Positions 1 through 32,000 of a stretch of 32,000 bases of DNA are shown here, piece by piece. Under the pieces are notes generated by a model, which saw only the letters and a list, made by a program, of their open reading frames with translations, was not told the DNA's origin and did no database searches. This DNA is from Crocosphaera subtropica ATCC 51142 (lineage in GTDB: Bacteria > Cyanobacteriota > Cyanobacteriia > Cyanobacteriales > Microcystaceae): contig NC_010546.1 in NCBI RefSeq assembly GCF_000017845.1, positions 30,001 to 62,000 of the forward strand, written 5' to 3'. The translations under genes were made by a program, and so were the position numbers. Each line of letters begins with the position of its first letter. Positions within the stretch are counted from its first letter, which is position 1.

Positions 1-123
1 ATGGAGGTTGGAGTAGAGAGGTCTTGACCAAGGAATCTTCTCGACAAGTATGCAGTCCAGGTAAAGTTTATGAAATTACTCTAGGGTAAGTTGTACATGG
101 GAATTACGAAACTGAAAGTTATA

Positions 124-235
124 TAACGTGAGTTCGGTGTTAGGAGTTATTCTTTTGTCAACGGGATCATCGGAAGTTCCGACTTCAAATTTGTTATTAG
201 TTATCCACAAATTCCCTTTCGTCGAACTCACGTTA
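124..235. repeat. 13-bp perfect inverted repeat pair downstream of ald, with an internal small hairpin
   Basis: TAACGTGAGTTCG (124-136) is the exact reverse complement of CGAACTCACGTTA (223-235). The internal hairpin is GAAGT-TCCG-ACTTC (173-186). No ORF covers the region. Confidence 0.6.
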
Positions 236-291
236 ATCATGAAAAAAACTAATACTCTTGTCTACAGCTAAAATTCACTCATTTCATTATC

Positions 292-1380
292 CTAACCGAT
301 TAAATCTTGGAACACTTCTTGTACAGCAGGATGAACTAATACCCCGTCTTTGACATTAACCCCTTTAGCTAAACTAGCATCTTTTTCTAAGGCATCTAAC
401 CCATCATTAGCCAATTTCAACACATAGGGTAAGGTACTATTATTCAAGGCTTGGGTCGCTGTCCAAGGAACGGCACCAGGCATATTAGGAACCCCGAAAT
501 GAACCACTCCTTCCTCGACATAGGTAGGGGAACTATGGGAGGTGGTGCGTAGGGTTTCGATACATCCCCCTTGATCCACTGCCACATCCACAATAACCGA
601 TCCAGGACGCATTTTTGAGACTAATTCCCTAGACACTAAAGTTGGGGCGCGTTTTCCTGTGACTAACACTGCACCGATCAATAAATCTGCATTAGGGACT
701 GCTGTTTCAATGCTAGAAACGTTACTATAGAGCAGTTCTACCCGTGAACCAAAAAGGGTTTCTAAATAAGCTAAACGCTCTACACTGATGTCAAATATTT
801 GCACTTGCGCCCCCATTCCCACTGCAATACGGGCCGCTTCTGTGCCAACTACACCCCCTCCTAAAATGACCACACGCCCCGCAAAAACGCCAGGAATGCC
901 CCCTAAAAGAACCCCACGACCCCCTTGTTGTTTTTCTAAATATCTCGCCCCAAACTGTACGGATAAGCGGCCAGCAATGATGCTCATAGGGGTTAGTAGG
1001 GGAAGTCTTCTGTCGGAAAGTTCAACGGTTTCATAAGCAATGGCTGTTATTTGAGATGAGAGTAAAGCTTTTGTTAAGTCTTTATCTGCTGCTAAATGTA
1101 AATAGGTAAACAGTATTTTGGCTGTGTTGAGATAGGGATATTCTTGACTGAGCGGTTCTTTAACTTTTACCACTAATTCTTGTTCCCATGCTTGCGCTGC
1201 ACTGGAAACAATTTTCGCCCCCGCTTGTTCGTATTCTTGGTCTGTAAAACCTGACCCTATTCCGGCTTTGGTTTCTACAGAAACTTGATGTCCTTTATCA
1301 CATAATGCCCTGACACTATTAGGACTTAACCCAACCCGAAATTCTTGATCTTTAATCTCTTTAGGGACACCAATTTTCAT
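292..1380 (-). CDS. ald: Alanine dehydrogenase
   Basis: Canonical N-terminus MKIGVPKEIK and Rossmann motif VVILGGGVVGTEAARIA, with full-length Ald-like sequence. I chose the ATG at 1380 because GAGGA lies 6 nt upstream; the ORF-track start at 1392 is a GTG that overlaps this SD. Confidence 0.92.
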   Translation of the reverse strand: MKIGVPKEIKDQEFRVGLSPNSVRALCDKGHQVSVETKAGIGSGFTDQEYEQAGAKIVSSAAQAWEQELVVKVKEPLSQEYPYLNTAKILFTYLHLAADKDLTKALLSSQITAIAYETVELSDRRLPLLTPMSIIAGRLSVQFGARYLEKQQGGRGVLLGGIPGVFAGRVVILGGGVVGTEAARIAVGMGAQVQIFDISVERLAYLETLFGSRVELLYSNVSSIETAVPNADLLIGAVLVTGKRAPTLVSRELVSKMRPGSVIVDVAVDQGGCIETLRTTSHSSPTYVEEGVVHFGVPNMPGAVPWTATQALNNSTLPYVLKLANDGLDALEKDASLAKGVNVKDGVLVHPAVQEVFQDLIG

Positions 1381-1477
1381 ATAATTCCTCACACCTAATT
1401 AATCTTTAATATAGCTTACAAAAACTTTTTGAGAATTGCTAGGATTATCACTGTTTATAACTGTTGCACTTTAAAAA

Positions 1478-2005
1478 CTATGGTTTAGTATTTCCTCCTC
1501 GCAAAAACCAACCTAAAACACCGCTAATAGTAGCAGTGATGCTGATAATCACAAACTGTCTCCAATTCTTTAATTCTCCCACTTTTTCGGCTAAGTCAGG
1601 AATTTTATCGACAGCAGGTTTCCAGGTTTCTAAACGGGTGTCTACCATCACTAATTGTTTATCAACTTCTATTAATTTTTCTTTTAACTGAGTTTGTCCT
1701 TTTTCTACACTGGTGAGTCGAGTGTCAACGTTAGTTAATTGAGTTTCTATACTGGTGAGTCGAGTGTCAACGTTAGTTAATTGAGTTTCTACACTGGTGA
1801 GTCGAGTGTCAACGTTAGTTAATTGAGTTTCTACACTGGTGAGTCGAGTGTCAACGTTAGTTAATTGAGTTTCTACACTGGTGAGTCTTGTGTCAACATT
1901 AGTTAATTGAGTTTCTATATTAGTCAATCGATTTTCTAAGACTTGATGATTACCGATAATCAAATCTTTGAGTTCTTTGAGATCATTTTCTGTGACTTTT
2001 GCCAT
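1478..2005 (-). CDS. Tail-anchored coiled-coil protein with 14-aa tandem repeats (TRLTSVETQLTNVD); function unknown, possibly XhlA-like
   Basis: 175-aa ORF with heptad-like repeats. It has a single C-terminal hydrophobic helix (FVIISITATISGVLGWFL). The repeat is encoded by the 42-bp DNA tandem array. Confidence 0.75.
   Translation of the reverse strand: MAKVTENDLKELKDLIIGNHQVLENRLTNIETQLTNVDTRLTSVETQLTNVDTRLTSVETQLTNVDTRLTSVETQLTNVDTRLTSIETQLTNVDTRLTSVEKGQTQLKEKLIEVDKQLVMVDTRLETWKPAVDKIPDLAEKVGELKNWRQFVIISITATISGVLGWFLRGGNTKP
1709..1918. repeat. Tandem repeat, 5 copies of a 42-bp unit (ACTGGTGAGTCGAGTGTCAACGTTAGTTAATTGAGTTTCTAC)
   Basis: Units start at 1709, 1751, 1793, 1835 and 1877. Copies 2-4 are identical, copy 1 differs by 1 nt and copy 5 by 4 nt. 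Degenerate copies flank both ends. Confidence 0.97.
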
Positions 2006-2169
2006 TATTTATGCTCAAATTATTGGGACTATTTTTATTCTACTAGGAGCAGCCCTTTCAGAATTATCTCTAAAACATTTTTTTGCTTAAAGATCGCCAT
2101 TATTGGCAATGTGGTGAATTTGCATGATCTTTATTGATCAGTAATGACACATTAATGACATAACAGTTT

Positions 2170-2258
2170 TTTAGCGTTTAAATATAAGTTAAATAGATAA
2201 GGTACAAAAGTGATCGCTACCTAACCAGCTAGTTTACAACTCAAATGGAAACGCTATA
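2170..2258. mobile_element. Possible small MITE-like remnant with IS630-IR-like termini
   Basis: Perfect 8-bp inverted repeat TAGCGTTT (2172-2179) / AAACGCTA (2249-2256). The right end, TGGAAACGCTATAT, resembles the IS630 terminus TGGGAAATGCTATAT at 9150-9164. It is intergenic. Confidence 0.25.
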
Positions 2259-2306
2259 TTGTTATTTTACTACCAAATTTTTTACACAATCTTTCAAAAA
2301 TTATCA

Positions 2307-3401
2307 TTAATTAAGAAATTGTTTCAAAGTCTCTAAAGTTTTTTCTCCTGTGGTTTGCCAACTAAATTTTTTAGCTTGTTGTAAACCGAGGATTTTTAAC
2401 TGCGATCGCAACTTATCATCTCTGGCAATTGTTTCCATTGCTGCTGTTATTTCTTCTACATTATAAGGGTTAATTAATAAACCTGCATCTCCTGCGACTT
2501 CAGGTAAGGAAGAAATATTAGAAGTAATAATAGGAGTGCCACAACCCATTGCTTCAAGGACTGGAAAACCAAACCCTTCCCATAAGGAAGGAAAGACTAA
2601 AGCTAAGGCTTGATTTATAATAATTGGTAACTGTTCATATTCTACATAATCAAGGATTTTGAGTTGTTGTTTAATGCCGAATGCTTGAGCTTGTTCTATC
2701 AATTTAGGGGTATAGCGTTTATCTGTTGGTCCAGCTAACCAAAGTTGATAATTTTTGTTATTTTTTAAGTTAGCAAACGCTTCGATAATACGGTTAACAT
2801 TTTTATGAGGATCATGACGACCTAAATAGAGAAAATAGGGAACAGTACCAGCATTTTTTTGAATAGTTAAAGGTCTAAAATGTTGATCATCGTAAGCGAG
2901 TAAAATAGGGGTTATTTTTTGAGCAGGAATATTAAAAATATCAACGATATCTTTAGCCGTTGCTTGAGAATTACAGATAATATGTTCAGCTTGTTTGAGA
3001 ACTTGGGGAATATAATATTTAAAATAAGGAGTTAAGGGAGATATCTTTTTAGGGAAGCGTAAAGGAATTAAATCATGCACCATGACCACAGAACGACATT
3101 GACTATATAAGGGTGCTTCAGGAACAGGAGAAAATAGTAAAGATGCTGATGATGTATGATAAATTTTTGGTAGTCGAAATTGTGTCCAAAGTAAACGGTT
3201 TAAATGTCCTTTTGTGCCTTGTTCTGGGGTTAGATTATTAGGGACTAAATAAGTATTGAAATCTTGGTATTGTTGAGAGGATAATAAGGTAGGTTCTAAG
3301 GACTTTAAATAGGGAAAAACATTTTTAGCATAAACGGTTATCCCTGTTGGTTTTGATAATAGTAAAGATAAATTTATCAGTAACTTTGATTGATTATTCA
3401 T
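2307..3401 (-). CDS. Glycosyltransferase family 1 (GT4-type, GT-B fold)
   Basis: C-terminal motif SLWEGFGFPVLEAMGCGTPIITSNISSLPEVAGDAG is typical of GT1/RfaB-like enzymes. I chose the ATG at 3401 (MNNQ...), which sits 2 nt after the stop of the upstream gene; the longer ORF start at 3455 would overlap that gene by 52 nt. Confidence 0.85.
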   Translation of the reverse strand: MNNQSKLLINLSLLLSKPTGITVYAKNVFPYLKSLEPTLLSSQQYQDFNTYLVPNNLTPEQGTKGHLNRLLWTQFRLPKIYHTSSASLLFSPVPEAPLYSQCRSVVMVHDLIPLRFPKKISPLTPYFKYYIPQVLKQAEHIICNSQATAKDIVDIFNIPAQKITPILLAYDDQHFRPLTIQKNAGTVPYFLYLGRHDPHKNVNRIIEAFANLKNNKNYQLWLAGPTDKRYTPKLIEQAQAFGIKQQLKILDYVEYEQLPIIINQALALVFPSLWEGFGFPVLEAMGCGTPIITSNISSLPEVAGDAGLLINPYNVEEITAAMETIARDDKLRSQLKILGLQQAKKFSWQTTGEKTLETLKQFLN

Positions 3402-3403
3402 TC

Positions 3404-4561
3404 TCAAATAATAGATTGATACACATTTAATGTTGCTTCTGCTGTTTTTTCCCAAGAAAACTGCTCTGCTTGTATTTTACCCTTATTGATCATCTCTTTT
3501 CTTAACGTAGAATTATCTATAACTTTTAACATAATTTGTGCTAATTGATAATAGTCAGTAGGGTCAATATACAACGCTGCATCCCCTGCCACTTCGGGTA
3601 AAGAAGAAGTATGAGAAGTAATAACAGGGGAACCTAATGTCATAGCTTCAAGTATGGGTAAACCAAATCCTTCATAAAAAGATGGATAGATAAAAGCTTC
3701 TGCTTGACTATAAAAAATAGCAACTAATTCATCAGAAATATAGTCTAAATGTTGAATATCGTCTTTGAATTGTGATGTGTTTATCTTATTAAAAATATCT
3801 TTATAATTCCAGCCTTTTTTACCAATTAATATTAACTGATGAGGAATTTTATAGTTTTGTTTGAGATATTCAAATGCTTCTATTAGAGTTAAAATATTTT
3901 TTCTTGGTTCTAAGGTACTGACAAAAAGAAAATAGGGTTTATATAGATAATAATCAATTATATTACGATTATCGTAGAGTATTTGACGGGTTAAATAATT
4001 AGGAGAATAACGACTTGCTTGGGGAGTTACATAAATAATATTGGGATCAATATTCAGTAATTGGATAATATCTTGTTTGGTACTTTCTGAAAAAGTAATA
4101 ATAGCATCTGTCCAAGATAAACAGCGTTTAATTCTTTTTAGATAACCTTTGACAATTTTGGTTGAATAGTTTGGAAACTTGATAAAAGTTAAATCATGAA
4201 TAGTCATGATTTTTATGGCTTTTCTATAGGGAAAAATATAATGATCTGTTCCTTGAATAATATCAGGTTGGTCTAAATGTGTTTCAAAATAAGGTAGGAT
4301 AAAAGGAACATATTTAGCCAAGATATTAGCAACACTAACAGGAATAGGTAAAGACGAAACTTGGAGATATGGAGTTAATAATTCTGGTGTTGATAAATTT
4401 CGGTTTAACCAATTTTTGACAGAAGGATGAAAATAAATATCTAAGATAAAATTGTTTTCTTCTTGCAGTCGATATAATGCTTGAATTAAATTTAGGGTAT
4501 AAACACCAATACCGGTTAATTTTCCTCTAACGGGAGTCGCATCAATAGAAACTTTAAACAT
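3404..4561 (-). CDS. Glycosyltransferase family 1 (GT4-type)
   Basis: Motif SFYEGFGLPILEAMTLGSPVITSHTSSLPEVAGDAA in a 385-aa GT-B-like layout. Confidence 0.85.
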   Translation of the reverse strand: MFKVSIDATPVRGKLTGIGVYTLNLIQALYRLQEENNFILDIYFHPSVKNWLNRNLSTPELLTPYLQVSSLPIPVSVANILAKYVPFILPYFETHLDQPDIIQGTDHYIFPYRKAIKIMTIHDLTFIKFPNYSTKIVKGYLKRIKRCLSWTDAIITFSESTKQDIIQLLNIDPNIIYVTPQASRYSPNYLTRQILYDNRNIIDYYLYKPYFLFVSTLEPRKNILTLIEAFEYLKQNYKIPHQLILIGKKGWNYKDIFNKINTSQFKDDIQHLDYISDELVAIFYSQAEAFIYPSFYEGFGLPILEAMTLGSPVITSHTSSLPEVAGDAALYIDPTDYYQLAQIMLKVIDNSTLRKEMINKGKIQAEQFSWEKTAEATLNVYQSII

Positions 4562-4565
4562 GAGT

Positions 4566-5738
4566 TTAAATCATCATTTCTTGGTAAATTTGATTGATAA
4601 CACAGGCATAATTATCTACACTATGAAATTGTTGATAACTTTGCTGCATTTTCTTTATTTTATCTTGAATAATGTCACTTTTAATAACTTTTCTAATAGT
4701 ATCAAAAACTTGCGATGGTTCTTGCCAATCAATAATTAATTCTGGTAAATTATGTTTTGTTAACTCGTAGGCCATCCATGTATCCTTCGTAACTAAAGGG
4801 GTTTTTCCGGCCATAATACACTCTGTGAATATTCCTGATGTTCTTCCTTCATAAGCAGGAAAACTATAAGGTAATAAAATGATTTGACTTAACCCAAACC
4901 AATGATAATATTGTTCTCTTGTGAGATGATTATCAATTAATTTTAAATTAACACCATTTTCTACAGATTTTAATTGTGTCTTTTCTGCACATACTAAATT
5001 AATATTTTTGGTATTTTCTCCTGAATAATTAACTAAATTGTTTATAATTTTTAATCCTTTTTCTTCCCTAGGAGAACCCGGCCACCAACATAAAATATGA
5101 GATGAATCAAGAGCATTTATGTTACAATGATTAATGTCAGTATGAGGAATCGGCATGACCATAACCGTTTCTTTAAAGTAACTAGATAAAGACTCACTGA
5201 GGCGATCGCTATCCGTTAAAAGCTTAAATTTCCCTGGTGGTAATTGTTTTTTGATCAAAGCATTAAGGAACTTATAAATAGAGCGAGTTTTATCTTTATG
5301 GGTATCTCTTCGATACAACAACCAAACCGATAACTGATCCGTAGGAACCCATAATAAAGCAAGATATAAAGCGAATAATTGTAAATGAATAAATCTTTCT
5401 AGAAAAATTACAGATAATTCTGACTGGTTAATAACATTAGTTTGCAAATAATTTCTAATACTTATGGATAATTGCCAAGTTCCTTGAATTCTCAAAAACT
5501 TCTGAATAATATTCCCTTCTTCTTCTAAATCATAGTTGTTTAAACACGCATCCCACCCCGACGGCAAATTATCAACTTTGTTGTCAATAGGGACCGTAAT
5601 TTTATGTTTCCATCCTAACTTATTTACGGCTTTATTAACTGATTGATGATAAGGAAGAATATGACCTTCACCTTCCATTAAATTAGGAATTAATGATACA
5701 AATATCGGTGATAATGTCTGTCCCTCATCTTGACTCAT
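4566..5738 (-). CDS. Hypothetical protein, possibly a divergent GT-B-fold glycosyltransferase
   Basis: 390-aa ORF packed in the operon with 4-nt and 13-nt gaps. The C-terminal segment LLPYSFPAYEGRTSGIFTECIMAGKTPLV loosely resembles the GT1 E-x7-E region. I recognise no clear family. Confidence 0.6.
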   Translation of the reverse strand: MSQDEGQTLSPIFVSLIPNLMEGEGHILPYHQSVNKAVNKLGWKHKITVPIDNKVDNLPSGWDACLNNYDLEEEGNIIQKFLRIQGTWQLSISIRNYLQTNVINQSELSVIFLERFIHLQLFALYLALLWVPTDQLSVWLLYRRDTHKDKTRSIYKFLNALIKKQLPPGKFKLLTDSDRLSESLSSYFKETVMVMPIPHTDINHCNINALDSSHILCWWPGSPREEKGLKIINNLVNYSGENTKNINLVCAEKTQLKSVENGVNLKLIDNHLTREQYYHWFGLSQIILLPYSFPAYEGRTSGIFTECIMAGKTPLVTKDTWMAYELTKHNLPELIIDWQEPSQVFDTIRKVIKSDIIQDKIKKMQQSYQQFHSVDNYACVINQIYQEMMI

Positions 5739-5751
5739 GGTTAATTCTTAA

Positions 5752-6318
5752 CTAAGGTTTAAGCAGTTTAACTGTATCCTGTAAACTATCAAAAATTTCA
5801 ACTTTACGGGGATATTTAGCAATGTTTTCTAGGGTTTCTTGTCCTCTTCCGGTTAAAACTAAAACCGGTTCACATTCAGCATTGATAGCACATTCTACAT
5901 CGCTAGGGGCATCTCCTACAAAAAAAGATTGGGATAGAGAAATACCATGTTTTTTAGAAGCATCGATCAACATTTTAGGGGACGGCTTACGACAGGAGCA
6001 ATTCTCTTGAGGGTGATGGGGACATAAAAAAATATCATCGAATGTTACCCCAAACTTTCCATATTCATCAATAATATAATTGTGTACATTGTCTACATCT
6101 TCTAAGGTGTAGTAACCCCTTCCAACTCCCGCTTGATTCGTGATTAAAATCAACAAATAACCGGCATCTTGCCATCGTTTTAGAGCTTCCCCTGCACCCA
6201 GAGGAAGCTCAACTTGTTCCGGTTGACTCAGATAAGGAACATATTTGATGACAACCCCATCTCTATCCAAAAATAGAGCCTTTTGGAGTTGTGTATAAGG
6301 GGTAAGAGTTGTGATCAT
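5752..6318 (-). CDS. gmhB: D-glycero-D-manno-heptose 1,7-bisphosphate phosphatase (HAD superfamily)
   Basis: HAD motif I LFLDRDGVV, the Zn-finger-like CPHHP...CSCRKPSPKM, and motif FVGDAPSDVECA. At 188 aa the size is typical of GmhB. Confidence 0.85.
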   Translation of the reverse strand: MITTLTPYTQLQKALFLDRDGVVIKYVPYLSQPEQVELPLGAGEALKRWQDAGYLLILITNQAGVGRGYYTLEDVDNVHNYIIDEYGKFGVTFDDIFLCPHHPQENCSCRKPSPKMLIDASKKHGISLSQSFFVGDAPSDVECAINAECEPVLVLTGRGQETLENIAKYPRKVEIFDSLQDTVKLLKP

Positions 6319-6329
6319 CTTGACGCTTA

Positions 6330-6920
6330 TTAGACGGCGATTTGGGCTTCTAAACCAGCCTTAGCAAACAATTGTGCCTCCACCTGCTCACAAATACGAT
6401 GATAAGTGATTAAGTGAATTTCTTGAATATAAGGGGTGTGATATTCTGAAACAAATAAAGGATAATCCGTTAAATCCTTTAACATTCCCCCGTTGTTACC
6501 TGCCATACCAATGGTGAGCAAGCCTAAATCTTTGGCCATTTCCATCGCACGAATCACATTAGCCGACTTACCAGAGGTCGAAATTCCCCAGAGAATGTCT
6601 CCTGGTTGAGCAAATGCCTCGACTTGACGGGCAAAAACTGTCTCAAACTCATAGTCATTCGACCATGCTGTTAAGGTAGCAGGATTTGTTCCTAATGCGA
6701 TCGCAGGTAATCCTTTACGATGTAATTGAAACCTTCCGACAAACTCGGCTGCAATGTGCTGAGCATCGGCTGCGGAGCCTCCGTTACCACAGATTAGCAG
6801 TTTATTTCCTGCTTTAAACTGCCGAGCTACAATACCAATGGTATGTTCTAATGCACGACAGTATTTAGGGTTAAACGCTTGTTCTAGGCAATTTAGCCTA
6901 TGTTGAATCCAATAGTTCAC
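6330..6920 (-). CDS. gmhA: D-sedoheptulose 7-phosphate isomerase (SIS domain)
   Basis: ICGNGGSAADAQHIAAEFVGRF and GISTSGKSANVI motifs; 196 aa. Confidence 0.9.
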   Translation of the reverse strand: MNYWIQHRLNCLEQAFNPKYCRALEHTIGIVARQFKAGNKLLICGNGGSAADAQHIAAEFVGRFQLHRKGLPAIALGTNPATLTAWSNDYEFETVFARQVEAFAQPGDILWGISTSGKSANVIRAMEMAKDLGLLTIGMAGNNGGMLKDLTDYPLFVSEYHTPYIQEIHLITYHRICEQVEAQLFAKAGLEAQIAV

Positions 6921-6941
6921 CGTTCCTTCCTCACATATCAG

Positions 6942-7874
6942 TTAATGAGCAGGGACAAGTTTTTCTTGCTCCTGCCAAAACCACTCAATTGTTTTCGTTA
7001 ATCCTAATTCTAATGGAGTTAAGCCAAAATTGGGTAAAGATTGCTTAAGTTTGTCAACAACTAAGCATTTAGACTTAGCTCCCACATAACGGGAGGTATC
7101 AAACTGAATATCGTTGAAGTCGTATCCCACTCGCTCACAAATGAGTTTAGCAAAGTGACGAATGGGAAACTCCTCCCCTGCACCGATGTTAATCAGGTCA
7201 TTATTAACAGTTTGGGCTAAGTTCATCGCAATTTTGGCAAAATCCTCCACAAAGACAAGTTCCCGTGATTGGGTGCCGTCTCCCCAAAGGATAACGGGTT
7301 CACCGTACAGTTTACCGCGAATTATCTTACGGATCAGATCGAAGATAAAGTGCATCTGTCGACCATCGGTATGATATCCTGTCCCGTATAGGGTAGAAGG
7401 GACTAAACATAGATAGTTTAAGCCATATTGTTTATTCAGGGCCAAAAGTCCTGCATAGAGCATTCTTTTGGTCATGGCATAAGTAAATAGGCTACTAATG
7501 GGCATCCCTGTTAGATAATTCTCTTCTACTAGAGGTAAGTCGGGATCATAGGCACAACTTGTTCCCATACAAATAAATTTAGCCTGGGGTTGATGTTTTT
7601 GCCACCAAGTTAAAACATTAGTATTCATCTGTTGATTGATGATCCATTGTTCCCCTGGATGATACAAACAAAAGTCTCCTGCTTGGGTCCAGGCCGCTAA
7701 ATGATAAATTTGATCATAGTGAAGATCGTTAAATTGGAGTAACGAGTCTGGTTGAGTCAGATCGCAATTTTTAGAGTTTAATTTGATTAACTCGTGACCT
7801 TGGGTTTCGAGTTGAGAACATAAGTTAGTCCCTAGAAACCCAGATGCACCTGTAATTAAGATTTTCATAGTCAT
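6942..7874 (-). CDS. NAD-dependent epimerase/reductase, GDP-L-fucose synthase (Fcl)-like SDR
   Basis: ILITGASGFLGTNL Rossmann motif and catalytic YAMTKRM (YxxxK). WGDGTQSRELVFVEDFA and the C-terminal FDTSRYVGAKSKCLVVDKL resemble Fcl-type 3,5-epimerase/4-reductases. Confidence 0.8.
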   Translation of the reverse strand: MTMKILITGASGFLGTNLCSQLETQGHELIKLNSKNCDLTQPDSLLQFNDLHYDQIYHLAAWTQAGDFCLYHPGEQWIINQQMNTNVLTWWQKHQPQAKFICMGTSCAYDPDLPLVEENYLTGMPISSLFTYAMTKRMLYAGLLALNKQYGLNYLCLVPSTLYGTGYHTDGRQMHFIFDLIRKIIRGKLYGEPVILWGDGTQSRELVFVEDFAKIAMNLAQTVNNDLINIGAGEEFPIRHFAKLICERVGYDFNDIQFDTSRYVGAKSKCLVVDKLKQSLPNFGLTPLELGLTKTIEWFWQEQEKLVPAH

Positions 7875-7967
7875 ATCCTATGAACAGCATTGACATCTGG
7901 TGAACAGAAGTCAAGTAGAGATACTATAGCCATGACGTAACGTTTTGTAAAGTGTTGCTTACATGAA

Positions 7968-8002
7968 GGCAGGAGGCAGGAGGCAGGAGGCAAGAGGTAG
8001 AA
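7968..8002. repeat. Heptamer tandem array (GGCAGGA x3, GGCAAGA, GGTAGAA), STRR-like
   Basis: Read directly, with period 7 starting at 7968. It lies about 95-130 nt upstream of the minus-strand operon start at 7874. Confidence 0.85.
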
Positions 8003-8125
8003 TATTAGAAGGAGGAGTATAAATAAAATAATACTTAAGCTGATGAGTAAAACGCAACAAGAAGCTAACATTAATGACACGCTTTCTATATTATTAAATA
8101 AAATATGGTATAGCATTTCCCACAG

Positions 8126-8692
8126 TTATGAAGTACAGTAACAGCAATGAGCAAACCAGTTACGAATATCTTTTTGAGTTACTTGTAACATGGCAAAAGT
8201 AAGAGAATCTATTAAATCTTTATAGTTTCTTGCTTTAATTTTTCTTAAAATAGCTTTGACCTTTGACCAAAAGTTTTCAATGGGAGAAAACTCAGGAGAA
8301 TAAGGGGGTAAATACATTAAACTAGCTCCAGCTTCTTCAATAGCCTCTCTGACTATTTCTCCTAAATGAATTTTAGCATTATCCATAACAACACAAGCAC
8401 CTGTCCATAATTTAGGCACTAATTCTGTAACAATAAAAGCTTCAAAAGTCACTCCATTTACTGAACCATAAATATTAGCAAAAGCTAATATTTTTTCTAA
8501 AGATAATGCTCCTATTATCGAGATATTATGCCCTCGCTTTTGTGGCTTTTCCCCCCTAGCTCTTGTTCCTTTTAATGACCTAGCATATAACCTAAGCATT
8601 GCTAGATTGACTCCTGATTCGTCTATAAAGACTAAGTTTTCTACTCTTATTCCTCTGATAACTTTCCAATACTCTACTCTTTTCTTTAGCAC
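8126..8692 (-). CDS. IS630-family transposase, C-terminal DDE part (orfB)
   Basis: LVFIDESGVNL, VVMDNAKIH and PPYSPEFSPIENFWSKVK are the DDE triad regions of IS630/Tc1 transposases. The frame continues upstream (KKTLYAPEKENVKVLKKRVEY) to the A8 run, one nucleotide out of frame with orfA. Confidence 0.85.
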   Translation of the reverse strand: MLKKRVEYWKVIRGIRVENLVFIDESGVNLAMLRLYARSLKGTRARGEKPQKRGHNISIIGALSLEKILAFANIYGSVNGVTFEAFIVTELVPKLWTGACVVMDNAKIHLGEIVREAIEEAGASLMYLPPYSPEFSPIENFWSKVKAILRKIKARNYKDLIDSLTFAMLQVTQKDIRNWFAHCCYCTS

Positions 8693-8708
8693 TTTAACAT
8701 TTTCTTTT

Positions 8709-9074
8709 TCAGGAGCATATAAGGTTTTTTTTAAGAGAATAATTCAGTTTTTGACTTATTCTCCCTATGGTACTTTTTCCAACTTTTACTCCTGTTGCTT
8801 TTTCAAGCAACTCTGATAATTCTTCAAAAGTGGCATCATTATTCTTTTCCATTAGCTCAATTAAGATTATTAATTGTTCGCTATTTAGTTTACAGGGAGG
8901 TCTTCCTCCTTGGGGTAGAGGTCTAATATCTCCAGTTTCTTTATATTTTTTAATTAATTTTTGAATAAAACTTTTCGATACTCCAAAGTGTTGAGCTAGT
9001 TTTCTTATAGAAATTTTCTCTTTTTTCCAAATTTCTATAATCTTATTTCTTAGGTCTATTGAGTAAGGTCTCAT
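8709..9074 (-). CDS. IS630-family transposase, N-terminal HTH part (orfA)
   Basis: MRPYSIDLRNKII...ISIRKLAQHFGVSKSFIQKLIKKYKETGD is a typical IS630 helix-turn-helix region. It ends shortly after an A8 run (T8 on the plus strand, 8725-8732). Confidence 0.85.
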   Translation of the reverse strand: MRPYSIDLRNKIIEIWKKEKISIRKLAQHFGVSKSFIQKLIKKYKETGDIRPLPQGGRPPCKLNSEQLIILIELMEKNNDATFEELSELLEKATGVKVGKSTIGRISQKLNYSLKKNLICS

Positions 9075-9081
9075 TTTTTAA

Positions 9082-9113
9082 GCGATCCCGAAGGGATCTG
9101 CTCCGCAGTGCGC
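9082..9113. repeat. HIP1 octamer split by a 24-nt double-hairpin mini-insertion (copy A)
   Basis: The sequence is GCGAT-CCCGAAGGGATCTGCTCCGCAGTG-CGC. Hairpin 1 is GATCCC-GAA-GGGATC and hairpin 2 is CTGC-TCC-GCAG. Removing the 24 nt restores GCGATCGC. Confidence 0.7.
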
Positions 9114-9217
9114 ATAATATAGTTTCTCCCTTAGTGTACCTCATGGATATGGGAAATGCTATATCTTTTTTCATGATCCTATACCATTAGTTAATCCTCT
9201 TACTTCAATTGGAATAG

Positions 9218-9841
9218 CTTTTTTTTGTAACATATAAAATTGCCAATAATCAAAAATCAATTAATGATAATAACTATAAACAGAAAATTTTAGATGAATA
9301 TCTTAAAACCATAGGAAATTTATTAATAGAGGAAAAACTAACATCAGAAAAATCTCAAGAAAACGCTAGACATTTAGCTCAAGCTTTAACTATTAATGTA
9401 TTATTAGAGTTAGATGACAAAAGAAAACAACAAGCCATTGATTTTCTCTCTAATGCTAAATTACTCGAAGGAGATAATGGCTTATTAAAGAATGCTAATT
9501 TTATGAAATGTGATCTAGAAGAAATTAACTTTAGAAAAGCTAATTTGAAAGGAACTAATCTTCAAAAAGCTAACCTTTAAAAAGCTAATCTAAGACAAGC
9601 TATTCTTTTGCACGAATTTATTTATCCAGTATGGGAAAATGGGAATATTGATTGGAACAATGGAGATAGTCTAAAAAAAATAACAGGAAAAACAGGAGGA
9701 ACAGCTAACCTGACTCAAGCTAACTTAAAAGATGCTAATTTAACAGAAATATTATGGATGACACCAGAACAAATTAAACAAGCATACAATTGGGAAACAG
9801 CCAAATATGATCCAGACTTTAAGAAACAATTAGGATTATAA
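9218..9841 (+). pseudogene. Pentapeptide-repeat protein gene remnant (no usable start, in-frame TAA)
   Basis: The frame-2 reading gives ...NFRKANLKGTNLQKANL*KANLRQAIL... with TAA at 9578-9580. It continues into the listed ORF 9608-9841 (ANLTQANLKDANLTE). The upstream open frame from 9218 has no plausible start, and a T8 run at 9219-9226 sits at the frame boundary. Confidence 0.7.
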
Positions 9842-9938
9842 ATTTTAGAAAAGTAAAATAGATCATTAGTTTGTTAACATAGTATATAGTATAATATATA
9901 TAAATCTTTAAACTAGCACCAACTAAAAAATAGAAATT

Positions 9939-10235
9939 ATGTTTAGTTATGAAATAACATCACCCACTGAAGCAAGAAATAGTTTATTTCAGTTATTGGA
10001 AAAAGTGGCAAAAGATCATCAGGTATGTATCATCAATCGTAATGATGGAGAAAATGTCGCTTTAATTTCTGAATCTGACTTAAGAAGTTTAGTAGAAACA
10101 GTTTATTTATTGCGAAACCCTGCCAATGCACGTCGATTATTTGATGCCATAGACGAATCTATCACGGGAAAAATACAACCTCAAACTCTTGAAGAATTAA
10201 AACAGGAATTAGGAATTGAACAAGAAGAAGAATAA
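9939..10235 (+). CDS. yefM: Type II antitoxin, Phd/YefM family
   Basis: The N-terminal pattern (SPTEARNSLFQLLEKV...VCIINRNDGENVALISESDLRSLVETVYLL) is typical of YefM. It lies immediately upstream of a YoeB-like ORF. Confidence 0.85.
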   Translation: MFSYEITSPTEARNSLFQLLEKVAKDHQVCIINRNDGENVALISESDLRSLVETVYLLRNPANARRLFDAIDESITGKIQPQTLEELKQELGIEQEEE

Positions 10236-10527
10236 GCAAAAAAATGAAAAAAAATCACCTATTGTTAAACAAATTCCTGGTTTTAGTCAGCAATTTAAAG
10301 AAGATTTAAAATGGTGGTTCAAAACTGATCCTAAAAAAGCTTCAAGGATTTTAGATTTAGTGACAGAAGTTATGAAAGATCCATTTCAAGGAATAGGAAA
10401 ACCAGAACCTTTAAAATATATGGATAGCAATATTTGGTCAAGACGCATTGATTTAGAACATCGTTTAATTTATCGAGTTAGTCAAACTCAACTTGATTTT
10501 CTTTCTTGTCGTTTTCATTATGAGTAA
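10216..10527 (+). CDS. yoeB: Type II toxin, Txe/YoeB family mRNA interferase (start uncertain)
   Basis: DPFQGIGKPEPLKYMDSNIWSRRIDLEHRLIYRV...CRFHYE matches the YoeB core and its C-terminal H-Y. The in-frame start is a TTG at 10216, overlapping yefM. The ATG at 10244 is out of frame because of an A8 run (10247-10254). Confidence 0.8.
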   Translation: MNKKKNKQKNEKKSPIVKQIPGFSQQFKEDLKWWFKTDPKKASRILDLVTEVMKDPFQGIGKPEPLKYMDSNIWSRRIDLEHRLIYRVSQTQLDFLSCRFHYE

Positions 10528-10551
10528 ACTAAAACAATTTAGTTAACAATT

Positions 10552-11226
10552 ATGACACAAAGTATCACAAAATCTGCTGTAAATATTCCCCCTTTAGAAA
10601 ATGGCGATCTCGGAGAGATCCGCTTTGCGGTGCGCTTAACTCGTCTGGAGTTTGAAACCCGTTATCAAGAGATGACTCATGTTAAAAAAGCAGAATTAAT
10701 AGAAGGTATTGTTTATATGGGATCTCCTTTAAGAATTAACAAACATGGCGCACCCCACGCTAATATTATGGCATGGCTTGGATTTTATAAAGCTTATACA
10801 AATGGTGTTTAAATAAGGGATAATTGTACGGTAAGATTAGATCCAGAAAATGAACCCCAACCCGATGCTTTATTAAGGATAGAAAAAGTCGGACAATCAA
10901 TAATTAGTGAAGATGGATATGTAGAAGGTTCACCAGAATTAATAGTAGAAATTGCAGCAAGTACCGTATCTATCGATTTACATGATAAACTAAAAGCTTA
11001 TCGTCGGAATCAAGTTTAAGAATATTTAGTTTGGCGAGTAGATGATCATGAAATTGATTGGTTTAGACTAAAAGAAGAAAAATATGTAAAATTAAAAGCA
11101 GATGAACAAGGAATTATAAAAAGTGAAATTTATCCTGGTTTATGGTTAGATGTGACTGCTTTATTAAAGGGAAATTTAGCCAAAGTTCTAGAGATATTAA
11201 ATCAAGGAATCAAATCCTCTCAGTAG
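10552..11226 (+). pseudogene. Uma2-family (DUF820) putative endonuclease, with two in-frame TAA codons and a 24-nt insertion
   Basis: Continuous frame-1 reading: ...PLENGD[LGEIRFAV]RLTRLEFE...TNGV*IRDNCTVRLDPENEPQPDALLRI...SPELIVEIAAS...AYRRNQV*EYLVWRV...PGLWLD... The stops are at 10810-10812 and 11017-11019, and the frame ends at 11224-11226. Confidence 0.8.
10604..10635. repeat. HIP1 octamer split by a 24-nt double-hairpin mini-insertion (copy B)
   Basis: The sequence is GCGAT-CTCGGAGAGATCCGCTTTGCGGTG-CGC. Hairpin 1 is GATCTC-GGA-GAGATC and hairpin 2 is CCGC-TTT-GCGG. Removal restores GGCGATCGCTTAACT, encoding GDRLT. Confidence 0.7.
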
Positions 11227-11364
11227 GAAAGTTTTGTTAATCAATTAACTCTTAAAAATCAAGGGTAAAATCTAATTTTCCTTTAACTTTTAGTTTTTAA
11301 TGTTCCCACATCTTTCTCTGATACCTCAGAAATAAAAGCAATTTAATAGACGAACCTTACTGTT

Positions 11365-11498
11365 TATAGCCAGTTTACCAGTTTAAATGAGTTGTGAAAA
11401 TTGTTTGTTCTGCGTTTCCTGTTTTGATGCTGTTCCCTGTTCCCTTCTCTCAACAAGTACGTTCACGATTCAAATAGACTAGCTATATCTTGAGATAA
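11365..11498. mobile_element. MITE-like imperfect palindromic element (about 134 bp) with TATAGC termini
   Basis: The left end is TATAGCCAGTTTACC. The reverse complement of the right end is TATAGCTAGTCTATT (11 of 15 match), and further internal arm similarity includes TTTAAAT/TTTGAAT and GTGAA. The termini resemble the IS630 IR TATAGCATTTCCCA. It lies in a 500-bp ORF-free gap. Confidence 0.4.
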
Positions 11499-11732
11499 GT
11501 TTGTCAATTTTGTCCATAGACTTGATATTATTAATTATTAATTGTTAATTATTTATTAGATTATAGACTATCTTCTAGGTCAGTAATTTGATAAACTAAT
11601 ACAGTGTTGTTGCGGTGTTTGTATTCCATTCATTCTCAAGAAATGAAGGATTTAGAATCACTCGTACCTTAGTAATGTCAAAAAAAATCCAGAATATCAA
11701 CATCGAAAAAAAAATTAAAAGGAAAGAAAACT

Positions 11733-12119
11733 ATGTTTAATTTCTCAGGAACAAGACCTAACAATTTAGGCGTTAAAAATGGTCAATTAACTGCTTGTCC
11801 AGGAACCCCCAACTGTGTTAATAGTCAAAGTTCAGATCCTCAATCAAAAATTGCTCCCCTTCCCATGATTTCTATTACTGAGTTAAAAAAGATCATTGAA
11901 AGTATGGAAAGAACCACCATTATTGAAGAAACGAATGATTATCTTTATGCTGAATTTAAAACTCCTTTAATGGGATTTGTTGATGATGTAGAATTTTATC
12001 TTGATTCAGATCAAAATGTCATCCATGTTCGGTCTGCCTCTCGTCTGGGAAAATCCGACTTAGGCGTTAACCGTAAACGAGTCGAAGAAATTAGAAGCAA
12101 AATTGAAGCAAACAACTAA
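11733..12119 (+). CDS. DUF1499-family protein
   Basis: GQLTACPGTPNCVNSQ and DDVEFYLD...IHVRSASRLGKSDLGVNRKRVEEIR match my recollection of DUF1499 proteins. Confidence 0.7.
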   Translation: MFNFSGTRPNNLGVKNGQLTACPGTPNCVNSQSSDPQSKIAPLPMISITELKKIIESMERTTIIEETNDYLYAEFKTPLMGFVDDVEFYLDSDQNVIHVRSASRLGKSDLGVNRKRVEEIRSKIEANN

Positions 12120-12169
12120 AATTCTAGTCTAGGAAATAGAAAAAAACAAAACTTTAATTTAAAAATCTA

Positions 12170-13123
12170 ATGGCTGAACCCTTCACAATAGGCGGACAAA
12201 ATGGTTGGTATCATGATCAAGGACACTGGGCAGGTTACTTTCACACTTACGACAATTTTAAACAATCTAATATAGATGATAAATCGAGAATAATTCATGT
12301 ATTCTTGCCCAGAGATTATGAATATAGCCATGAAAGCTATCCCGTTATTTATATGAATGATGGAGATACCGCCTTTTTTTCTGGAGGTCAGTATTATAAA
12401 AGTTGGAACATGGGGCAGATTTTGACACGGTTATATGTAACCAATCAAATTCGGCGAGTAATAGTAGTTGCTATTTGTCCCATCGACCGTAATTATGAAT
12501 ACACCCATGCCCCTATTAAAGAAGGAAATTGGGGAGGATTACAAGGGTATTCTGATTATGTAGCTTTCGAGGTTAAACCATTTATTGACGCTAATTATCG
12601 TACCCTTTCTAACCCAGAAAATTCCATGGTGTTGGGGTCATCTCATGGAGGATTAGCCGCCTTTTATACTGCCATTAAACACCCTAACCAATTTCAATGT
12701 GTGGCAGCCCTTTCTCCGTCTTTTTGGGTAGGATTAGATTCAATGATTGACCCTTGTTTCTTAGATTTATCGGGGGATTTATTGGGGTCACTGGAATATT
12801 CAGCCCTGATATTTGCTGGATTACAAACCTTACAAGATCCCCAACTACAACCTAAAATTTATTTAGACTGGGGACTCATTCGAGAAGGCGGTTATCATAA
12901 TGCTTTTATGGAAGCCAGGGCAACCGCAAGGGGAAGAGAAATGCGAGATTTATTAATTAATAAGTTTGGTTATCGCTACAACGAAAATTTATTTGTTGTT
13001 GAAGATCCCATCGGTCAACACAGTGAAGAATCCTGGTCAGGACGCATGGAAACTGTATTACAGCACTTTTTGGGTTGGCCAGTATTGATGAAACAGTTAT
13101 TAGAGCAACAGACTGTTGGCTAG
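12170..13123 (+). CDS. Putative esterase (alpha/beta hydrolase, esterase D / enterochelin-esterase-like family)
   Basis: YPVIYMNDGD and the nucleophile elbow GSSHGGLAAFY (GxSxG); 317 aa. Confidence 0.75.
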   Translation: MAEPFTIGGQNGWYHDQGHWAGYFHTYDNFKQSNIDDKSRIIHVFLPRDYEYSHESYPVIYMNDGDTAFFSGGQYYKSWNMGQILTRLYVTNQIRRVIVVAICPIDRNYEYTHAPIKEGNWGGLQGYSDYVAFEVKPFIDANYRTLSNPENSMVLGSSHGGLAAFYTAIKHPNQFQCVAALSPSFWVGLDSMIDPCFLDLSGDLLGSLEYSALIFAGLQTLQDPQLQPKIYLDWGLIREGGYHNAFMEARATARGREMRDLLINKFGYRYNENLFVVEDPIGQHSEESWSGRMETVLQHFLGWPVLMKQLLEQQTVG

Positions 13124-13195
13124 GTTAAAAATTTGAAGTTGCTAATGGTGATCTGTTATGTTAGGATAATAAAGCTTGAAAAAATGCAAAAGTTT

Positions 13196-13266
13196 GCGGG
13201 TGTAGTTTAGTGGTAAAACCTTAGCCTTCCAAGCTAATGATGGGGGTTCGATTCCCCCCACCCGCT
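13196..13266 (+). tRNA. tRNA-Gly (anticodon UCC)
   Basis: Manual cloverleaf. The acceptor stem is GCGGGTG/CACCCGC, the anticodon stem TTAGC/GCTAA with loop CTTCCAA (anticodon TCC), and the T arm GGGGG-TTCGATT-CCCCC. CCA is not encoded. Confidence 0.9.
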
Positions 13267-13328
13267 TTGCTAAAGTAAAGAGATATGATAAGTATGTTCA
13301 GATGTCATGGGAATAATGGCGATCGCTT

Positions 13329-14159
13329 ATGCTTTTAGGGTTTCAATTTCAGTCTCCGGGCCCCATCTTAATTGAACTAGGTCCTTTGGTCATCCGTTGG
13401 TACGGTTTCTTAATTGCCAGTGCGGTATTAATTGGAGTCACGCTATCCCAGTGGTTAGCCAAACGCCGTCACGTTAACCCTGACCTCATCGGTGATTTAG
13501 CCATTTGGTTAGTTATAGGAGCAATTCCTTGTGCCAGACTTTATTATGTCATCTTTCAGTGGCAAGAATACGCCCAACGTCCCGAAGATGTTATAGCCAT
13601 CTGGAAAGGAGGGATAGCCATTCATGGAGCAATTATTGGTGGTACCATAGCAGCCCTAATCTTTGCCCGTTTAAACAAAATTTCCGTGTGGCAATTGGGA
13701 GATTTGGTGGTTCCCTCTTTAGCCTTGGGACAAGCTATCGGGAGATGGGGCAATTTCTTCAATTCCGAAGCCTTTGGCGCACCCACTAATTTACCCTGGA
13801 GGCTTTATATTCCTGTCAATAACCGTCCCGTCGAATATCTGACTTCGGAATACTTTCATCCCACATTTCTTTACGAATCCCTCTGGAATTTCCTGGTTTT
13901 CCTTCTCCTATTATGGTTATTTTTTTGGGGGTTAAAGCATTCTCATCGTTTCCGTGTCGGAACCTTATCCCTAGTGTATTTAATCGCTTATAGTTGTGGC
14001 AGAATTTGGATAGAAGGATTAAGAACCGATAGTTTAATGTTAGGACCATTGAGAGTGGCACAGGTGATCAGTTTAGTTATGATTAGTGTAGGGATTTTGG
14101 GGCTAGTGTGGTTATATCGTTTACAAAAACCTTTACCAGACGTGGTTTCCCCTCAATAG
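13329..14159 (+). CDS. lgt: Prolipoprotein diacylglyceryl transferase
   Basis: The motifs [11 protein letters not shown] and [13 protein letters not shown], and multiple TM helices, are typical of Lgt. Confidence 0.9.
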
Positions 14160-14272
14160 TCTCTTTTGAGTGAGTGGCCAACTTCTATTTAAGTTATAGC
14201 TTCTCGTCGAAAGAATCAACAAGACTATCCACAGAAATCTCGTTTGATGTTTTTACATTGACCTCACACAAT

Positions 14273-16723
14273 ATGAAAACGCTACAATTGTTAAAACGAA
14301 ATCTAGAGAAATTGCGACAACAGTATAAAAACGGTCGTCGTTCCCCTCTGCACGAAGCTCAAAGTCTGTCCAAGAAAGCCCCTTCTCAACGGCCTCATCA
14401 GTCCGACTGGTTAACCAAATTACATAAATCGAAGCCTATCCGCCAACTTCACCCACCCTTAATGTGGGGACTGACGGTCATTTCTTTAACCAGTGTTATT
14501 GGTTATCGTTTCTATAACCAACCTCAACTATCGGTAGGCACCGTTTCTCCTGTAAAAGTGGTGGCCCCAAAAGATGGAACCTTTGAAGATGAAAAAACCA
14601 CTGAAGAAAAGCGCAAAGAAGTTCGCACCGGCATTATTCCTATCTTACAAAGAGATTCTCAACTCACCACTCAACTCAAAGGAGAATTAACAAAAACCAT
14701 TACCGAAATTAGACAATTCCGTCAGCAAGTAGGGGCTTTTCCTTTTATCAGTGTATCCTCAATCCCTCTGAAGACTCAACAGTATTTGCGTAGTGTTGAT
14801 GAGAAAACTTGGCAAATCATTCGCTCAACCCTAGTCAATAATAATTCCGAAACAGCCGATAACCTTCAACCTCAAACTCAAGAGGCGATTACCCAATTAA
14901 ACAGTTACGAAAACACCACATCATCCACAACCCTCAAAGGCCTTTTAGACACTATCGAACAATCTCGTCAACGTTACCATGCAGCTAAACGAGAAGTCTT
15001 AAACGCTAAAACATCTAATCTGACACCAGAGTTATTAGGGACATTTCTTAACCTCGACGATAACACTTGGCAAACCACAGAAAAAACCCTAAACATTACC
15101 TCAAATCGCATTTTATTGCAGGGATTACCCCCTGGAATGCCAGATTATTTACTTAACGAAATTATTAAAAATCAGCTAGAATCGACAGCTGCATCGGTTC
15201 CCCAAACTGCAATCACTGATTTGTTGATGAAAATTCTACAAAATAAACATAATTTGACAGTAGATAAAGAAGCCACTAAACAAAGGGCTGAACAGGCAGC
15301 CCAAGCAGTAGAACCGGTGATTGTCGAAGTTAAAGCAGGGGATGTCATCGTTGAAGCAGGGGAAAAAATTACCCAAGAAGAATTTGTTCTACTTGATAGT
15401 TTTAAACTCAGTCGTCGGGGCATTAATTGGGTTGGGTTGGGCATTTCTGCCGTGATAGTGATGGGAACGGTGACTATTTTTTGTGTGGTAAGTCATAAAG
15501 TTCATCGCCCTATGCGTCGCCGAGATCACATCCTCCTCTGTATGTTGAGTTTGAGTACCCCCCTATTAGCCATTTTCAATCTCGGTTACACCAATTTACC
15601 GGCAGTGGGACTGCTTACCAGTAGTTTTTATGGGCCGACCTTGGCTATCACTCAAGTGGTCTTATTAAGTGGGTTATCTACTTTTGCGGCTACCACAATT
15701 AACTGGAGTTATGTCCTAGCCGGAACCGCCGGGGGACTACTGGCCGCTTCTGTGGCCTGGAAACTGCGATCGCGGGATGAATTGGCCTGTTTAGGGGGTG
15801 TGGTGGGACTGGTACAAGGAAGTCTTTACTTTATTGGTTATCTTATTGTTGCCCCCGTGGCCGGTACCATTTGGTCGATTGTCTTACCTGAAGCGATTAT
15901 TTATGGCTTATCGGGGATTGCTTGGAGTGTCATGGCTTTGGGGATTTCTCCCTATTTAGAACGTCTCTTTGATTTAGTTACCCCCATTCGTTTAGTGGAA
16001 TTGGCTAACCCTAATTGTGCTTTACTCAAACGCTTGGCCACCGAAACTCCTGGAACGTTTCAACACACTTTATTTGTGGCTTGTTTAGCCGAAGCAGCCG
16101 CCCGTGAATTACACTGTAATGTAGAGTTGATTCGAGCCGGTACTTTGTATCACGATATTGGCAAAATGCACGATCCCATGGGCTTTATTGAAAATCAAAT
16201 GGGCAATCCTAATAAACACGATGTGATCAATGATCCTTGGGTGAGTGTAGATATTATTAAAAAGCACGTTTCGGAAGGATTAGTAATGGCTAATAAATAT
16301 GGTCTTCCTAGAGTGATTCGTGATTTTATTCCTGAACATCAAGGGACTTTATTAATTTCCTATTTTTATTACCAAGCTAAGCAAGAAGCGGAACGCAATG
16401 GAACACAAATGATTGCTGAAGAAGAATTTCGTTATGCGGGTCCGATTCCTCAGTCAAGAGAAACTGGAATCGTTATGTTAGCTGATGGTTGTGAGGCTGC
16501 GTTACGTTCTCTAAAAGAGGCAACTCCAGAAACTGCTTTAGCTATGATTCAAAAGATTTTTAAGGCCCGTTGGCGAGATAATCAATTAAAAGATAGTGGG
16601 ATCAAATATGAGGAATTACCCATTATTGCTGAGGTATTTGTGAAGGTTTGGCAACAGTTTCATCATCAAAGAATTGTTTATCCAAAAGCAGCCCTAGAAC
16701 CTCAAAATAATAAGCAAGCTTAA
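14273..16723 (+). CDS. 7TM receptor with intracellular HD/HDIG phosphohydrolase domain (PgpH/YqfF-like)
   Basis: The layout is a long N-terminal extracytoplasmic region, a cluster of about 7 TM helices, and a C-terminal HD domain (FQHTLFVACLAE...GTLYHDIGK...LADGCEAA). I preferred the ATG at 14273 (MKTLQLL) over the GTG at 14174. Confidence 0.8.
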   Translation: MKTLQLLKRNLEKLRQQYKNGRRSPLHEAQSLSKKAPSQRPHQSDWLTKLHKSKPIRQLHPPLMWGLTVISLTSVIGYRFYNQPQLSVGTVSPVKVVAPKDGTFEDEKTTEEKRKEVRTGIIPILQRDSQLTTQLKGELTKTITEIRQFRQQVGAFPFISVSSIPLKTQQYLRSVDEKTWQIIRSTLVNNNSETADNLQPQTQEAITQLNSYENTTSSTTLKGLLDTIEQSRQRYHAAKREVLNAKTSNLTPELLGTFLNLDDNTWQTTEKTLNITSNRILLQGLPPGMPDYLLNEIIKNQLESTAASVPQTAITDLLMKILQNKHNLTVDKEATKQRAEQAAQAVEPVIVEVKAGDVIVEAGEKITQEEFVLLDSFKLSRRGINWVGLGISAVIVMGTVTIFCVVSHKVHRPMRRRDHILLCMLSLSTPLLAIFNLGYTNLPAVGLLTSSFYGPTLAITQVVLLSGLSTFAATTINWSYVLAGTAGGLLAASVAWKLRSRDELACLGGVVGLVQGSLYFIGYLIVAPVAGTIWSIVLPEAIIYGLSGIAWSVMALGISPYLERLFDLVTPIRLVELANPNCALLKRLATETPGTFQHTLFVACLAEAAARELHCNVELIRAGTLYHDIGKMHDPMGFIENQMGNPNKHDVINDPWVSVDIIKKHVSEGLVMANKYGLPRVIRDFIPEHQGTLLISYFYYQAKQEAERNGTQMIAEEEFRYAGPIPQSRETGIVMLADGCEAALRSLKEATPETALAMIQKIFKARWRDNQLKDSGIKYEELPIIAEVFVKVWQQFHHQRIVYPKAALEPQNNKQA

Positions 16724-16760
16724 TGTTTAATAGATTGTTTAATTGGTTGATTTTTTTATT

Positions 16761-17918
16761 ATGTATCGTTATATAATTGTTAGCTTACTTTTCCCCTTTG
16801 TTACTGCTTGTAGTAGTATTAGTGACTTAGAAAATCGTTTTTCACCTAATCCTGAATTAGCTGAAAAACAAGAAAATGTTACACAACCTACATTAGAAAT
16901 TCCCAAGAATTTTCCTAATATAATCCCTCAATATGATAATTCAAAATTACAAGAAATTTCCGATAATTTAACTAATAAGCAAGGCTTAATTCGCTGGTCA
17001 TCTTCTGATTCTATTGATCAAATTAGTAAGTTTTATCAAGAAGAATTTAATAATAATAACTGGGAAATTAGTCAATCCTTCAATCCAGAAAATAATACAT
17101 TAATTGCTCAAAAAGACGGATTAGAAGTACAATTATCCTTTCTTTCTGCTAGTAATGGTAATACTGATTATTCTATTCGTTATCAAACTTTAACCGATTC
17201 AACGGCATCAAACACTGAAGAAAAAAACACCTCTTCCCAGACGAAAAATGATGATAGTGTTAATCTAAACAACGTCCCTGAATCATTACAATCATACGTC
17301 AAAGATGTTCGTCAGTTAGGGACAGTCAACTTGAGTAATACTAATAATAAAACCGTCAATGAAAGCGGTATAATTAATCGTCGAACCTATGCACGATGGT
17401 TAGTCGAAACCTATAATAAATTTTATGAAAATACCCCCGCAAAACAAATTAGATTAGGGGTTGAAACTTCTCAACCTGCTTTTTCTGATGTTTCGAGTAA
17501 TGACCCCGACTTTGCGGTTATTCAAGGGTTAGCAGAAGCAGGAATTATTCCGTCTCCCTTAACAGGAAATAGTAGTGCCTCTTTATTCCGTCCGAATAAC
17601 CCTTTAACCAGAGAAGATTTAGTTACCTGGAAAGTTCCTTTAGACATGGGAAAAGGATTACCACAAGCTTCTATTGATAATATCAAAGAAACCTGGGGTT
17701 TTCAAGATACAACGAAAATAGATACAAAAGCTATACAAGCATTATACGCAGACTTTCAAAATGGCGAACAATCTAATGTTAGGCGTGTCTTCGGTTATAC
17801 GACACTGTTTCAACCCGACAAAGGAGTAACTTTAGCTGAAGCGGCCGCTAGTTTATGGTACTTTGGATATCAAGGGGATGGACTTTCGGCTGAAGATGTC
17901 TTATCTATCAATAATTAA
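16761..17918 (+). CDS. Lipoprotein with C-terminal SLH-like domain
   Basis: The signal peptide has a lipobox (LLFPFVTAC-SS). The SLH-like segment is FSDVSSNDPDFAVIQGLAEAGII...LTREDLVTW. The ATG at 16761 was chosen. Confidence 0.7.
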   Translation: MYRYIIVSLLFPFVTACSSISDLENRFSPNPELAEKQENVTQPTLEIPKNFPNIIPQYDNSKLQEISDNLTNKQGLIRWSSSDSIDQISKFYQEEFNNNNWEISQSFNPENNTLIAQKDGLEVQLSFLSASNGNTDYSIRYQTLTDSTASNTEEKNTSSQTKNDDSVNLNNVPESLQSYVKDVRQLGTVNLSNTNNKTVNESGIINRRTYARWLVETYNKFYENTPAKQIRLGVETSQPAFSDVSSNDPDFAVIQGLAEAGIIPSPLTGNSSASLFRPNNPLTREDLVTWKVPLDMGKGLPQASIDNIKETWGFQDTTKIDTKAIQALYADFQNGEQSNVRRVFGYTTLFQPDKGVTLAEAAASLWYFGYQGDGLSAEDVLSINN

Positions 17919-17939
17919 TAATTTTGTTTTCAACATTTT

Positions 17940-19280
17940 ATGTCCGATATTCGAGAATCATTTATTCCTTTTCGTCGTACAGATATCATTGATCTCTGTC
18001 TTCAAGATGGTAAACTGCAAGGGAAGGATGTTCAATTATTTCAAGATTTTTGTGATCTCCTAGCTGCTTTTTTTCATTTTCGTTTTCATTATACATTAGA
18101 AGAAATCAAAGATAACTATACTGTTTTTAATCCTAATTCTGATGTTCAAACTTTACAAAACCCTAGTTTAGAACAGTATGAAGAGATGGAAAATAACGTG
18201 TTGCAAGGGTTTAAATATATCTTAGAAAGAGCAAATTATATTCAACTTCCTGATGAAATAATTCAGAAATCTTTGCAGGAAAAATCCTTGATTAATCTAC
18301 AAACAGATGTTGATTTTGATGATTTTGACCAGTTATATTGTTATTATCGGGGAGATATTGATAAAATAATTACCCTAAAAAAATTTAAGGTTTTTGAGCA
18401 AGAGAAAATTATCGATATTTTAGAAAGAGTTGTCTTACTAATTAAGTTTAAAGGTTCAGGATATTTTCAAGCAAAAGCCAAAAAGAATAAAAAATATCAA
18501 GACCTTAACTTTACCCCAGGAAAAATGTATCTTTATTTTTATAAAAATATACCAAAACTCGATCTTGATCTGCTTTTTCCTAATATTAAAACTAGCATGA
18601 CATGGAAAGATAAATTACTGTTTGGGGTTCCTGCGATCGGTGCAGCCGTTCCTTTAGTCGTTCGAGCAATTCCCAATATTCTATTAATTATTGTTGCTAT
18701 TTTGCTTTTACTTAAAGCAGATTCTGTTGTAGACTCTATCGAAGTTGATCAAAGAAAAGTTCGTGATATTATGCCAATTTTAGTAGCAACTTTATCCTTA
18801 ACGATGACATTAGGAGGATTTGCTGTTAAACAATATACGAAATACAAAAGTAAAGAAATTAAGTTTCAAAAAGAGGTAAGTGATACCTTATTTTTTAAGA
18901 ATTTAGCTAATAATTCTAGTGTATTTCAAGCATTAGTTGATATTGCAGAAGAAGAAGAATGTAAAGAAATTATTTTAGTTTATTATCATTTATTAACCAG
19001 TCAAGAGAAATTAACCCCTGAAAACTTAGACCATATAATTGAACAATGGATGATGGAAAAATTGGGCATTCACATAGACTTTGATATTCACGGCCCTTTA
19101 AATAATTTAGAAAAAATCAGAGGAAAAATTGTTTATGAAGATAACAATGAAGAGCAAATCAAAGAAGTTCCTCTTTTATCTTACGATCAGCAAGGAAATA
19201 TCAATATTTTATCCCTAGAACAATCAAAAATGATTTTAGACTATGTTTGGGATAATGCTTTTCAATACAATGGATGTTAA
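17940..19280 (+). CDS. Conserved hypothetical membrane protein (two central TM helices; possibly DUF3754/TMEM143-like)
   Basis: 446-aa ORF lying 21 nt after the preceding gene. The TM segments are LLFGVPAIGAAVPLVV...LLIIVAILLLL and ILVATLSLTMTLGGFAV. The family assignment is from memory only. Confidence 0.65.
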   Translation: MSDIRESFIPFRRTDIIDLCLQDGKLQGKDVQLFQDFCDLLAAFFHFRFHYTLEEIKDNYTVFNPNSDVQTLQNPSLEQYEEMENNVLQGFKYILERANYIQLPDEIIQKSLQEKSLINLQTDVDFDDFDQLYCYYRGDIDKIITLKKFKVFEQEKIIDILERVVLLIKFKGSGYFQAKAKKNKKYQDLNFTPGKMYLYFYKNIPKLDLDLLFPNIKTSMTWKDKLLFGVPAIGAAVPLVVRAIPNILLIIVAILLLLKADSVVDSIEVDQRKVRDIMPILVATLSLTMTLGGFAVKQYTKYKSKEIKFQKEVSDTLFFKNLANNSSVFQALVDIAEEEECKEIILVYYHLLTSQEKLTPENLDHIIEQWMMEKLGIHIDFDIHGPLNNLEKIRGKIVYEDNNEEQIKEVPLLSYDQQGNINILSLEQSKMILDYVWDNAFQYNGC

Positions 19281-19387
19281 ATTGATAATTACTAATATTA
19301 ATTGGTGAGACTGGCCTTAAAATAAAAATAGTCCCCTGGAATTCACCAAGGAGACATCTAGAAACTAACTAATTTGATGGTAACACG

Positions 19388-19675
19388 ATGACAGAAGATA
19401 GATTAACCCGAATTGAAAAGATTGTCGAATCTAATGCTAAATCCATTGAAGCGTTAAGTGATGCTGTAGCACAAGATCGAAAAGAAAGAGCGCAGGAGCG
19501 AAAAGAATGGGCGCAGGATCGCCGCCGTATTTTTGAGTGGATGGCTAGATTATCAGCCGCACAAAGAGACTTTTATGAAGTTCAAGCTGATTATATTCGT
19601 CATATTGAGGAGATAGAGGATCGCTTAGCGCAAATCCTTGATCGCTTAACTCCCCAAAACGAGGATCAACCGTAA
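19388..19675 (+). CDS. Hypothetical small coiled-coil protein
   Basis: 95-aa ORF, charged and helical (RKERAQERKEWAQDRRR). I recognise no family. Confidence 0.5.
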   Translation: MTEDRLTRIEKIVESNAKSIEALSDAVAQDRKERAQERKEWAQDRRRIFEWMARLSAAQRDFYEVQADYIRHIEEIEDRLAQILDRLTPQNEDQP

Positions 19676-19745
19676 CTATTTTTAGGGTGGCCATTACGCC
19701 ATCCTTGATGATGCAAGAGTTTAGTTATAAGATTGTATGAAAATC

Positions 19746-20306
19746 TTAATAATTTAAAAAATAGTTACGCCCCGTGTACCGACTTGCTATATCTGATAAG
19801 ACTTCATTTACTAAACTATCATCATATCCAGGTGTGAAAAACTCAGTTATAGCTTCATTTAGTCTATGTTTTTCAGGATCATGATATTTCGCAGTCATAT
19901 ACTTATCATAATTACTATATTGACATTTCTCGATAGTTAAACATTTATTTTTTGACAAAAAACTTTCTAGCTCATGAAAAACTTTTAAACACTCTTCTAA
20001 GTATTCTTCCCATTCCAAAACATAATAAATTTCTTCATCACCAAAATAATTAATATCATATTCCAAGCGAACTAGATCATAACACAACGTTTTTAAAACA
20101 TTATACACTACATAATCAGAATAAGCAGATATCCTTTGATAAAAATCAGACAATGATTTTATCTTTAATAAGGAATTACGGCCATTTGGTTTATGTGCTG
20201 GAGAATTTACGGTTCCAGAGAATTTTGACGATCCGTTACCAAAGGATATTTTAAACGCATTTGAATAATACAAACCGATATTAAGTAGGTAGGTGTAATT
20301 AAACAC
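19746..20306 (-). CDS. Hypothetical orphan protein (GTG start, Tyr-rich and very AT-rich)
   Basis: 186-aa ORF with no ATG near its 5' end and no recognisable motifs. Its composition is visibly more AT-rich than its neighbours. Confidence 0.4.
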   Translation of the reverse strand: MFNYTYLLNIGLYYSNAFKISFGNGSSKFSGTVNSPAHKPNGRNSLLKIKSLSDFYQRISAYSDYVVYNVLKTLCYDLVRLEYDINYFGDEEIYYVLEWEEYLEECLKVFHELESFLSKNKCLTIEKCQYSNYDKYMTAKYHDPEKHRLNEAITEFFTPGYDDSLVNEVLSDIASRYTGRNYFLNY

Positions 20307-20325
20307 AAAATAGAAAAGTCCGTAG

Positions 20326-20343
20326 TGAAGGCTTTAGCCTTCA
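20326..20343 (-). terminator. Hairpin downstream of the permease gene (candidate terminator or dispersed-repeat hairpin)
   Basis: TGAAGGC-TTTA-GCCTTCA forms a 7-bp stem. On the minus strand it is followed by CTACGGACTTTTCTATTTT, so the T-rich tract is not immediately adjacent. Confidence 0.3.
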
Positions 20344-20402
20344 TTCTGACTGGTTTTCTTGTCCTAAAGGACGTACTACCAACATTTGTATCTACCTAAT
20401 TA

Positions 20403-21389
20403 TCAACTAATATAAAAGTTAAGAACTAAACCCAAAACTAAAATTAATTGTGCTGTCAAAATAAATATATAACTCGCAAATTTAATCCGTATAATTCCCA
20501 ACAACAAAATTAAACTAGAAATGTTAAACAGAGAATTTAATAGTAAAAAAACGAAAGCAGAACCATATAAAACAGAAGATAAAACAGGGGTTAAAAAATA
20601 AGCTGAGCCAAGAGAATTAAGAGATAAAAGTAACCCAAACACTATCATAATTAATATCTGGTTCAAAGGATTTTCTCCCCATTGAAACAGTTGTGCTTGA
20701 GGTAGAAAAAATTGACAAGTTGTAGAGATCGCAACCCCAACTGTAAGAATACTGCCTAATTCAATAAACTCTTTAATTATATTCTCAACAAATAGTGATA
20801 ATTGTTGCCATATATTCCCAGAGGTTCTAATATTACCTTGATATTCGTAAATTAAATTACCAGCACGATGAAACGGTTGAAACTCCTCTGAAGGTGCTAA
20901 AATAGTACCCGAATGAACTAAAGTAGAACGGCTTTGCAGAACAGAAGATGACTCATTAATTATGACAGATTTTTCTGGGTAGGCACTAAAAATTAAACCT
21001 ACTATAATAGCGATCAGCCAAGCCCCCAAAATTCTTAAAAAGACCAATCTAGGATGGTCTCCTAAAACTTCCCAACTATTACTAATTACAAACGGGTTAA
21101 CGGTAGGGGAAGCAATAAGGAAGCTAATACATAACGGAATGGGTAGACCTTGCAACAATAACCGTCTAACTATAGGAAGATTCCCATATTGTCCTAGGGG
21201 AAGCAAAAACCCCAAACTACTGCCGATAATGACTGCTAGAATACGAGTACGGGGTAATTTAGCAACTAATTGATGTTCATCAATAAACACTAATAACCCA
21301 CTAGAAACCACAATACCCAAAAGAAGAAAAGGTAAAGAGATTAACAGGTTACTGATAAATAAGGTATAGATATAATTCAGTTGGGACAT
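20403..21389 (-). CDS. Predicted permease (UPF0718 / ArsP_1-like multi-pass membrane protein)
   Basis: Highly hydrophobic with about 8 or more TM helices. The N-terminal LLLGIVVSSGLLVFI and ASPTVNP motifs resemble the DUF318 permease family. The ATG at 21389 (MSQLNYIY) is preferred. Confidence 0.65.
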   Translation of the reverse strand: MSQLNYIYTLFISNLLISLPFLLLGIVVSSGLLVFIDEHQLVAKLPRTRILAVIIGSSLGFLLPLGQYGNLPIVRRLLLQGLPIPLCISFLIASPTVNPFVISNSWEVLGDHPRLVFLRILGAWLIAIIVGLIFSAYPEKSVIINESSSVLQSRSTLVHSGTILAPSEEFQPFHRAGNLIYEYQGNIRTSGNIWQQLSLFVENIIKEFIELGSILTVGVAISTTCQFFLPQAQLFQWGENPLNQILIMIVFGLLLSLNSLGSAYFLTPVLSSVLYGSAFVFLLLNSLFNISSLILLLGIIRIKFASYIFILTAQLILVLGLVLNFYIS

Positions 21390-21400
21390 ATTTAAAAAGT

Positions 21401-21428
21401 GATAATTGATAATTGATAATTGATAACT
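21401..21428. repeat. Heptamer tandem array (GATAATT x3 + GATAACT)
   Basis: Read directly, with period 7. It ends 12 nt upstream of the permease ATG at 21389 on the minus strand. Confidence 0.9.
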
Positions 21429-21514
21429 CTTTTTTGAGAAAATTACCAATAATATCAAGGATGATGTTTATCATCAACTCAGGGAATAATCCTATACACT
21501 TTTTAGGAGAAACG

Positions 21515-22972
21515 TCAAGACAATTTTTTAGCATTGGCTGCTTCTCCACAGGTTCGAGGAGTAGGAAAAAGTTTACCAGGGTTGGCTAAATTATCAGGGT
21601 TAAACACTTGTCTTACCCACTGCATAGTTTCGATATCAATTTCATTAAACATATAGGACATATATTCATTTTTATCGGAACCGATGCCATGTTCTCCCGA
21701 TAAACTTCCTCCTAATTCTACACAGAGTTTGAGAATTTCTCCTCCTAATTTTTCCACTTCTTCCCATTGTCCCGGAATGGAATTATCATACAAAATTAAA
21801 GGATGTAAGTTACCGTCTCCTGCGTGGAAAACATTGGCAATACGATAACCGTGTTCTGCTCCTAACTGCTCAATTTTTTCGAGAACATTTGCCAGTTGGG
21901 TACGGGGAACCACTCCATCTTGAACAAAATAATCAGGACTAATATTACCAGCGGCAGCGAAGGCTGCTTTTCTTCCTTTCCACAGTTTTAAACGGGTTTC
22001 TAAATCATTAGCTGTGGTAATTTCTCTTGATCCATTTTTGCGACAAATCTCAGCAACTTTTTCTTTATAAGCTGCCACTTCAACAGATAACCCATCTAAC
22101 TCGACTAATAAAATGGCGGCTGCATCCCGTGGATAACAATTGGTTTTAACTGTATCTTCTACTGCATTAATACAGAAATTGTCCATAATTTCCATACCAG
22201 CTGGAATCACACCAGCACTAATAATATCAGCTACCGCTTGTCCTGCCGATTCAACATTAGTAAAATCAGCTAAAACAACGCAGATAGTTTCAGGGGTTTT
22301 GAGAATTTTTAAGGTGATTTCTGTTGCTATTCCTAACGTTCCTTCTGACCCCACAAATAACCCAGTTAAGTCATACCCTGGCATTTCAGGAATGCTACCC
22401 CCAACCTCAATAATTGACCCATCAGGAATGACTAATTTTAAACCTAAAACATGATTGGTTGTCACGCCATATTTTAAACAGTGAACCCCTCCGGAATTTT
22501 CTGCCACATTACCCCCAATAGAGCAAATAATTTGACTCGAAGGGTCAGGCGCATAATAAAAACCGGCTCCACTGACGGCTTGAGTTACCCAATTATTAAT
22601 TACTCCAGGTTGCACTGTCACCCGTTGATTTTCTAAATCAATGTTGAGTATTTGTTTCATGCGAGCAGTGACAATTAAGACGCAATTTTCTACCGGTAAT
22701 GCGCCTCCTGATAGGCCGGTGCCGGCTCCTCTGGCCACCCAAGGGATTTGATAATCATGACAAATTTTAACGGCTGCGGCGACTTCTTCTGTGGTGCGAG
22801 GTAAAACCACCACTGCAGGACGTTTACGGTAAGCGGTTAACCCATCACATTCGTAGGTTAATAATTCTTCTTTACGACGAACGACCCCATCCTTACCGAT
22901 GGCTGCTTCTAAGGCTTTAATAATGGGTCGCCACTTTTTATCGGTGTCGTTAAAAATTCGATTTAATAACAT
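21515..22972 (-). CDS. glcD: Glycolate oxidase subunit GlcD / FAD-linked D-lactate-type dehydrogenase
   Basis: FAD-binding PCMH-type region (ARGAGTGLSGGALP) and C-terminal GGSLSGEHGIGSDK; 485 aa. Confidence 0.88.
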   Translation of the reverse strand: MLLNRIFNDTDKKWRPIIKALEAAIGKDGVVRRKEELLTYECDGLTAYRKRPAVVVLPRTTEEVAAAVKICHDYQIPWVARGAGTGLSGGALPVENCVLIVTARMKQILNIDLENQRVTVQPGVINNWVTQAVSGAGFYYAPDPSSQIICSIGGNVAENSGGVHCLKYGVTTNHVLGLKLVIPDGSIIEVGGSIPEMPGYDLTGLFVGSEGTLGIATEITLKILKTPETICVVLADFTNVESAGQAVADIISAGVIPAGMEIMDNFCINAVEDTVKTNCYPRDAAAILLVELDGLSVEVAAYKEKVAEICRKNGSREITTANDLETRLKLWKGRKAAFAAAGNISPDYFVQDGVVPRTQLANVLEKIEQLGAEHGYRIANVFHAGDGNLHPLILYDNSIPGQWEEVEKLGGEILKLCVELGGSLSGEHGIGSDKNEYMSYMFNEIDIETMQWVRQVFNPDNLANPGKLFPTPRTCGEAANAKKLS

Positions 22973-23132
22973 GGGGTTATGATTGATGCTTGTGTTTTAT
23001 TGTAGCTGATTTGTTTCATCTCAGGGAATGATAAGTTTTAATATATTAAAATGCTAGTAATCAAGACCATATAAGGATTACAGCCGAAAATACTAATTTG
23101 TCATCACGTCATTTAATTTGGCACTATACAAT

Positions 23133-23684
23133 ATGACTCTTCAAAAGTGGAAAATTCTCAAGTCTAACTTTATTATTGATAATCAATGGTGTCGAGTACG
23201 ACAAGATCAAGTTCAATTATCTGATGGAGCGATTATTGATGATTATTTTGTTAATGTTCGCCCCGAAATTGCGTTAATTTTACCCATTACTCCCCATCAA
23301 GAAATTGTTTTTGTTCGTCAATATCGTCACGGAGTTCAAGAGATTTTATTAGAACTTCCTGCCGGAACTTTTGACCCGAAAAAAGAGGATAGTTTCAGCG
23401 CAGCGAAACGAGAATTAGAAGAAGAAACGGGCTATATTGCTCAAGAATTAATCTTCATGACAACTATTTATGATAATCCCGTTAAAGATGATAATAAAAT
23501 CCATATTTTTGTAGGGTTAAATGTTGAAAAAACAGGAAAAGTTGCGTTAGATATCACAGAAGAGATTGAAGTGATTTTAGTTCCGATAAAAGATGTAATT
23601 GATAAAATCATGTCAGGAGATATTTGTGTCGCTGGAACCATTTCCACTATTTTTATGGGATTAGAATTTATCAATGAACAGTGA
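23133..23684 (+). CDS. NUDIX hydrolase (ADP-ribose pyrophosphatase-like)
   Basis: Nudix box GTFDPKKEDSFSAAKRELEEETGY (Gx5Ex7REUxEExGU pattern). The ATG at 23133 is preferred over the TTG at 23118. Confidence 0.85.
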   Translation: MTLQKWKILKSNFIIDNQWCRVRQDQVQLSDGAIIDDYFVNVRPEIALILPITPHQEIVFVRQYRHGVQEILLELPAGTFDPKKEDSFSAAKRELEEETGYIAQELIFMTTIYDNPVKDDNKIHIFVGLNVEKTGKVALDITEEIEVILVPIKDVIDKIMSGDICVAGTISTIFMGLEFINEQ

Positions 23685-23782
23685 TTAGTTAACAGTTAAA
23701 TAAGTTAACTATCTGAGTTTGATGTAAGGTAATTTATGGACAAGTCGACTAATCTTCAGAATTTTTCAACCCTTATTCTCTT

Positions 23783-24307
23783 ATGGAAAAAATTCACTCT
23801 CCGAACTCCGAACTCCTAACACCCAACTCAGGTTGGTTAGGAATTGATCCAGGATTAGCCATCGTCGGCTGGGCAATGTTACAAGAAAGTGAGCAGCAAC
23901 TTCCTTTAATTATTGATTATGGAACCATTGAAACCAATAAACAATTATCCACCTCCCAAAGACTCTTAGAAATAGAATCAGATTTAGGGGAATTATTAAC
24001 AGAATTTGAACCCCAAGGTATTGCGATCGAAATGCCTTTTTTTAACCGCACCATTAAAGCAGCAGGAGGTGTCATGCAAGCGTTAGGAGTAATTAATTTA
24101 GTCTGTTATCGAGAGACTAATATTGAGCCTATTTTTCTTCATCAAGCTAGTTGGAAATGTCATTTAGGAGACGGGAAAGCTAAGAAAAAAGAAGTCGCCC
24201 AGATGATTACAACTTTGTTTAATTTAGATAAGTTGCCCATCGATGATAGTGTCGATGCGATCGCCATTGCCTATGCCGGATTATGTGGTTTAAGAAATAA
24301 TATCTAA
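23783..24307 (+). CDS. ruvC: Crossover junction endodeoxyribonuclease RuvC, with a repeat-encoded N-terminal extension
   Basis: [12 protein letters not shown] (catalytic Asp region), IAIEMPFF, and the C-terminal [11 protein letters not shown] 17-aa extension precedes the usual start of homology. Confidence 0.88.
23799..23826. repeat. Heptamer tandem array inside the ruvC 5' coding region (CTCCGAA x2, CTCCTAA, CACCCAA)
   Basis: Read directly, with period 7. It encodes [11 protein letters not shown]. Confidence 0.8.
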
Positions 24308-25362
24308 GGATAAAAACACAGTTGAGGCAACCCTAGGGTTTCTTCCCATCCCATCATAATGTTAAGACATTGTACCGCTTGCCCTGCTTGTCCTTTGATG
24401 AGGTTATCAATAGCAGAAAGCACAATAACACGATCCGTACGGGGGTCGGTTTCGATACCAAGGTAACACAAATTCGTCCCACAAGCCCATTTCGTTTGCG
24501 GATAAAGGCCGTTGGGCAAAATTTTGACAAACGGAGAGGAACGATAAAACGCACTGTAAATAGTCAATAAATCCTCTCTAACCAGACCTGGATCTCGGAG
24601 GGTGGCATATACAGTTGAGAGAATCCCTCGAACCATTGGGATTAAATGAGGGGTAAACTGGACTTTGACTTCGTGTCCAGCTAAATCAGACGATATTTGC
24701 TCGATTTCTGGGGTATGACGGTGTTTCGCTACTCCATAAGCTCCGAATGACCCTTCTGCTTCTGCAAGTAAGAGATGGGTTTTCGCCTGTCTTCCTCCCC
24801 CAGAGGTTCCTGACTTAGCATCGATAATGGTGGTTTCGGGTAAAATCAATCCTTGTTTGAGTAGGGGAGATAACGCCATTAAACTAGCGGTAGGATAACA
24901 ACCCGGACATCCGATCAAAGAAGCGGATTTAATTTCCTCACGGTACAATTCTGGAAGGCCATAGACAGCCGTTTTTGCTGTGTCTAGGTCGCTACGGTCT
25001 TTATTGTACCAACTGCTATAGGTTTCTAGATTTTTGAAGCGATAATCGGCTGATAAGTCTAATACTTTACAGCCTTTAGCGATTAATGGGGGAGCAATAT
25101 CGCAAGCGAGGCCATTAGGAAGTCCTAAAAATACCACCTGACAACGGGAAGCGATCGCTTCTGTGTCAATGGGTTCAATGGTTAAATCTACTGCATGGCC
25201 TAAGTGGGGGTAGATTTCAGCGTAGGTTTGACCTGCACTCCCTTTACCCCCTAAATAAACAATGTCGACTAAGGGATGTTCTTGTAAGAGTCTCACTAAT
25301 TGGACTCCGCCATATCCCGACGCACCAATAATTCCCACTGATATTTTTTCTGACTCACCCAT
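24304..25362 (-). CDS. argC: N-acetyl-gamma-glutamyl-phosphate reductase
   Basis: [12 protein letters not shown]-terminus, active-site region GCPGCYPT, and HRHTPEI; 352 aa. Confidence 0.92.
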
Positions 25363-25463
25363 ATCTATTGATTCCTAAGACGATTTCTCTTTAATATTGC
25401 CATTGACCGCATTGTAATCTTAAAACAGAGCTTTGAATCAAAAGCTTTTGTAAAGTTGAAGAA

Positions 25464-25507
25464 GGCAAGAGGCTAAAAGCAGGAGGTAGAAGGCAGGAGG
25501 TAGAAGG
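25464..25507. repeat. Heptamer array of the same GGYARRA family as at 7968 (GGCAAGA GGCTAAA AGCAGGA GGTAGAA GGCAGGA GGTAGAA)
   Basis: Read directly, with period 7. It lies about 100-145 nt upstream of the argC start on the minus strand. Confidence 0.8.
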
Positions 25508-25521
25508 ATAATTCAATTGAT

Positions 25522-25555
25522 TTTATAAGTTATCTCTACAACGATAACTTATAAA
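25522..25555 (-). terminator. Candidate intrinsic terminator after the transporter run (13-bp perfect AT-rich stem)
   Basis: TTTATAAGTTATC (25522-25534), loop TCTACAAC, GATAACTTATAAA (25543-25555). It sits 20 nt downstream of the permease stop on the minus strand. There is no clean U-tract. Confidence 0.4.
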
Positions 25556-25574
25556 TTACCTCTAGAATTTATCC

Positions 25575-26909
25575 TTACTTTAACAAGAAAATGGCCACAT
25601 ATAAAGCAGAGACGACTAACTGCATCGTCATTACAGGTAGACCATATTTAAGAAAGGTTTTAAAAGAAATCGGTTTACCATGTTGTTCAGAAACGCCGGC
25701 AGCCACAATATTAGAAGATGCCCCCACTAATGTACCATTTCCTCCTAAGGTTGCCCCAAACATCATGGCATAAAATAAGGGTAAAACTTCGGGAGGTAAA
25801 TGACCAGAAAAGTCGGGATTTAAAATTTCAGGACTGGCTAAATTGATGTTAACAATGTACTCTTTTAAGAGGGGAACCATAGCCACAACAAGGGGAATAT
25901 TGGGAACAACACTGGATAAAATGCCTACCAAAAATAAGAGAACTAATGCGCCTAATATGATATTGTGACCAATGACGACAGCGAGTAATTTTGATAAATA
26001 GCTAGTCACACCAGTCTTTTGTAATCCTCCAATTAAAACAAAGGTGGACATAAAAAATAATAGGGTACTCCAATCCAAATCTCGAAAGATATTGTTAACC
26101 GTATCAATTTTACTTTGATGAGCTAAAATCAAAGCCAATACCGCCCCAAATAACGCTACAGAAGCAGGAGGAATTGGAGTGGGTAAAGATTCGCCAATGA
26201 CAAAAAATAAAAGAACAAAAGCGATAATAATTCCCCCTAACATTAATACTCTTGGATGATTAATTTTTGGATGGGGTAACTCAGCTAAATTAGTAAATTG
26301 TTTATTCCATATTTTAGCAAAAAGAAACGGGGCCATAACTAAAATAGTAATAACTGCGATCGCTCCTCCTAAACTGAGTCGAGTTAAATAGTCTGTAAAG
26401 CTTAAATTGATAGCATCCCCCACAATAAAAGTAGCGGGATCTCCTACTAATGTTAATAGTCCAGCACTGTTAGCAACAAACACCATTAAAATGAGCAAAG
26501 GAACAAAATCTACCCCAATTTCTTGAGCAATAGGAGGGATTAATGGGGCTAATAACATCACTGTTGTAGCATTAGGTAAAATGGCACAAATGGGGGTCGT
26601 AATCCCAATAATTCCTATAACTAAAAGTTTTCCACTACCTTTAGCCATTAATACCATTTGAGTGGCTAAATATTCAAAAATTTTTGTGGGTTCAAAGGCT
26701 CTTACTAACACCATGACACCAAAAAATAGAGCTAATGTTCCATGACTTTTACTGATATAATCAAAAGCTTCTTGTAGGGTCATTATGTGGGCAAAAACAA
26801 GAATTAAAGCCCCCAAAAAAGCGGCGGCGGTGATGTGTAATCTTTCGGTCATAATGGCAAACATTACACCGATGAAACTAGAGATAGAAATAAGTGCAGG
26901 TAAAGACAT
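25575..26909 (-). CDS. ArsB/NhaD-superfamily permease (SLC13 / citrate-transporter-like)
   Basis: 444 aa with about 11-12 TM helices. Its architecture is typical of CitMHS/ArsB-type anion or Na+ transporters. Confidence 0.75.
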   Translation of the reverse strand: MSLPALISISSFIGVMFAIMTERLHITAAAFLGALILVFAHIMTLQEAFDYISKSHGTLALFFGVMVLVRAFEPTKIFEYLATQMVLMAKGSGKLLVIGIIGITTPICAILPNATTVMLLAPLIPPIAQEIGVDFVPLLILMVFVANSAGLLTLVGDPATFIVGDAINLSFTDYLTRLSLGGAIAVITILVMAPFLFAKIWNKQFTNLAELPHPKINHPRVLMLGGIIIAFVLLFFVIGESLPTPIPPASVALFGAVLALILAHQSKIDTVNNIFRDLDWSTLLFFMSTFVLIGGLQKTGVTSYLSKLLAVVIGHNIILGALVLLFLVGILSSVVPNIPLVVAMVPLLKEYIVNINLASPEILNPDFSGHLPPEVLPLFYAMMFGATLGGNGTLVGASSNIVAAGVSEQHGKPISFKTFLKYGLPVMTMQLVVSALYVAIFLLK

Positions 26910-26933
26910 AATTGTTGCTCCTTTCTTGTTTAA

Positions 26934-28718
26934 TTACAATCCATAAATTAAGGTAATCAGTAACGGGGTTACTATCATAAATAATAGATTTAGCCATAAA
27001 CCAATTTTGATAAAATCTGAAAATTTATAGCCTCCTGGTGCATAAACCATTGTGTTTGTTTGGTAGCCAATAGGAGTTAGAAAACTATTAGAAGCAGCGA
27101 AGGTAACAGCAAAAATAAACGCCATTGGATTTAAACTTAAGCTTTTTGCCACTTCAGCAGCAATGGGAATCATTAAAACAACACTGGCATTATTAGATAA
27201 AATTTCTGTCATTAATGAAGTAATAATATAGAAACAAGTTAAAATCCAGTAACCTGAGAAATTTCCTCCTAAATTAGCTAAAAGATTAGCCAACCATTCA
27301 GTTGTTCCTGAGTTTTCCATGGCAATCCCTAAAGGAATTAATCCTGCTAATAAAAAGATAATATCCCAACGGACTGCTCCATAAATTTCTCCTGGTTTTA
27401 AACATCCTGTCATGACCATTAAAATTACTCCCATCAAACTACTCACTAGAATAGGTAAGATGCTCAATGCAGCCAGTAAAATAACTCCGAAAACAATCGC
27501 TAATGCTGTCCAAGCTTTATGAGTCCTTAATGTTTCTAACTCTCGTTCTTCTAAGACTAATAACTCTCTAGTGGTTTGTAACCCGATAAAACTCTCTTTC
27601 GGAGCTTGAACTAATAATAAATCACCGAATTTAATAGAAACTTTTCCGAGTCTTTCTCTAACTAATTCTTCCCCTCTACGAATGGCTAAAACCGTTGCAT
27701 TATAGCGTTGTCGAAACCTTAAATCTTTGAGGGTTGAACCAATTAAACGAGAGTTGGATAACACTAAAACTTCAGCAACTTTTTCTTCATTTTTCGTGAT
27801 TTCTTCTTCTAATTGACTAAATTTAAAATCTGCTAAAATTTCCACTCCTCTTTCATCTTTTATTTGTAATAAACTCTCCCGACTTCCTCTCACTAAAAGA
27901 ATATCACCAACGGACAATTTCTTATCAGCAAGAGGTTGGGAAAAATGAGTGTCATTATGAATTAACTCTAAGACATCAATATCAAATTTTCGTTGAATCC
28001 CACTTTGTCTTAAGCTTTGTTTGACTAAACTGGAACTAGGTAAAATAATGAGTTCGGTAACATAATCTTTTAACCCATAATTTTCACTAATTAAATGACT
28101 TTTGACTGGAATTCTTTCGGGTAACAATTTAGGGGCAGCAATCATTAAATATACCAACCCAATAAGAAAGGTAATAATCCCCAATCCAGTAAACTGAAAT
28201 AGACTAAATTCTCCATAACCTAACTGTTTGGAAACCCCACTGGCTAAAATATTCGTTGAAGTTCCAATTAAGGTTAACATTCCTCCTAAAATCGTTACAT
28301 AAGACAAAGGAATTAATAGTTTAGAGACAGATATTTTCTGTTGTTTACACCAGGCTTCAATAATGGGTAAAAAAATAGCAACAACAGCCGTGTTATTAAT
28401 AAAGGCACTAATAGGGCCGACAATTAAACCCATTACTAAAATTTGCTGACTGGCATTTTTTCCACCCCATTTCATCAACAAATCTCGAACGACTTGAATG
28501 ACTCCTGTGCGAGTAATTCCTGCACTTAAAATAAACATGGCCATGACAGTTATGGTGGCAGTATTGGCAAATCCTGAAATTCCTTCTTCGGGGCTGACCA
28601 ATTTTAAAAGCATGAGAATGACAGTCACTGATATGGCTGTTAAATCTGCCGGTAGCCACTCAAAAGCGAAGGCAATTAAAGCCATAACCATGATAGAAAC
28701 AGTTAACAAAATTTCCAT
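26934..28718 (-). CDS. SLC13-family permease with two central TrkA-C (RCK_C) domains
   Basis: TM bundles flank a soluble centre that contains two RCK_C-like repeats (VTELIILPSSSLVKQSL... and AEVLVLSNSRLIGSTLKDL...); 594 aa. Confidence 0.8.
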   Translation of the reverse strand: MEILLTVSIMVMALIAFAFEWLPADLTAISVTVILMLLKLVSPEEGISGFANTATITVMAMFILSAGITRTGVIQVVRDLLMKWGGKNASQQILVMGLIVGPISAFINNTAVVAIFLPIIEAWCKQQKISVSKLLIPLSYVTILGGMLTLIGTSTNILASGVSKQLGYGEFSLFQFTGLGIITFLIGLVYLMIAAPKLLPERIPVKSHLISENYGLKDYVTELIILPSSSLVKQSLRQSGIQRKFDIDVLELIHNDTHFSQPLADKKLSVGDILLVRGSRESLLQIKDERGVEILADFKFSQLEEEITKNEEKVAEVLVLSNSRLIGSTLKDLRFRQRYNATVLAIRRGEELVRERLGKVSIKFGDLLLVQAPKESFIGLQTTRELLVLEERELETLRTHKAWTALAIVFGVILLAALSILPILVSSLMGVILMVMTGCLKPGEIYGAVRWDIIFLLAGLIPLGIAMENSGTTEWLANLLANLGGNFSGYWILTCFYIITSLMTEILSNNASVVLMIPIAAEVAKSLSLNPMAFIFAVTFAASNSFLTPIGYQTNTMVYAPGGYKFSDFIKIGLWLNLLFMIVTPLLITLIYGL

Positions 28719-28741
28719 GCATTTAATTAACTAAAAGTAAA

Positions 28742-31582
28742 TTATTTTTGTCTGAGAAAAAACCAACGAGACACCAACTTTTCTAACTCGATCCAAACAA
28801 ACATTAACGCACTAAATCCAAAACAGATTAATAGTTCAGTCGGACTGAGAAAATGAGTGCCAAAAAAGCTTTGTAATGGTGCCACATAAATCAACAAAAT
28901 TTGTAATAGTGTTGTGAATGTGACTGCCCCTAATACATAAGGATTAGAAAAAGGATTAAGTTGTATAGTCAATTGACTATCGGACCGAACCGCCAACGCA
29001 TGACCCATCTGGGCTAAACAAAGAGTCGTAAAGACCATGGTTTTCCAGCGATTTGGATCACCAGCTAACCCTGGGGTTTTGACGTAATCATAGGCCCAAA
29101 CCATCAATAAAATGGTTAAAATAGCAAAAATAACCCCAATTCTCAGCATATATAACCCCAAACCCCTAGAAAAAATACTCTCACGGGGACTATAGGGCGG
29201 ACGCTGCATAACATTGGGTTCAGCCGGTTCCATGGCCAACGCTAAAGCGGGTAAACCGTCGGTCACAAGGTTCATCCAGAGAATTTGTAAGGGGGATAAA
29301 GGAACCCCACCTAACCCAATCAAGGGGGCTGCAGCAATAACCAAAACTTCCCCAATATTGCTGCCTAAAATGTACTTGATAAAGCGACGAATATTATCGT
29401 AAACCACCCGTCCCTCTTCCGTTGCAGCGACGATCGTAGCAAAGTTGTCATCCAGTAAAATAGCGTCGCTGGCTTCTTTACTCACATCGGTTCCCGTAAT
29501 ACCCATCGCAATGCCAATATCTGCTTGTTTGAGTGCCGGAGCATCATTCACTCCATCCCCTGTCATAGCCACAAACTCCCCTTTATTTTGCAAAGCTTGG
29601 ACAATTTGCAACTTATGTTCCGGGGCAACACGGGCATAAACACTTACATTTGACACCAGTTGTTCTAATTCTCTGGGGGTAATATGTTGTAAATCTCGTC
29701 CTGTCAGAATGGCATCTTCAGCATGGGCAATCCCTAACTCCGTGGCGATCGCTTGAGCGGTTAACTGATGATCTCCTGTAATCATAATGGGGCGAATTCC
29801 GGCTTCTCGACAGCGCAATACTGCCCCTTTGACCTCTTTCCGTGGTGCATCCAGCATTCCCACCAATCCAAGCCAAATTAACCCATTTTCTGCCATTTCT
29901 TCTTGATCATCTTCGGGAATATTGGCTAAAGGTTTAGCAGCAAATCCTAATACCCGTAAGCCTTTCCCAGCCCATCGGTCATTATGGGCTAAAATGTGCT
30001 TTCTCTGGTCATCACTGAGAGGAACGACGTGATTACCCTGATAAACCGCCGTACATCTCTCTAAAACAATCTCTGGAGAACCCTTAGTCAACATGAGATA
30101 GGAACTCGAAACCAGAGAAGAAAATTCTGCTTCTAACGTCTCTTCCGTTGTCTTGTTGTTGGAAAAGACTCTGACAATCACAGACATCCGTTTTCGTGCC
30201 GAAGAAAAGGGAATTTCGGCAACACGGGGCATTTCTAGCCATAAATCTTCCCGATACAGTCCCCCTTTCCCTGCCAGGGTTAATAAAGCCCCTTCGGTGG
30301 GATCGCCTAAAATTTCCCAATGTTGGCCTCGTTTCTGTAATAAAGCATCATTACAAAGCACACAAGCCGTTAACAGTTGTTTAACTTCTTCGTTAATCTC
30401 GTATTCATCACTATCCTGGGCGATAATCTCCCCATCAGGGGCGTATCCTTCCCCCGTTACCTGATAAGCATAGGTTCCCGTTTGTATCTGCTGGACAACC
30501 ATCTTATTTTGGGTCAAAGTTCCTGTTTTATCGGAACAAATAGTGGTGACTGACCCCAAGGTTTCTACGGCCGGTAATTTACGAATTAAAGCATGACGGC
30601 GTACCATGCGCTGGGTTCCAATGGCTAAGGTGACGGTGACAACAGCCGGCAACCCTTCGGGAACCACAGCAACCGCCATACTCAAGGAAACTTCCAGAAG
30701 TTCCTCAAAATTTTGCCATCCTGACCGTAAAACTCCGACAAAGACCACTAAAACCACTAAAACCAAAGAACTACTCACCAAAACATTCCCTAATTGGGAC
30801 ATCCGTTGTTGTAAGGGGGTGTCTTCTGTTTCCACTCCTTGGATGAGGCTGGCAATACGGCCGATCTCTGTATCCATGCCAATATGGGTGATCAAGACTT
30901 TAGCCCGGCCTTGAACCACTTCTGTTCCTTGAAAGACTAAATTTAAGCGATCGCCTAAAGGGGCATCTTCTGGCAGAATAATCTCAGCTTGTTTATTGAC
31001 GGTTTCCGCTTCTCCAGTTAAAGCCGACTCTCGAATTTGTAGGTTTTGGGCTTCTATTAAACGACCATCGGCCGCAATATGGACTCCGGCCTCTAGTAAC
31101 ATGATGTCTCCGGGGACTAATTCTTTCGCTGAGATTTCTTGGACGTTACCGTGACGAATCACCCTGACTTTGGGAGAAGATAGACGTTTCAGGGCGGCCA
31201 GAGCTTTTTCTGCCCGACTTTCTTGTAAATAGCCCAATAATCCATTTAAAACGACAATAGAAAAAATGGCCACGGCATCTTTAGGAAAGGTTCCTTTTCG
31301 CATATCTAAAACCGCAGAAATGACAGCAACCGCCATCAGCATCACCAGCATAATATTGGTAAACTGTTCCCATAAAATAGTCAGGGGAGAACGGCCACCC
31401 GTGTCCTTGAGTTCATTGGGGCCAAAATATTTCTGCCGTTGGTGGACTTGGTCTAAGGTTAATCCTTGATCTTGATCGCTGTGAAATTTGTTTAAGGAGT
31501 CTTCCGCCGATAGGGTATGCCAAGGAAAGCCAATTTCAGGGAAAACAGGAGAAACTTGATTAGAAGTGGTAGGAAAGGTCAT
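28742..31582 (-). CDS. Cation-transporting P-type ATPase (P2-type, PacL-like Ca2+-ATPase)
   Basis: Phosphorylation motif [13 protein letters not shown]-type SALTGEA, hinge [13 protein letters not shown], and PEGLP in M4; 946 aa. Confidence 0.9.
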
Positions 31583-31603
31583 AGTAGTAGTGTTTTAAGG
31601 GAA

Positions 31604-32000
31604 TTATTGAAAAATTTGGGGTAAAAGTTGCGGGGTAGACCAGGCTAAATAGCCAAGGAAACCAAAAAATAGAGTGTTCATGGCAGTGAGGACATAACCG
31701 ACGCAGATCAACAGCCCATCGGTTTCTAAGGTAGCCACCGCCAAAACTAAAATACCGATGGTGGGAATAGGGTTAGTAAAGGGGATCGGTAGCATGAGTA
31801 AAATGGCTAACCAAGCCATGCACAGTCCATTACCTCGCCAAACAAAGGGATGGTTAGCTACCTGAAAAAAGCGAGGACGGCAGAATTTTTCGAGCCATTT
31901 TGTCACTTTTTTCAGATTTTTGAGTAAATGTTTCGTCAAACTTTTAGGAAATTGAAAAGTTGCTACCTGTTTCGGTAACCAAGGCGATCGCCGTCCCAAG
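31604..32000 (-). CDS. ExoD-family (exopolysaccharide synthesis) membrane protein, 5' end outside the window
   Basis: LMLPIPFTNPIPTIGILVLAVATLETDGLLI is a characteristic ExoD segment. The ORF is open to the window edge. Confidence 0.7.
   Translation of the reverse strand, partial: LGRRSPWLPKQVATFQFPKSLTKHLLKNLKKVTKWLEKFCRPRFFQVANHPFVWRGNGLCMAWLAILLMLPIPFTNPIPTIGILVLAVATLETDGLLICVGYVLTAMNTLFFGFLGYLAWSTPQLLPQIFQ

Follow-up and report, generated by a model that had tools for sequence, protein, structure and literature searches.

The window, i.e., the whole stretch of 32,000 nucleotides analysed here, carries two copies of a 24-nt sequence, and both of them split an octamer known as HIP1 (GCGATCGC). 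These two copies, hereafter A and B, are very likely non-autonomous elements of the SDR5 kind, 24 nt (rarely 25 nt) in length, which occupy HIP1 sites only and insert without duplicating their target. Judging from homologous loci with and without it, this 24-nt stretch is genuinely mobile DNA of very small size, confined to HIP1.

Two copies in the window and their empty counterparts

The features concerned are listed below with their coordinates in the window and their strand.

8111..9161, minus strand: IS630-family insertion sequence hosting copy A, with terminal inverted repeats at 8111-8141 and 9131-9161 (TAGCATTTCCCA...)
8126..8692, minus strand: IS630 transposase OrfB, 188 aa, DDE_3
8709..9074, minus strand: IS630 transposase OrfA, 121 aa, HTH domains, whose ATG follows the filled HIP1 by 9 nt
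9071..9115, minus strand: possible leader uORF (MRTAEQIPSGSLKK, then a stop), read directly from the sequence, the TGA of which overlaps the transposase ATG
9082..9113, plus strand: copy A with its split HIP1, GCGAT-CCCGAAGGGATCTGCTCCGCAGTG-CGC, delimited on the basis of empty-site IS copies
9087..9110, plus strand: copy A insert, 24 nt, stem 1 GATCCC/GGGATC, stem 2 CTGC/GCAG, loops GAA and TCC; minor sub-lineage
10552..11226, plus strand: Uma2-family (PF05685) pseudogene hosting copy B, with in-frame stops at 10810-10812 and 11017-11019
10604..10635, plus strand: copy B with its split HIP1, GCGAT-CTCGGAGAGATCCGCTTTGCGGTG-CGC, oriented like copy A
10609..10632, plus strand: copy B insert, 24 nt, stem 1 GATCTC/GAGATC, stem 2 CCGC/GCGG, loops GGA and TTT; major lineage

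An earlier note on this DNA had described both copies, and our re-reading of the window gave the same coordinates and sequences: A and B are identical at 17/24 positions, and the 7 differences are all transitions, four of them being the paired changes that can be read in the stems listed above (they, too, are as the note had them), while the other three are loop changes (two loops of 3 nt). The minus-strand reading of copy A is GCG-CACTGCGGAGCAGATCCCTTCGGG-ATCGC, that is, an insert between nucleotides 3 and 4 of HIP1. A degenerate pattern covering both copies matches 2 sites in the window, when 0.00 are expected from 100 shuffles. The window, whose G+C content is 37%, also contains 11 intact GCGATCGC octamers for 0.09 expected, which designates its host as a HIP1-rich cyanobacterium.

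Copy A was said to lie between a terminal repeat of an IS630 element and the ATG of its transposase, and it does, the repeat being at 9131-9161 and the ATG at 9074. The IS630 element is flanked by TA on either side (8109-8110 and 9162-9163), and its transposase is encoded by two ORFs, a layout common to all the related IS630 copies; a run of eight A (8725-8732) close to the end of OrfA points to programmed frameshifting. An exact-protein look-up with OrfA retrieved six short contigs with the same IS (L001-L006). Five of them (L001, L002, L004, L005, and L006), in which the IS is 93-99% identical to that of the window, have the same leader without the 24 nt; they read ...TATTATGCGATCGCTTAAAAAATG, the empty stretch of the leader being also read as ...ACTATATTATGCGATCGCTTAAAAAATG, so that the octamer that copy A was claimed to split is found intact (GCGATCGC) at that exact spot. 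The sixth (L003) carries the identical 24 nt in an IS that is 99.6% identical to that of the window and is located at another genomic site; it originates from the sequencing series SRR26036486-89, where other proteins of the window also occur (exact matches, Logan assemblies). At the DNA level, the nearest relative found for the IS is a remnant carried by a plasmid of Gloeothece verrucosa PCC 7822, with 94.5% identity over 217 nt.

The nesting of copy A in a mobile element had been proposed as a way to time its insertion, through IS630 copies that would lack the 24 nt and keep HIP1 intact. The five empty copies are precisely of this sort, and they date copy A after the split from the IS relatives without insert. 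Together with the filled IS of L003 at another site, they indicate a recent entry into the IS lineage, the filled IS being present at at least two sites. As read from these leaders, copy A entered the HIP1 of the IS630 leader after divergence from the lineages without the 24 nt, and the filled IS was then found at a second site. The 24 nt are inserted in frame inside the possible uORF, which has 6 codons in the empty IS copies (MRSLKK, then a stop); that this leader uORF upstream of the IS630 transposase has a function is a possibility that we infer from the sequence.

Copy B adds 8 in-frame codons (LGEIRFAV) to the Uma2 gene. A Uma2 homologue (L202), 57% identical, lacks exactly LGEIRFAV in its protein, and its DNA reads GGCGATCGCTTG there. 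In a similar way, the Cas4/Cas1 gene of Synechocystis PCC 6714 exceeds its homologues in Gloeothece PCC 7424 and Nostoc MS1 by exactly 24 nt (8 aa, RTAKRISV), which brings to three (IS630 leader, Uma2, and Cas4/Cas1) the independent cases of mobility as judged by filled versus empty homologous sites. The copies are insertions, since the matched empty sites of the IS630 leader and of Uma2 carry an intact HIP1; at these two loci, taking out the 24 nt restores HIP1 exactly, hence the absence of target duplication. Due to a shared G, the junction may also be placed one base to the left (GC-...-GATCGC).

Family, hosts, and structure of the element

Further copies were collected with a corrected pattern in which the two covarying pairs and both loops are left free (22/32 positions fixed). 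It matched at least 120 metagenome contigs, and high-GC chance matches were taken out of this set; the metagenome copies have at least 104-107 distinct flanks and are all located in low-GC, HIP1-rich contigs. Their consensus, GCGAT-CTCGAAGAGATCCGCTTCGCGGTG-CGC (in the other form of writing, GCG-CACCGCGAAGCGGATCTCTTCGAG-ATCGC), is close to copy B, and the features of the copy A sub-lineage are less frequent, CCC/GGG being present in 14/104 and CTGC/GCAG in 2/104 listed sites. A BLAST of the consensus against plasmids gave, among the matches listed, Stanieria cyanosphaera PCC 7437, Stanieria NIES-3757, and Chondrocystis NIES-4102; Picosynechococcus PCC 7002, 7003, 73109, 7117, and 8807; and Synechocystis PCC 6714, 7338, 7339, and B12. 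The chromosome of Crocosphaera watsonii WH 8501 (L099) carries a 25-nt variant; such variants are rare, their sole difference being a 4-nt loop. The element family is, thus, spread over several cyanobacterial orders and is common in unicellular lineages.

Regarding the target, a scan of ~0.66 Mb with the core only found 113/120 cores between perfect HIP1 halves, a figure to be read bearing in mind that most loci were first gathered by a pattern that includes the HIP1 halves. Five of the other 7 cores lie between HIP1 halves decayed by 1-3 nt, and the last two are weak or partial matches that we took to be chance. No target specificity was detected beyond HIP1, the outer flanks resembling those of ordinary HIP1 sites, and no further recurrent split-HIP1 family was found in the ~0.66 Mb scanned. 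Relaxed scans of viral contigs, in which each stem was freed in turn, returned 1 match each.

The 32-mer is modelled as two hairpins. Both stems need the C at its position 17 (position 9098 for copy A), so that they cannot be full length at the same time. At the 104 listed sites, pair 7-13 is TA 89 times and CG 14 times, with 1 mismatch (Fisher p = 1.5e-17), and pair 18-26 is CG 93 times, TA twice, GC once, and TG twice, with 6 mismatches (Fisher p = 5e-4) and 3 Watson-Crick double changes for 0.24 expected. The two-hairpin model as a whole has 98.4% of its cells paired versus 95.8% in shuffles, and 13 double-change cells versus 2.6, with 0/500 shuffles as high in either respect. These numbers concern 2/9 pairs only, because the collecting pattern fixed the other seven, and, as the copies are related by descent, they count copies and not independent events; the covariation of stem 1 may, therefore, represent as few as one double change founding a sub-lineage. 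Stem 2 is far less well supported than stem 1.

Folding energy was not significant when compared with shuffles (z from -0.2 to -1.9, DNA and RNA, either strand), and the minimum-energy fold favours another second hairpin, unlike the stem 2 of the earlier note; the stems are supported by covariation across many copies, not by energy. The covariation that this note had proposed to look for in a larger copy set is, thus, clear for pair 7-13 and weaker for pair 18-26. Its view that both hairpins are kept paired holds as far as covariation goes, but the two stems are not simultaneously full length and their energies are unremarkable. Likewise, the stems do covary under a drifting primary sequence, as it had suggested, but the compensatory changes that distinguish A from B did not take place in situ, the two copies belonging to different lineages. 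Two other structures were tried and rejected: a loop-loop pairing (GAA with TTC), which gives a long hairpin in the RNA minimum-energy fold of the consensus, shows no covariation and equals its shuffles, and UNCG tetraloops do not agree with loops of 3 nt (TTC/TCC on the minus strand).

Variation is concentrated in the loops. Among the metagenome copies listed, the non-consensus share amounts to 13-39% per loop position versus 7-14% at the free stem positions; in the plasmid copies, which were obtained by BLAST and, hence, with no positional bias, 20/29 differences concern the 6 positions of the loops (p = 5e-9). The loops vary ~10x as much as the remaining positions. Selection on structure, which the earlier note had argued for, is supported by covariation; it is, however, more likely to act on the propagation of the element than on a host function, because copies are found in pseudogenes, IS, and CDSs, in both orientations, and because old orthologous copies have broken stems. 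In Picosynechococcus, the orthologous copies of PCC 7117 and PCC 8807 have two G>A changes that break stems, and 3 positions outside the loops have changed in the Chondrocystis copy. The best reading is that the hairpins are needed for the propagation of the element.

A length of 3 x 8 nt and a stop-free consensus allow copies to persist in genes as 8-codon insertions. No stop is present in any of the six frames of the consensus and of 63/107 listed copies; this also holds for 15% of composition-matched shuffles and for 1.8% of random 24-mers at host composition. Among the BLAST matches listed, 10/14 plasmid copies are in annotated CDSs, and the CDSs that carry copies (Cas4/Cas1, NACHT, and diguanylate cyclase) are unrelated to each other; for annotation, this means 8 in-frame codons added to such genes, as well as to Uma2. 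Open frames of at least 450 nt contain 38% of the listed copies versus 62% of intact HIP1, which fits a tolerated but mildly harmful insert; inside these frames, the listed copies are in the opposite orientation in 28 cases and in the same orientation in 13.

A possible mode of insertion and competing explanations

A mobile element of this size could move as follows. A trans-acting HIP1-directed enzyme would nick one strand of HIP1; a single-stranded copy of the element, recognised via its two hairpins, would be joined in at the nick; and the second strand would be completed by replication or repair. Sources would be limited to copies whose stems are intact, a restriction that would give rise to the covariation, and, after insertion, copies would be neutral passengers that slowly decay. 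The junction GCGAT-...-CGC coincides with CGAT^CG on one strand and, given the 1-nt ambiguity, with ^GATC on the other. The insertion is asymmetric relative to the HIP1 palindrome, and this asymmetry suggests a single-strand nick and the joining of a single-stranded unit; we infer the nick-and-insert step from the junction positions only. Directed cutting at HIP1 was already suggested by Elhai as an explanation of SDR5 insertion (PMC4390886).

A more specific version, in which a HIP1-specific system would be active in tractable cyanobacteria, with an enzyme that nicks CGAT^CG/^GATC and joins the 24-nt two-hairpin unit, and in which HIP1 would be in part an attachment site, is conceivable but rather doubtful; if true, the responsible enzyme would represent a new way of moving DNA far below transposon size. 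Some observations go against the reading of a mobile element propagated through its hairpins. The 6/104 listed copies with a plain mismatch at pair 18-26 do not agree with the hairpin model, and a variation much greater in loops than in stems could mean that stems are selected locus by locus, a situation that a selfish-element model does not predict.

Such selection is at the core of an explanation that we find improbable, namely, that the 32-nt unit is an RNA or DNA motif selected by the host (protein-binding hairpin, mRNA 5' stabiliser, or translation modulator) and that copy A regulates the IS630 transposase. Conserved and covarying stems with drifting loops would be expected of such a motif, the orientation skew in long open frames could be ascribed to it, and copy A does bring a stable hairpin to within 9 nt of the transposase start, on its upstream side: the leader RNA folds at -17.0 kcal/mol (z = -2.9) with copy A versus -2.6 kcal/mol without the insert. 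However, copies occur in both orientations and in settings as different as intergenic DNA, unrelated CDSs, a pseudogene, and an IS; the same genes in close relatives manage without the element; stem-breaking changes accrue in orthologous copies; and copies are rarer than intact HIP1 in long open frames. The unit has no T-run and is, thus, not a terminator, and none of the Rfam 15 covariance models matched positions 8000-11500 of the window, even with E values of up to 1. We found no terminator-like site and, on the transposase (minus) strand, no promoter consensus; the one promoter-like match lies beyond the IS, on the plus strand, and shuffles give more such matches.

It is very improbable, in our opinion, that the 24 nt spread between HIP1 sites by HIP1-initiated recombination or gene conversion, or by repair copying from a filled site. 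This would account for the strict confinement to HIP1 and for the lack of target duplication, and HIP1 has been linked to site-specific recombination (PMC4390886) and to enhanced recombination in PCC 7002 (bioRxiv 10.1101/2024.09.10.611283); moreover, on four Picosynechococcus plasmids, homology breaks exactly at the element, the right flanks being homologous and the left ones different. Still, the homology available on either side is only 5 + 3 nt, far below what ordinary homologous conversion needs, and the flanks outside HIP1 are unrelated across more than 100 sites. It would rather be an alternative enzymology of the same mobile unit, and the present data do not separate the two. Finally, the idea that the 24 nt are ancestral to the IS630 leader and resemble copy B by chance or by local duplication could appeal to the window's IS and that of L003, which both carry them and both belong to the window's sample series, but it is refuted, as far as sequences can tell, by the five related IS copies that lack exactly the 24 nt with HIP1 intact and by the presence of the same element at more than 100 unrelated sites, for a chance expectation of 0.

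The mobile, HIP1-only element that we favour bears on how ~24-nt repeats move, a question asked since the description of SDR elements in 2008. The function of HIP1 itself has been debated since the 1990s, i.e., for ~30 years. The hosts include naturally transformable laboratory strains (PCC 7002 and relatives of PCC 6803), in which the mechanism is testable, and the presence or absence of the element can be used to time what happened in other mobile elements, IS630 being the example here.

Comparison with known small elements

REP/REPIN sequences, which RAYT (Y1 HUH) transposases mobilise, are very short and non-autonomous, form hairpins, and occur in many copies; their movement is thought to proceed via hairpin recognition in single-stranded DNA (PMC3116915). 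The 24-nt element resembles them in its constrained stems and free loops, its very small size, its repetition, and its lack of autonomy. In contrast, REPs are extragenic, have a 5' GTAG-type tetranucleotide, and consist of single palindromes or inverted pairs, whereas the 24-nt element is made of two different hairpins, has a fixed 8-bp palindromic target, and is often intragenic. REP/REPIN as defined was rejected on account of the intragenic copies, 38% of those listed being inside open frames of 450 nt or more and 10/14 plasmid copies inside annotated CDSs.

The IS200/IS605 family and its miniature derivatives (PATEs) share with our element a fixed short target, the absence of target-site duplication, and hairpins in place of inverted repeats, IS200/IS605 using a strand-specific single-strand mechanism with subterminal hairpins. 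These elements are, however, at least ~100 nt long, with hairpins away from the cleavage sites, while one hairpin of the 24-nt element includes part of the target; the one IS200/IS605 that adjoins a copy (Stanieria pSTA7437.01) has ends unrelated to those of the element. Rickettsia palindromic elements (RPE), of ~100-150 nt, insert in frame into protein-coding genes, where the extra peptide segments are tolerated. The likeness to palindromic elements placed in frame in genes is here an analogy only, RPE being longer, devoid of a HIP1-like fixed target, and from a different phylum. MITEs, such as the cyanobacterial Nezha, are also non-autonomous, dispersed, and sometimes nested in mobile DNA, but they have terminal inverted repeats matching those of a parent IS and generate target-site duplications; we discarded this category, as the ends of the 24-nt element (CTC... 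and ...GTG) do not form inverted repeats and its target is not duplicated.

The closest parallel is SDR5, one of the small dispersed repeats described in Nostoc punctiforme and Anabaena (Elhai, Kato, Cousins, Lindblad, and Costa 2008, Genome Res 18:1484, as reported in PMC4390886, PMC5861425, and bioRxiv 10.64898/2026.06.24.733823). According to the later accounts, SDR5 is ~21-27 nt long, non-coding, and found only in HIP1, between its 3rd and 4th nucleotides; it has predicted hairpins with compensatory changes, and its presence or absence between relatives indicates mobility (PMC4390886, PMC5861425). Like SDR5, the 24-nt element is very small and dispersed at many unrelated sites, lies inside HIP1 between nucleotides 3 and 4 (GCG-CAC...GGG-ATCGC), and has both hairpins with compensatory changes, as seen in the 2/9 pairs free to vary, and filled and empty sites. 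It differs from it in length, with 24 nt here versus the 21 nt quoted for SDR5 in one of these accounts (bioRxiv 10.64898/2026.06.24.733823), and, above all, in its hosts, SDR5 being from Nostocaceae and the 24-nt element from Pleurocapsales, Chroococcales, and Merismopediaceae (Stanieria, Picosynechococcus, Synechocystis, Chondrocystis, and Crocosphaera).

No Nostoc plasmid appeared among the 60 BLAST records listed for the consensus, and 100 kb of N. punctiforme plasmids contain no copy, the few HIP1 sites that are split there having inserts of unrelated sequence, e.g., AAGCTATGCCGCAGGCTT; this makes the 24-nt element appear as a distinct sequence family. Its consensus was not found in the literature searched. 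It is, thus, apparently a family of its own, this comparison being made with the descriptions of SDR5 and not with a published consensus. SDR-like repeats were reported as not found outside Nostocaceae (PMC5861425), and the present copies indicate that HIP1-splitting elements are not limited to this heterocyst-forming family but are common in unicellular lineages. The element is, therefore, best filed as a new family, with a host range outside Nostocaceae, of a known kind of element, the SDR5 type.

The IS630 element and its leader

The leader of the IS630 element that holds copy A contains a short upstream ORF, and a run of adenines lies between its two transposase ORFs:

8725-8732, minus strand: A8 run between OrfA and OrfB, just ahead of the OrfA stop
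9071-9115, minus strand: short leader uORF; its TGA and the ATG of the transposase overlap as ATGA

The uORF product reads MRSLKK-stop in the empty IS copies, whose HIP1 octamer is intact, whereas it reads MRTAEQIPSGSLKK-stop in the filled copy; the 24-nt insert is therefore in frame and free of stops within the uORF. The ATGA overlap with the transposase start may be a translational-coupling arrangement.

The layout in two ORFs, of 121 aa and 188 aa, is common to all related IS copies, and together with the A8 run it suggests programmed frameshifting of the transposase rather than a broken gene. In the empty copies among the related contigs (L001-L006), the OrfA protein is identical to that of the window's IS (8111-9161), but overall DNA identity is only about 93%, with the differences mostly in the OrfB half, so that the window's IS looks like a mosaic. 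L006, which covers the OrfA part only, has 98.9% DNA identity to it.

Variant forms, homology breaks and adjacent repeats

Three contigs carry forms of the element that are truncated or in tandem: L143 (250-285 and 350-385), L239 (1186-1250) and L198 (1941-2033). They include a 23-nt form, GCG-ATCGCTAAAAGCGGCTCTTCGAG-ATCGC, repeated at a spacing of 100 nt; others are partial second copies that lie within 30-60 nt of a complete one.

In the Picosynechococcus plasmids of strains PCC 7003, 73109, 7117 and 8807 (L254-L257), the element sits at the exact break of homology, around position 400: all four plasmids share homologous right flanks, and the left flanks are of three different kinds. This position suggests that recombination occurred either at the element or at the HIP1 holding it.

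In several copies (L142, L174, L245, L151, L182 and L215), the HIP1 holding the element lies directly 5' of a REP-like GTAGG hairpin repeat, so that a second family of repeats seems to use sites next to HIP1. One example reads ...CGCGGAGTAGGTTGGGTTGAGCGAA...GAGCGAAACCCAAC.

Decayed genes and tandem repeats in the window

Copy B lies in a Uma2-family gene, and the following features are found in the window:

10552-11226, plus strand: Uma2-family gene with copy B, full-length frame kept, two in-frame stops
9295-9841, plus strand: pentapeptide-repeat-like ORF (...ANLKGTNLQKANL-stop-KANLRQ...), in-frame TAA at about 9578-9580
7967-7997, 11527-11558, 21400-21426 and 23799-23829: short tandem heptamer arrays
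1702-1917: 42-nt unit, five times, inside ORF 1478-2005

The two stops of the Uma2-family gene, at 10810-10812 and 11017-11019, correspond to E and R in the insert-free homologue of L202, and the gene looks like a recent pseudogene. The pentapeptide-repeat-like ORF is a second decayed gene within the same 2.5-kb stretch; a YefM/YoeB-like toxin-antitoxin pair (9939-10527) adjoins it.

The heptamer units are AGGCAGG, ATTATTA, TGATAAT and CTCCGAA, and the AGGCAGG array (4.4 units) adjoins the right end of the IS630 element.

Split HIP1 sites in Nostoc

N. punctiforme plasmid pNPUN01 (L271) has two split HIP1 sites:

45416-45448 and 48398-48431: split-HIP1 sites

Their inserts, GCG-AAGCTATGCCGCAGGCTT-ATCGC and GCG-TAGCCATGCCGTCAGGCTT-ATCGC, are related to each other but different, and unrelated in sequence to the window's 24-nt family; both may represent true SDR elements from Nostoc. 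SDR elements of Nostoc reportedly often have heptamer arrays as their context.

Follow-up and report, generated by a model that had tools for sequence, protein, structure and literature searches.

Short structured insertions of 24 nt within the HIP1 octamer of unicellular and baeocystous cyanobacteria

The cyanobacterial octamer HIP1 (GCGATCGC) has been known for more than 30 years and, to our knowledge, still has no agreed function. The sole precise insertion into HIP1 of which we know is SDR5, which has been regarded as confined to Nostocaceae. In a stretch of 32,000 nt from Crocosphaera subtropica ATCC 51142 (contig NC_010546.1, positions 30,001 to 62,000; hereafter the window), a Uma2-family reading frame carries the two parts of a HIP1 octamer on either side of 24 nt, which an earlier note on the window had taken for an inserted mini-element. 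The locus raises three questions: whether the segment is an insertion or native coding sequence, whether it belongs to a family, and by what route so small a segment could reach this one target. The best explanation, to which we give a probability of roughly three in four, is a HIP1-directed mini-insertion family, with a single-strand mechanism acting in trans as the favoured but less certain route.

On the forward strand, positions 10604-10635 read GCGAT-CTCGGAGAGATCCGCTTTGCGGTG-CGC, in agreement with what had been described: the left HIP1 part GCGAT (10604..10608), which is uninterrupted as GGCGAT-CGC in an empty ortholog (L117), is followed by the 24-nt insert (10609..10632) and the right HIP1 part CGC (10633..10635). 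The segment lies in frame in an ORF that runs from 10552 (...PPLENGD-LGEIRFAV-RLTRLEFE...), the insert coding for LGEIRFAV in the Uma2 frame. Because the insert and the right flank alike start with C, the edge of the insert is uncertain by 1 nt (5/6 or 6/7), the other register being 10610-10633. The insert is stop-free in all six frames and adds 8 codons when in a gene. A degenerate 32-mer finds two matches in the window, at 10604-10635 and 9082-9113, against none expected from 100 shuffles, which confirms the second copy of the same architecture that had been reported at the latter site; the window contains 11 intact HIP1 sites, where 0.09 would be expected. Two adjacent hairpins had been proposed as well. 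As originally written, both used one and the same C (10620), and this part of the proposal needs correction: hairpin 1 is GATCTC-GGA-GAGATC (10606..10620), whose 5' arm takes in three HIP1 target bases (G, A and T), and hairpin 2 is CGC-TTT-GCG (10621..10629), a possible fourth pair C10620-G10630 competing with hairpin 1, so that the stems are realistically 6 bp + 3 bp, or 5 bp + 4 bp. Predicted folding energy gives the element no advantage over shuffled versions (z -0.1 to -1.9); support for the stems comes from covariation, described below, and not from thermodynamics.

The host gene (10552..11227, +) is listed here as a Uma2-family (PF05685) pseudogene on the basis of PF05685 homologs and two internal stops. 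Its translated frame is 83-86% identical to PF05685-carrying proteins, yet it contains two in-frame TAA codons (10810..10812 and 11017..11019, both on the + strand), the second of which is CAA in the homolog of strain SU3; the gene may be a pseudogene, or the sequence contains errors. These stops, as well as the IS630 context of the second copy, had been missed by the earlier note.

Comparison with strain SU3 bears directly on the origin of the segment. The syntenic Uma2 ortholog of this strain (L117) reads GGCGATCGC, uninterrupted, precisely where the window has the insert; the gene order YefM - Uma2 - DUF1499 - esterase - Lgt is common to the window and L117, YoeB being present in the window only. 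Among the 120 best-matching Uma2 homologs, 117 read GD[RKQH]LT with no insert, as the earlier note had expected of such an alignment, and its view that LGEIRFAV is inserted and not native is thereby upheld. An insert is found at the same Uma2 site in the window, P0001, P0075 and P0096, and the closest relative of P0001 is empty. From this comparison, the Uma2 codons GGC-GAT-CGC (Gly-Asp-Arg) were evidently split by a 24-nt insertion and the segment is not native sequence. The contrary reading would have it as an 8-codon indel of a Uma2 lineage, or as a motif under local selection, for instance one that binds a protein or forms an RNA hairpin; it could draw on the insert being in frame and on P0001 and P0075, whose Uma2 ORFs are intact despite the insert. 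The missing 24-mer in the syntenic ortholog speaks against it, as do the copies found elsewhere.

One of these copies lies 1.5 kb away. Copy 2 reads GCGAT-CCCGAAGGGATCTGCTCCGCAGTG-CGC (9082..9113, +; insert 9087-9110), and, compared with copy 1, it shows compensatory changes in both stems. It is embedded in an IS630-family element (8098..9174, -) with terminal inverted repeats at 8098-8141 and 9131-9174 and ORFs at 8709-9074 (HTH) and 8126-8692 (DDE_3), and is placed between the right inverted repeat and the transposase start codon. The same spot is empty in five other copies of that IS, which read TATGCGATCGCTTAAAAAATG with an intact HIP1, and another locus (L130) has the same IS with a filled site and other outside flanks; filled and empty alleles are otherwise near-identical DNA. 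Judging from these alleles, copy 2 entered the IS630 element and now moves along with it. In the Uma2 ortholog pair and in the IS630 copies alike, insertion occurred with neither target duplication nor lost target bases. A third candidate pair of filled and empty sites, between the window and C. chwakensis L072, was rejected, the segment around the L072 copy having no ortholog in the window.

A search with the internal 24-mer alone, the HIP1 flanks being left unspecified, retrieved 118 copies at 116 loci of species-representative genomes and about 95 HIP1-flanked copies on metagenome contigs, so further copies do exist. Their flanks also reconstitute HIP1: exact GCGAT...CGC flanks bound 82 of the 118 genomic and 70 of the 122 metagenomic matches, and most others are one mismatch off. 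The 136 distinct filled sites have no shared consensus past the octamer. Polarity is fixed, with 153 occurrences of GCGAT-forward-CGC and none of GCG-forward-ATCGC, and in the few loci with two copies both have the same orientation. About half of the copies (63 of 124) fall within ORFs that span 120 codons or more; all six frames are represented, and the copy runs with the gene in 30 cases and against it in 33. The host ORFs of these intragenic copies match varied Pfam families, and 10 of the 11 variants of the element are stop-free in all six frames.

Carriers of the 24-mer include Crocosphaera, Cyanothece, Prochloron, Pleurocapsales, Synechocystis and Picosynechococcus. The 116 genome loci belong to Chroococcales, Pleurocapsales and Prochloron relatives, with none in Nostocales, a search of 185,579 species genomes and of plasmids having given no Nostocales match; plasmid matches by blastn came from Stanieria, Picosynechococcus, Synechocystis and Chondrocystis. 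One consensus (CTCGAAGAGATCCGCTTCGCGGTG, from which the copy-1 insert differs at two positions, both in loops) occurs at non-orthologous sites of Crocosphaera, Hyella, Prochloron and SU3, and its presence at such sites across genera points to a constraint on the sequence. Taken together, the genomic comparisons establish what is best described as a family of 24-bp non-autonomous mini-insertions at GCGAT^CGC, with more than 130 sites in unicellular and baeocystous cyanobacteria. The recurrence of this 24-mer in an IS, between genes and, in six frames, within unrelated genes, its copies being bounded by HIP1 or near-HIP1, leaves the native-sequence reading next to no probability; we regard it as refuted by the HIP1 flanks, the empty ortholog, the six-frame genic copies and the IS630 alleles. 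The observations that the earlier note had held to speak against an insertion were a lack of further copies, native residues of this kind in Uma2 orthologs, and flanks other than HIP1; none of them applies.

The stems are also maintained. In hairpin 1, alignment pair 7-13 changes from U-A to C-G in 7 distinct sequences with 0 mismatches, and is Watson-Crick in all 94 HIP1-flanked metagenome copies, both positions having been free in the search. In hairpin 2, alignment pair 18-26 changes from C-G to U-A in 4 distinct sequences and is Watson-Crick in 88 of 94 HIP1-flanked copies, against 12 of 27 chance matches that lack HIP1 flanks. Informative covariation thus amounts to one variable pair per stem, the remaining pairs being invariant, and the loop of hairpin 1 occurs as GAA, GGA, TCC, ACA, GCA and AAA. 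At the sequence level, these patterns demonstrate that the two short stems are kept through compensatory changes, and the part of the earlier proposal that concerned two hairpins stands to this extent.

The earlier note had likened the element to the small dispersed repeats (SDRs) of Nostocales and had considered it no ordinary feature class. The first suggestion was a sound lead, and the second has to be qualified by the SDR5 precedent: two papers describe SDR5 as a tiny repeat exactly within HIP1 (PMC4390886; PMC5861425), the former placing it between nt 3 and 4 and proposing directed cutting at HIP1 as its explanation, and a preprint gives its length as 21 nt (bioRxiv 10.64898/2026.06.24.733823). 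The family described here is nevertheless not SDR5, from which it differs in sequence, length and hosts. A Nostoc 21-mer emerged de novo from a 200-kb portion of Nostoc punctiforme pNPUN01 and from plasmid blastn; this HIP1-bounded unit, GCG-TAGGCGTAGCCCGCCGTAGGC-ATCGC, has 163 occurrences spread over 57 records, of which 54 belong to Nostocales genera, and is probably the SDR5 sequence. Except for G+C-richness, it has no resemblance to the present element, GCG-CACCGCGAAGCGGATCTCTTCGAG-ATCGC, and in blastn searches with the 24-mer and with the 21-mer neither matched the other's hosts.

The likeness in behavior is considerable. Like SDR5, the 24-mer occupies one particular bond of HIP1, identical in the two (3/4 read on one strand, 5/6 on the other), is tiny (21-27 nt class), dispersed and devoid of a transposase gene, shows signs of recent mobility, is both genic and intergenic, and can be drawn as a pair of mini-hairpins with 2-3 nt left between the second and the CGC flank. 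Unlike SDR5, it is 24 nt long instead of 21, and its hosts are unicellular cyanobacteria and Pleurocapsales instead of Nostocales, the two ranges showing no overlap. With regard to the SDR class as a whole, the 24-mer falls within 21-27 nt, has many copies in at least 136 flanking contexts and no coding capacity, shows recent mobility at the filled and empty Uma2 and IS630 sites, and carries compensatory stem changes at one variable pair per stem. We file it as an apparently separate family behaving like SDR5, the latter being known here from citing papers and from the Nostoc 21-mer. That it should simply be SDR5 itself, and nothing new, is very improbable: the size class is the same, but SDR5 has 21 nt, PMC5861425 reports SDR-like repeats to be absent outside Nostocaceae, the Nostoc sequence is unlike the 24-mer, and the 24-mer has no Nostocales matches. 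A further 24-mer, the L119 type, is sequence-unrelated and occupies the same HIP1 bond, its edge being unambiguous at 5/6, as is likewise that of the Nostoc 21-mer; it had no matches among plasmids.

How, then, might such an element move? In the mechanism that we propose, an enzyme acting in trans, either of the host or encoded by an IS, would copy or move the 24-mer in single-stranded form and with fixed polarity. The putative enzyme would nick HIP1 at GCGAT^CGC, the 24-mer would be joined by strand transfer in the 'peel-and-paste' style of HUH/Y1 enzymes (IS200/IS605 TnpA, RAYT), and the insertion would then be fixed through replication. The two stems would act as cis features recognised by the enzyme, and this recognition may be what keeps the consensus across distant genera. 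Oriented single-strand insertion in trans at this bond is a possibility to which we give somewhat less than an even chance. GCGAT^CGC is the bond cut by PvuI/AsiSI-type enzymes. For PCC 7002, HIP1 is reported not to belong to any restriction system of the strain's own (bioRxiv 10.1101/2024.09.10.611283), so that a classical nuclease of the PvuI kind cannot be taken for granted. HUH/Y1 enzymes are abundant in cyanobacteria, in several Y1 subclasses, and have been put forward as agents that multiply small dispersed repeats (PMC6006769). Neither an HUH/Y1 transposase nor a reverse transcriptase was found among the part of the window ORFs that was scanned against Pfam.

Known systems resemble the family in part. 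Like REP/REPIN-RAYT, the 24-mer is short, structured and non-autonomous, has stems with compensatory change, and is presumably mobilised in trans as a single strand. REPs, however, are extragenic, bear a 5' GTAG/CGTC tag and are believed to be mobile as inverted doublets some 100 nt long; here, 63 of 124 copies fall within ORFs of 120 codons or more, the consensus lacks the tag, the copies are single units and there is one strict 8-bp target. That REPs are extragenic and half of the 24-mer copies intragenic is also an observation against a REP-like model. With IS200/IS605 elements (IS608, ISDra2) the family shares the lack of target duplication and of terminal inverted repeats, a hairpin near each end, and a fixed polarity 3' of a short target, here GCGAT (153 to 0). 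The IS200/IS605 elements measure some 700 bp or more and encode TnpA, whereas the 24-mer has 24 nt and no TnpA was seen linked to it; the ends of the former require tens of nt, guide sequences included, and 24 nt is far below the end size required by characterised IS200/IS605, an observation against the HUH model. There, moreover, the element's own guide sequence selects the target. Three unrelated sequence families at one bond argue that target choice here lies in the enzyme. Like MITEs, for instance Nezha in cyanobacteria, the 24-mer is non-autonomous and dispersed and can ride in or near an IS; unlike them (100-400 bp, and in any case above 50 bp), it measures 24 bp and has no terminal inverted repeats and no target-site duplications.

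Elhai et al., writing in Genome Res in 2008, reportedly favoured RNA intermediates for SDR elements. Applied to the present family, the 24-mer would be transcribed in host RNAs, inserted at HIP1 by a reaction resembling reverse splicing, and reverse transcribed. The compensatory stem changes would be expected of a structured RNA, polarity is fixed, and reverse splicing, too, yields precise insertion with no target duplication. Against these points stand the unbiased orientation of the copies with respect to transcription of the host gene (30 with it, 33 against it) and the behavior of the variable pair, which shows no G-U versus C-A asymmetry (U-G 2-3 times, C-A 2-4 times). In addition, 24 nt are too small for self-catalysis, no reverse transcriptase appears among the Pfam-scanned window ORFs, and no Rfam family matches the copy-1 site. 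Spread through RNA is, on balance, unlikely.

Another view would dispense with dedicated machinery: template switching or very short-patch gene conversion, with the HIP1 halves as microhomology and the hairpins stalling the fork. HIP1 has been reported as a Chi-like stimulator of recombination in PCC 7002, and two of the filled sites belong to multi-copy families (Uma2, IS630), where conversion between paralogs is conceivable; an SU3 Uma2 paralog (L077) indeed carries a 24-mer identical to the window Uma2 insert. Next to the insert, however, the window equals the empty ortholog (TGGCGAT, CGCTTAACTCGT) and the filled paralog differs (CGCCGAT, CGCTTAACAGCT), so that a conversion tract would be shorter than about 5 nt per side. 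The 136 filled sites share only the octamer, a homology of 5 + 3 nt would not deliver the 24 nt cleanly more than 150 times, and stems and consensus kept across orders are left unexplained. Such an origin is improbable, and conversion from a Uma2 paralog was rejected as a specific candidate because of the flank differences.

Searches for the machinery and for intermediate forms gave the following. Clustering the 150-nt flanks of 208 copies, in search of a master or source locus, returned only orthologous groups of at most 6 members. Half-element or cargo-bearing forms were sought, and only point-mutated copies and one nested case were found. At L035, the one locus with two copies that was inspected for a mobiliser gene, only ORFs were found between the copies; read by eye, these ORFs look like DDE transposase remnants. 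The element's sequence gave only unrelated primer matches in full-text literature, and none of the papers found on HIP1 with Crocosphaera describes a 24-nt element.

The family is a second one that inserts into HIP1, sequence-unrelated to SDR5 and now in unicellular cyanobacteria, a third being only hinted at by the L119 type. Unrelated families at one bond make the phenomenon look less like a Nostoc peculiarity and more like a general HIP1-directed nicking or strand transfer. A bolder reading, tentative and in our view doubtful, is that HIP1 serves as the docking site of a widespread cyanobacterial strand-transfer activity that places structured oligonucleotides of about 21-24 nt at GCGAT^CGC; its users would perhaps be at least three and unrelated, namely the 24-mer, the L119-type 24-mer and SDR5 of Nostoc, a count that we hold to be just as uncertain. 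If true, no smaller mobile elements would be known, their mechanism would be new, and HIP1 would acquire a concrete molecular role. The 24-mer is present in two genetically tractable strains, Picosynechococcus PCC 7002 (plasmid pAQ7) and Synechocystis PCC 6714, which opens the mechanism to experiment.

For the hosts, the consequence is that many proteins gain 8 residues, among them phosphoglucomutase, kinases and Cas4/Cas1; the inserts are unannotated and can distort alignments and ortholog calls. Two departures from the usual form were seen: one copy (L098) has about 23 extra nt in loop 2, and in a few cases Hyella copies adjoin a second mini-module.

The window contains two copies of a 24-nt element, both on the plus strand and each seated inside a HIP1 octamer: GCGAT-CTCGGAGAGATCCGCTTTGCGGTG-CGC at 10604-10635, in frame in the Uma2 ORF starting at 10552, and GCGAT-CCCGAAGGGATCTGCTCCGCAGTG-CGC at 9082-9113. 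The earlier note had described these sequences correctly. Its two hairpins are both present, although one C was used in both as written, so that the stems comprise either 6 bp and 3 bp or 5 bp and 4 bp. A degenerate 32-mer derived from both copies matched the window only at the copies themselves (2 matches; shuffle expectation 0), and 11 intact HIP1 sites were observed in the 32 kb versus 0.09 expected.

Both loci are insertions, not native sequence. The proposal of the earlier note, a 24-nt insert targeting HIP1, is supported by an empty Uma2 ortholog, empty IS630 alleles and a HIP1-flanked family, and the extra residues that it took for foreign are lacking in 117 of the best 120 Uma2 homologs, which read GD[RKQH]LT. 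In the unicellular strain SU3, the ortholog lies in the same neighbourhood as in the window (YefM antitoxin, Uma2, DUF1499, esterase, Lgt) and shows an uninterrupted GGCGATCGC exactly at the position of the 24 nt, with no duplication and no loss; the insert boundary has a 1-base ambiguity. A YefM-YoeB toxin-antitoxin pair directly upstream of Uma2 and a tRNA gene downstream of the esterase gene were also seen (window features at 9939-10527 and 13196-13266), the SU3 ortholog locus showing the antitoxin only.

The Uma2 site is a repeatedly hit target. The homolog P0001 carries an insert, as does the window gene, at a mutual identity of only 86.6%, and the nearest relatives of the two (P0002, 88.9%; P0008, 91.7%) have none. 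The 24-mer of the window recurs in a Uma2 paralog of SU3, and a fourth homolog, from a metagenome (L119, 263-294), has at the same GCGAT/CGC bond an unrelated 24-nt sequence, ACGGCTGAAGCCACGCTCCGCGAA, likewise readable as two mini-hairpins. This last type gave 0 matches in plasmids and may represent a third HIP1-targeting family. Gene conversion with ordinary tract lengths is excluded, because directly beside the insert the window follows the empty ortholog, not the filled paralog. The window Uma2 frame, interrupted by in-frame TAA codons at 10810-10812 and 11017-11019, is either a pseudogene or affected by assembly errors; P0001 and P0075 carry the same insert in an intact frame. The second TAA is CAA in an SU3 homolog; the first was read there as GAA, in conflict with an alignment that scores the first base of the codon as invariant.

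The other window copy lies in an IS630-family element (8098-9174, minus strand; inverted repeats 8098-8141 and 9131-9174) whose transposase is split into two ORFs (HTH, 8709-9074; DDE_3, 8126-8692). It occupies the 5' leader, 8 nt upstream of the transposase ATG. Five other copies of this IS, encoding the identical 121-aa protein, have an empty TATGCGATCGCTTAAAAAATG at that spot, and one further copy, whose sample series is also that of the window, is filled and has different outside flanks; the element therefore entered one IS copy, which later transposed with its hitch-hiker. Filled and empty versions of the IS coexist across related samples.

The further copies on which the earlier note had made its reading depend exist. 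A scan of 185,579 species, each represented by a single genome, used just the internal 24-mer as query, so that the flanks remained a free test; it yielded 118 matches in 116 loci. The flanks were exactly GCGAT...CGC in 82 of these, and the majority of the others were one base off HIP1. Only one match came from an actinobacterium; its flanks are unrelated and it arose by chance. When metagenomes were scanned with the four covarying positions set to N, 122 matches emerged, and in 95 of these the flanks departed from HIP1 at two positions or fewer. No consensus emerged outside the octamer across 136 distinct filled sites. Insertion is precise, free of duplication and directed to one bond, with a fixed polarity: the orientation GCGAT-forward-CGC was found in 153 copies versus 0 for GCG-forward-ATCGC. 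Since HIP1 is palindromic, this coupling of polarity to bond is not trivial. Microhomology-mediated template switching is an improbable source of such copies, leaving unexplained both their clean ends and their conserved consensus.

The stems are conserved. Among 42 distinct sequences, one pair per stem underwent a double compensatory change, from U-A to C-G at pair 7-13 (7 sequences, 0 mismatches) and from C-G to U-A at pair 18-26 (4 sequences). In the 94 metagenome copies with at most one flank mismatch, where these positions had been left free, Watson-Crick pairing was found in 94/94 and 88/94 cases, respectively, versus 12/27 at each pair in an internal control of matches with unrelated flanks. 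The predicted folding energy of the hairpins was no better than that of shuffled sequence.

About half of the copies (63/124) lie inside ORFs that have 120 or more codons. All six frames are represented, and the copies run with the gene in 30 cases and against it in 33. Spread by an RNA-mediated route is rather unlikely, as both a transcription-orientation bias and a G-U asymmetry are absent. The element has no coding capacity, and 10 of 11 variants are devoid of stop codons in every frame. Pfam matches were obtained for 16 of 20 scanned host ORFs, including an SNF2 helicase, hybrid histidine kinases, a Roc-COR GTPase, an amidase, a Ser/Thr kinase, PucC, a phosphoglucomutase and a glycosyltransferase. 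Insertion events are both recent and ancient: orthologous phosphoglucomutase/phosphomannomutase genes of SU3 and Crocosphaera MO_192.B18 (L052, ~7822; L096, ~4611-4640) have an insert in common at one and the same codon, with a slightly diverged loop 2, so that some insertions are old and tolerated, here as an 8-residue addition to a housekeeping enzyme. Flank clustering of the copies gave small orthologous groups and no large cluster, and indicated no master locus.

Hosts comprise Crocosphaera, Cyanothece, Prochloron, Prochloraceae, Xenococcaceae, Pleurocapsa, Hyella, Chroococcopsis, Stanieria, Chondrocystis, Lusitaniella, the unicellular strains SU2 and SU3, Synechocystis PCC 6714, 7338 and 7339, and Picosynechococcus including PCC 7002. 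The window itself is ~88% identical to Crocosphaera chwakensis CCY0110 over 6 kb, and matches to its exact proteins came solely from read-run assemblies. Of the copies on plasmids pAQ7 of PCC 7002 (L254, 41-72) and pSYLB of PCC 6714 (L255, 41-72), one lies in a NACHT-domain gene and the other in a Cas4/Cas1 fusion gene. Neither the species-genome scan nor the plasmid search found the element in Nostocales. The consensus 24-mer is identical across distant genera at non-orthologous sites, a sequence pattern that points to constraint by a putative conserved trans-acting factor.

The nearest known system is SDR5 of Elhai et al. (2008), a small dispersed repeat of Nostocaceae. Passages of two later papers place it precisely between HIP1's nucleotides 3 and 4 (PMC4390886) and give its length as 21 nt (bioRxiv 10.64898/2026.06.24.733823); in those of a third, no SDR-like repeats were found outside Nostocaceae (PMC5861425). 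From 200 kb of a Nostoc punctiforme plasmid (pNPUN01) we recovered a HIP1-bounded 21-mer, GCG-TAGGCGTAGCCCGCCGTAGGC-ATCGC, which is probably SDR5. A blastn search of plasmids located it 163 times across 57 records, of which 54 belong to Nostocales genera, and the matches start and stop at the HIP1 borders. Both pNPUN01 copies (L123, 13321-13352 and 29597-29628) fall within a larger duplicated segment. With SDR5 thus taken from later papers and a probable sequence, the element works like it, using the same bond (3/4 on one strand being 5/6 on the other), yet differs in three of four membership features, namely length, sequence and hosts. It is neither a REP/REPIN, being intragenic and having no GTAG/CGTC tag and no doublets, nor a MITE, as inverted repeats and a target duplication are both lacking. 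We file it under the SDR kind, a class that has received little notice since its description in 2008; the family itself appears undescribed so far and carries the class beyond Nostocaceae, model strains included.

As to mechanism, our leading but tentative reading (probability about 0.4) is that a trans-acting enzyme would nick GCGAT^CGC, the bond cut by PvuI/AsiSI-type enzymes, and join a single-stranded 24-mer there. The closest analogy is with HUH/Y1 enzymes (IS200/IS605, RAYT type); cyanobacteria are rich in these, and a role in multiplying small dispersed repeats has been proposed for them (PMC6006769; PMC3116915). Against the HUH/Y1 version, three unrelated families at one bond suggest that the target is set by the enzyme, not by the element. 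Two points count against a nick-and-join enzyme: none of the window ORFs scanned against Pfam was a candidate mobiliser gene, and in PCC 7002 HIP1 reportedly lies outside any restriction system, yet stimulates recombination (bioRxiv 10.1101/2024.09.10.611283). The family bears on HIP1 function, and with it a HIP1-directed strand-transfer activity becomes open to testing.

Loop 1 is freely variable (GAA, GGA, TCC, ACA, GCA, AAA). In the PCC 7002 copy it reads TCC, the reverse complement of the GGA of the window, which suggests a possible loop inversion within the hairpin. One copy (L098, minus-strand offset ~4789) has ~23 extra nt inside loop 2, and three Hyella copies (L008, ~1555-1610; L067, ~4349-4400; L081, ~6524-6580) adjoin a second mini-module, GCGCAGTGCC...CGATCGC; such nested or composite forms suggest that these genomes hold a broader set of modular mini-hairpin repeats. 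Metagenome loci L141, L199, L148 and L187, with non-HIP1 but recurring flanks, contain a similar G+C-rich double-hairpin sequence (e.g. CCCGAAGGGATCGGCTTTGCCGTG) and, instead of pure chance, may reflect a REP-like repeat that is unrelated and belongs to other bacteria.
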